From: Sedimentisphaerales bacterium
GTDB taxonomy: Bacteria > Planctomycetota > Phycisphaerae > Sedimentisphaerales > Anaerobacaceae
Length of the DNA stretch: 64,000 bases
NCBI GenBank assembly: GCA_963708075.1
Contig: OY970194.1
Coordinates: forward strand, 7,008,001 to 7,072,000
Direction: 5' to 3'
The position numbers were made by a program, and so were the translations under genes. Positions 1 through 64,000 of the stretch are shown here, piece after piece (positions within the stretch are counted from its first letter, which is position 1; the number at the start of each line of letters is the position of its first letter). A model generated the notes under the pieces. The model worked only from the letters and a program-made list of their open reading frames with translations, searched no databases and was not told where the DNA came from.

Positions 1-411
1 GGGGCTATTGAGGCCGGCGTGGATGATCTGGTCAAGAAGATCACGGATGGCTGGTCGGATTTCGACGTGGCCATCGCCTCCCCCAAGGTCATGGGCAAAG
101 TCGGCAAGCTCGGGCGGGTCCTCGGCCCTCAGGGCAAGATGCCTTCCCCCAAGAACGGCACGGTGACGGACGATGTCATCACGGCCGTACGGGAGTTTAC
201 AGCCGGCAAGATCGAATTCCGGAATGACCCCGGTGGGAACGTCCACGCGGTTGTCGGCAAGCAGAGCTTCGACAAGAAGAAGCTGGTTGAGAACATCGAT
301 TTCTTCGTCAACCATATCAAGAAGGCCAAGCCGACATCAGCGAAAGGAACCTACATCAAGAAAGCGTGCATATCGGCAACCATGAGTCCCTCCGTCCAGA
401 TCGCTGTTTGA
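1..411 (+). CDS. rplA: 50S ribosomal protein L1 (5' partial)
   Basis: LGRVLGPQGKMPSPKNGTVT and ISATMSPSV motifs; frame open to window start; upstream of rplJ. Confidence 0.97.
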   Translation, partial: GAIEAGVDDLVKKITDGWSDFDVAIASPKVMGKVGKLGRVLGPQGKMPSPKNGTVTDDVITAVREFTAGKIEFRNDPGGNVHAVVGKQSFDKKKLVENIDFFVNHIKKAKPTSAKGTYIKKACISATMSPSVQIAV

Positions 412-487
412 CGGCGGGGCGATTCGACCTTATTCGAGCTTTTTCCTGAACCGATGAGATGACCAATCCGGTTCTACGGGAGAGAAG

Positions 488-1021
488 ATGAGCAAGTACG
501 TAAAAGAGCTGCTTCAGTCTCAATTAGAAAAGAAAGTCCAGGATGAGCAGATTCACGATTTCCTGGTGCTCACGACGAAGGGGGTCGGGGGCGTTGACAA
601 TAACGTGATGCGTGGCGCCCTGAAGGAAAAGGGCATTCGGGTGCTCGTGATCAAGAATTCGCTGTTCCGGCGGGTCCTGCAGAGCCAGAAGATGGAGCCG
701 GCGGCCAACCTGCTCAACGGCCCGTGCGCCATTGCCTACGGCGGGGACAGCATCGTCGATGTCGCCAAGGAGATCCTGGACTGGGTCAAGAAGCTCCCGG
801 TCGTCGAAGTCCGGGGGGCCTTCGTGGAGGGATCTACGTACGACAGCGCCGCGACAACGCAATTGTCCAAGATGCCGACCCGCATCGAGCTGCAGGGCAG
901 GATCGTCAGTTGTATGCGTTCGCCCGGCGGCATGCTGGCCGGCGCGTTCATGGGTCCGGCGGGCGTTATTGCAGGCTGTCTGAAGGCCATCATCGAGAAG
1001 GCTGAGAAACAGGCCGCTTGA
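488..1021 (+). CDS. rplJ: 50S ribosomal protein L10
   Basis: [25 protein letters not shown] motifs; between rplA and rplL. Confidence 0.93.
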
Positions 1022-1155
1022 GACGGCACGAGGGTTGTCCCTTCTATCTATTATCAGCGATTACAAACAGCTCATACGGCTGCCCCGAAAGGGTTAAAAC
1101 GGGACGACGGAGTCCTGGCTACCAGAGAGCGATAACTGTATAGGAGTGTATCCAC

Positions 1156-1563
1156 ATGGCAGATGAAACCAGGCAGTGGAATAGTGCGATCAAGGAACTC
1201 GGCGACAAAATCGTTGCGTTGACCTTGATGCAGGCCAAAGAGTTGGCGGATTACCTGAAGGAAGTGTACGGGATCGAGCCGGCGGCCGGCGGCGCCGTGA
1301 TGATGGCGGGCCCGGCGCAGGCAGCGGCTCCGGCCGAAGCGGCGGAGGAAAAGACCACCTTCAACGTCGTCCTCACCGGATTCGGCGAAAAGAAGATCCA
1401 GGTCATCAAGGAAGTGCGAGCCCTGACGGGTCTTGGATTGAAAGAGGCCAAGGACCTGGTGGAAGCCGTTCCGAAGCCGGTGAAGGAAGGCATGAGCAAG
1501 GATGAAGCCGAAGCCGCGAAGAAACAACTGGAAGCCGCAGGAGCCACGGTTGAACTTAAGTAA
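1156..1563 (+). CDS. rplL: 50S ribosomal protein L7/L12
   Basis: [24 protein letters not shown]; Ala-rich hinge; AGGAG SD. Confidence 0.98.
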
Positions 1564-1654
1564 ACCTGAGGCGTATCTTCTGAGTATAGAGAATGTGCGC
1601 CAATACGCAAAATCACAGAGGCGAGATCTGATTCCGTTACCAGAGGAGCATTAG

Positions 1655-5412
<3,758 letters not shown>

Positions 5413-5451
5413 ATTTGATTATCGACTTTTGGGATAGTTAGGGGGCTTTCA

Positions 5452-9820
<4,369 letters not shown>

Positions 9821-9850
9821 TTCTATTACTGTTCGAATTGAGATGGGTAT

Positions 9851-10222
9851 ATGCCGACAATCAACCAGTTAGTCAGAAAGCCAAGGGCAAAGTCAAAAAG
9901 GAAGAAACGCGTATCGGACATCAGCGGCTCGCCGCAAAGGCGCGGCGTGTGCCTGATTGTCAGGACCCAGACGCCCAAGAAGCCGAACTCCGCTCTGCGA
10001 AAGGTCGCACGTGTCCGGCTCACCAACGGCAAAGAGGTGACCGCATACATCCCGGGCGTCGACCACAACCTGCAAGAGCATAGCACGGTGCTGATCCGCG
10101 GCGGCCGTGTCAGGGACTTGCCCGGCGTACGCTACCATATCGTTCGTGGCGTGCTGGATTGTGCCGGCGTTGCCAACCGTAAACGAGGCAGGAGTAAGTA
10201 CGGCGCCAAAAAGGCCAAGTAG
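9851..10222 (+). CDS. rpsL: 30S ribosomal protein S12
   Basis: [34 protein letters not shown]. Confidence 0.99.
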
Positions 10223-10272
10223 TCATTCGGCGACATAAATGAGCCGAGAGTTTTGAGGCGATTGAGAGTCTT

Positions 10273-10746
10273 ATGGCCAAAAAGTTCACAGCTTCCACGG
10301 AGCAGTTGGGTCCGGACCCAAAGTACAATAGCAAGCTGGTTTCCAAGTTCATCAACTGCATGATGTGGGCCGGCAAGAAGAACACCGCGCAGAACGTGTT
10401 CTATCAGGCGATGGACATTGTCGCAGGCAAGATCAAGGACGTGCCCCCGCTGGAGGTCTTCGAGACGGCGATCAGCAATGTCAAGCCGATGCTCGAAGTC
10501 CGCAGCAAGCGCGTCGGCGGTGCGAGCTACCAAGTGCCAATGCAGGTGAGTCCGAAGCGCCAGCAGTCGTTGGCTTTCCGCTGGATTCTCCTGTCATCTC
10601 GAGGCAAGAAGGGCAAACCAATGGCGGAGCGTCTGGCCAACGAGTTTGTCGATGCTTACAACAAGCAGGGCGGCGCGATGACTACGCGGGACAACGTGCA
10701 TCGCATGGCCGAGGCCAACAAAGCATTTGCCCACTTTGCGTGGTAG
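10273..10746 (+). CDS. rpsG: 30S ribosomal protein S7
   Basis: EVRSKRVGGASYQVP, HRMAEANKAFAHF. Confidence 0.99.
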   Translation: MAKKFTASTEQLGPDPKYNSKLVSKFINCMMWAGKKNTAQNVFYQAMDIVAGKIKDVPPLEVFETAISNVKPMLEVRSKRVGGASYQVPMQVSPKRQQSLAFRWILLSSRGKKGKPMAERLANEFVDAYNKQGGAMTTRDNVHRMAEANKAFAHFAW

Positions 10747-10760
10747 GAACCTCAGATACT

Positions 10761-10801
10761 ACTGCCACGGTGACCTCTCCGGAGCCCGTGGCAGTTTTTT
10801 T
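10761..10801 (+). terminator. Rho-independent terminator-like hairpin between rpsG and fusA
   Basis: ACTGCCACGG (10761-10770) pairs with CCGTGGCAGT (10786-10795), followed by a T run. Confidence 0.7.
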
Positions 10802-10887
10802 ATGCATGGATAGAATTGGACGGGTGGATCGGAGAGGGGCCCGCAGGCTTTGGGCAGCGCGAGTGGCAGGGCAGAGATGTTCGGAAG

Positions 10888-12960
10888 ATGGCAAGTCTAG
10901 AGAAAACACGTAATATTGGCATTATGGCGCACATTGATGCCGGCAAGACCACCGTCAGTGAGCGTGTCCTTTATTATACGGGCAAGACGTATAAGATGGG
11001 GGAAGTCCACGACGGCACTGCGGTGATGGACTACCTGGAGGAGGAGCAGCGCAGGGGCATTACGATCACTTCGGCCGCAACCAAGTGCCCGTGGAAGGGC
11101 TTCGACGTCAATCTGATCGATACCCCCGGCCACATCGACTTTACCGCCGAGGTGGAGAGGTCGCTGAGGGTCCTTGACGGCGCCATAGCTGTTTTCGACG
11201 CCAGCGAGGGGGTCCAGGCCCAGAGCGAGACCGTCTGGCGACAGGGCCAGAAGTATGGCCTGCCATGCCTGTGCTTCATCAATAAGATGGACAAGGTCGG
11301 CGCCGACTTCGAGATGAGCATTAAAAGCATCCACGACAAACTGCTGGCCAACCCCGTCTGTGTGGAGATTCCCATAGGCGCCGAGGATTCCTTTACCGGG
11401 ATCATCGACCTGATCGCCATGAAGGCGGTCTTTTACGAGACCGAAGTGATGGGCGCCAAGTTCCACGAGGCGGATATCCCCAGTGAACTCGCGGAAAGAG
11501 CTGCAGAGTACCGGGCCGAGATGATCGAGCGCGTGGCCGAGTATGACGACGAGTTGACGGATGCATTCATCCACGATCAGCCCGCAAATGAGCAATCCAT
11601 CCGAAGAGCCCTGCGGAGGGGCACCATGGCGAACCACGTGAACCCGGTTTTCGTCGGCTCGGCCCTGAAGTATGTCGGTATACAGCGGCTTTTGGACGGA
11701 GTGCTGGACTACTTGCCTTCTCCCTTGGAGAGGCCGGCTATTATCGGACATAAGCCGGATGACGAGTCCAAGGAGATTGAGATACACTGTGATCCTGATG
11801 GAAGCCTGGTAGCGCTGGCATTCAAAATCATCGGCGACGTCCACGGCGACTTGTATTTCCTTCGCATTTACCAGGGGATGCTGAAAACGGGCAGCCGGGT
11901 TCTGAACACCAATCGTGACAAGCGCGAGAATATCATGCGTGTCTTCGAGATGCACGCGAATGAGCGGAGAATCCTGGAATCAGCCCAGGCCGGCGATATT
12001 GTGGCGGTAATCGGTCCAAGGTTCACCCTGACGGGCGACACCCTTTCCGACCCGAAGAAACCGGTTGTTCTGCCCAGTATTACGTTTCCTCAGACGGTCA
12101 TTACGATGTCCATCGAGCCGAGAACGGCGGCGGAAAGGGCCAAATTGGCCGATGCGCTCGACGCGTTGCGGCGGGAAGACCCGACATTCGGCTATAAGAG
12201 CGATAAAGAGACCGGCCAGACCATTATCAGCGGCATGGGAGAACTGCACCTTGAGATCCTCCAGCACAAGCTGGTGAAGGAGAAGAAGGTCGATGTGCGG
12301 GTGGGCAAGCCGCGGGTCGCGTACAAGGAAACCATCACCCAGACCGCCCGGGCGGAGGGCAAGTTCGTCCATCAGGCCGGCGGGCGGGGCCAGTATGGCC
12401 ACGCAGTTCTGGAAGTCAAGCCGCTCATAGCGGAAGATGGCCATTGGGAAGCCAGAATCGACTTTACGGCTGATGTCCCTGGCGATCAGGTGCCGCATGA
12501 GTATGTCGGCGCCGTGGAAAGGGGCGTGAAAGAGGCCGCGGGCAACGGCGTGCTGGCGGGGTATCCGGTGATCGGGGTCCAGGTCAGGCTCATTGGCGGG
12601 TCGTACCACTCGGTGGATTCCTCGGATATTGCATTCGAGCAAGCCGGTGCGTTTGCCTTTGAAAGAGCCCTGAAGGAGGCGGGCCCGGTGCTCTTGGAGC
12701 CCGTAATGCGGGTCCAGGCTGTCGTGCCGGATTCGGGTTTTGGTGCCGTTCAAGCGGATTTGCTGGCCCGGCGGGGCGTGATTACGGATTTCCGGGTCCA
12801 TGGCAATATGCGTGTGATAGACGCAAAAGTGCCCCTGGTGGAGCTTTTCGGCTATTCGAGCGATATCCGGAGCCTTACGGCGGGCCGCGGGACCTTCACC
12901 ATGGAGCCCCTGGCCTATGAGAGAGTGCCTGAACAGGTGGCCAGGGAAGTCATCCTGTAG
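10888..12960 (+). CDS. fusA: Elongation factor G
   Basis: [41 protein letters not shown]; start placed at [11 protein letters not shown]. Confidence 0.95.
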
Positions 12961-13010
12961 CAAAAGGAAAAATTTTCAGCATTTTTCTCAAATTTCTGGA
13001 TAGGTGGTTG

Positions 13011-13039
13011 TTGACAAGCATTGCCTGTCGTATTAAAGT
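13011..13039 (+). promoter_or_regulatory. Sigma70-type promoter of the S10 operon
   Basis: TTGACA-N17-TAAAGT with an AT-rich upstream tract. Confidence 0.75.
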
Positions 13040-13456
13040 TGAAGTTTTCGGCTGTAGCGAGCATGGCCATGGATGGTTGTGCGATACGTAGTTACGCTGT
13101 GGCATATCTGTGATTGCCATCATGGATGGCGAAATAGGTGCTCTGTTGAATGTCAGGGTTTAGGCAAAGCTGCTGAAAGCTTTGCGAGGTCTCGGATAGA
13201 GCCAACGGACCCTATGCTCTAAGGAAGGCTGTTCAAGCGGTCGGTAACCGCTGAGAAGATCAGCGGCACGCCGGAGTAGTGACGGTGCCTTTCCTGCCCT
13301 TGTTCAAACGAGCGGTTTCGGTGCAGGCCAGAGACCATCTGTCTCGCGCGGAACCGCGATTGTGTATCAATAGCGTCAGATTGTTGAAGCTTGTGCCGGT
13401 GCAGGACCTGTAAGCTCTGTGCCTGAGCACGGAAAGAGGTAGTCCAAAGGGGCATT

Positions 13457-13771
13457 ATGGCTGCCGAAAGCGAAAGAATACGAATCAGGATGGAAGCATA
13501 CGACCATCGAACGCTCGATGCTTCCGCCAAAGAAATCGTTGAGCACGCTCGCAGGACGAATGCACGTGTGAGCGGCCCGGTGCCGTTGCCGACGCGGATT
13601 GAGCGGTACACGGTGTTGCGGAGTCCGCATATCGATAAGAAATCACGCGAGCAGTTCGAGTTGCGTACGCATAAGCGGCTTATCGACATCCATGAGGCGA
13701 ACGCCAGGACAGCCGAAGTGCTGAACCGCCTGGTGGTCCCCGCGGGTGTCTTCGTGAAGATAAAGGCTTAG
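13457..13771 (+). CDS. rpsJ: 30S ribosomal protein S10
   Basis: [33 protein letters not shown]. Confidence 0.99.
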
Positions 13772-13790
13772 TAGCAAAGGACATCCGGTT

Positions 13791-14456
13791 ATGGCGATGT
13801 TGCTTGGAAGAAAAGTGGGCATGACGCGGGTCTACGACGAGGCGGGTCGTATGGTGCCGGTAACGGTCATTCAGGCCGGCCCATGCACCGTCACCCAGGT
13901 CAAGACCAGCCAGACGGATGGCTACAACGCCGTCCAGATGGGTTTCGATGACAAGAAATCGTCGCGGTGCACACAAGCTGAGGTCGGCCAGGCCAAGAAG
14001 GCCAATACGCGTCCGAAGAAGTTTACCCGGGAATGGCGTCTGCCCAAGATGATCGAGCCCAAATACAATCCAGGCGATTCCATCACGGTTTCTGTCTTTG
14101 CGGAAACCAAGCTGGTGGACGTATTGGCCACGAGCAAGGGTAAAGGCTTTCAGGGCCCGATGAAACGCCATGGCTTCAAAGGCTTTCCGGCCTCGCACGG
14201 TACGGAGCGAAAACACCGTGCCCCCGGCTCGATCTGTGCCTTTGCCAATAACTCCGGCATGGGCGGCGCCCTGAAGAAGGGCAAAAAGATGGCCGGCCAG
14301 ATGGGCAACGCCCAAATCACGAGCAAGAACCACGTTCTGGTGTCGGTCGACCAGGAAAACAATCTTTTGGTAGTCAAGGGAACCGTTCCGGGCCCGGCCG
14401 GCCAGTACTGTATCGTGAAAACGGCCAAGAGCCTGGGCACGGCGAGTGGAACCTGA
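13791..14456 (+). CDS. rplC: 50S ribosomal protein L3
   Basis: GRKVGMT, SKGKGFQG, HRAPGSI. Confidence 0.98.
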   Translation: MAMLLGRKVGMTRVYDEAGRMVPVTVIQAGPCTVTQVKTSQTDGYNAVQMGFDDKKSSRCTQAEVGQAKKANTRPKKFTREWRLPKMIEPKYNPGDSITVSVFAETKLVDVLATSKGKGFQGPMKRHGFKGFPASHGTERKHRAPGSICAFANNSGMGGALKKGKKMAGQMGNAQITSKNHVLVSVDQENNLLVVKGTVPGPAGQYCIVKTAKSLGTASGT

Positions 14457-14457
14457 G

Positions 14458-15105
14458 ATGATTGAGTTGACTGTATATAATACCGGTGGACAGCAGGTCG
14501 ATACGATCCGTGTCGATGAATCGGTCTTGGGCGGCTGCATCCGCTACCCCCTGCTCAAGCAGGCGCTGGTGATGTACCACGCGAACAAGCGGGTCGGGAC
14601 CGCGAAGACCAGGAGCAGAGGTGTGGTCGCCGGTTCGACCAGGAAGATCTACCGGCAGAAGGGAACGGGTTACGCCCGGGCCGGCACCCGCAGGACCGGC
14701 AAACGCGTCGGCGGCGGTATGATTTTCGCCAAGGAGCCCCGGGACTTCAGCCAGCGTATGCCCCGCAAGCAGAAAAGGCTCGCGAGGGATTCGGCGGTTC
14801 TGGCCAAGCTGCGCGGCAACAAGGTCGTTGTCGTGGACGCCCTGGCGTTCGAGAAGCCGCGGACGAAGGACTTCGCCGGGATGCTGAAGAATCTCAAGAT
14901 AGATCGAAGCTGCGTGGTCGCGGTCAGCAGCCGTGATGAGAATATCTACAAGTCCGCACGCAACGTGCAGAAGATTGCCGTGCTGGCCGTGGCGGATCTG
15001 AACGCAGGGGATATCCTCAACCACCAGCAGATGCTGTTTACCAAAGACGCACTGGTGGAGTTTATGAACCGGGGACCCGGCGACGCGGGCGAGCAGACTG
15101 CGTAG
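14458..15105 (+). CDS. rplD: 50S ribosomal protein L4
   Basis: RKIYRQKGTGYARAG; S10 operon position. Confidence 0.97.
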   Translation: MIELTVYNTGGQQVDTIRVDESVLGGCIRYPLLKQALVMYHANKRVGTAKTRSRGVVAGSTRKIYRQKGTGYARAGTRRTGKRVGGGMIFAKEPRDFSQRMPRKQKRLARDSAVLAKLRGNKVVVVDALAFEKPRTKDFAGMLKNLKIDRSCVVAVSSRDENIYKSARNVQKIAVLAVADLNAGDILNHQQMLFTKDALVEFMNRGPGDAGEQTA

Positions 15106-15153
15106 AGACGCCGGCCCGGCAAAGTGGAATCTACGTTTTGAATTGAGCTTTCG

Positions 15154-15432
15154 ATGGATAATTTCAGTGTAATAATTCGGCCGCTTATCACGGAACAAGG
15201 CATGCACTTTGCCAATGTCAAAGGCGCGTACTCGTTCCAAGTGCACAAGAAAGCGAACAAGACCGAGATCAAGAACGCTGTAGAGAAGATCTATAGCGTC
15301 AAGGTGGATAAGGTGCATACGGCCAACCACCAGGGCAAGAAGCGACGCAAGGGCAGAACCTTCGGCGTGACCTCAAGCTGGAAGAAGGCCGTGGTGTACC
15401 TGAAGCCGGATTATCACATCGATCTGTTCTAA
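15154..15432 (+). CDS. rplW: 50S ribosomal protein L23
   Basis: ANKTEIKNAVEKIYSVKV, WKKAVV. Confidence 0.97.
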   Translation: MDNFSVIIRPLITEQGMHFANVKGAYSFQVHKKANKTEIKNAVEKIYSVKVDKVHTANHQGKKRRKGRTFGVTSSWKKAVVYLKPDYHIDLF

Positions 15433-15461
15433 TCGGGCGGATCCTGGAAAGAGATAGCAAT

Positions 15462-16313
15462 ATGGGTATTCGAAAGTACAAACCGACAAGCCCCGGACGC
15501 CGAGCAGGCACAGTGAATGACTATGCCGAGCTGACGACGGACAGTCCGGAGAAGAGTCTTTGCATAAGAGTCGGCAAGAACGGCGGAAGGAACCACAGCG
15601 GCAAGACCACCTCGCGGTTTCGCGGCGGCGGCTCCAGGAAGATTTACCGCATCATCGACTTCAAACGCAACAAAGATGGAATGCCCGCCAAAGTGGTGAG
15701 CGTCGAGTACGATCCGAACCGGAGCTGTTATATCTCCCTGCTGGAATACAGCGACGGCGAGAAGCGATACATCCTGACGCCCATGGGCGTTACCGCGGGC
15801 GACGTGCTGGAGAGCGGCGTGTTGTGCGAGCCGAAGCCCGGCAACTGCATGCCCCTGGCGTCCATCCCCACCAGCCTTGAAGTGCACAACGTCGAAATGA
15901 TAGCCGGCCAGGGCGGCAAGCTCGTCCGTGGCGCCGGCAGCTCCGCACGAATCATGGCCAAGGAGGGCGATTGGGTCACCCTCGTGCTGCCAAGCGGCGA
16001 AATGCGCATGGTGCGCAAGGAGTGCCGGGCGACCGTCGGCCGGCTGAGCAATCCTGACCACCAGAACATCAGCATTGGCAAGGCGGGCCGAAAGCGCCAT
16101 TATGGCTGGAGGCCGCACGTCAGAGGCAAGGCCCAGAACCCGGTCGATCATCCGCTGGGCGGCGGCGAAGGCCGATCCAACGGCGGTCGCCATCCCTGCT
16201 CACCGACGGGCGTGCTGGCCAAGGGCGGCAAGACGAGGAACCCGCGAAAGACCAGCAATAACAGAATCATTCGCCGACGAAGAAACAAGCGGAATGGCCA
16301 ATTGGTGCTCTAA
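15462..16313 (+). CDS. rplB: 50S ribosomal protein L2
   Basis: YRIIDFKR, EYDPNRS, NPVDHPLGGGEG. Confidence 0.99.
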   Translation: MGIRKYKPTSPGRRAGTVNDYAELTTDSPEKSLCIRVGKNGGRNHSGKTTSRFRGGGSRKIYRIIDFKRNKDGMPAKVVSVEYDPNRSCYISLLEYSDGEKRYILTPMGVTAGDVLESGVLCEPKPGNCMPLASIPTSLEVHNVEMIAGQGGKLVRGAGSSARIMAKEGDWVTLVLPSGEMRMVRKECRATVGRLSNPDHQNISIGKAGRKRHYGWRPHVRGKAQNPVDHPLGGGEGRSNGGRHPCSPTGVLAKGGKTRNPRKTSNNRIIRRRRNKRNGQLVL

Positions 16314-16382
16314 GGCCCACCCGGCGTATCGGAGAACCAGGAAACGCTCAGATAAACCTGTGGAGTAGAAAAGAGACGCGAA

Positions 16383-16655
16383 ATGGGAAGATCTCTTAAA
16401 AAAGGACCATATGTCGATGAGAAGCTCTTTGCCAAGGTGAATCGGCAAGTGGCTACCGGCACACGCGATCCCATCAAGACCTGGGCGCGAAGGTGCACCA
16501 TCGTTCCGGAGTTCGTCGGCTTCACATTCATGGTCCACAATGGCAAGATGTTTCACAAAGTCTTTGTGACCGAGGATATGGTCGGACACAAGCTGGGTGA
16601 GTTTTCGCTGACGCGGACGTTCAAGGGACATTCGAGCAAGAAGCTCAAGGTGTAG
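16383..16655 (+). CDS. rpsS: 30S ribosomal protein S19
   Basis: [17 protein letters not shown]. Confidence 0.99.
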
Positions 16656-16704
16656 AGCCGCCGGCGGAGTTGAAGGGAAGTCCGCTAAAGACGGGACATG
16701 ATAT

Positions 16705-17253
16705 ATGATTAGCCCTGCAAAATTGAAGAAAGTAGCGAAACGACAACGGGTAACCACGGAAGCCCTGGCGCGCGGGCTGGTCCGTGGCGGGCTCGATATG
16801 AAAGAGGCGACCTCGCGGGTGAAGAACTGGCAGAGAGGTCTGATGCGGCCTCTGCCCCACACGGAAGATGTGCGACGGCTCGCCGAGACGCTGTCGGTCG
16901 AGGCCAACGAGATTGCCGCGTGGCATTCTTCCTATATGTACGCCCCGCAGGCACCTCGCAAAGTGCGGCTGGTGACGCAGTTGATCCAGGGCCGCAATGT
17001 GCAGGAGGCGATGGACCTGCTGAAATTCACGAGAAAGCGTGCCGCCACGATGGTGGATCAGACGCTCAAGGCCGCCATTGCCGATGCGGACGAGCAGCAG
17101 GCCGATGTGGACAACCTGGTTGTCAGCGAGGCGCGCGTCGATGAGGCGGGCATCCGGCTGGGCACGAAGCGGTGGATCCCCAAGGACCGCGGTCGGGCTC
17201 ATCCGCTTCACAAGCTGGCCTGCCACATACACATAACAGTGACACAAAAGTAA
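16705..17253 (+). CDS. rplV: 50S ribosomal protein L22 with a ~70-aa N-terminal HTH-like domain
   Basis: C-terminal ~110 aa carry PRKVRLV, AIADA, PKDRGRA, HIHITV; position between rpsS and rpsC. Confidence 0.93.
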   Translation: MISPAKLKKVAKRQRVTTEALARGLVRGGLDMKEATSRVKNWQRGLMRPLPHTEDVRRLAETLSVEANEIAAWHSSYMYAPQAPRKVRLVTQLIQGRNVQEAMDLLKFTRKRAATMVDQTLKAAIADADEQQADVDNLVVSEARVDEAGIRLGTKRWIPKDRGRAHPLHKLACHIHITVTQK

Positions 17254-17289
17254 AGAGGACAACGAGAGTCGTACTGAGATACCTGAACT

Positions 17290-18120
17290 ATGGGTCAGAA
17301 AACACAACCGATAGGCTTTAGAACAGGAATCACGCTGGGCTGGCAGAGCACGTGGTTTGCTCCGAAGAACAGCTACGGCGACTTCCTCGTCGAGGACCAG
17401 AAAATCCGGGGCTACATTGACCGGCGATTCAACCGCCAGATGCCCAAGGGGGCTGTGGCCAAGGTCGAGATCATTCGCACTCGCAACGAGGTGAATGTGA
17501 CCATGCACAGCGGGCGGCCGGGCGTGGTGATCGGTCCGCGAGGCGGCGAGGTCGACAAGGTCCGCGAGGAACTGGAAGCTCTGACCGGCCGCAAGGTCAC
17601 GGTGAACGTTATTGAGATCAAGGAGCCGGACCTCAACGCCGCGTTGGTGGCGGAGGGCGTTGCCGAGCAACTGTCCAAGCGTGCCTCGTTCCGACGCACG
17701 ATGAAGCAGTTCTGCGAGGCGGGGATGAACGCTGGAGCCAAAGGTGTGAAAATCATGACCAGCGGGCGCCTGGCCGGAGCTGAAATGGCCCGGCAGGAGA
17801 CCCAGAAGCTGGGAAGCATTCCACTGCACACGCTGGATGCCGACGTCGATTATGCGACGGCGACAGCCCGAACGACGTACGGCGCGATCGGTGTCAAGGT
17901 GTGGATCTATAAGGGCAAGTTTGGGGAGGAGATCGAGCGAGTGGAGCGAAAGCAAAGGCGTCGCCCGACGCGGGGCAGGCCGTACGGTCCTTCAGGTGGA
18001 CCGGGCTATGACGACCGCGGCGTGCCGGAACAGGCCGCGGTTGCTCCTGCAACGCCCCAGGGGCCGCCTGACAGGGGTCCAACCCCGGAGCCAACTCCCG
18101 GAGCCCAAGGGCAGGCATGA
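17290..18120 (+). CDS. rpsC: 30S ribosomal protein S3 with Pro/Gly-rich C-terminal tail
   Basis: MGQKTQPIGFR, SGRLAGAEMAR, GVKVWIYKG. Confidence 0.99.
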   Translation: MGQKTQPIGFRTGITLGWQSTWFAPKNSYGDFLVEDQKIRGYIDRRFNRQMPKGAVAKVEIIRTRNEVNVTMHSGRPGVVIGPRGGEVDKVREELEALTGRKVTVNVIEIKEPDLNAALVAEGVAEQLSKRASFRRTMKQFCEAGMNAGAKGVKIMTSGRLAGAEMARQETQKLGSIPLHTLDADVDYATATARTTYGAIGVKVWIYKGKFGEEIERVERKQRRRPTRGRPYGPSGGPGYDDRGVPEQAAVAPATPQGPPDRGPTPEPTPGAQGQA

Positions 18121-18162
18121 AGTGCCGGGCAAGTGGGAATCATAAGATAGAGGTCTGAACCT

Positions 18163-18582
18163 ATGGCGATGATGCCGAAGAGAGTCAAATACCGCAAGGC
18201 GCAGCGGGGCCGCATGAAGGGCAACGCCCAGCGGACCAACTACGTTGCGTTCGGCGAATACGGATTGCAGGCGCTGGAGATGAGTTGGGTCTCCGCGAAG
18301 AATATCGAGGCTGGTCGAGTGGCGGCGACCCACTTCCTCCATCGCGAAGGAAAGGTCTATATCCGGATCTTCCCGCGCCAGCCGGTGTCTTCAAAACCCC
18401 TGGAAACCCGTATGGGCAAAGGCAAAGGCGAGCCCGAGTTCTGGATCGCCCGCGTCCGGCCGGGCCAGATCTGTTTCGAGGTCGGCGGCGTCAGCGAGGA
18501 AGTGGCCAAGCAGGCGCTGTCACGAGTGGCTCATAAGATGCCCATCCGATGCCGCTTTGTAAAGCGAAGACATTCGCTGTAG
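18163..18582 (+). CDS. rplP: 50S ribosomal protein L16
   Basis: [12 protein letters not shown]. Confidence 0.99.
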
Positions 18583-18596
18583 GACAGGAGATAACG

Positions 18597-18782
18597 GTGA
18601 AGGCCAAGCAACTGCGAGAGATGAGTCAGGATGAGCTGGGCAGCACGCTGCAGGATCTGGAAAAGCGGCTGTTTGACCTGCGTTCGCAGGCAGTGACCCA
18701 GAAGCTCGAGAATTCGAAGTCGATCATCAACGTGCGACGTGATATCGCGCGGATCAAGACGATCTTACATGAGAAGAAGTAG
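18597..18782 (+). CDS. rpmC: 50S ribosomal protein L29
   Basis: GTG start after AGGAG; LFDLR, VRRDIARIKTIL. Confidence 0.95.
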   Translation: MKAKQLREMSQDELGSTLQDLEKRLFDLRSQAVTQKLENSKSIINVRRDIARIKTILHEKK

Positions 18783-18819
18783 ATAGCCCTGGACGCAGGA
18801 GCAGCGGAAAATTGCCCAT

Positions 18820-19080
18820 ATGGAAACAGGAAAGATGAAGACGTTGACCGGGATTGTCGCCAGTAACAGTGGCAGTAAGAGCATCCGGGTGACTATCGGC
18901 TACAAGGTTCGACATCCGAAGTACAACAAGTACATCCGGCGTGAGACGAGACTGGGCGTGCACGACGAGCGCAACGAAGGCAAGGTCGGCGATCTTGTCG
19001 AGATCACGGAGTGCAGGCCGATGAGCAAAACCAAGAGCTGGCGTCTTGTCCGAGTGATACAGAAGGCAGTGCAGGCTTGA
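18820..19080 (+). CDS. rpsQ: 30S ribosomal protein S17
   Basis: [19 protein letters not shown]. Confidence 0.98.
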
Positions 19081-19102
19081 GAGCCCGAGAGATTCGAAGA
19101 TT

Positions 19103-19489
19103 ATGATTCAGCCATTTACATTGTTGGATATCGCCGACAACTCCGGCGTCAAAGCGGCGATGTGTATTCGGGTCAAAAGAGGGACGTCGTCCAGGGGCAA
19201 CTTCACTCGCTCCATGGCCACGGTCGGAGACGTGATCTGGGTCGCCATCAAGAAGTCGCTGCCCACCTGCCAACTGGACGACAAGAAGGTGCACAAGTGC
19301 GTGGTGATTCGCACGAAGAAATCCATTCGGCGGCCCGACGGAAGCTATGTGCGGTTCGACAGCAACGCCGCGGTGATGATCGATGGCGAAGGCAACCCCA
19401 TCGGGACCCGCATCTTCGGCGCCGTGGCCCGCGAGCTTCGCGAGAAAAACTACATGAAGATCATCTCGCTGGCAGGCGAGGTTGTATAG
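19103..19489 (+). CDS. rplN: 50S ribosomal protein L14
   Basis: [26 protein letters not shown]. Confidence 0.98.
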
Positions 19490-19518
19490 CATAGTACGCG
19501 GATTGAAGAGGCAGATAA

Positions 19519-19851
19519 ATGGCCTTACATGTGAAAAAAGGTGACACGGTGCAGATCATCGCCGGCGACCACAAGGGGCAAAGCGGCAAGGTGCTGCACG
19601 TCTACCCCGACAAGAACATGGTGGTCGTCCAGGGGCAGAATCTGGTGAAGAAACATGTCCGTCCCTCGCGGCGTAATCCGCAGGGGGGGCGCATCAGCAT
19701 CGAGCAGCCGATTCACATCAGCAAGGTGCTGCCGGTGAGCCCGAAGTCCTCCAAGGGCACCAGGGTGCGCTACTCCCAGGGACCGGATGGAAGCAAGAAG
19801 CGCGTGACGGTGGACGGCGCCGAGATCGGGACCGTCAAGAAGGCGAAATGA
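19519..19851 (+). CDS. rplX: 50S ribosomal protein L24
   Basis: KKGDTVQIIAGDHKG KOW motif. Confidence 0.98.
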   Translation: MALHVKKGDTVQIIAGDHKGQSGKVLHVYPDKNMVVVQGQNLVKKHVRPSRRNPQGGRISIEQPIHISKVLPVSPKSSKGTRVRYSQGPDGSKKRVTVDGAEIGTVKKAK

Positions 19852-19907
19852 CAGCACCGGCGGATCGCTGAATCCACAGGTGCAGAGGACCGAAACTGAG
19901 CAAGCAT

Positions 19908-20471
19908 ATGGCGCGTTTACGAGATCTGTATAAGTCGAGAGTCATGCCCGAGCTGGTGAAAGAGTTCGGGTACACGAGTCCGATGGCCGTGCCCAAGGTG
20001 GAGAAGGTCGTGATCTCCATGGGAATCGGCCGGGCTACCCAGGACAAGAAGTACATCGAGCTCGCCAAGAAGGACCTGGCGTTGATCAGCGGGCAGCAGC
20101 CCGTGGTCTGCAAGGCCAAGAAGAGCGTGTCGAACTTCAAGGTCCGGCAGGGGCAGGAGACCGGCCTGAAAGTCACGCTGCGGGGCGTCCGGATGTACGA
20201 GTTCATGGACAGGCTGATCAACCTGGCCATCCCCCGGGTCCGCGACTTTCGCGGCCTGAACCCGAACAGCTTCGACGGCCGGGGCAACTACTCCATGGGA
20301 TTGGCCGAACAGAGCGTGTTCCCCGAGATCAACCCGGCTAAGGTCGAATTCCAGCAGGGTATGAACATTACGTTCAGTACGACGGCGCGAACGGACGAGG
20401 AGGCCCGCAGATTGCTGGCCTTGTTCGGCATGCCGTTCCGATCGCAAACGGCGGGACAGGCCGCCGGGTAA
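19908..20471 (+). CDS. rplE: 50S ribosomal protein L5
   Basis: PRVRDFRG, FDGRGNY, FPEI. Confidence 0.99.
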   Translation: MARLRDLYKSRVMPELVKEFGYTSPMAVPKVEKVVISMGIGRATQDKKYIELAKKDLALISGQQPVVCKAKKSVSNFKVRQGQETGLKVTLRGVRMYEFMDRLINLAIPRVRDFRGLNPNSFDGRGNYSMGLAEQSVFPEINPAKVEFQQGMNITFSTTARTDEEARRLLALFGMPFRSQTAGQAAG

Positions 20472-20504
20472 ACCATTACAGGCAGCAGTTTCTGGAGCGT
20501 GTGA

Positions 20505-20690
20505 ATGTCGACCAAGGCATTAGAGAACAAGGTCAAGAAAAAGCAGAAGTTTCGTGTCCGGGAGTATACGCGATGTGAACTCTGCGGACGATCCCATGCG
20601 GTCTACCGCAAGTTCAAGGTTTGCAGGATCTGTTTCAGAACGTTAGCAAACGAGGGCAAGATACCGGGAGTCAAGAAAGCCAGTTGGTGA
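20505..20690 (+). CDS. rpsN: 30S ribosomal protein S14, short Zn-binding type
   Basis: 61 aa; RCELCGR...[15 protein letters not shown]. Confidence 0.98.
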
Positions 20691-20725
20691 GCCGGTTAGA
20701 AACCCCAACGTGCAGGATGTGATTC

Positions 20726-21124
20726 ATGAGTTTGAGCGACCCAATAGCAGATATGCTTACCCGTATTCGTAACGCAGTGCGTTCGAATAAGCGGCAGGTG
20801 AACGTCAGAGCGTCGAAGATATGCGAAGGTATCGCGGCGGCTCTGCAGCGAGAGGGGTACATCGAGGGCTTCGACCGGATCGATGACGGCAAACAGGGCG
20901 TACTGCGCATCATGCTGAAGTACAACCCGGAAGGCCTGCCCGCCATCACCGAGATCAAGAGGATCAGCAAGCCCGGCTGCAGGACGTATTCCTCTATCGA
21001 CAGCCTGCCGAGGGTCATGGGCGGCATGGGCGTCGCGATCGTATCGACAAGCAAAGGTGTGATCAGTGATCGAAGCTGCCGCGAGAACAAAGTCGGCGGC
21101 GAAGTGCTTTGCACGGTAAGCTAA
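20726..21124 (+). CDS. rpsH: 30S ribosomal protein S8
   Basis: DPIADMLTRIRNA, STSKGV, GGEVLC. Confidence 0.99.
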   Translation: MSLSDPIADMLTRIRNAVRSNKRQVNVRASKICEGIAAALQREGYIEGFDRIDDGKQGVLRIMLKYNPEGLPAITEIKRISKPGCRTYSSIDSLPRVMGGMGVAIVSTSKGVISDRSCRENKVGGEVLCTVS

Positions 21125-21706
21125 ATGAGTCGAATTGGAAAAAAACCCGTTGAGATTCCGCAGGGCGTGAAAGTCGATCAGCAGGGCCAGACCGTGAAGG
21201 TCTCCGGGCCCCTGGGCTCGCTGGACTTCCAGTACGATCCGCGAGTCACGGTAACGGTGGATGCCTCGCAGCACAAAGTCGAGGTCGTCAACCCGCAACC
21301 GGAAGACCGCAAGAGCCGAGAGCTCCACGGCACCACGCGTGCCTTGATCGCCAACATGGTGGCTGGCGTCAGCAAGGGCTACGAGAAGAAGATGGAGATC
21401 TACGGCACCGGCTACAGCGCCAAAGAGCAGGGCGGCAAGCTCGTGTTGCAGGTCGGCTATGCCCACTCTGTGGAAGTACCGATCCCGCAGGGGATAAAAG
21501 TAATTATCGATGTGCCCGCGACGCGAGGCAATGATGTTCCGGCGAAGCTGACAATCCGCGGGGTTGACAAGGCTCTCCTGGGACAGTTTGCCTCGGACGT
21601 CAGAAGAGTAAGACCGCCTGAGCCGTACAAGGGGAAGGGCATCCGGTACGCGGATGAGCAGATCAAGCGCAAGGTCGGCAAGGCGTTCGCTTCAGGTGCA
21701 GCGTAA
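21125..21706 (+). CDS. rplF: 50S ribosomal protein L6
   Basis: [20 protein letters not shown]. Confidence 0.99.
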
Positions 21707-21723
21707 TAGAGAAGTCGGATTCT

Positions 21724-22092
21724 ATGAAGACGGAAAAAACTAAGGCAGCAGCGTTACGACGCAGACATCACGTGCGAAAGAAGGTTTTTGGAACGCCGGA
21801 GAGACCGCGTCTGTCCGTGTATCGCTCCAACAAACACATCTATGCACAGTTGATCGACGATACGGCGGGGGTCACGCTGGTCGCCGCGAGCACAAAGGGC
21901 AAAGCCCTGCGGGACCAATTGCCTGCGGACGCCAAGAAGAGACAGATGGCGGAAGTGGTGGGCGAGGCGCTGGCCAAGCGAGCGCTGGATGTCGGCATCA
22001 AGTGCGTCTGCTTCGATCGAAACCGTTATAAATACCATGGTCGAGTGAAGTCTCTGGCTGATGCGGCTCGCAAAGCCGGGTTGGCGTTCTGA
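21724..22092 (+). CDS. rplR: 50S ribosomal protein L18
   Basis: [25 protein letters not shown]. Confidence 0.99.
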
Positions 22093-22121
22093 GACAGGAA
22101 GGCAGAGACTGGGAGACGAAA

Positions 22122-22625
22122 TTGGCGACAGAACCAATTAGAACACCCGAATACGAAGAAAAGCCGTTGGAAGATACGGTGGTGAAGATTTACCGTTGTT
22201 CCAAAGTGGTCAAGGGCGGCCGTCGATTCAGCTTTGCGGCTTTGGTGGTCGCCGGGGACCGGGCCGGCAATGTGGGCATCGGCTACGGCAAGGCCAACGA
22301 GGTGCCGCAGGCCGTTGAGAAAGGCGTCAAGGACGCCAAGAAATCCATGCACACCGTTCCGTTGGTGGGGCGGACTCTGCCGCACCCGGTGATCGGCAAG
22401 TACAGGGCCACGAAGATCATGATGGTGCCGGCCGCGCCGGGCACGGGCGTCATCGCCGGCTCCAGCGCCAGAGCGGTACTCGAATATGCGGGGGTCAGCG
22501 ACGTCCTGACAAAAGTCTACGGCAGCACCTCCGCCAAGAATGTCGTCAAGGCAACGCTTGACGGCCTGCTCAAGCTACGTAGCAAGCAGACGGTCGAATT
22601 GCTGCGGGGCGTGGCAGTTTCGTAA
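22122..22625 (+). CDS. rpsE: 30S ribosomal protein S5
   Basis: KVVKGGRRFSFAALVV, PGTGVIAG; TTG start after GGAG. Confidence 0.98.
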   Translation: MATEPIRTPEYEEKPLEDTVVKIYRCSKVVKGGRRFSFAALVVAGDRAGNVGIGYGKANEVPQAVEKGVKDAKKSMHTVPLVGRTLPHPVIGKYRATKIMMVPAAPGTGVIAGSSARAVLEYAGVSDVLTKVYGSTSAKNVVKATLDGLLKLRSKQTVELLRGVAVS

Positions 22626-22654
22626 CGACAAGCATGGCCAATTGGGTGAGTTAG

Positions 22655-23141
22655 ATGTTAAGTCATGAGATTACTTCTGTCGTAGGCAGACACAAAGCAC
22701 GCAAGCGTGTCGGAAGGGGTCGCGGCACGGGCCAGGGTGGGTCCTCCGGACGCGGAACCAAGGGCGCTCTCAGTAGAGCCGCGCCAAAAGGTTTCCACTC
22801 CGTGAAAGCGGGGCGACGCCCATGTTCCGGCATCTGCCCAAACGCGGGTTCAACAACAAGGAATTCGCCACGAGGTTCATGGTGGTGAATGTCTCGCAAC
22901 TGGAGCGGTTCGACGATGCGCGCAGGTGGGCGTGGAGCAACTGTCCACTGCCGGCCTGATTGCCGGCGTCGAGACCAAGGTGAAGATCCTCGGTGACGGC
23001 GAGCTGACGAAGCGGTTGCAAGTAGTCGCCCACAAGTTCAGCAAGTCCGCCGAGCAGAAGATCGTCGGCTGCGGCGGAACCGCCACGAAGATCGCCCAGA
23101 AGAAGAAACCGTCCAGGAGGAGGAAAGAGGTCAAGGCATAG
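22655..23141 (+). CDS. rplO: 50S ribosomal protein L15, with two apparent single-base deletions (~22781, ~22918)
   Basis: RKRVGRG..GRGTKG, then LPKRGFNN in a second frame, then [16 protein letters not shown] in a third; one G at each site restores one ORF. Confidence 0.93.
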
Positions 23142-23193
23142 CTATATCGGTTGTTGATCCGATGGAATTTCAGAATCTGCGGAGAACGCATAC

Positions 23194-24545
<1,352 letters not shown>

Positions 24546-24549
<4 letters not shown>

Positions 24550-25214
24550 GAATCGTCGTACTGGGTGCACCCGGCGCGGGCAAAGGAACACACTGCAAGC
24601 GGATCGCAGACCGATACCGTGTTGTCCACCTGTCGAGCGGGGATATCCTGCGACGTGAGCGGGCCGAAGGCACTGACCTCGGCAAGAAGGCACAAAGTTA
24701 CATGGATGCGGGCACGTTGGTGCCCGACGACCTGATCGTTCAGATGATGAGCAATGCCGTGGCCGGCTCAGCCGGCTACGTCCTGGACGGGTTTCCCAGG
24801 ACGGTCAACCAGGCCCAGGCGCTGGATGAGTCGCTGGCGGGCGGCAAGGGCGGCATCGATATCGTCATAAACCTGCAGGTCGATAATGGCGTAGTACTGG
24901 ACAGGATAACGGGGCGACGAAGCTGTCCTAAGTGCGGAGCCGTGTACCATATCCGGAACATGCGGCCCAAACGTGATGGGGTCTGTGACCTGGATGGTAC
25001 AAAGCTCGTACAGCGTCCGGATGATACGGAAGAGGTGGTCAAGAACCGCCTCGCGACGTATTATCAGCAGACCGAGCCCGTCGTGGAGTACTACAAGAGT
25101 AAGAGAACCGTCCACGATATTGATGCCAATGCGGACGCCGATAGCGCGGCCGCTGCAATATTCCGCAAGCTGGATCCGCTTGTCGGAGAGGCGGGGCGGC
25201 GTCGGCAGCAGTAA
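24546..25214 (+). CDS. adk: Adenylate kinase (Zn-type LID)
   Basis: GAPGAGKGT, LDGFPRT, CPKC...CDLD. Confidence 0.98.
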
Positions 25215-25244
25215 ATGCGCCCCGGGAAATGATAAAGTTGTGAA

Positions 25245-26024
25245 ATGGCTATAACGCTTCGCAGCCGCAGAGAAATTGAACTGATGCGTCGGGCGGGAGC
25301 TGTTGTGGCCAATGTTCTTTCAAAATTGCAGACGATCGCAGCACCCGGCATGACGACCGCGGACCTGGACGACGTGGCGCTGAAAATGACCACGGAGGCA
25401 GGTGCGGAGGCCCTCTTTCGGGGTGTTCGCAGCCCGCAGGCGAAGATTCCGTTCCCGGGGGCCATCTGTGCCTCCGTCAACGAGCAGGTTGTGCACGGGA
25501 TTCCGTCGCGAGAGACGGTGTTGCAGGCGGGCGATATCCTGAGCATTGATTTCGGGGTCCGTTTGGATGGCTACTGCGGGGACGCCGCTGTGACCGTTCC
25601 CATCGCGGAGGTTTCCGCGGATCGGCGGCGGCTCATGGAGGTCACCCGGGAGGTGCTGGATATCGCCATCGGGAGGATCAGGCCCGGCGTTCGGTGGAGC
25701 CGGATCGCCGCCGTCATGCAAAAGCATGCGGAGTCGGCGGGCTTCTCGGTCGTACGGGATTTCGTCGGCCACGGCATCGGCACGAAGATGCACGAGGACC
25801 CGAAGGTCCCGAACTTTGTCAGCGAGGAATTGCTGGCCGAGGACATCGTGCTGGCCGAAGGGATGATTCTGGCTGTCGAGCCGATGATCAATGCCGGCAG
25901 CAGTGCCGTTCGGATGCTGCCCAACGGATGGACGGTGGTGACCCGGGATGGCAAGAGTTCCGCTCACTTCGAGCATACGATCGCCGTCACCCGGGGTGGC
26001 TGTGATGTCCTGACGGCGAGGTGA
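25245..26024 (+). CDS. map: Methionine aminopeptidase type I
   Basis: SVNEQVVHGIP, GHGIG, EPMIN, SAHFEHTIA. Confidence 0.98.
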   Translation: MAITLRSRREIELMRRAGAVVANVLSKLQTIAAPGMTTADLDDVALKMTTEAGAEALFRGVRSPQAKIPFPGAICASVNEQVVHGIPSRETVLQAGDILSIDFGVRLDGYCGDAAVTVPIAEVSADRRRLMEVTREVLDIAIGRIRPGVRWSRIAAVMQKHAESAGFSVVRDFVGHGIGTKMHEDPKVPNFVSEELLAEDIVLAEGMILAVEPMINAGSSAVRMLPNGWTVVTRDGKSSAHFEHTIAVTRGGCDVLTAR

Positions 26025-26102
26025 AGTGGTTCGCGAGCAGGCTGCAGTGCGGCCGGGCGGTCATGAAAACCGCCGGCCGTCTGGTACTTTACGCATATAT
26101 GG

Positions 26103-26324
26103 ATGTTCATGGCGAAGAAGGATTCAATAAGGCTACAGGCGAGGGTCGTCGAAGCTCTGCCGAACGCGATGTTCCGGGTGGAGTTGGAGAACGGCCATAA
26201 AGTCTTAGCCCACGTGTCCGGGAAGATGAGGATGAATTTCATCCGCATCCTGCCGGGCGATCAGGTGACTGTGGAAATGTCGCCGTACGACCTGAATCGA
26301 GGTCGGATTGTACTTCGGCACTGA
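26103..26324 (+). CDS. infA: Translation initiation factor IF-1 (start may be 26109)
   Basis: [24 protein letters not shown]. Confidence 0.99.
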
Positions 26325-26384
26325 GGCAGCAGTCGGCGGACCGTTGGTCCTGCCGACGAGCCTTGGTAGAACACGGAACTGCCT

Positions 26385-26498
26385 ATGAAAGTAAGAAGTT
26401 CGGTAAAACGTATCTGTGAAAACTGCAAGATCATTCGCCGCAAAGGCGTGGTCCGCGTGATCTGTTCGAACCCGCGGCACAAGCAGCGCCAGGGGTAG
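26385..26498 (+). CDS. rpmJ: 50S ribosomal protein L36 (below ORF-track cutoff)
   Basis: Hand translation [37 protein letters not shown]. Confidence 0.98.
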
Positions 26499-26553
26499 CG
26501 AATGGGATGCGCTCGCAGCACAGGCAATGAATGATGGGTAAGAGGAAAGGAAT

Positions 26554-26937
26554 ATGCCGCGTATAGTTGGTGTTGATATTCCCGATAACAAGGCGATTTG
26601 GGTGTCCTTGATGTATGTGCCGGGAATCGGCAAGTGGACGGCGGAACAGATTCTCAAGGAAGCCCGGGTCGAATTGACGACCAAGGCGAACAAGCTCAGC
26701 GAAGACGAGTTGAGTCGGATCACGCAGATCATCGATCGCAACTACGTCGTCGGGGGCTCGCTCCGCAGGCAGATCGCCCAGAATATTGCCCGCCTCCGCG
26801 ACATCGCATGCTATCGAGGAATCCGGCACCGCAGGGGCCTGCCTGTCCGCGGGCAGCACACGCAGAGCAATGCCCGCACCCGCAAGGGGCCGCGAAAGAC
26901 CGTGGCCGGCAAGAAGGGTGTGAAGGAGCAGCGATAA
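26554..26937 (+). CDS. rpsM: 30S ribosomal protein S13
   Basis: [22 protein letters not shown]. Confidence 0.99.
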
Positions 26938-26938
26938 T

Positions 26939-27319
26939 ATGGCCAAAAGTGGAAAACGCAAAATCAGGAAGAACGTCGTTCGCGCGATTGTGCACATCAA
27001 AGCGACGTTCAACAACACGCTGATCACGATCACCGACGTCGATGGCGACGTGATCTGCTCGAGTTCGGCAGGCAGCGTGGGCTTCAAGGGCTCGCGCAAG
27101 AGCACGCCGTTCGCCGCCCAGCAGGCGGCGCAGAATTGTGCCAACACCGCCATGCGAAATGGTGTCCGCGAGGTGGAAATCGAGGTCAAAGGCCCCGGCG
27201 CGGGCCGGGAGTCCGCGATTTCCGCGATGCAGCAGGCGGGACTGCGGATCACCTCCATTGAAGACGTGACGCCGCTTCCGCACAACGGCTGCAGGCCTCC
27301 AAAGCGTAGAAGAGTGTAA
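26939..27319 (+). CDS. rpsK: 30S ribosomal protein S11
   Basis: [27 protein letters not shown]. Confidence 0.99.
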
Positions 27320-27352
27320 CCGGGTCCCCAGGCCCTGAGGAGATCAGTTGAT

Positions 27353-27985
27353 ATGGGACGTTATGTCGGTCCATCGTGTAGACAATGCCGGCGCGAGGGA
27401 ATGAAGCTGTTCCTCAAAGGAACGAAGTGCGAAACGGCCAAGTGTCAGATCGAGCGGAGACAGCGGAGTCTGGCTCCCGGTATGCACGGCTGGCGAAAGG
27501 CGAGGTTGGGCGAATACGGCGTCCGCCTGCGCGAGAAGCAGAAGATCAAGCGCTATTACGGCGTCTATGAGCAGCAGTTCATGCGGTACTTCCATCTCGC
27601 CGAACGCATCAAGGGCAACACCGGCGAGAATCTCCTTCAGTTGCTCGAACGGCGTCTGGACAACGTGGTCTATAAGCTGAATCTCGCTGCGTCCCGCAAG
27701 GCGGCCCGGGTCTTCATCTCCCATGGGCACATTCGTGTCAACGGCCGAAAGGTCGATGTCAGCGACTACATCCTCAAAGTCGGCGACAAGATCACGCTGA
27801 AGAGTGCAGAAAAGAGCCTGAAACGGGTCAAGCAGCAGTTGGAGAGCAACCCGAATTTCACGACACAGGCCTGGCTGCAGTTGGATCGTGAGACGCCTGC
27901 GGCGACGATTGTCGCTCTGCCCACGCGGGAGGACGTACAACTCCCCGTGGAAGAGCAGTTGGTAGTGGAGTTCTGTTCGAGGTAG
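27353..27985 (+). CDS. rpsD: 30S ribosomal protein S4
   Basis: CRQCRREG, LREKQK, LERRLDNVVY. Confidence 0.99.
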   Translation: MGRYVGPSCRQCRREGMKLFLKGTKCETAKCQIERRQRSLAPGMHGWRKARLGEYGVRLREKQKIKRYYGVYEQQFMRYFHLAERIKGNTGENLLQLLERRLDNVVYKLNLAASRKAARVFISHGHIRVNGRKVDVSDYILKVGDKITLKSAEKSLKRVKQQLESNPNFTTQAWLQLDRETPAATIVALPTREDVQLPVEEQLVVEFCSR

Positions 27986-28089
27986 GCTCGACGAACCAAA
28001 ATGTGGAAGAGCGACATACAGAATGACGAGTCGGGGAGAGCTCTCCATTTTGTTGTGTGTAAGGATGAGAGTTTAGATCGGAGGCCGAT

Positions 28090-29091
28090 ATGCGAGTGAC
28101 GTGGCGTGGGTTAGAGTTGCCGACTCGTGTTGAGAGAGACAACAGTGTCTCTACAGATAAGTATGGCCGGTTTTTCATCGAGCCGTTTGAGCGCGGTTTC
28201 GGGACCACGGTCGGGAACAGCCTCAGGCGCGTATTGCTCTCCTCGCTGGAAGGCAGTGCGGTGACATCCATCAAGATCGCAGGCGTAGACCACGAGTTCA
28301 CCTCCATCCGTGGCGTCATGGAGGATGCGACGGATATCGTGTTGAACGTCAAGAGCCTGGTGGTTCGATTGCAGGGGGACGGGCCCAAGATCATGAAGGT
28401 GATCGCGGACAAGGCGGGCGTCATCACGGCGGCGGACATCGCTGCCGACCCGGCCATCGAGGTGATCAACAAGGATGCGGCACTGGTCACGTTGACCGAG
28501 GACGTCCACTTCGAGATGGAGATGGTCGTGGAAAACGGCCGGGGATACGTTCCTGTCTCGGAGCGGATCGCCGATGCCGATCGATTCGAGCAGGAAATCG
28601 GGCGAATCAACCTGGATGCCGTGTACTCGCCGGTCACACGCGTGCGCTACACGACCGAGAATACCCGCGTCGGGCAGCGGACCAACTACGACAGGCTGAT
28701 CCTGGAGATCTGGACCAACGGAACGATTTCACCCGAGATGGCGCTGGTCGAGGCGGCCAAGATCCTGCGAAAACACATCAATCCTTTCGTTCAGTACTTC
28801 GAGTTGGGCGAGGAAACCGTCTCCGGCGGTGTGCCCCAGGAAGAGCCTGAGAAGAAGGTGGACGAGGAACTCGAGGCCAAACTCAATACTCCGATCCAGG
28901 AGTTGGAGCTGTCGGTCAGAGCCAGCAACTGCCTGGAGTCGGTGAAGGTCGAGACGGTGCGCCAACTCGTGCAGATGACCGAGGCCGACCTGCTGAAGAT
29001 TCGCAGCTTCGGCAAGACGTCGCTTCGCGAGATCAAGCGAAAGCTGGCGGACATCGGGCTGTCGCTCGGGATGAAAGACGTCAGTCAATAA
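28090..29091 (+). CDS. rpoA: RNA polymerase alpha subunit
   Basis: EPFERGFGTTVGNSLRRVLLSS, LELSVRASNCL. Confidence 0.99.
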   Translation: MRVTWRGLELPTRVERDNSVSTDKYGRFFIEPFERGFGTTVGNSLRRVLLSSLEGSAVTSIKIAGVDHEFTSIRGVMEDATDIVLNVKSLVVRLQGDGPKIMKVIADKAGVITAADIAADPAIEVINKDAALVTLTEDVHFEMEMVVENGRGYVPVSERIADADRFEQEIGRINLDAVYSPVTRVRYTTENTRVGQRTNYDRLILEIWTNGTISPEMALVEAAKILRKHINPFVQYFELGEETVSGGVPQEEPEKKVDEELEAKLNTPIQELELSVRASNCLESVKVETVRQLVQMTEADLLKIRSFGKTSLREIKRKLADIGLSLGMKDVSQ

Positions 29092-29135
29092 CGTGAAAGT
29101 CTGGGGAATCTCGGACATAGTAGGGATTTCGGCAT

Positions 29136-29744
29136 ATGCGTCATAGATCTGCAGGGCGTGAATTAAGCAGAACGAGTGCACATCGCCTGGCATTGCGTCG
29201 GAACATGGCTCAGTCGCTCATCGAGCATGAGACCATTTCGACGACGGTCCAGAAAGCGAAGGAGATCAAGCCGTTCGTTGAGAAGCTGATCACCATGGCC
29301 AAGAAGGGGTCGCTTCAGTATCGACGGCGGGCCATCTCCATGCTGGGGGATCGCAGCATCGTCGCGTTTGAGGACGGCGAGCCTGTCGAAAAGGGGACCG
29401 TCATTGGCAAGCTCTTCAGCGAGCTCGGACCACGGTATCTCGACCGATCGGGCGGATACACGCGGATCATTCGTCTAGCGCTCAGACGCCTTGGGGATAA
29501 CGGACAGGTCGTTTTGCTCCAACTGCTGGGCAAAGATGAACCCTTGAAGAAAGAGAAACGGGCGCCCGGCAAGAGGCGCTCTCGCAAGAGAGCCGGCCAG
29601 ACTGCCGCCGCGGCTAAGCCGGCAGAGGCCGAAGCCGCCGAGGCACCGGCCGAAACCACGCCGCAGACGACGGAAGCCGCCCCGGAGCCTCAAGAAGGCG
29701 CGCCGACGGAGCCGCAAGCAGGCGAGCAGGAACAGCCCAAGTAA
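29136..29744 (+). CDS. rplQ: 50S ribosomal protein L17 with long basic then Ala/Glu/Pro-rich tail
   Basis: MRHR..LSRTSAHR, RSGGYTRIIR, RLGDN. Confidence 0.97.
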   Translation: MRHRSAGRELSRTSAHRLALRRNMAQSLIEHETISTTVQKAKEIKPFVEKLITMAKKGSLQYRRRAISMLGDRSIVAFEDGEPVEKGTVIGKLFSELGPRYLDRSGGYTRIIRLALRRLGDNGQVVLLQLLGKDEPLKKEKRAPGKRRSRKRAGQTAAAAKPAEAEAAEAPAETTPQTTEAAPEPQEGAPTEPQAGEQEQPK

Positions 29745-29786
29745 AATCTTGGGGACGACAAAAAAGCAATCGTACAGGATAACGGG

Positions 29787-30209
29787 ATGACGCGCATGGA
29801 TGGCTGCGTGTTCTGCAAGATGGTGGCAGGTGAGATTCCTGTCACGAAGGTCTACGAGGACGAGGCGGTCTTTGCCTTCCTCGACATAGGCCCCATCAGC
29901 GATGGTCACACGCTCGTTATTCACAAGCAGCACTGCACGCGACTTCATGAATGTGCTCCGGACGTGTTAGCCGATGTAGCCTGTCGTCTGGGCGAGATCG
30001 CGGAGGCGGTGATGACGGCGATGGAGGCCGATGGCTACAACGTGCTGAGCAATAACGGTCCGGCGGCGGGGCAGGTGGTCGATCACCTGCATTTCCACAT
30101 CATTCCGCGCAGGACCGGCGACGGAGTTTTGACGCAGTGGCCGTCGTATCGCTACAAGGCCGGCCAGATCGAAAAACTCGCCGCAAAAATACGGGAGAAT
30201 CTGAAATAG
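29787..30209 (+). CDS. HIT (histidine triad) family nucleotide hydrolase
   Basis: CVFCKMVAGEIP, AGQVVDHLHFHIIPR. Confidence 0.95.
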   Translation: MTRMDGCVFCKMVAGEIPVTKVYEDEAVFAFLDIGPISDGHTLVIHKQHCTRLHECAPDVLADVACRLGEIAEAVMTAMEADGYNVLSNNGPAAGQVVDHLHFHIIPRRTGDGVLTQWPSYRYKAGQIEKLAAKIRENLK

Positions 30210-30221
30210 TTGACATACCCC

Positions 30222-30250
30222 TTGCCAGGTGCGCCGCTCTTTGATATTGT
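30222..30250 (+). promoter_or_regulatory. Putative sigma70 promoter for the tRNA
   Basis: TTGCCA-N17-TATTGT; a TTGACA also lies at 30210. Confidence 0.5.
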
Positions 30251-30333
30251 AAGTGGATAATTTCGCTGGTGGTGTGCATAGTGATGCTGTAGGCCGAACC
30301 ATGCACAGCTTTCCGGCGTAAAAATATATTGAC

Positions 30334-30407
30334 CGCGGGGTAGAGCAGTCTGGTAGCTCGTCGGGCCCATAACCCGGAGGTCGGAGGTTCGAATCCTCCC
30401 CCCGCTA
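30334..30407 (+). tRNA. Initiator tRNA-fMet (CAT); CCA not encoded
   Basis: Cloverleaf CGCGGGG...CCCCGCTA; unpaired C1:U72; three G-C pairs closing the anticodon stem; GGTTCGAATCC T arm. Confidence 0.97.
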
Positions 30408-30418
30408 TTGAGCTAAAG

Positions 30419-30455
30419 AAGGCAGTCGCAACGACTTACGTGCGACTGCCTTTTT
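30419..30455 (+). terminator. Rho-independent terminator after the tRNA
   Basis: AAGGCAGTCGCA / TGCGACTGCCTT 12-bp stem followed by T run. Confidence 0.85.
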
Positions 30456-30593
30456 GCGTTTGGGCGGGCGTGTGCTTAAATTGTGGTTGTCCGCTGCATC
30501 GGCCACGTGTCAGCGGGCCGTTATTGGGATGACACCCATCGAGGAGCAGCCTCTGGTAGACTGTCGTTTGACAGTACGTCAAAGGAGGCTGTC

Positions 30594-31060
30594 ATGGTTT
30601 GCGTGTACAAGCGTCGAAAGCAGTATTGGATCAGCTACTACGTCAACGGTCAGCAGATCAGGCAATCGCTGCACACGACTAACGAGAGGGTAGCACTCGC
30701 CAGGAAGAAGCGCATCGAGTACGAGTTGTCTCTGGGTGACCTTCAGATGGCCAGTCAACTGCCCCTGGTCCCGGTGTTGGAGGCATTCTGCAAATACTTG
30801 GAGTCGACACGGACCTTCAAGTCTTTCAAGAATGACTTCTCTCGCCTGAGAGCGTTCTTTGGACCTATCTGTCAATCCTTGGAGTCTTGTCCGCCCGGAG
30901 TCAAGCGGGGGCAGCAGACCATGAAGACGGTCAAGGACATGGTAGCCGTGTATATCTACGCCGGCCTGCGGTGTGAAGAGGCATTGTGGCTCACCCCAGA
31001 TGATGTGGATCGTCGTACTCAAGATAGAACTGATCCGACCGCTGACAGGGGATGGCGGTG
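30594..31060 (+). pseudogene. Tyrosine integrase fragment 1 (N-terminal arm region and box I, internally deleted); 3' end approximate
   Basis: AAGGAGG SD; YWISYYVNGQQIRQSL then YAGLRCEEALWL..DDVD; similarity lost afterwards. Confidence 0.7.
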
Positions 31061-31109
31061 TGCCTACCTCGCAGATATTAGGGACCATGAACGCTTATGG
31101 AGACTGCTT

Positions 31110-32007
31110 GCAGATGTCTTCACCAGTGTTGTCGACCTCGATTGGCAGCAAATGATTGAGGAGTACCGGCGTTTCAAACAAGTGGAGGGCCTCCAAGAGG
31201 CGTCAATCTACGAGGCCATGCTGACGCTGGGACATTTCAGACGCCTGGCAGGGCGCCAGTCATCGAGATCGGTCACACAAAACGCTGGACCAGTTCATCC
31301 TGGACCGAGGGCAAGAAATCGAGAAGAATACTCTCAACAAGGACATACGCAATCTGAACGCCTTTCTCAATTGGGCCGCCAGGAATCGTTTCGTGGCTGC
31401 AGACTTGGAGGTCAGGAAGGTCAAGGTAGCTCAGAAGCCTGTGGTTGTGCTCTCGCCACAGCAGGTTCGGGACCTACTCACGGCAACTTCGAGGTATCCA
31501 ACTCTACGGCTGAGAGCATTGCTGGCGGTGACGACTGGTCTTCGACGAGGCGATATCGAGGCGATTCGCATTGGTGATCTTCACTTCGACAGAAACACCA
31601 TTGCCACACGGAATCGCAAGGCAGGGAAAGCCATGCCCGAGCGTCCGATCCCCGAGCCAATCATGACGGAGTTGTCCAATCATGTGGCTACACTCTCCGA
31701 TGGACAGGAAAGGCTCTTCACCGACAGATTCAGCCCCAAGAAGTGGGAGAGAGTCCGGAGGGCTGTCGGGTTGCGCAATCTGAAGTTTCATGACTTGCGC
31801 CAGACCTTTGCTTCCCTGCTAGCTCAAAGAGGTGTGTCGATTACCGTGACCCAGAGACTGCTGGAACACTCCAGCCCTCAACTCACGAACGATGTGTACA
31901 CCAATGTGGATCCGGTACTGCGGCAGGCAATTGACCGACTGCCGGTGGCGGACTGGATAGAACACCGTCCTGCCGTGTTGAAGGACAAGCAGCATTGGCT
32001 ATTATGA
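31110..32007 (+). pseudogene. Tyrosine integrase fragment 2 (5' truncated, frameshift ~31280, catalytic domain complete); 5' end approximate
   Basis: TTGLRRGDI, FHDLRQTFASLL, LLEHSSPQLTNDVY. Confidence 0.85.
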
Positions 32008-32292
32008 AGGCATAGCGAACCCCAACCGCGTGCTTCTACTGGATGCCGGTATGGACAGGGCGCGAATACTCGCATCACCTTGTCAGTGCCTGGAAATCTT
32101 GTTAATGTACGTCAATAAACACTCGATACCGCTTTGATCCGGTCGAGGTTCCCGGCAGCTACGAGTGCTCGGTCTCGGCAGAAATTGGGCCCATCCCGGG
32201 TGTGCGCAGTATGCTGGAGGGATTGTGGGGTCCGAAAAAGTGAAACTCGGTCTCCTCTTGATGGGAGACCTTGCCAAGGTAACAGAATCACG

Positions 32293-32865
32293 ATGCCAGA
32301 TGAACCCAGGAATGACGTTACACGCATCCTGCACGCCGTAAGACGCGGGGAGGCCAGAGCGTTGGATGAACTACTGCCCCTGGTCTACGATGAACTCCGC
32401 CTGCTGGCATCCCAGAAGCTGTCGCACGAATCTCCCGGGCAGACGCTCCAAGCCACCGCACTAGTTCATGAGGCATACCTCCGTCTTATCGGCTCGGAGA
32501 GCAACGCTTGGTCAAACCGCACGTACTTTTTCGGTGCGGCAGCAGAGGCTATGCGTCGCATCCTGGTTGAACACGCTCGCAAGAAAGGGAGCAAGAAACG
32601 TGGTGGAGATCGCCATCGCGTTGATTTCATGAGTGCAGATGTGATGGCGGACGAATCCCCGGATGACCTGATTGCCATGGACGAAGCCCTCATGAAGTTC
32701 TCAGAGACCGATCCGATCAAGGCGGAACTGGTCAAATTGCGTTTTTTTGCCGGTCTGAGCTTTGAGCAGGCCGCCGAACTCCTGGGTATTTCCCCTGCCA
32801 CAGCGAGACGGCACTGGAACTACGCACGGGCTTGGCTTTACGGCCGAATCTGCTCCACGGATTGA
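32293..32865 (+). CDS. ECF sigma factor, TIGR02999-like kinase-associated type
   Basis: LLPLVYDELR, TLQATALVHEAYLRL, AAAEAMRRILVEHAR, VKLRFFAGL, WNYARAWL. Confidence 0.93.
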   Translation: MPDEPRNDVTRILHAVRRGEARALDELLPLVYDELRLLASQKLSHESPGQTLQATALVHEAYLRLIGSESNAWSNRTYFFGAAAEAMRRILVEHARKKGSKKRGGDRHRVDFMSADVMADESPDDLIAMDEALMKFSETDPIKAELVKLRFFAGLSFEQAAELLGISPATARRHWNYARAWLYGRICSTD

Positions 32866-32992
32866 TCCCGCACATTTTTTTCATTTTTCCCGTAAAATCG
32901 TGATTGAACTCACGGTCAATCTGCGCAGGTCCTGTAGAAAGGGCAAAATGCAGGACCTTGGCTGCTATATGAACAGGTAAGAGTCTTCCGTT

Positions 32993-35900
32993 ATGGCACC
33001 AGAACAGAACCCAGAAGAACTATTCCACCGAGCCTTGGAGTTGAAGGACCCTGAGAAGCGGGCTGCCTATTTGGATGAGGCCTGTGCCGGAGATGAAGAA
33101 TTGCGGGCGCAAGTCGATGCCTTGCTCAAGTGGGATAGCGAAGCCGGGGGGTTCATGGACCTGCCGGATAGAGACCCCAATGCCACCCGAGAGGCTCCCC
33201 CTGTCCCGGACATGACCGGCACGGAGATCGGTCGCTACAAGCTGCTGGAGAAGATCGGCGAGGGGGGTATGGCGACCGTCTACATGGCGGAACAGAGGCA
33301 CCCCATCTGCCGCCGCGTTGCCTTGAAGATCATCAAGCTGGGGATGGATACCAAGCAAGTCATCGCCCGCTTTGAGGCAGAACGTCAGGCTCTGGCCATG
33401 ATGGACCACCCCAATATTGCCACGGTATTGGACGCGGGGACGACCGAGACGGGACGGCCCTATTTCGTGATGGAACTGGTCCGGGGGCTACCAATCACTA
33501 AGTTCTGCGATGCCAACAACTTAACGACGCGGGAACGTCTGGAGTTGTTCGTGTCCGTCTGCCATGCCGTCCAGCATGCCCATCAGCGCGGGATCATTCA
33601 TCGGGATATCAAGCCCTCCAACATCTTGGTCACCCTGCACGATGGCAAGCCGGTCCCCAAGGTGATTGACTTCGGGATTGCCAAAGCCCTGAATCAGCGA
33701 CTAACCGAGAAGACCATCTTCACCCGGTACTCCCAGATGATCGGCACGCCGGAGTACATGAGCCCGGAGCAGGCCGAGATGAGCGGGCTGGATGTCGATA
33801 CGAGAACCGATGTCTTCTCGCTGGGCGTACTTCTCTACGAACTGCTCGCGGGTGCAACGCCATTCGATTCGGAGTACCTGCTGAGCAAGGGCTATGGCGA
33901 GATGCAGCGGATCCTACGGGAGGAGGAACCGACGCGCCCGTCCACCAAGGTCAGCACTCTGGGAGAGGCTCTCACGGATGTCGCCCAGCACCGCCGGGTG
34001 GCGCCGGAAGCCTTAAGAAAACTGATGCGCGGCGATCTGGACTGGATCGTGATGAAGACGCTGGAGAAAGACAGGACGCGTCGGTACGAGACGGTGCACG
34101 GCCTGGCCGAAGATGTCGAACGGCACCTGCGGCACGAACCGATAACGGCATCCTCGCCCGGTACGATCTACCGCCTGCAGAAGTTCCTGCGGAGGAATCG
34201 CACGAAGGTCGTAACGTGGTCGGCCGTCGCGGTTATTGTCATCGGGCTGCTGCTTGTCTGCGGCGCTTACCTACGCTTCAGGACCGAGCGAATCCGGAGC
34301 AATGACCTCCGAACCATCGCATTGGTCGAAGATCTGGTCACCAGCGGCGACTATGAGCGGGCGCTGGCCGAAGTCAAACCAGTCCTTTCCAGCCGGTTCG
34401 TCGGCCCGGAAGCCGGGCTTCTGAATGCGCGCATACTGCTGGAACTGCAAAGTCCCGACGCCAGCGTCGAACAGTTGTACAAGCTGCTGAACGAACGGTC
34501 CGAAATCGCCGCCAACGCTCACTTTCTCCTCGCGCGCATCTATCTGGAGTCCGCCGCCCGCGATCCTCACATGAAGGACAAAGCGGAGGTTCACCTGCAG
34601 CATGGGGAACAACTGCTGCCGAGAACTGCGGAGGCTTATTTGCTGCGAGCCGTCGTAGCACAGACTGTGCAGGAGACTCTCCGATGGCTGGAAGAGGCTC
34701 TGCAACTGGATCCGGCGAATTACGATGCTCATCGGGCCCGCGCCCTGACGTGTCTCGCCCTCGGTGAATACCACGACATGGAGACAGAGGCATCCGTAAT
34801 GATCGGCGGTCAGCCGAGGAATCCGGCGGGTTATTCGCTTCGTGCTATTGCGCGGCGTGAACTGGCGCTGGGCCAAAACGACAGTAGACTGCTCGCCGAG
34901 GCTGCTGCGGACCATAACCGGGCGATAAGTCTGACCTCGCCGCATGACAGCCGCATGGCGGATCTATGCAACCAGCGTCACCGGACTCTCATGCAGATGG
35001 GGAAATATGACGATGCTCTCGCCGACATGCAGACCTGCCTGCAGATGCGGCCTCGTGACCCGGTATATCATTTTGACCTGTTCTGTGTGTTGCTGGCACT
35101 GGGTCAGTACGAGAAGGCCCAGGCAGAATACGACAATATTCTCAAGTCTGACCCAATGAGCCAGATGCGTTTTGACTGTCTGGCGGCCAAGTATGTTTCC
35201 GACAGCCTGTGGTCGAGAGGATCGTGGTATCCTCAGGACAAACCGCCGGTTGGGACGGCCTTCGAGAACATGTACGCGGCGGCCAAGCAATACAATCAGC
35301 TTGCCGAGCGGGCCAGGCGTGTCGTGCCTGAAGGTTTCCATCCGAGCTTCTCACCGGACGGCACCGAGTTGGCATACAGCAGAGGTGTGCTTGGCGCCAG
35401 CGGCATTGAGATTCTTCATCTCGGCACAGGCAAGACCCGGCTGTTGACCGTGCCCGGCAAAGACCCGGCGTGGTCTCCCGACGGACAGTACATTCTCTAC
35501 GTTCGTGACCGGCAGTTCTTGTCCATGCAGGACTTGACATCGCCGGGTGAGGGGAGACATCAGTCGTGGAAGCAGGAAGAGGTCTGGATCATCAAAGCCG
35601 ATGGCACCGAGCGTCCAAGGTTTCTGGCCAAAGGGGGCTGGCCAAACTGGTCCGGCGATTCCAAGAGGCTCTACTATCACAGCCGTCTGGACAACATGGT
35701 GTACTCCATGTCGACGGATCCGAACAACGCGAATCCGAAGGAAGTTTTCGCATGCGAAACCCAGTTTCCCGTGGTGTCACCGGATGAGAAATTCATCGCA
35801 TTCATCGAAAAGAAGACCGGCATATTCAAGATCGTGAATCTAACCGATGGGTCGGAGGCAGCATCCTGGTCGGGGGTTGGTGGAGACGAGCTATCTTTCA

Positions 35901-36151
35901 TCTGCTGGTCGGCGGATGCGAAGCGGCTGGCCATCGGACGGTATTGGCAAGGAGGGCTCTGGATCTACGACACGGGCACACAACAGGCGACCAGGATCGT
36001 CGACGGTTCTTTTGCCTGGTGCGCTTGGTCGGTTCCCGAGATGAGCCGCATGGTCATCGAGCGCGTGTTTGGGTCGTGGCATCACGAGATTTGGATCGCC
36101 GATGTGGTTGAAGATGGTATCCCGATGGTTACCCGGAAGAACTCAGAGTGA
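32993..36151 (+). CDS. Membrane Ser/Thr protein kinase with TPR and TolB/PD40-like repeats
   Basis: IGEGGMATVY, VALKII, HRDIKPSN, DFG, GTPEYMSPEQ; hydrophobic segment ~aa 410-430; PSFSPDG and PAWSPDG repeats. Confidence 0.95.
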   Translation: MAPEQNPEELFHRALELKDPEKRAAYLDEACAGDEELRAQVDALLKWDSEAGGFMDLPDRDPNATREAPPVPDMTGTEIGRYKLLEKIGEGGMATVYMAEQRHPICRRVALKIIKLGMDTKQVIARFEAERQALAMMDHPNIATVLDAGTTETGRPYFVMELVRGLPITKFCDANNLTTRERLELFVSVCHAVQHAHQRGIIHRDIKPSNILVTLHDGKPVPKVIDFGIAKALNQRLTEKTIFTRYSQMIGTPEYMSPEQAEMSGLDVDTRTDVFSLGVLLYELLAGATPFDSEYLLSKGYGEMQRILREEEPTRPSTKVSTLGEALTDVAQHRRVAPEALRKLMRGDLDWIVMKTLEKDRTRRYETVHGLAEDVERHLRHEPITASSPGTIYRLQKFLRRNRTKVVTWSAVAVIVIGLLLVCGAYLRFRTERIRSNDLRTIALVEDLVTSGDYERALAEVKPVLSSRFVGPEAGLLNARILLELQSPDASVEQLYKLLNERSEIAANAHFLLARIYLESAARDPHMKDKAEVHLQHGEQLLPRTAEAYLLRAVVAQTVQETLRWLEEALQLDPANYDAHRARALTCLALGEYHDMETEASVMIGGQPRNPAGYSLRAIARRELALGQNDSRLLAEAAADHNRAISLTSPHDSRMADLCNQRHRTLMQMGKYDDALADMQTCLQMRPRDPVYHFDLFCVLLALGQYEKAQAEYDNILKSDPMSQMRFDCLAAKYVSDSLWSRGSWYPQDKPPVGTAFENMYAAAKQYNQLAERARRVVPEGFHPSFSPDGTELAYSRGVLGASGIEILHLGTGKTRLLTVPGKDPAWSPDGQYILYVRDRQFLSMQDLTSPGEGRHQSWKQEEVWIIKADGTERPRFLAKGGWPNWSGDSKRLYYHSRLDNMVYSMSTDPNNANPKEVFACETQFPVVSPDEKFIAFIEKKTGIFKIVNLTDGSEAASWSGVGGDELSFICWSADAKRLAIGRYWQGGLWIYDTGTQQATRIVDGSFAWCAWSVPEMSRMVIERVFGSWHHEIWIADVVEDGIPMVTRKNSE

Positions 36152-36191
36152 ATGCATTTTCTGGAGGGTTCGGTTATGTCACGGGGAAACG

Positions 36192-38691
36192 ATGAGCATG
36201 CTGAGAGGATTTGTTCGAAGACCGGGCGTCGCGTCGAGCGAGGAAGGGACCACCGCTGGGCGTCTTGGTGCTGCCCTTCGTGGGGCTGGCGTCACTGCTG
36301 TGGTTCCTGATACGTGTGATCCCCAAGCCCTCGCGGGCGGCCTATCCATGCCAGCGGGCAGCTTTTCCCCTGGCCTCGGCTTTTGTGGTGTGGCTGACCG
36401 GCATAGTCGTATCGAGCCTGGCGTATCGCAAGGCCAGGCGTCTGGCGGGCCGAGCCCGCTACGTGGCTGCCGGACTCTTCGCGGCGGTGGCGGTGGCGGC
36501 TATCTGGTGGTCGATCAACATCACCGCCGACACCGGTGCGCGTGCGGCGTTCGTCCCGATTGATCCGCCCAATAGCCCGATCGGCGTCGGCAAGGGCATC
36601 TATCCGGGTCGGGTCGTATGGGTACACGATCCCAACGCAACGAAGTGGGACGGTGTGACCGGCTTTTGGTGGGAAGACCAGAATCTGGATCAGCAGGCGG
36701 TGGATAGCATGGTCTCGCGTACCCTGCGGACTCTTGCTGGAGAGGATGATGATGCAGCCGCCTGGGATGCCATCTTTCGCTATTTCAATCGCACCTACGG
36801 CACCGGCGACGTCGGCTATCAGCCGGGCGAAAAACTCGCAATCAAGATCAACCTGAACCCGGAGGGATACGGCCCCGCTTATGACACCCGCGGCGGCAAC
36901 GGCCGCATGCCAAGCCCGCAGATGATTCATTCCCTCCTTGCCCAACTCTTCGACAACGTGCATGTTTCCGGGTCAGACGTCACCATTTATGATGCCTCGC
37001 GGGCCATTGCCAATCCGCTCTACAACCGGATCCACGGCGATGCAGACCCGAATTTCCAGAACGTGAGGTTCGTTGCCAATACCACGGGCAACGGCCGCAT
37101 CGGTGCGGTCTATGACCCCACCTATCCCGTCCACTTCGCCAATCCGAGCGTGAGTCCCGCGAACAATGCCACGGCTTATCTGCCAACCTGCGTGACCGAA
37201 GCCAAATATCTGATCAATATGGCCCAGCTCTCGGCGCATAGCATGTACGGTTTTACCGCGAGCGGCAAGAACTGGTTTGGCTCTATCTGTTGGCGGAACG
37301 GCGGCTGGACGCCCTCGCCCCTGCACAACTTCGGTCTTCGCAATAATCCTATGGGCTCCTACAACTGCATTGTCGATCTCATTGGCCACCCGCAACTCGG
37401 CGGTAAGACGCTGCTGTTCCTGGTGGATGGTCTCTATGGTTCCGACAACGCGATCACCAGGGTGCTCCGCTTCAGCTCCTTTGGCAACAATTGGACCGCC
37501 AGCGTGTTTGCGTCGCAGGACTCCATTGCAATCGATTCGGTCGTACTGGATTTCCTGCGGAATGAACCGCTGCTGAACAACAACTGCTCCGGCCAAGGCG
37601 TGGACAATTACCTCCACGAGACAGCCCTGGCGGGCAATCCGCCCTCGGGCAGTTTCTACGATCCAAGCCGCACCGGATCTCGTCTGGCCAGTCTCGGCGT
37701 CCACGAGCACTGGAACAACGCGGTGGACAGGCAGTACTCCCGCAATCTCGGCAAAAGCGAAGGCATCGAACTCGTCACGCCCTCGCTGGCCGTGCCGGAT
37801 GGAGCGGTCACAAATACCGCAACCGGCATACACTATGGCTATATCCGTGATGCCGTGTCGGAGGCGAGCAATGGGGATGTCATCGAAGTGGCGCCCGGCA
37901 TCTACGAAGAGACGGTTTCGTTCAGCGGGAAAGCCTTGCGGATCACCTCGCAGAACCCCTGGGATTCAAACGTGGTCGCAGCTACGGTGATCCAGGGGGC
38001 GACGTTCGCCGCCGGCGCGGACGCCAACTCCGTGCTTGAGGGCTTCACGATCAGCGGTGCCGGCCCAGGCATCTCTTGCGAAAGTGCCTCCCCGTGGATC
38101 GATCACTGCTGCATTGTGGATAATGGAAAGTCAGGTATTGTGCTATCGGCGGGCAGCAATCCACTGCTGACCAACTGCATCATTGCGGGCAACGGGGGCG
38201 ATGGCATCGATATGTCGGCAACGCAGGGAAGCCGGCAAGTGGTATACGGCAGCGCCACGATTCTGCACTGCGACATCCTGGGCAATCGCGGCGATGGGAT
38301 TCGCGGCGGCAGACCCACAGTGGACAGTACGATCATTCACGCCAATGGCCGCGTGCCCGGAACGGCCCAGGTCATTGCCAATGCGGCGACCGTCAGCTAC
38401 TCGAATGTGCAAGGTGGGTGGCCCGGCGAGGGCAATATTGACGCGGACCCCGACTTCGTCAAGCCGGGGTGCTGGGCAGATCCGACTGATCCGAATGAGC
38501 CCGTCGGGGCGGGTGAGACAGAGGCGGTCTGGGTAGGAGGCGACTATCACTTGAAGGCGGGTTCGCCTTGTATCGATGCCGGCAATCCTGTCACCATCAC
38601 GTGGATGGATGTCGAGATCGACGGCCTATGGCGCGCGGTGGGCTCTGCCCTGGACATCGGTGCCTATGAATTCGGCATGCTGCCCTTCTAA
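36192..38691 (+). CDS. Secreted or membrane DUF362-like protein with C-terminal right-handed beta-helix; 5' end probably affected by indels
   Basis: WFLIRVIPKPSRAAYPCQR, GIYPGRVVWVHDP, SLGVHEHWNN, NIDADPDFV, SPCIDAG, DIGAYE; upstream ICSKTGRR lies in a neighbouring frame. Confidence 0.7.
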
Positions 38692-38786
38692 GGGACTGTC
38701 GGCGCGGTCGTATTTCCGGTCGGTGCCATCGGAAGCGCCGCGTCGGCACGACTCTTGAGCCTATTGGCAGCAAGCACGGCGCGACG
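38690..38786 (+). repeat. Structured intergenic repeat, copy 1
   Basis: Aligns with 49862-49945 and 55075-55167; hairpin with TTCCG-N11-CGGAA core. Confidence 0.9.
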
Positions 38787-38839
38787 AGGCCAGTGTTGTG
38801 AAGCTCGTGCACACGATTATCCTTGAAAGGAGCGAAGAG

Positions 38840-40222
38840 ATGAAGATGAGAGCAGCTGTTACGGCAGTCGTCTTGATGGTGGTAGCTGGCGGCAGTCTGG
38901 CTGCGGATTGGCCGCAGTATCTTGGACTCAACCGAAATAGTACATCGGACCAGAAGGATCTGTTACGCTCCTGGCCTGAGAATGGGCCGAAGGTCCTGTG
39001 GACTGTTGCTGTTGGCATTGGGTATGGGGGACCTGTTGTCAAAGACGGCAAGGTGTACTTACTCGACAGGGATGATAAGGTAGGGGATAACCTGCGGTGC
39101 TTAGACCTCTCCAATGGCAAGGAACTCTGGAGTTTTGCCTATGACGCTCCCGGATCTGTGATGTTTCCTGGCTCGCGCAGCGTGCCGATCGTGGACGGCA
39201 ATCATGTTTATTCGTGCGGTCCCTGTGGCGATCTCTATTGCATCGACATAAACACACACAAACCGGTCTGGAATAAGAACGTGTGGACGGATTTCGGCGG
39301 CAGACCCGCAAGCGGCTCATCGGGGGGATTTGGATCACGCGGACCCGGTAGTTTTCCGATCTGGGCCATTACGCAGTGTCCTCTGGTTTACGGCGATTTG
39401 CTGATTGTGGCTTCACAGGCGCCGCAGGCTGGTGTGGTGGCTTATGAGAAGCGTACTGGCAGTCTCAAATGGAAGACACCCAATCTCGGCAATGAATCAT
39501 ATGCCAGTCCTTCAGTTGTGAAAATAGACGGGAAAGACCATGTCGTAATGGTCATTTCATCTACTAATCCTTTTGGAAATCGAGGATTGCCTCAAACGCT
39601 GGGTAATGTTGTTGGAATAGAACCTCTTACGGGAGAGATTCTCTGGAAATATGATCAGTGGCGGTGTCACATTTCGGTGCCGAGTGCCGTTGATGCCGGT
39701 GACAGCAAAGTACTCGTTGTAGGCGGATATGAACTCGGTGCAACGATGCTGAAGGTCGAAAAGAAGGCGGACGGCAGCTACGGCGCAACAGAACTCTTTA
39801 CTACGGAAGAATTTGGCGATCAGACGAAACCGCCGATACTCCATAACGGCTATTTCTATGCCCAGTACGGAACCAATAGCCGAAATGACGGCCTGACATG
39901 CATGAGCATGGATGGCAAGATCATGTGGAAAACAGGACGTTCACCTCAGTTTAATAAAGGCAGTATGATTCTCGTCGACGGTCTGATTCTGGCTACCGAC
40001 GGTAGGAAGACTCTGTATCTCATAGAGCCTGATCCATCCGGGTTCAAGGCACTTGCATCCGCAGAGGTGCTTGCAGAAGGAGGAACAGGATTGGAAAACG
40101 ATCCTTTGGCTTCAAGAGTTGGAGGTTCAACCCAGAACTGGGCGCCGTTGGCACTTTCCGATGGCAAGCTCCTGATCAGGGACCAAAGCAGGTTGATGTG
40201 CATTCAAGCTGCTCGGAAATAG
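38840..40222 (+). CDS. Secreted PQQ-like (BamB-type) beta-propeller protein
   Basis: Signal peptide then ADWPQYLG.NR; Trp-docking repeats; WAPLALSDGKLLIRD. Confidence 0.9.
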   Translation: MKMRAAVTAVVLMVVAGGSLAADWPQYLGLNRNSTSDQKDLLRSWPENGPKVLWTVAVGIGYGGPVVKDGKVYLLDRDDKVGDNLRCLDLSNGKELWSFAYDAPGSVMFPGSRSVPIVDGNHVYSCGPCGDLYCIDINTHKPVWNKNVWTDFGGRPASGSSGGFGSRGPGSFPIWAITQCPLVYGDLLIVASQAPQAGVVAYEKRTGSLKWKTPNLGNESYASPSVVKIDGKDHVVMVISSTNPFGNRGLPQTLGNVVGIEPLTGEILWKYDQWRCHISVPSAVDAGDSKVLVVGGYELGATMLKVEKKADGSYGATELFTTEEFGDQTKPPILHNGYFYAQYGTNSRNDGLTCMSMDGKIMWKTGRSPQFNKGSMILVDGLILATDGRKTLYLIEPDPSGFKALASAEVLAEGGTGLENDPLASRVGGSTQNWAPLALSDGKLLIRDQSRLMCIQAARK

Positions 40223-40288
40223 ACAATAATATGAATGCACACAATAGGATGCCAGAGCAGATTTATCTTTGGGAGAAAGGTGACAACA

Positions 40289-41386
40289 ATGTCACGCATC
40301 AGACACATATTGCCAAGGATGGCAATCCTTAGGGCAATGTTGTCAGCAGCACTCATTAGTATTGCATCAGGATCGGCAATGGCAGCAGACTATAAACTGA
40401 ATCCATTTACCCTGACCTATGACGGTGCGATTACCGAAAACGTAAAAGGCAAAGTAAGTATTCATCCAGTCACTTACACACTTAACGGCATTAGTATTTC
40501 TGCCAACGTTTATACCCCGACACACTATGACTCAGGGAAACAATACCCGACGATTGCGGTTGCTCACCCCAATGGGGGTGTGAAGGAACAAGTCGCCGGC
40601 CTGTATGCCCAGCGTTTGGCTGAACAGGGATACATCACCATTGCTGCTGACGCGGCGTATCAAGGCGCGAGCGGCGGTTTGCCCCGCAATACGGATAAGC
40701 CAGCCAATCGCATTGAGGACATTCATGACATGGCGGACTTCATCAGCCAATACGATGGTGTTGATACTGATCGTCTCGGGCTGCTTGGTATCTGTGGAGG
40801 TGGCGGCTATGCCTTGAAGGCAGCCCAGACTGACAAGCGTTTTAAGGCAATTGCTACTTTGAGCATGTTCAATTCTGGGAGGGTAAGGCGCAACGGCTTC
40901 ATGGATTCACAAGTCGCCACTATACAGGAGCGCTTGAAGCAGGCCTCAGACGCCCGAGCCCAAGAGGCGGCTGGAGGAGAGATCATCTATGCCGCTGATG
41001 CCAAGCTGACTGATGAGCAGATTGCCGCGTTGCCGTTCGATTTGTATCGTCAGGGATTTGAATACTACGGCAAGACTCACGCTCATCCCAATTCGACGTT
41101 TAGATACCCGATGAGCAACCTGCTCTCCTTGATGAGTTTTGATGCTGCCAGTCATATGGACCTGATCGATCAGCCACTCCTGATGATGGCAGGAAGCAAG
41201 GCGGACTCCCTGTATATGACCCAAGATGCTTTCAAAAAGGCGGTCAACGCGACAGACAAGGAATTGTTCTTGATTGAAGGGGCCACCCATATCGAGACCT
41301 ATTGGAAACCGCGATATGTGAATCAGGCCATGGGTAAACTGACCCAGTTCTTCGGTGAGACACTCAAGGAAGGAACCAGGTCATGA
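40289..41386 (+). CDS. Alpha/beta hydrolase (YcjY-like), signal peptide
   Basis: HPNGGVKEQ, GICGGGGY, GATHIETY. Confidence 0.88.
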   Translation: MSRIRHILPRMAILRAMLSAALISIASGSAMAADYKLNPFTLTYDGAITENVKGKVSIHPVTYTLNGISISANVYTPTHYDSGKQYPTIAVAHPNGGVKEQVAGLYAQRLAEQGYITIAADAAYQGASGGLPRNTDKPANRIEDIHDMADFISQYDGVDTDRLGLLGICGGGGYALKAAQTDKRFKAIATLSMFNSGRVRRNGFMDSQVATIQERLKQASDARAQEAAGGEIIYAADAKLTDEQIAALPFDLYRQGFEYYGKTHAHPNSTFRYPMSNLLSLMSFDAASHMDLIDQPLLMMAGSKADSLYMTQDAFKKAVNATDKELFLIEGATHIETYWKPRYVNQAMGKLTQFFGETLKEGTRS

Positions 41387-42471
41387 TTGCTAAGCTCGGG
41401 AAGTTGATGGTTACGCTCACACTGACTATTGTCAGCGTTTGCATCACGTCCTGCACACCAGCTAACCGCAGTGGGACAGCCGCACCGTTGGTGATTCAGG
41501 AACAAGGGAGTTTTGCCGTCGGTGGTTCAGTGATCACCAACCCCGGCACGTTCGACCCTGTCAGAATGACGCCTGAGGGCCAAACGCTCCACGGGGATCA
41601 CGCTTACGTGTTCTACCAGATCCCCGAAAAGGCTCGGAGTCTGCCTCTTGTACTTTGGCACGGCTTCGGGCAGTTCTCGAAGACCTGGGAGACCACACCG
41701 GACGGCCGTGAGGGCTACCAGAACATTTTCTTACGGCGTGGCTTTGCGATCTATGTACTTGACCAACCGCGTCGGGGCAATGCAGGACGAAGCACTCAGC
41801 CGATTACCATAACACCCGTGCCCGACGAGCAGAAATGGTTCCACACGTTTCGCCTTGGTATCTGGCCCGAATTCTTCCCTGGTGTGCAGTTTGCTCAGGA
41901 ACCGACAGTGTTGGAACAATACTTCCGCCAGATGACTCCTGACACCGGGCCCATAGACATTAAGATGAATTCAGACGCGGCAGCCGCACTGTTTGACAAG
42001 ATCGGCCCCGGTATCCTCGTCACCCACTCGCATAGCGGAGGTATGGGATGGGCTACTGTAATCAAGAGTCCGAATGTTCGCGGCGTAGTGTCCTATGAGC
42101 CGGGCAGTAATTTCATCTTTCCAGAAGGTGAAGTGCCTGCGCCCATAGAGAGTTCTGCAGGTCCGCTTAACGCCGCAGGAGTACCTCTGTCAGAGTTCAT
42201 GGCACTGACCAAGATTCCAGTCATCATCTATTATGGAGACTACATCCCGGAGACGCCATCCACAAATCCGGGACAGGATGGCTGGAGGGTGCGACTGGCG
42301 ATGGCAAGGTTATGGGCTGATGCCGTGAATCGTCACGGTGGTGATGTCACGGTCGTACATCTGCCGGAAATAGGGATTCACGGGAATACACACTTTCTCT
42401 TCTCGGACTTGAACAATCTGGAAATCGCAGATCTTATGTCAACCTGGCTCAAAGAGAAAGGGCTGGACTAA
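41383..42471 (+). CDS. Alpha/beta hydrolase, probable lipoprotein
   Basis: ITSC lipobox-like; WETTPDGREG, THSHSG, GIHGNTHF. Confidence 0.85.
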   Translation: MIAKLGKLMVTLTLTIVSVCITSCTPANRSGTAAPLVIQEQGSFAVGGSVITNPGTFDPVRMTPEGQTLHGDHAYVFYQIPEKARSLPLVLWHGFGQFSKTWETTPDGREGYQNIFLRRGFAIYVLDQPRRGNAGRSTQPITITPVPDEQKWFHTFRLGIWPEFFPGVQFAQEPTVLEQYFRQMTPDTGPIDIKMNSDAAAALFDKIGPGILVTHSHSGGMGWATVIKSPNVRGVVSYEPGSNFIFPEGEVPAPIESSAGPLNAAGVPLSEFMALTKIPVIIYYGDYIPETPSTNPGQDGWRVRLAMARLWADAVNRHGGDVTVVHLPEIGIHGNTHFLFSDLNNLEIADLMSTWLKEKGLD

Positions 42472-42505
42472 CGCTTGTATCGCGAAGTCCAGGCGGACCG
42501 GAAAT

Positions 42506-43651
42506 ATGAAGACTGTTAAGAAGAACATTGCCGCCTTGATTGTCGCAACGGTTTGCCTAGTGGGTATTTCTGAAACGCGAGCTGAGGACAACCAGACATT
42601 AAGTGACAGGCAGAAGACAATTATTCCCATTGCGGCCTTCACGGCCACTGGGAACATGCAGAAGCTGGGAACCGCTCTGAGTGAGGGGCTGGATGCAGGG
42701 CTGACCGTAAATGAGATTAAGGAAATCCTGGTTCATACGTATGCCTATGCCGGTTTTCCGCGCGCGTTGAATGGCATCCACACTTACATGGCCGTTCTGG
42801 ATGAACGCAAAGAGAAAGGGATTAATGACAAGGCCGGAAAAGAGGCAACTCCCGTACCCGCCGATCTTGATAAGACAGCTTATGGTCATAAGGTTCGCAA
42901 TTCGCTTGTGGGCAGCGATATGTCGAAACGCACGAGCGGGTATTCGGTTTTCACACCCATCATTGAGCAGTTTTTAGTGGAGCACCTGTTTGCAGATATC
43001 TTTTACCGGGATATCCTCAGCCATCAGGAACGCGAACTGGTGACCATCAGTATTTTGGCAGCGATGACCGGTACAGAGGCGCAGCTCAAAGCACATCTGA
43101 GAATCTCCATGAATATGGGGTTGAGCAAAGCGCAGCTTGAGGAGTATGTTGCAGTGCTCAGGCAGGAAGTCGGTGCGGAGAGTGCTGAAAGAGCCATGGT
43201 GACACTCAACGATCTACTGGGAATCAGCCCTCCTGCGAAGCAGACACAATCCGTTAAGGTCATCAAACATGGAGCGTCGACAAGGGGTTCGGCAGATTAT
43301 TTCACCGGCCATGTGACCGTTGAATCCAGGTTCTCATCGGAAATACCGAACAGCTATGGCGGAGGAATTGTGAATTTTGAAGCCGGAGCACGTACGGCAT
43401 GGCATACCCACCCATTGGGACAGACTCTCATTATTATCTCCGGGCGTGGTCTGGTTCAATCTGAGGGTGAAGCTGTGCAGGAAATCGTGCCGGGTGATGT
43501 CGTCTGGATTCCAGCGAATGAGCGTCATTGGCATGGTGCTGCACCGGACAGCCCCATGTCGCATGTCGCAGTCTCCGCTCCCCGCAATGGTACAACCGTT
43601 GAATGGATGGAACATGTCGATGATGAACAATATGCGAATCAAGAGCATTAG
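42506..43651 (+). CDS. Carboxymuconolactone decarboxylase-like domains fused to a cupin
   Basis: [39 protein letters not shown] and HWHGA. Confidence 0.88.
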
Positions 43652-43668
43652 AGAATGAGGTCCGCGTC

Positions 43669-45276
43669 ATGAAAAGAGTATTGGCCATTATTATCGGTTT
43701 CAGTGTGTATGCTCAGCAAACGATTGTCAATGCTGCTCCGGAAGCAGCACCGACGGTCCGTACCACCTCCGGAATCGTGCGCGGCGTGACGGAAGAAGAG
43801 ATCTCCAGTTTCAAAGGAATACCCTATGCTGCTGCTCCGGTCGGTGACAATCGTTGGCGGCCGCCCCAACCCGTACCCGCATGGGAGGGAGTGCGTGATG
43901 CAACCGAGTTTGGCGCAAATTGTGCGCAGGCAGGCTGGCCCCGCGGTTCCGGATCAATTGCGGAGGGCTCATCGGAAGATTGCCTGTATCTCAATTTGTG
44001 GTGTCCTGCCGGGACCAAGCCGGGTGCAAGGCTGCCGGTCATGGTTTGGATCCACGGCGGGGCTTTCGTAGGGGGAAGCGGCTCCGGTCCCGCCACTTCA
44101 GGAAATGGATTTGCCAAACAAGGCGTCATCCTGATGACCTTCAACTACCGTCTTCGGCGCCTCGGCCATTTTGCATTCCCTGCATTGAGTAAAGAGCATC
44201 CGGAAGAGCCGAAAGGCAGTTACGCCTATATGGACCAGATCGCCGCCCTCGAGTGGGTGCAGAAGAACATTGCCGCATTCGGAGGCGATCCGGACAATGT
44301 TACCATTTTCGGCGAATCCGCCGGTGGCGTCTCGGTGCATTCACTTCTGACAATCCCGGCTGCAAGGGGTCTCTTCCATAAGGCGATCAGCCAGTCTGGC
44401 GGTGGCCGGGATGGTGTTCTGACTGGTAGACCGATCCATGAAGAGAACGCCGATCCGTACTACCCCGTTTCGGCGGAAACGATCGGGATGAACTTCGCTC
44501 GCAAACATGGGATCGAGGGCACGGATGCGGCCGCACTGGCCAAGCTCCGCTCCCTGAGCGTGGAGGAGATTGTGGATGGAGGTCAGGAAAGCGATGGCCC
44601 AGGAGGTCTGCCCATCTACTCAGGTCCGATTCTCGACGGTAAGCTGGTTGTAGAAACTGCTCAGAGCGCATACGAGGCCGGCCGGCAGGCACGCGTTCCG
44701 CTCATTATCGGGTCGAATAGTGCGGAAGTGCCGGCTGGCTTCGTGAATGCCAATTCGAAGGAAGAGCTGCTGTCTCTGTTCAGGAACCTGAGGGACGAAG
44801 CGATTGCGGCCTACGATCCTGATGGTACCACTGAGTTCGCCGGGATGCTCACGATGGTCAACACTGACAAGGTATGGGCGGAGCCGGCCCGGTTCACCGC
44901 GAATGCCTGGGCTGCCAAGGGCGATCCGGCCTACATCTATCTCTTCTCCTACGTCCCCGCCTCCATGCAGCAGCGGATGCGGTTTGGCGCACCGCATGGA
45001 TCTGAAATCGCATATGTGTTTAACAACCTCACTGCTCGCTGGGGGGCGGACACCACAACAGCTAAAGACCAAGAGGTCGCCAAGATGATGAACACCTATT
45101 GGACGAACTTCGCCAAGACCGGTGATCCTAATGGTAAGGGACTGCCGAGATGGCCCGTTTACAATCCCAAAGAGAACGAGGTCCTCGAGTTCCGACCCGA
45201 TGGATCGGCAGTCGCTGAACCCGATCCCAAGAAGGTGAGACTGGACGTGATTGAAAAGGCCGCCAAGGCGAAGTGA
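43669..45276 (+). CDS. Carboxylesterase type B
   Basis: [32 protein letters not shown]. Confidence 0.95.
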
Positions 45277-45448
45277 TATGTGCTAAGCCATGAAATCGAA
45301 AAGTAAAACACGCTATCTTGGTCAGAGTTGGTTAAATCGAGTTAAATTCAACTCTGTCAGTAGCTCGATGTTGTTGCTTTCAATGGTAATCCTTCTATGT
45401 TGTGCAAAGAAGGGTGTATCCGGAGCAGATAACAGTGCCATGGAATTA

Positions 45449-46553
45449 TTGATCTTTGAATAGTTAAAGTAAAAGTGACACGATGTCACAGTCTAAGCCC
45501 AGCATGCTTGAAGAACGAACGCAAGAGAGACTGGTGAGTTTTTGTCTGCTCCAGCGAATGTCGCACCGCCTGCGTGAGGTCAGTGAGATTCTCCGGGCAG
45601 AAGTTGGCCAAGTCCATGTACTTCGTCCGCGTCCAGACCTGTTCATCAGGATTGAGTTGCGGGGCGTAGGACGGCAGCCATTCGATTTGTACTCGACGAG
45701 GGAACCGACGCCGGAGTTGCTCCACGGCGGACAGATGAACGGGCCAACGATCCAGGACCAGGATGATCCCGTGGGGAAAATGTTCAAGAAGTTCCGCCAC
45801 GAGGGTCTCAATGTCGGGAGTACGGATGTTGTGCTCTTGGAGCGCGAAGTACAGGTCCAGATGCCGACGCTGCGGCGAGACCGTGACCACCGACATTCCG
45901 GAGAGGCGGTCGTGACGCTCCCAACGGTACAGGAGCGGCGTATCCCCATGGGGACCCCAGGTCCGGCGGACCACCGGCTGGAGCATAAAGCCGGTTTCAT
46001 CGAGAAAAACGATGTTTCGACCGCTATGCCGAGCTTTTTTTTATACGCGGCCAGTCTTGTTGACGCCAACGGGCAATGGCCTCTTCGTCGCGTTCGCGCG
46101 CCCGGCCTTCGGGTTTCTGGCAACTCCAGCCGATGCCACGCAGCACGTGCCAGACCCCGGAAGGGTCGTAGCGGACGCCGAAACGCCTCTCGATCACTTC
46201 GGCGATCCGCTTCAGCGTCCACAGGTCGGTCATATATCCGTGGGCGAGAGGACCTTTTAACAGCAACCGTTCCAGCTTCTGGCGTTGCCGGACCGTCAAC
46301 TTGGGCCGGCGGCCGGGATGCGGCTTGGCCTTCAAGCCGTCCCGTCCCGCCTGCTGAGAAATCTTCTTCCACCGGGATACAGCCGCCGGCGAGACGCCGA
46401 GTCTCCGGGCCACTTCGCTGGGACCGTGACCGGCTTCGAGCAACGCGAAGGCCTGAAGCCGGTGACATTCGAGCTCTTCGGGTTTTCCTGGGGTTCTCAT
46501 GCATGAAGATATCGATCCGTCACGGCGATTTACTTTAACTATTCAAAGATCAA
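45449..46553 (-). mobile_element. IS630-family insertion sequence
   Basis: Perfect 25-bp terminal IRs TTGATCTTTGAATAGTTAAAGTAAA; TA duplicated at 45447-45448 and 46554-46555. Confidence 0.96.
45486..46500 (-). CDS. IS630 transposase; HTH ORF (46024-46500) joined to DDE ORF by probable programmed -1 frameshift
   Basis: A8 run at ~46035-46042; DETGFMLQP, LVLDRWPVH, LPSYAPQLNPDEQVW. Confidence 0.9.
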
Positions 46554-47491
46554 TAGAATGTAGAGGAGAGGACGGGGAAGTCACTCACCATCTAACAACC
46601 AATAATTATGTCCGCGACATTGTGGAACACCCTGCATTTGACGGGTTTGGCGAGTTGCTGTTGCCTCGTGATGACAATTCTGGTTACTACAACACGCAAC
46701 TTCACAATGTTGGTTCACTTATGCCGTATCACAGCCATGTAGAACCAAACATTGTGGTTGGTGCACTTAACCACATGATAGACGAAGTAAACGATGGCAA
46801 GACAGTATTCTACGAATTCTATACCGACGAGCAAAAGCAACAAGATCCGAATAAAGGGAATACCGGAGTATTCTTGTATCGTGGAGATGCGAATGCTCCT
46901 TTTGCCGTGGTGTGTCCCGGCGGAGGGTTTTCGTATGTTGGTTCACTACACGAAGGATTTCCTTTGGCGCAGCGAATAAGCGAATCAGGACTTAATGCGT
47001 TTGTAATACGGTATCGTATCGGCAGTGAACGCTATGCTACCGAAGACCTGGCGGCAGCGATAGCGTATATCTTCCGTAATGCGGAAACTCTCGGAGTGAG
47101 CACAAGAGACTATTCGGTCTGGGGCGGATCGGCGGGAGCTCGTATGGCAGGCAATATTGCTTTGGACGGAGTATCCGCTTATGGAGGCGGCGATCTCCCG
47201 AAACCCGCTGCAGCCGTCATAGCGTATACCGGCCAATCGAGCTATTCAAGTGATTTCTCTCCGGCTTTCATTACCGTAGCCGCCAACGATGCAATAGCCA
47301 ACGTCCATACGGTGGAAAGGCGTGTAGAGAATTTGAGAAATGCCGGGGTGGAGGTCGAATATCGCAGGTATCAAAGTGCAGGTCATGGATTCGGTTCTCG
47401 GTACAGGCACGGATGCCGAAGGATGGTTGGACTTGGCTGTTCGCTTCTGGCAACGACATATAAGTGAAGAAGTGTCTGAAAGGACAGAATA

Positions 47492-48286
47492 GTGCGACCA
47501 GGAAGAAGGCACGGCGACATAAGGACGGAGAGGCGATCCCACTGCTATGGGGCAGCCTTCACCCTGATCGAACTGCTTGTGGTCATCGCGGTGATCGCGC
47601 TGCTGATGGGTATCATGGTGCCCGTGTTGGGCAAGGCTCGGGAGAAAGCCAGACGGGTTGCCTGCATGGGGAACATCCGACAGTTCATCGTCGGCATCCA
47701 GGCCTATGCCAGCGACTTTCGCGAGACCCTTCCTTCGGGCCTGTCCGATGCCAACAATCCGCAGGATGAGCACACCCCTGTCCTTTCCAGGTCGGTACGC
47801 ACCGCGTTGGTGCGGATCATCGGCGATGAACGCTGCCTCTCCTGCCCTTGGCTGAGCGAGCCCTTCAACCAGCCGGGCGGGTGGTACTACGTCTACGAGG
47901 GTCGCGATTACGGCTACGTCCTCGGCTACAACTACCTGGGAGGCCACAAAGGCACACCCTGGCCCCTGGTGGGGCCGGCGATCAGCGAATGGGTATCGCC
48001 CCAGAGATCGTTCGAGCGGGGTTCCAGGCCGGTAGTGACTGAGCTCAACGCCTGGTCCACGGGCGAGATGAAGACCTTTGCCCCGCATGGACCCAGAGGC
48101 GCGATCCTGGAGGGCAGAGATTCGACCAACGCGAGTAGGGAGGGGATTTCCTCGGAGCAGATCGGCGCGGTCGGCGGTCACGTCGGGTGCCTGGACGGCT
48201 CTGTCTCCTGGAAGCACATCAAAGACATGGAGGTTCATCGGGGCTCGCGGCTCTGGGATGAGAGTGGCTGTTTTACGACTTGGTGA
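47492..48286 (+). CDS. Prepilin-type N-terminal cleavage/methylation domain protein
   Basis: AFTLIELLVVIAVIALLMGIMVP..KAREKARRVACMGN; C-terminal LDGSVSW. Confidence 0.92.
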   Translation: MRPGRRHGDIRTERRSHCYGAAFTLIELLVVIAVIALLMGIMVPVLGKAREKARRVACMGNIRQFIVGIQAYASDFRETLPSGLSDANNPQDEHTPVLSRSVRTALVRIIGDERCLSCPWLSEPFNQPGGWYYVYEGRDYGYVLGYNYLGGHKGTPWPLVGPAISEWVSPQRSFERGSRPVVTELNAWSTGEMKTFAPHGPRGAILEGRDSTNASREGISSEQIGAVGGHVGCLDGSVSWKHIKDMEVHRGSRLWDESGCFTTW

Positions 48287-48308
48287 CTGGATATAGAGGA
48301 TTCTGCCT

Positions 48309-49859
48309 ATGTGTACCACTGCTTACAGACTTACGACAATGTCTCTTCTGATCCTGATGGTGGCTCTGATGCCTGCCCGTGTGATGGCCGGCGATTGGCC
48401 GATCTTCCGCGGCCCCCAGCACAACGGCATCTCTTCCGAGCGACATTGGGGAGAGGACTGGGCCAACTGTGCGATGAAGGTTAGATGGACCACGGCGGTG
48501 GGCATGGGAGCCTCCACCGTCGCGGTGGCTGATGGGCGGCTCTATACGATGGGCAATCGCCAACTCCCTGTCGACAGGGCCACGACGGCCTGCGACGTGG
48601 TCTACTGCCTGGATGCAATCAGTGGCATCCTCATCTGGAGCTACTCCTACCCGGCGGCCTTGGGGGCCAACCTCTACGAGGGCGGCACCACCACGACACC
48701 GACCGTAGCAGGTGACAAGGTGTACACCCTGAGCAAGCAGGGCGTGGCTTACTGCTTTGATGCCAAGACTGGGGCGGTGCTCTGGCAGGTCGACCTGGTC
48801 GCCAAGTATGGCGTCCGCGCGCCGACATGGTCCTTTGCGGGGTCGCCCTATCCCTATGGGGACCTGATGGTCTACAACGTGGGCAAGCACGGTCTGGCCC
48901 TGCACGCCAGCGATGGAACATTGGCCTGGACAACCGGCACCGACGTATCGGGATACTCCACGCCGGTGCCGCTTGATGACAACGGTCAGCAACTCCTGGT
49001 CTTGATGGGATACAGGACCTTTGCGGCGGTCGAGCCCCTGACCGGCAGTGTCATGTGGGAGTATCCTTGGGTCAACGGTCTTCCGGGGAATATTGCAGAC
49101 CCGGTCATAGATGGCAATGACTTGTTTGTCTCATCGGGCTACAACAAAGGCGCTGCCTTGGTGCGGGCATCAGGCGGCCAGGTCGCCCAGGTCTGGCTCC
49201 AGAGGAACATGCAGACCTGCTACAACGCTGTCGTGCTCTGGCACGGGTATCTGTACGGACAGAATGACAGTGGTACGTGCCTGAGCTGTGTCGAGTTCAG
49301 CACCGGCAAAGTGATCTGGAATAAAGGGGGCTTCGGCCGTGCCTGTGTTACCCTGGCGGATGGCAGACTGATCGTCCTGAGCGAGACAGGAGAGCTGAGC
49401 ATCGGCGAGGCGTCACCAGCAGGCTACGTGCCTGCTGTCAGAGCTAAGATCCTGAGTGGCGAGTGCCGTTCCGTGCCCGTCCTGGCCAACGGGAAGATCT
49501 ATGTTCGCAGTACGGCAGGCAGCTTGGCCTGCGTGGAGCTGACGACTTCCGCGCCCAGGGTCAACGCAGGCGGCAATGCGGTCACCTCGCTCAAGGCCGG
49601 CGAAACGACCGTGGTCTTGAACGGTTCTGTGGCAGACGACGCAAACGACGTCACCAGTATTCGCTGGTCTGTCCTTTCTGCGCCGGACGACTCTATCGTC
49701 GAGTTTGCCGACAGCTCCAAGCCTGCCACCACGGCCAGCTTCACCAAGCTGGGTGTGTACGTCCTGGAGCTCTGGGCGATCGATGCAGAGTCCCAGGAAG
49801 GTTCTGACCGAATCGAGGTCAGGGTGGACGCGGATGCCTCCGAGCACGACGATTTGTGA
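48309..49859 (+). CDS. Secreted PQQ-like beta-propeller with C-terminal PKD/Ig-like domain
   Basis: GDWPIFRGP; PVLANGKIYVR; PRVNAG..LNGSVADD..GVYVLEL. Confidence 0.88.
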   Translation: MCTTAYRLTTMSLLILMVALMPARVMAGDWPIFRGPQHNGISSERHWGEDWANCAMKVRWTTAVGMGASTVAVADGRLYTMGNRQLPVDRATTACDVVYCLDAISGILIWSYSYPAALGANLYEGGTTTTPTVAGDKVYTLSKQGVAYCFDAKTGAVLWQVDLVAKYGVRAPTWSFAGSPYPYGDLMVYNVGKHGLALHASDGTLAWTTGTDVSGYSTPVPLDDNGQQLLVLMGYRTFAAVEPLTGSVMWEYPWVNGLPGNIADPVIDGNDLFVSSGYNKGAALVRASGGQVAQVWLQRNMQTCYNAVVLWHGYLYGQNDSGTCLSCVEFSTGKVIWNKGGFGRACVTLADGRLIVLSETGELSIGEASPAGYVPAVRAKILSGECRSVPVLANGKIYVRSTAGSLACVELTTSAPRVNAGGNAVTSLKAGETTVVLNGSVADDANDVTSIRWSVLSAPDDSIVEFADSSKPATTASFTKLGVYVLELWAIDAESQEGSDRIEVRVDADASEHDDL

Positions 49860-49861
49860 AA

Positions 49862-49945
49862 GGCGCGGCCGTTTTCCGGTCGGTGTCATCGGAAACGCTG
49901 CGTCGGCATACCTTTGAGTGTGTTGTGAGTAAGCATGGTGCGACG
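49862..49945 (+). repeat. Structured intergenic repeat, copy 2 (5' truncated)
   Basis: Aligns with copies 1 and 3; begins 3 nt after the upstream stop. Confidence 0.9.
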
Positions 49946-49970
49946 GGCAAAGAAAGAGAGGGTATCGACT

Positions 49971-52961
49971 GTGGGAAGAAGTCTCGTACTCGCGAGTTGT
50001 TTGGTCATGATGATTGCGAGTTGTGTTTCGGCGCAGGAAGGTTCGGGTGTCTCACTCGTCATCAACGAGGTGATGGCGTCCAATAGCGCGACGAAAGCCG
50101 ATCCGCAGGGTCAGTATGACGATTGGATCGAGGTCTACAACTATGGAAGCGCGTCGTTTGACGTGGGCGGGTTATACCTGACGGACGATCCGGAGAGGCC
50201 CACCAAGTGGCGAATCCCTACGACCGATCCGACCCTGACGACCATCGCCCCCGGCGGCTGTCTCCTGATTTGGGCGGATGGAGACACACAGGCTCCGGGT
50301 TTGCACGCGAGCTTCAAGCTCAGTTCCGGCGGGGAGGAACTGTGCTTGTTCGATGTCGACGGCGTGACTCTGATCGATCGCCTGGCCTTCCCGGAGCTGC
50401 CTTCAGACGTCGCCTATGGACGGTATCCCAACGCCGGAGAGGGCTTACAGTACTTCACCTCGCCGACGCCTGGGACGGCCAACGCAGAAGGCTACGAAGG
50501 GCTGGTCGGCGCTGTTGCGTTCAGCCAGGCGCGTGGATTCTACGATGCACCCTTCTCTGTCACCCTCTCTACGAACACGCCTGAGGCGAAGATCTACTAC
50601 TCACTGGACTGCGAGCTGCCCGGCCAAAGCGCAACTCGAACGGTTACGGGCACGGTCTATACGGAGCCCATCAACATCAGCAAGACCACGTGTCTGCGGG
50701 CTGTAGCGACTCGCCAGGGGTGGAAGTCGTCGGCCGTCTACACGCAGACGTACATCGTCGTGAGCGACGTGATCAAGCAGTCGCCTACTGGCGGCCGGCC
50801 CGGCGCGAATTGGCCTGCTCCGTATGCCGGCGGTGGCGGTTCTCCCTGGGGCGGCGGCGGAGCACAGGTAATCGACTATGGTATGGACCCCGATGTGGTG
50901 AATGACCTGAGATACAAGGACGTGATAGAGGACGCGATGCTGTCGCTTCCCTCGATTTCGCTGGTGACGCCCTTGGCCAACCTGTTCAATTCGAGCACAG
51001 GGATTTACGTCAACGCCCTGCAGGACGGCATCGCGTGGGAGCGTCCCGTCTCGGTGGAACTGATCTATCCGGATGGAACGCCAGGGTTCCAGATCGATGC
51101 GGGTCTGCGGATTCGCGGGGGCTACGGTCGCCAGGGAGGCAATGCCAAGCATGCGTTTCGGCTCTTCTTCCGGGCCGAGTACGGCACATCCAAGCTGGAA
51201 TACCCTCTGTTCGGCGATGAAGGGGTCGATTCCTTCGACAAGGTGGACCTGCGGACCGAGAGCAACTACTCGTGGGCTTTCAAGGGCAGTTCCGGCGACG
51301 ACAACGGCGGCAAGAACACCCTGCTGCGGGACGTCTTTTCCCGCGATCTGCAGGGGGCGACCGGCCAACCCTACACGAGGAGCCGGTATTACCATCTTTA
51401 CCTCGATGGACAGTATTGGGGAGTCTACCAGACCCAGGAACGCTCCGAGGCCCGCTATGCGGCCTCGTACTTCGAGGGCAATAGCGAGGACTACGATGTG
51501 GCCAAGGTCAACGCCGGTCCCGGGGCACCCTATACGATCGAAGTGACGGACGGCACTCTGGACGCATACAATCGGCTCTGGCAGGCGGCCAGCCAGGGGT
51601 TCAGCGCAAATGCGGCGTACTACAAGGTGCAGGGACTCAACCCGGACGGCACTGTCAACCCCGCCTACGAGCGGCTTCTTGACGTCGACAACGTGATCGA
51701 CTACATGATCTGCACATTCTACGTCGGCGACCTCGACGCTCCCATCTCGAGTTTCCTCCAGAACAATCGGCCGAACAACTTCTACGCCGTCTACAATCAC
51801 ACAGACCCCGATGGCTTCAAGTTCTTCCGCCACGATTGCGAGCACACGATGTTCAACGTGAACGAGAACCGCACCGGCCCCTATCCGGCCGGCTCGCAAT
51901 CCCAATACTTCAATCCACAATGGCTGCACCAGCAGCTCGCGACCAACACAGAAGACAAGATGCGTTTTGCGGACCACGTGTACAGGCACTTCTTCAACGA
52001 CGGCCCGATGACGTCGGCCGGTGCCGCCAGACTCTTGACGGCCCGCAAAGACACCATCGATCTGGCGATCATCGCGGAATCCGCCCGCTGGGGCGACGCC
52101 AAGGTCGCCAAGCCCCGGACCAAAGACGACGACTGGCTGCCCCAGGTGCGCTTCCTGCTCAACGATTATTTGCCCAAGCGGACGGACATCGTTCTCAACC
52201 AGCTCAAGGCCAAAGGATGGTATCCAAGCATCGAGGCGCCGACCTTCAATCAGCACGGCGGAGTGGCTGCGAAGGGATTCAACCTGACCATGACGGCGGT
52301 CTTTGGGGATATGTACTACACCACCGACGGCACAGACCCGCGCCTGCCGGGCGGGGCCATCAATACCGCGCACGCGACGAAGTACACCGGGCCTGTCACA
52401 TTGACCGAGTCCACTCGTATCAGAGCCCGGGCGTTCTTCGGCATCTGGAGCGCGCTTCATGAGGCGGTTTTCGCGATTGGGCCCGTGGCGGAGGGTCTGC
52501 GGATCAGCGAGATCATGTACCACCCGGCCGGGGATCCAAACGCCGAGTACATCGAGCTAACCAACGTTGGGACCGAGCCTATGAATCTTAACCTGGTCCG
52601 ATTCACCAACGGAATCGACTTCACCTTCTCGAGCTTTGAGCTTGCCCCCGGCAAGTGCTGCTTGGTGGTCAAGGATGTCACCGCCTTCGATGCGAAATAT
52701 GGCCCCGGCCTGCCCGTCGCCGGTCAATTCGCCGGTTCCCTGGCCAACGAGGGTGAGAGGATCACGCTGGTGGATGCCGCCCGCGTGACGATTCAAAGCT
52801 TTAAGTACGAAGACGACTGGTATGACACCACTGACGGCCAGGGGTATTCTCTGACAGCTCTGGCCTCGGCGGAGTCTGATCCGGACCAACGGTCACAGAA
52901 GGACGCCTGGCGGGCGAGCACACAGTTGGGCGGCTCCCCCGGCGTCTTCGATGGCCACTGA
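49971..52961 (+). CDS. Secreted CotH-kinase-like protein with two lamin-tail domains and FN3/chitobiase-like domains
   Basis: VINEVMASN..DDWIEVYN; GLRIRGG; YLDGQYWGVY..ER; YYTTDGTDPR; ISEIMYHP..EYIELTN. Confidence 0.85.
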   Translation: MGRSLVLASCLVMMIASCVSAQEGSGVSLVINEVMASNSATKADPQGQYDDWIEVYNYGSASFDVGGLYLTDDPERPTKWRIPTTDPTLTTIAPGGCLLIWADGDTQAPGLHASFKLSSGGEELCLFDVDGVTLIDRLAFPELPSDVAYGRYPNAGEGLQYFTSPTPGTANAEGYEGLVGAVAFSQARGFYDAPFSVTLSTNTPEAKIYYSLDCELPGQSATRTVTGTVYTEPINISKTTCLRAVATRQGWKSSAVYTQTYIVVSDVIKQSPTGGRPGANWPAPYAGGGGSPWGGGGAQVIDYGMDPDVVNDLRYKDVIEDAMLSLPSISLVTPLANLFNSSTGIYVNALQDGIAWERPVSVELIYPDGTPGFQIDAGLRIRGGYGRQGGNAKHAFRLFFRAEYGTSKLEYPLFGDEGVDSFDKVDLRTESNYSWAFKGSSGDDNGGKNTLLRDVFSRDLQGATGQPYTRSRYYHLYLDGQYWGVYQTQERSEARYAASYFEGNSEDYDVAKVNAGPGAPYTIEVTDGTLDAYNRLWQAASQGFSANAAYYKVQGLNPDGTVNPAYERLLDVDNVIDYMICTFYVGDLDAPISSFLQNNRPNNFYAVYNHTDPDGFKFFRHDCEHTMFNVNENRTGPYPAGSQSQYFNPQWLHQQLATNTEDKMRFADHVYRHFFNDGPMTSAGAARLLTARKDTIDLAIIAESARWGDAKVAKPRTKDDDWLPQVRFLLNDYLPKRTDIVLNQLKAKGWYPSIEAPTFNQHGGVAAKGFNLTMTAVFGDMYYTTDGTDPRLPGGAINTAHATKYTGPVTLTESTRIRARAFFGIWSALHEAVFAIGPVAEGLRISEIMYHPAGDPNAEYIELTNVGTEPMNLNLVRFTNGIDFTFSSFELAPGKCCLVVKDVTAFDAKYGPGLPVAGQFAGSLANEGERITLVDAARVTIQSFKYEDDWYDTTDGQGYSLTALASAESDPDQRSQKDAWRASTQLGGSPGVFDGH

Positions 52962-53101
52962 CTGATGTTCTGAAGGATGGCGTCCCGATGGTTATCCGGA
53001 AAGACTCCGACCCGCAAGAATAACTAAGAGAACGGTGTGAAACTGGGGACTAGACCCGTTTCAGGTCATACACACGATTATCCATGAAAGGAGCAAAAGA
53101 G

Positions 53102-55021
53102 ATGAAGGTGAGAGTAATTCTTGCAGCAACGGTCTTGCTGATAGTCGCTGGCAGCAGTCTGGCCGCGGATTGGCCGCAATGGCAGGGGCCCAATCGAGAC
53201 GGTAAGTCCGCAGACACGGGCCTCCTCAAGCAGTGGCCTGAAAATAGTCCCCCACTTGCCTGGAAGATCGACAAACTCGGTGGCGGTGACGGCGGTCCGG
53301 CCATTGCCGCCGGACGAATCTTCGTCATGAGCAATCGCGGCGATAAGGAAGTCGTCTGGGCCCTGTCCGAGAAGGATGGAAGTGAAATCTGGGTAGCGCC
53401 CCTTGGGCCGGCCTTTCAGCAGCAGCCATCGCAGGGAAGAGAGGGGCCGGGATGCACACCGACGGTCGATGGCGAACGCCTCTATGTCGAGGGGTTGGGG
53501 GGCAATGTGGCTTGTCTGCAGGTCAAAGACGGCAAGATCGTCTGGCAGCGCAGCCTGACAGAGGACTTTGGAGGCCGCAGACCGATGTGGAGCTACCGCG
53601 AATCGCCGCTCGTTGATGGCGACAAAGTCGTCGTCACTCCCGGCGGGGCCGATGCGATCATGGTGGCCCTGAACAAGCTGACCGGAGAGACGGTCTGGAA
53701 GGCCAAGATGCCTGACAGCCCGGCCAGCGATTCCGGAGCACCGGGTGGCTTTGGCGGCGGTCGAGGGGGTGCCGGCGGACCCGGTGGTGGTCGAGGCGGT
53801 TCCGGCGGGGCCGGCGGTGGTTCGGCTACGGGGGTTACCGGAACCAAGGATCCTGGCTTGTTCTCGAGCGAGCATTTTTCGATGACCGCTTTCTCCTGCA
53901 AGATTCCCAACGGCAAGTATCTCGCGAAGCTCTACTTTGCGGAGACGTACCAAGGCATCACCGGCCCAGGTCAGCGCGTTTTTTCCTTCAATGTCCAGGG
54001 GCAGGATTTCAAGGACTTTGACGTTTGGGTGAAGGCCGGCGGGCCCAACCGCGCCTATATCGAAACTGTGCCCGTGGAAGTGACCAATGGAGAGTTCCGA
54101 ATTGTCTTCACGCCCAAGGTCGAAAACCCGGCGATTAAGGCGATTGAGATCATTCCGCAGACAGAGGGTGGTGCATCTGGCGCCACGACAGTCCGGATCA
54201 AGGCCGGTTCGGCTGTGACATTCACGGATTCCAGCGGCAATGTCTGGCAGCCGGATCAGGGATTCGAGGGAGGCATGACGAACCCGATGGCCGTTGGTTC
54301 AGGAGCCGGCGCCGGCGGCTTTGGCGGCGGTCGAGGGGGGCCCGGCGGTTTCGGAGGTCTCGGAGGCGGTGGAGCGGCCTATGCCTCGCCTATCGCCATC
54401 GACTTTGATGGGCAGCGTCAGTACGTGCAAATGACTGCAAGGGCACTGATCGGAGTCGCGGCATCGGACGGCAAGTTCCTCTGGCGATATGACAAACCCG
54501 CCAACCGCATGGGTCTCAACTGTTCGACGGCGCTGTACCACGATGGGATGGTGTTCGCCTCCTCCGCTTATGGCGCAGGTGCTGGATTGGTCAAACTGAG
54601 CAAGGATGCGAATGGCGCTGTCCAGGCCGAGGAAGTCTATGCCACCACGGACATGCAGAACCACCACGGCGGCATGATCCTTTTCGATGGTTGCCTCTAC
54701 GGCGCCAGCGGCGGCAATGAGGGCGGCGCCCTCGTCTGTCTCGACTTCAAGACAGGCAAGGTTCTGTGGGACCAACGAGCCACCGTTGGTCGTCGCGCGA
54801 AAGGTTCGCTGGCCCTGGCCGACGGCATGCTCTACTATCGAATGGAGGATGGCACTATGTGCCTGATCGAGCCGAACCCGAAGCAATACACCGAACGCGG
54901 TCGCTTCCAACAGCCCGACCGCACCCGCCTACCGGCCTGGGCACACCCGGTCATCGCCAACGGAAAACTGTACATCCGAGATCAGAACGTATTGTTCTGT
55001 TACGACGTCAAGGCGAAGTGA
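53102..55021 (+). CDS. Secreted PQQ-like beta-propeller with inserted malectin domain
   Basis: [28 protein letters not shown]; internal [22 protein letters not shown]. Confidence 0.9.
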
Positions 55022-55074
55022 AACTTCGTCGGTCAATTACCATGGTCATGTCCGGTGTGAATTTCCCTCCTTCA

Positions 55075-55167
55075 AAGGGACTGCCGGCGTGGTCGTCTTC
55101 CGCTCCGTACAATCGGAAGCGCCGCGTCGGCACACCTTCTGAGTGTGTTGGGAGCAAGCACGGCGCG
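55075..55167 (+). repeat. Structured intergenic repeat, copy 3
   Basis: Aligns with copies 1 and 2. Confidence 0.9.
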
Positions 55168-55195
55168 TCAATGAGCCGTCGAAAGGAGGAATGGG

Positions 55196-56413
55196 ATGCT
55201 ACGTTATGTTGTCTGCTTGAGTGTGCTGACGGTCTGTAGTGCAGCCGTTAGGGCGTCAGAGGTTGTCGCCAACATTGCGATTGAGAATGCTTCCTTTGAG
55301 GCCCCAGCGATCGATCCGAACGCCTTTCCGGCCTGGCCTGCCATTGACGGTTGGCTCGAGCTGGACCTTGATGCGGGATCTCAGAATACGGGTGTCTTCG
55401 CCAATACGGCGGCAGGTAGTGCGGACCACATAGCGAATGCCGAGGGCAAGCAACTGGCCTTTCTGGGATCGCAGAGGGGCAACGCCTTGGAGCAGGACTT
55501 GGCAGTGGTCTACCGTGTCGGCTGTGAATACCGGCTAGCCGTGGCGGTCGGTGTCTCCGCGCGGTTCCCGCCCTCGGGTATCAAGCCGGTGGATACGATC
55601 GATCTGGTCCTCTATTACCTCGATGTCAACGAACCCGTGGACATCGTGCGTCTGACGATTGGGGCGAAGGGACAGTCCTCAACCCAATTGCAGGACTACA
55701 AGGTGGTGCTGGCGACCGTGCGGCCCAGCGACGCTTGGGCGGACAAGACCATCGGCGTGGCGATCCGGGCCACGGGGGCCGCCGGCGGGTTCTGGGATCT
55801 GGATAACGTCCGGCTGATCGAATTGATGCCCGAATTGGACGTGGTTGCGAACCCCTCCTTTGAGTCTCCGGCTGTCGACCTGACCGGTTTTCCGGTTCTG
55901 TCCTACGTGGATGGCTGGAGGGAGCTCGATCTGGACACCCTGGGCAGCACGAATACCGGCATTTTCGCCAATACCCCGGCGGACAGTTGGGACCACATGG
56001 CTAATGCGGATGGGACCCAACTGGCGTTCCTGGCCTCGGCCACAGGCGATGGCTTGGAGCAGGATTTGGCGGCGGTGTACCGGGAAGGTCGCAGTTATCG
56101 GCTGACGGCGGCGGTCGGCACATCAAGCCGATACCCGCCCTCGGCAGAACTGCCGGCGGACACGCTCGTATTGGCCTTCTACTACTTGGATGACAATGTC
56201 GCCGTGGATATCGTGTCGCAAACGATCGAGCCGGCTGGTCTGTCCTCAAGGCGGTTGCAGGATTTCTCGGTGTACCTGCCGCCGGTGAAGGCTAGCGACG
56301 TCTGGGCCGGAAAGCCCATCGGTATCGCCTTGCGCTCGGCTGGTGAAGCGGGCGGATTCTGGGATCTGGACAACGTCCGCTTGGCCGAATCGTTACCGAT
56401 GGTCCAGAAGTAG
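55196..56413 (+). CDS. Secreted protein of two tandem ~180-aa jelly-roll/CBM-like repeats
   Basis: Signal peptide; two copies of N.SFE.P..DGW.ELDLD..LEQDL..AGGFWDLDNVRL. Confidence 0.8.
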   Translation: MLRYVVCLSVLTVCSAAVRASEVVANIAIENASFEAPAIDPNAFPAWPAIDGWLELDLDAGSQNTGVFANTAAGSADHIANAEGKQLAFLGSQRGNALEQDLAVVYRVGCEYRLAVAVGVSARFPPSGIKPVDTIDLVLYYLDVNEPVDIVRLTIGAKGQSSTQLQDYKVVLATVRPSDAWADKTIGVAIRATGAAGGFWDLDNVRLIELMPELDVVANPSFESPAVDLTGFPVLSYVDGWRELDLDTLGSTNTGIFANTPADSWDHMANADGTQLAFLASATGDGLEQDLAAVYREGRSYRLTAAVGTSSRYPPSAELPADTLVLAFYYLDDNVAVDIVSQTIEPAGLSSRRLQDFSVYLPPVKASDVWAGKPIGIALRSAGEAGGFWDLDNVRLAESLPMVQK

Positions 56414-56442
56414 ACGCCCTGACTGATTTGTGATGCGGATCA

Positions 56443-57222
56443 ATGAATCGACAAGCGACACGTGAGGCCCGAACTGCCAAGGGCGGCTTTAGCCTGATCG
56501 AGCTGCTGGTGGTGATTGCCATCCTGGCCCTGCTGCTGGCAATCCTCTCGCCCGCCCTGACCGAAACGCGGCACCGGGCCCGCCGGATCGCCTGCGCCGC
56601 GAACCTCCGCCAAGTGGGCGCGGCGATTCATCTTTACGCCCACGACTTTGACGACTCAATTCCGTTCGGGCCGGTGGGCCGACCGGTCACGGGCTCCAAT
56701 TTCTACACAGTCACTGGAGACGTCACCAGCCTGCTGTCGCTCGAAGACGGCGCCACGGTCGGATTGGGACTGCTGCTGAAGGACTACCTGTTTCGTCAGC
56801 CGCTGGTGTTGTTCTGCCCCGGCGCCGATCAACCGTCGGAAGCCAAGGAGCAACTGGCCCGGGTGGGGTCCGCGCAGGCCCAGAGTGACTACTACTATCG
56901 TCATGCCTCCGTGGCTCTGCTGACGGGCAAGCCACAGAGCTTCCACGTTCGCCTGAGCAATCTGGGCCATAACAGCAAAGACCAACCGATCGGCGCGTTG
57001 GTGGCCGATGTGCAGTTCCTCGCGCACTCCTCATTGGCGGCTTTTCAGGTGATGACGCGAACGAGCCATCAGCGGGAGGCCAGCAACGTCCTCTTCGCCG
57101 CTGGCAACGTGTCTACCCTCCCCAATCACGACGACGCCTTCACGGTGGACATTGGGACTGCGCCCTACGATGCCCTCGAACGGATCCTTGCCATGTTCGA
57201 GCACGCGGACGAACACCGTTGA
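56443..57222 (+). CDS. Prepilin-type N-terminal cleavage/methylation domain protein
   Basis: GFSLIELLVVIAILALLLAILSPAL..CAANLRQ; LFCPG; SH..SNVLFAAGNV. Confidence 0.92.
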   Translation: MNRQATREARTAKGGFSLIELLVVIAILALLLAILSPALTETRHRARRIACAANLRQVGAAIHLYAHDFDDSIPFGPVGRPVTGSNFYTVTGDVTSLLSLEDGATVGLGLLLKDYLFRQPLVLFCPGADQPSEAKEQLARVGSAQAQSDYYYRHASVALLTGKPQSFHVRLSNLGHNSKDQPIGALVADVQFLAHSSLAAFQVMTRTSHQREASNVLFAAGNVSTLPNHDDAFTVDIGTAPYDALERILAMFEHADEHR

Positions 57223-57581
57223 CAGGAATTCTCATGCGAGACAACCACACCGATCGCCAAGAACCATCAAGTAGATGCGATGGAGAAGTGTCGTGCCATT
57301 TTGCGTGACCGTCTGCCGCATCGTATGTCTCCTCAGTCATCCGGAAAAGGCAGAAGAGATCGGCATGGCTCGTTGTGACATCATGTCTCCAAGATGTCTC
57401 CACCCGTACCAGTTGCAGCGAAGAGCGGCATATTCGCACCCCCTGGCAAGCGCAAAAAACGCGGCTTTCACGATTTATCGGGCCGGGCATCGGACTGGTT
57501 GCACTATGCGCCTTGTCGAGTCCGGGTTGGAGCCACGCTCAGGGTCACTGATCCGGTGGAGACTATGGCAGTCGTGCCGGC

Positions 57582-57968
57582 TCAGAAGGGGATGTTATCA
57601 TCGATAGCCTCTTGCGGGTTGGTTGGAGGGGGTGGTTGGATGGGACTGCCAGGGTGTGCCGCTGCTTCTTGCTGATGCCGGTGTTTCTTCTGCTGTGCCT
57701 GCTTACGTGCCCTGTCCGCCACCATCTGCTCAATGGAACGGACGTTGTCCGGCCGCTCCTTCCTGAAATGTTTGAGATACGACTCCTCAATATACTGCGG
57801 CAGGGGGACCTTCCAGGGTTCCTGCTGGTGATTGGCCATGCCTCCGAGCTTCTTTGGGTTCATCCCGAGTTCCCGTGCCATCTGAACCTGGACATGGGAA
57901 AGGTGAAACCGCTTTCGGGCATCGATCCAAGCCTGGAGTTTGGGAGGCAGCTTCTTCTGATTGGCCAC
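57582..57968 (-). CDS. Hypothetical protein
   Basis: Protein-like 128-aa ORF (WIDARKRFHLSH..MARELGMNPKKLG..QEPWK.PL), co-oriented with the HTH gene. Confidence 0.7.
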   Translation of the reverse strand: MANQKKLPPKLQAWIDARKRFHLSHVQVQMARELGMNPKKLGGMANHQQEPWKVPLPQYIEESYLKHFRKERPDNVRSIEQMVADRARKQAQQKKHRHQQEAAAHPGSPIQPPPPTNPQEAIDDNIPF

Positions 57969-57995
57969 AATGGCACACTGTACACGAGTGGCGGT

Positions 57996-58452
57996 CTACT
58001 TCGACTTCTTCCGGCTCCCACCGGCCAGTTGTTCCAGCCGGGCCAGGGTCTCTCTATTGCCCAGAGGGCGAAGTGCGGCGATCCGTGCCACTTGCTGCTT
58101 GCGCGGTCGAGAGGTCTCTTGTTCCCAACTGTAGATGGTCTGGCCGGTGACACCGATGAGTCTGCCGTAGTTCGCTGCGGAGAGCCCCAGACGCTGGCGC
58201 TGGGAGCGCAGACCCTTGGCGGTGAAGCGTACGTGTTCTCCATTGGCTTCGGCCGGCTGCGAGGAAACACCTCTGAGCACCTGCTTCTGGAGAGGGGTGA
58301 CTTCACGTTGCAGGTCGGACTTCCGGCGTTTCATTTCCGCAATTTCCTTGCGATGCTGGGCGGACATCTTCTTGAGAATGCTTATTTGTTTGCGGATCTC
58401 CTTGCGCAAGGCGTTGTATCTCCTCTTTGAGCACTGCAGCGATGTTCGGCAT
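57996..58452 (-). CDS. XRE-family HTH regulator with N-terminal coiled coil; indel near 58410
   Basis: MPNIAAVLKEEIQRL joins RKEIRKQ across a frameshift; LGLSAANYGRLIGVTGQTIYSWEQ. Confidence 0.82.
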
Positions 58453-58707
58453 GTCTTTCTCCTGTCGGCTCCTATTGGGCACTCCGTCGCACTGACACGG
58501 CGGAGTGTACGCGGGACATGATAACACGGAGAGGCGTCGTGTGGGAACTATGAATCTGACCCGGAGACCTGTGATGCACAAGGTGTGTCTGTCAGATCTC
58601 TGGGGTCATGGTACCAAAGACATGGGTGAAACGGAGTGGACCGACGAACTGGAGGGGCCTTGGCGAAGACAGACGCTCGCTGCCTACATGACTGCCTATT
58701 CCTCATA

Positions 58708-58821
58708 GAGCAACGGTTGCTGGAACACTCAAGTCCACAGCTCACGAATGACGTATACACAAATGTGGATCCGGTGCTACGGCAGGCGGTCGATCTGTTG
58801 CCTGTCGCAGATTGGGTATGA
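58708..58821 (+). pseudogene. C-terminal remnant of a paralogous tyrosine integrase
   Basis: QRLLEHSSPQLTNDVYTNVDPVLRQAVDLLPVADWV nearly identical to the protein end encoded at 31852-31960. Confidence 0.9.
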
Positions 58822-59216
58822 GAAGAATCCCGTCATATGGGAGCCCCAAGCAGGTGCGATTTGCTCCTCTAAACACCGACGACCCGAGCGTCGCTCCGGC
58901 CCAGGGATAGAGACGACGTAGCAGCGATACTGCCACGTCTCCTCTTCACTCCCGCCTCTGGCCCAAAGCGATAAACATCAAGACGGGAGAACTGAATAGG
59001 CGACTTCGTCGGCAAGGCCTGTCAGGACCTGACCGATACGTTGCGTCCCGCGGACTTTGACTTCTTTGAATACCAGGAAAGAGACTATCACCCCAGTCCA
59101 TTCAGCGCCTCATCCTGGTGACTCTCCGCTTTGTGCATCATACGGTGAAGAATCTTGTCGGCATCCCATTTTCCATCTCACAGGCGGCACTTTGGAGCGG
59201 TATTACTTGTGTATGA

Positions 59217-60224
<1,008 letters not shown>

Positions 60225-60233
60225 GAGGTAAAC

Positions 60234-63200
60234 ATGAAGACGAGAATCAGTCTTGTGATCATGCTCGCACTGGCGCTCACGCTGCCTGTCGCCACGTTGA
60301 TGATGGCCGCACAGGCCGGGGCGGGACGCAATGTTGCTCCGCCCAGGCCGGAAGGCCCATGTGACATCTACGCCGCCGCCGGCGCCCCCTGCGTGGCCGC
60401 CCACAGCACCACGCGCGCGCTGTACGCCTCCTACAACGGCCCGCTCTACCAGGTCCTGCGCCAGTCGGACGGCAAGACCTTGGACATCGGCGTCGTCCAG
60501 CCCTCCGCGGGCGGATGCGGGCGGATACGCCGACGCGGCCGCGCAGGACGCCTTCTGCGCCAACACGTACTGCTGGATCACCACCCTCTACGACCAGTCC
60601 GGCAAGGACAACCACCTCGTCCAGGCGCCCCGCGGCGGATTCAGCGGCCCGGCCATGGGTGGGTTCAACAACCTCCCGCTCGCCGACATGGCGCCGATCA
60701 CGATCATGGGCCACAAGGCCTACGGCGTCTTCATCGAGCCGGGCATGGGCCTCCGCTGGAACGACGCGAAGGGCACCGCCGTCGACGACCAGGCCGAGGG
60801 GCAGTACTGGGTCATCAACGGCCATCACTACAACTCCGGCTGCTGCTTCGACTACGGCAACGCCGAGACCGACAGCCGCGACGACGGCAACGGCACCATG
60901 GAAACCACCTACTACGGCAACGCCACCGCCTGGTATCGCGGGCAGCGCCCCCGGCCCGTGGATCATGACCGACCAGGAGAACAACCTGGTGGGTTGCGTC
61001 AACGAGTCCCGAACGGATCCAAGTTCTGCCCAGACCTGCCGATCATCACCTGGCGATTCGTGACCGCCACGGCCGACGGCGAACCGCACCACTGGAGATC
61101 CATGGGCGGCGACGCGCAGAAGGGCGACCTGAAGATCATGTTCGACGGACCGCGCGTCAACCACACCTACGACCCGATGCGCAAGCAGGGCGCCATCCTC
61201 CTGGGCAACGGCGGCGACAACAGCAACGGCTCGCAGGGCACCTTCTATGAAGGCGCGATGACGGCCCCAGACACCTTCCCGACGCAGGAGACCAACCAGA
61301 AGGTGCAGGCCAACGTCGTGGCCGCCAGGTACGACGTGCCGCGGCTGAGCCTCGCGCCGGCGTCGGCAACCGCCACGCCGCCGGGACTCCAGACGTTCTC
61401 GCCGGGCTCCTCGCAGGACACCACCGTGACGTTCACGAATACCACGGGGGCGCCCGCGACGGGCGTCAAGTTGAGCATCTCCGTGCCCGCGGGGTGGACC
61501 TCCGTGGTCTCCGGCGCCACCGAGACGTCGAAGACGTTCGCCGACCCGGTCGCGCCGGGCGCGACCGTGAGCGCGACCTTCAAGGTCACCTCGGGGCCGG
61601 CGGCCTTCAACGGCGACCTGGTCGGCAACGCCTCGTGGACGAACGCGAACGGCCGGACGCAATCCGAGACGACGGCCGAGAAGGTGCGGAACGTCAGCCC
61701 GATCAAGATCAACGAGTTCCGCATCAGCGCCGGTTCTCCCGCCAACTCGACGGACTCGTTCATCGAGCTCTACAACGCCGGCGCCAGCGCCGTCGACATC
61801 TCCAACTGGACTCTGACCCAGCACCCGACCCAGCAGCCCATCTTCTCGTCGGTGAAGATCCCGGCCGGGACGAAGCTCGCGGCGAAGGGCTTCTACCTGC
61901 TCGGCCTCTCCAACTCCGGGCTGGCGGTCCCCGCGCAAAAGGGCGATACCACCATCTACGTCCGGAGCACGACCGGCATGAACGTCGGCGATACGATCGA
62001 AATCGACACCGGCTCCGCCGTGGAAACCCGCAAGATCGCCAGCCTCGGGACGGCGGCCGGCAACACCACGACGCTGTGGCAACCCCTCCCCGACGGTCCG
62101 GTGATCACGATCCCCGCCGGCTCGACCAACGTGCCTGTCACGAGCGTGGCCGGCTTCGAGGTCGGCCAGAAGATCGGCCATCGGCTATGGCGCCACCTAC
62201 CCCGCCGTCGCGAAGACCGTGGAGAAGTACGAGGTGGTCACGGTCACCGCGGTCGGCAAGCCGGGCACGCAAGCCTGGCTGTCGGCGGACGCGAAAGCCG
62301 GCGACACCAACATCAAGGTATCATCCGTCGCCAACATCTCGGTCGGCGACAAGATCCGATTGGACATCGACAGCGTCGGCCACGGGATCGAGACCGTCAC
62401 GGTCACGAAAGTCGGCACGCAGTCGGTTCGCAACACCTTCAACGGTCCCTTAAGGGCCGATGAGGATCCGGGCACGGGCCTCGACCTGGCCGCACCGCTG
62501 AAGTTCAACCATGCGTCCAACATGCCCTTCAGCGTCCGGGGAACGGGGATCAGCTTCGAGCCGGCGACGGCCTTCGCCCACTCGAGCAACGAGCCCGTCC
62601 TGCCGCTCGGCACCGGCATCACGCTCGACAAGCCCCTGGCCAACGACCACGAGATCAACGCGGTGGTGCGCGACGCCGACGGTCACGACCGCGGGCTACC
62701 AGGGGACGCCGACGCCCAACCAGTGGTTCGGGGGCCCCGCCCTCGTCCGCCAGCGCCGGCAACATGGTGCTGCGTGACGCCGCCGGCCTGGTCGTCGACA
62801 GCCTCAACTACGGCGGCCTCGTCGACCCATGGGCCGCCGAGGGTTACCAGGCCGACCTCCGGAGCAGGGGAGAGTGGCTGCCGCGTGCCTGCGCCCGGCG
62901 CGGGCCGCGGCGGTTTCGGCGGGCCGGCCGGTCCGGCCGCCAGCACGCCCAATCGGAGCGCAGGCCGCTTCCCGGACGGCGCCGACACCGACAGCAACTG
63001 CCGCGATTTCCTGTTGCAGACCGCCACCACCCTGTCGGCCGCTTCGGCCGCCGGCGCGAACAATATCAAAGTCGCCAGCGTGGCGGACTTTGGCGCCGGC
63101 CAGACGATCATGATTGATACGGGCGCGAACCGCGAGACCGCCGTCATCGCGACGGTTGGCACGCCAGGCGCCACCACGGTGGGCACCGCCACCGACGCGG

Positions 63201-63536
63201 GCGCGACCGTTATCCCTGTCGCCAGCGCGGCAGGCTTTAGCGCCGGCCAGACCATCACCATCGACAGTGGCGCGAACCGGGAGACGGCGGTTGTCGCCTC
63301 CGTCACCGGCGGCAGAGGTCGGCTTTGGCGGCTCTGGCGGCAGAGGCGGCCCTGGCGGCGCCACGATCACCGTCGCCGCGCCGCTCACGATCGCGCACGC
63401 GGTCGGCGCACAGGTCTCCGGCACCGGCATCACCCTCACCGCCGCATTGACCAAGGCGCATGCCAGCGGGGCGCAGGTCGCCGGCAGCGTTCCCACGCCC
63501 GGTGCGCCCAACCAGTATCCCAGGAGACCTCAGTGA
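60234..63536 (+). CDS. Multidomain GH54 alpha-L-arabinofuranosidase B (plus NEW3-like and lamin-tail-like domains); multiple frameshifts
   Basis: GPCDIYAA..CVAAHSTTRALY, GCCFDYGNAE, GTMET, GAILLGNGGDNSN..TFYEG; later INEF..SFIELYN; pieces spread over three frames. Confidence 0.85.
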
Positions 63537-63689
63537 GGACGCTTGTGGAACTGAATTAGACGGCTGTCGCTCGAACCGTCCCGGACAACACAGATTAGGG
63601 CTCCGCGGCTCGATGGCGGGCCGCGGAGCCTTCTGTTTCCCCGCGAAGGTAATGCTCAAAAGGATCGAACTTTGGTTCCTTACAGAGAA

Positions 63690-64000
63690 ATGACTCGTCT
63701 TCGCCGGTCCTGGCCCTGGTGGCGCTGGGTCTTGACGGGTTTGAGCGCGCTGGCTCTGGCGTTGAGCGTCTACCTGAGCTGGCATTATCTGGCGGGCGGG
63801 TCGGTGATTGGCTGCGGCGGCGGAAGCTCGTGCGAACAGGTGCTCAGCAGCCGGTGGTCGGCGATAGGTGGGGTGTTGCCCGTCAGCGGTCTGGCGACGG
63901 GGGCGTATCTGGCGATGCTGGTAGCCAGTCTTTTCATTGGTCCGGCCACGGCGGCACCAGTCCGGCGGCTGGCCTGGGGCGCGATGCTGGTTCTGGTCGG
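63690..64000 (+). CDS. Vitamin K epoxide reductase family protein (3' partial)
   Basis: Hand translation: TM helix, YLSWH, CGGGSSCEQVLSSRWS..PVSGL. Confidence 0.82.
   Translation, partial: MTRLRRSWPWWRWVLTGLSALALALSVYLSWHYLAGGSVIGCGGGSSCEQVLSSRWSAIGGVLPVSGLATGAYLAMLVASLFIGPATAAPVRRLAWGAMLVLV

Follow-up and report, generated by a model that had tools for sequence, protein, structure and literature searches.

Where a bacterial ribosomal protein is extended, the extension is usually a tail. The ribosomal protein uL22 encoded in the window, by which we mean the whole stretch of 64,000 nucleotides analysed, resembles bacterial uL22 (PF00237, TIGR01044) in core sequence, fold and operon position, but it carries an extra folded N-terminal domain of 70 residues and, throughout its order, a 3-residue hairpin insertion. 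The extra domain shares its predicted helical fold with XRE/Cro regulators (C.Csp231I, C.AhdI, P22 c2 and SinR; PF01381; Z 8.7-10.0), to which it also has weak Pfam similarity; it differs from them in being fused to a ribosomal protein, in a longer connection between helices 2 and 3, and in that no operator was found at the S10 promoter. A ribosome-binding helix-turn-helix (HTH) of the Cro/C1 type is described, in the available text of PMC7486125, for EDF1/MBF1 of eukaryotes and archaea (fold match to the domain, Z 6.8-7.1). EDF1/MBF1 is, however, a separate factor of the small subunit that is reported absent from bacteria, whereas here the HTH is a covalent part of a large-subunit protein; it opens the protein at residue 1, with uL22 coming directly after it, and an MBF1 or zinc-ribbon N-terminal domain is absent. 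The extended uL22 of chloroplasts also has additional mass, but the accessible portions of PMC5071890 and PMC5389730 present it largely as extended tails. The NCBIfam model PRK12279, "L22/unknown domain fusion", matches only the core of the window protein, over model positions 13-108 of 311 and far below its cut-off. In the Toxoplasma mitoribosome, regulator folds are likewise reused as ribosome parts, ApiAP2 and BolA being named in the available sections of PMC11742926, but that system concerns an organelle with fragmented rRNA and separate proteins. The sequence-only reading of this DNA knew of no described HTH-uL22 fusion, and the literature that we searched, which lay mostly outside subscription journals, likewise gave no description (see also the available parts of PMC13338714 and PMC5694952). 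The protein thus apparently represents an undescribed, lineage-wide uL22 architecture.

Between rpsS and rpsC lies an ORF of 182 codons (16705..17253, + strand, ATG) that starts 49 nt past the rpsS stop; ORFs on the - strand overlap it, and the region also contains three shorter ones on the + strand in other frames. Pfam Ribosomal_L22 spans residues 79-179 of its product with 93.1 bits against a cut-off of 28, and the TIGR01044 cut-off is passed as well (85.2 versus 73.65 bits). In the predicted model, the stretch from residue 71 to residue 182 superposes on residues 1-110 of a solved bacterial uL22 (Z 19.7, rmsd 1.2 Å, 109 aligned), which indicates that exactly 70 residues have been added without a linker. 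Since residue 71 coincides with Met1 of the solved protein, the core starts there (nt 16915), one codon away from the earlier estimate of near residue 72. The full-length model, based on a 66-row alignment, is confident throughout, including the junction between domain and core (pLDDT 94.3, pTM 0.84). The fusion proposed from the letters alone is therefore real: the peptides then quoted are present, and the ORF consists of a 70-residue domain and a normal uL22. The source genome gives a single uL22 match, as does each carrier genome. The tunnel hairpin is 3 residues longer in all Sedimentisphaerales cores shown than in most other Phycisphaerae, which does not hold for the carriers of the families f19 and f27 introduced below; the fold matches included a solved 50S of Deinococcus whose L22 has an insertion of three residues. 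Further along the window, a uL15-like frame (22655-23141) is seemingly split across two ORFs, possibly by a sequencing frameshift, and there is no uL30-sized gap between it and the uS5-like ORF (gene names read from translations).

Table 1. Positions in the window of the features discussed.
Feature	Position	Strand	Basis or remark
Sigma-70-type promoter-like site upstream of rpsJ	13011..13039	+	Equivalents in carriers and non-carriers
Candidate structured RNA at the S10 transcript 5' end	13049..13099	+	Outer stem, purine-rich internal loop, inner hairpin; Sedimentisphaerales only
rpsS (uS19), upstream neighbour of rplV	16383..16655	+	
Predicted XRE/Cro-like helix-turn-helix domain, residues 1-70 of the uL22 ORF	16705..16914	+	Predicted fold, Pfam matches in homologues, dN/dS
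uL22 core, residues 71-182	16915..17253	+	In frame with the HTH domain, no linker; PF00237, TIGR01044, structural superposition
Tunnel hairpin stretch of uL22, residues 148-154	17146..17166	+	
rpsC (uS3), downstream neighbour of rplV	17290..18120	+	Pro/Gly-rich tail

The nature of the added domain was addressed by structure prediction and by profile searches. AlphaFold2 on the domain alone gave a pLDDT of 95.4, and the predicted model has helices at residues 4-13, 18-26, 32-43 and 53-62 followed by a short fifth, with about 8 additional residues connecting helices 2 and 3. The best fold match among 48,161 chains was C.Csp231I (3lfp_A; Z 10.0, rmsd 1.5 Å, 66 aligned), and the next matches included C.AhdI, BswR, P22 c2 (Z 8.8) and SinR; Foldseek returned the same fold family (TM 0.72), with none at E<=0.001. 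Because a Z below about 13 in the fold search may reflect an arrangement common among helical bundles, the HTH assignment rests on fold, Pfam and profile search together. A Pfam scan of the window protein itself gave no HTH match. Among 49 homologous domains examined at E<=0.1, HTH_31 matched 28 (best 1.1e-6) and HTH_3 matched 20 (best 3.5e-6); four fused relatives stayed below the HTH_3 gathering score of 23 bits, two of them at 21.9 and 22.9 and two without any match. A profile search over 1.84 billion representatives gave 171 matches, and the best 150 of these 171 were fused uL22 proteins, their fragments and, for the rest, mostly XRE-type proteins. The nearest sequence matches other than uL22 were XRE proteins, and three of the five standalone ones scanned exceeded the HTH_3 cut-off. 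A sequence-profile match in the PDB to TniQ (E 0.001) found no backing in the fold search and was set aside, the ESM Atlas search gave no usable match, and a homodimer prediction for the full-length protein scored 0.00, a "no answer" that weighs neither way. Predicted fold, Pfam matches in relatives and the fold search thus agree with the initial proposal of a folded XRE/Cro-like HTH at the N-terminus, and as modelled the extension is a compact XRE/Cro helix-turn-helix that superposes on lambda-repressor-like domains.

Initiation at the L22 core, which the sequence-only reading had named among the results that would speak against a fusion, is not borne out. The long start codon is ATG in 46 and GTG in 11 of 57 genes, 46 of the 57 lack a start codon anywhere in positions 68-73, and only four have an ATG at 66-76, so that in these sequences no internal start is conserved and translation from the core is unlikely. 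Judged from substitution ratios, the domain is under purifying selection: in nine close pairs, picked from a list of 14, the domain had a dN/dS of 0.22 and the core one of 0.088, and pooling all 14 pairs, distant ones included, gave 0.39 versus 0.23. In one RNA run, whose share was 0.06 and which came mostly from other organisms, positions 16675-17400 were uncovered. Within the domain, small or hydrophobic residues occupy most of the positions that are invariant or nearly so (A22, A35, A38, W42, P49 and A60). N41 is also near-invariant and K/R40 is kept in Sedimentisphaerales, while the helix-3 positions 36 and 37 vary. We take N41 to correspond to a base-reading position of the phage 434 repressor; two of the three helix-3 positions that presumably read bases in phage repressors would then vary in the domain. 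The domain does not retain two features that we regard as repressor hallmarks, namely a Gln at the start of helix 2 and an acidic residue following the Trp of helix 3. The net charge of the domain has a median of +4 and ranges from -4 to +8; by region, helix 1 (+2.2) and loop 44-52 (+2.4) are basic and helices 4-5 are acidic.

The extension was then traced through the planctomycetes. A search of relatives matched in 41 of 41 genomes (the source genome and 40 relatives), and all loci extracted at the level of the order read with the extension; it is therefore not a chance feature. The domain profile matched in 90 of 401 genomes sampled from the class, and 65 of the 66 other Sedimentisphaerales genomes have the domain, the single miss (G220) having no uL22 assembled. 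The absence from close relatives that would have spoken against the fusion was thus not seen. Two families of the Phycisphaerales type, f19 (19/19) and f27 (4/4), also carry the domain. All four genomes scored in family f2, which are contained in these counts, have it. It was not detected in the 249 genomes of 16 other families of the class, among them the 19 genomes of family f26, which is nested among carriers in the operon tree. In a sample of the phylum, 17 of 401 genomes matched, every one in a family already identified. The core lies 9-110 nt from rpsS in non-carrier loci versus 217-383 nt in carriers, and so short a spacing means that the domain is physically absent there. An f19/f27 alignment fetched 80 loci, mostly under Phycisphaerales or Phycisphaeraceae titles, and in every one a single ORF encodes both domain and core. 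Among named species, the fusion is present in Limihaloglobus sulfuriphilus (AQQ72051.1), Anaerohalosphaera lusitana (AQT69848.1) and Sedimentisphaera salicampi (ARN57654.1). The database names returned for fused proteins were plain L22, and an NCBI record of 122 aa (P0279) clusters with fused proteins of 184 aa, which suggests that an upstream start was missed in annotation.

One match, the only one among 62 genomes of family f9 (G327:C360), was set aside: where rpsS ends, its contig passes from f9-type into order-type sequence, and an ordinary rplV lies elsewhere in the same genome. It is probably an assembly chimera, with a real transfer as a possible alternative. The contigs C360 (L218) and C290 (L217) of this genome both break within or at rpsS, and the rplV to which the f9 operon of C360 is joined is of the order type.

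The history of the fusion was followed on a tree of 16 operon proteins from which uL22 was left out, using 43 of 60 rows (15 were dropped for run time, along with the chimeric row and one near-duplicate). On this tree the carriers require at least two changes on starred branches, and a single carrier clade is rejected (AU p 1.4e-43, LG+G4). The uL22 cores follow the operon, since those of Sedimentisphaerales form a clade (99/95), and those of f19 and f27 group with non-carrier families (89/88, unstarred). A domain model built from the order only gave f19 domains 44.5-69.0 bits and f27 domains 65.1 and 70.6, versus 40.9 for the best standalone XRE domain, and with the reverse model 35 of 38 scored above the best standalone domain. 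By these profile scores the domains of both carrier lineages are homologous. Because the carriers do not form one clade, either a 5' piece moved between lineages or an old fusion was lost several times. For the domain of f19 and f27, the best explanation is that the 5' piece encoding it was transferred onto a native rplV; it may instead descend from an ancestral fusion followed by several losses. A small gene for an XRE/Cro-type repressor would have been captured by rplV, in frame and at its 5' end, the captured domain would have become a fixed part of uL22, and its coding piece would later have been transferred onto the native rplV of the second lineage. In the domain tree, which lacks resolution, two standalone XRE rows fall among the basal fused rows, and for this reason we name no donor.

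What the domain does on the ribosome was considered in the light of these results. Our leading, tentative reading is that it has been repurposed as a basic part of the 50S surface and binds rRNA near the tunnel exit. The sequence-only reading had likewise named the binding of rRNA or of a factor at this site as alternatives to autoregulation. Because the genome has this uL22 only, each 50S subunit presumably carries the domain, which would face the solvent close to the tunnel exit. The basic face of the domain (helix 1, the end of helix 3 and loop 44-52) would most likely bind the rRNA backbone, with no reading of sequence, as a structural add-on, and operator-binding repressor activity would probably have been lost. 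We favour this role because a Cro-type HTH binds rRNA in EDF1/Mbf1, where it sits between rRNA helices h16 and h33 according to the available text of PMC7486125; because the globular part of uL22 is surface-exposed, as the accessible part of 10.1101/2022.04.20.488877 describes; and because the carriers share no operator at the S10 promoter. The fold matches also include chains seen on ribosomes, one from the Toxoplasma mitoribosome (9g6k_Lj, Z 7.4) and EDF1 bound to an 80S ribosome (9p73_CH, Z 7.1). A comparison of 18 sequences of the 23S gene, one of them partial, showed no column or indel that separates 10 carriers from 8 non-carriers, which counts against rRNA binding. The 23S gene of G031 (L225) has an insertion of about 290 nt that is absent from the other sequences covering that stretch. 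Five operon columns that tracked carriers were dropped, being present in non-carrier families too. Further results count against it: the charge is weak for an rRNA binder, being zero or below in 8 of 49 domains, N41 and, in the order, K/R40 are retained, and the top fold matches are DNA-binding regulators and not ribosome factors.

It is possible, though rather unlikely, that the domain instead serves at the tunnel exit as a surface for protein docking or gating, altering the access of deformylase, methionine aminopeptidase, trigger factor, the translocon or a lineage-specific factor to the nascent chain. The deformylase site is formed by uL22 with bL32 and rRNA, according to the accessible part of 10.1101/2022.04.20.488877, the available text of PMC5389730 proposes that extensions of chloroplast L13, L21 and L22 form a membrane-facing surface at the tunnel exit, and the acidic helices 4-5 would suit such a role. 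However, deformylase is kept in 31 of 32 genomes, trigger factor in 32 of 32 and bL32 in 199 of 201; in the loci that could be read (28 of 30), the C-terminal helix of deformylase looks similar between the 13 carriers and the 15 non-carriers, and no partner gene was found for the domain. The idea that the domain compensates for a lost neighbour was rejected, since bL32, trigger factor and deformylase are retained and uL23, uL24 and uL29 are in nearly all operons.

The sequence-only reading had raised the possibility that free HTH-uL22 regulates the S10 operon as a DNA-binding protein. This idea gained no support, as the carriers' S10 promoter regions share no palindrome and two of the three putative base-reading positions of helix 3 vary. 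The dyad survey covered 13 regions of the order, 59 de-duplicated regions of the f19/f27 type and 36 non-carrier regions, and no dyad with 4-bp half-sites was common to both carrier groups in more than about a tenth of each; an A/T-tract dyad occurred in 8 of the 13 order regions and in 4 of the 36 non-carrier ones. No 7-mer was enriched in f19/f27 leaders beyond shuffles. More broadly, feedback of the free protein on its own operon, either through a structured S10 leader RNA or as a DNA repressor, seems unlikely to us, even with an intact XRE fold and a covarying RNA just past the S10 promoter. That RNA was present in 91 of 101 Sedimentisphaerales genomes and in none of 129 genomes outside the order, the latter searched with an earlier model (R1) whose outer stem was one column off. 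In 12 sequences, 81.6% of cells pair, compared with 67.7% in shuffles (0/500 as high) and 33-41% in slid controls, and both sides change in 9 of 13 pairs, the structure having been drawn from these same 12 sequences. Rfam gave no match for it, and model R1 had none in four 23S loci. Since its structure is conserved, covaries and lies 5' of an operon for ribosomal proteins, it looks like a candidate new ribosomal leader; leader RNAs are treated in the available text of PMC3849166, and the accessible main text of PMC7247131 makes no mention of planctomycetes. S10 leaders are also longer in carriers (median 185 nt versus 85 nt), kin not being independent in this comparison.

Because the RNA was not found in the second carrier lineage (0/7 f19/f27 genomes, and 0/8 loci with filters off), it is unlikely to be the general target of the domain. 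It was also found in only 2 of 10 f2 genomes, yet all the scored f2 genomes carry the domain, and its ligand could be any other S10-spc protein. A second, long-range inverted repeat lies in the S10 leader (about 13221-13295, + strand) and recurs in several genomes of the order. At the loci L164, L165 and L168, also from the order, a second promoter-like site lies 60-100 nt before rpsJ, and the leader RNA may therefore have its own transcript. A uL22 with two jobs, covering tunnel-exit rRNA on the ribosome and binding the order-specific S10 leader RNA when free, with the domain piece later recombined onto the rplV of another order, is in our estimate quite unlikely.

The domain might also be a tolerated passenger, fixed by chance and kept only for core packing and the start codon. 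Conservation is chiefly of core residues and mean column entropy is higher in the domain (2.0 bits) than in the uL22 core (1.24 bits), as a passenger would allow, and the lack of the domain in f26 points the same way. Against this, its length is near-constant, its surface charge pattern is retained, and it is kept in every scored genome of the carrier families with an assembled rplV; we would also expect a costly load in a highly expressed gene to be lost more often and not to spread to a second lineage. We consider this explanation improbable. That a protease removes the domain during assembly or stress, so that it acts off the ribosome, is very improbable, for although DdrO, ImmR and CapH, repressors controlled by proteolysis, are among the fold matches, the protein has no flexible linker and its junction leads directly into the first strand at high model confidence.

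Because three named species carry the fusion, the reading of the domain as an rRNA-binding part of the 50S surface can be tested directly by cryo-EM and proteomics. Throughout an order, and in a separate second lineage, a universal tunnel protein has a whole regulator-type fold as a fixed part. If our reading is true, bacteria would offer an example of a repressor fold put to new use on the ribosome, and possibly one of domain transfer into an essential ribosomal gene.
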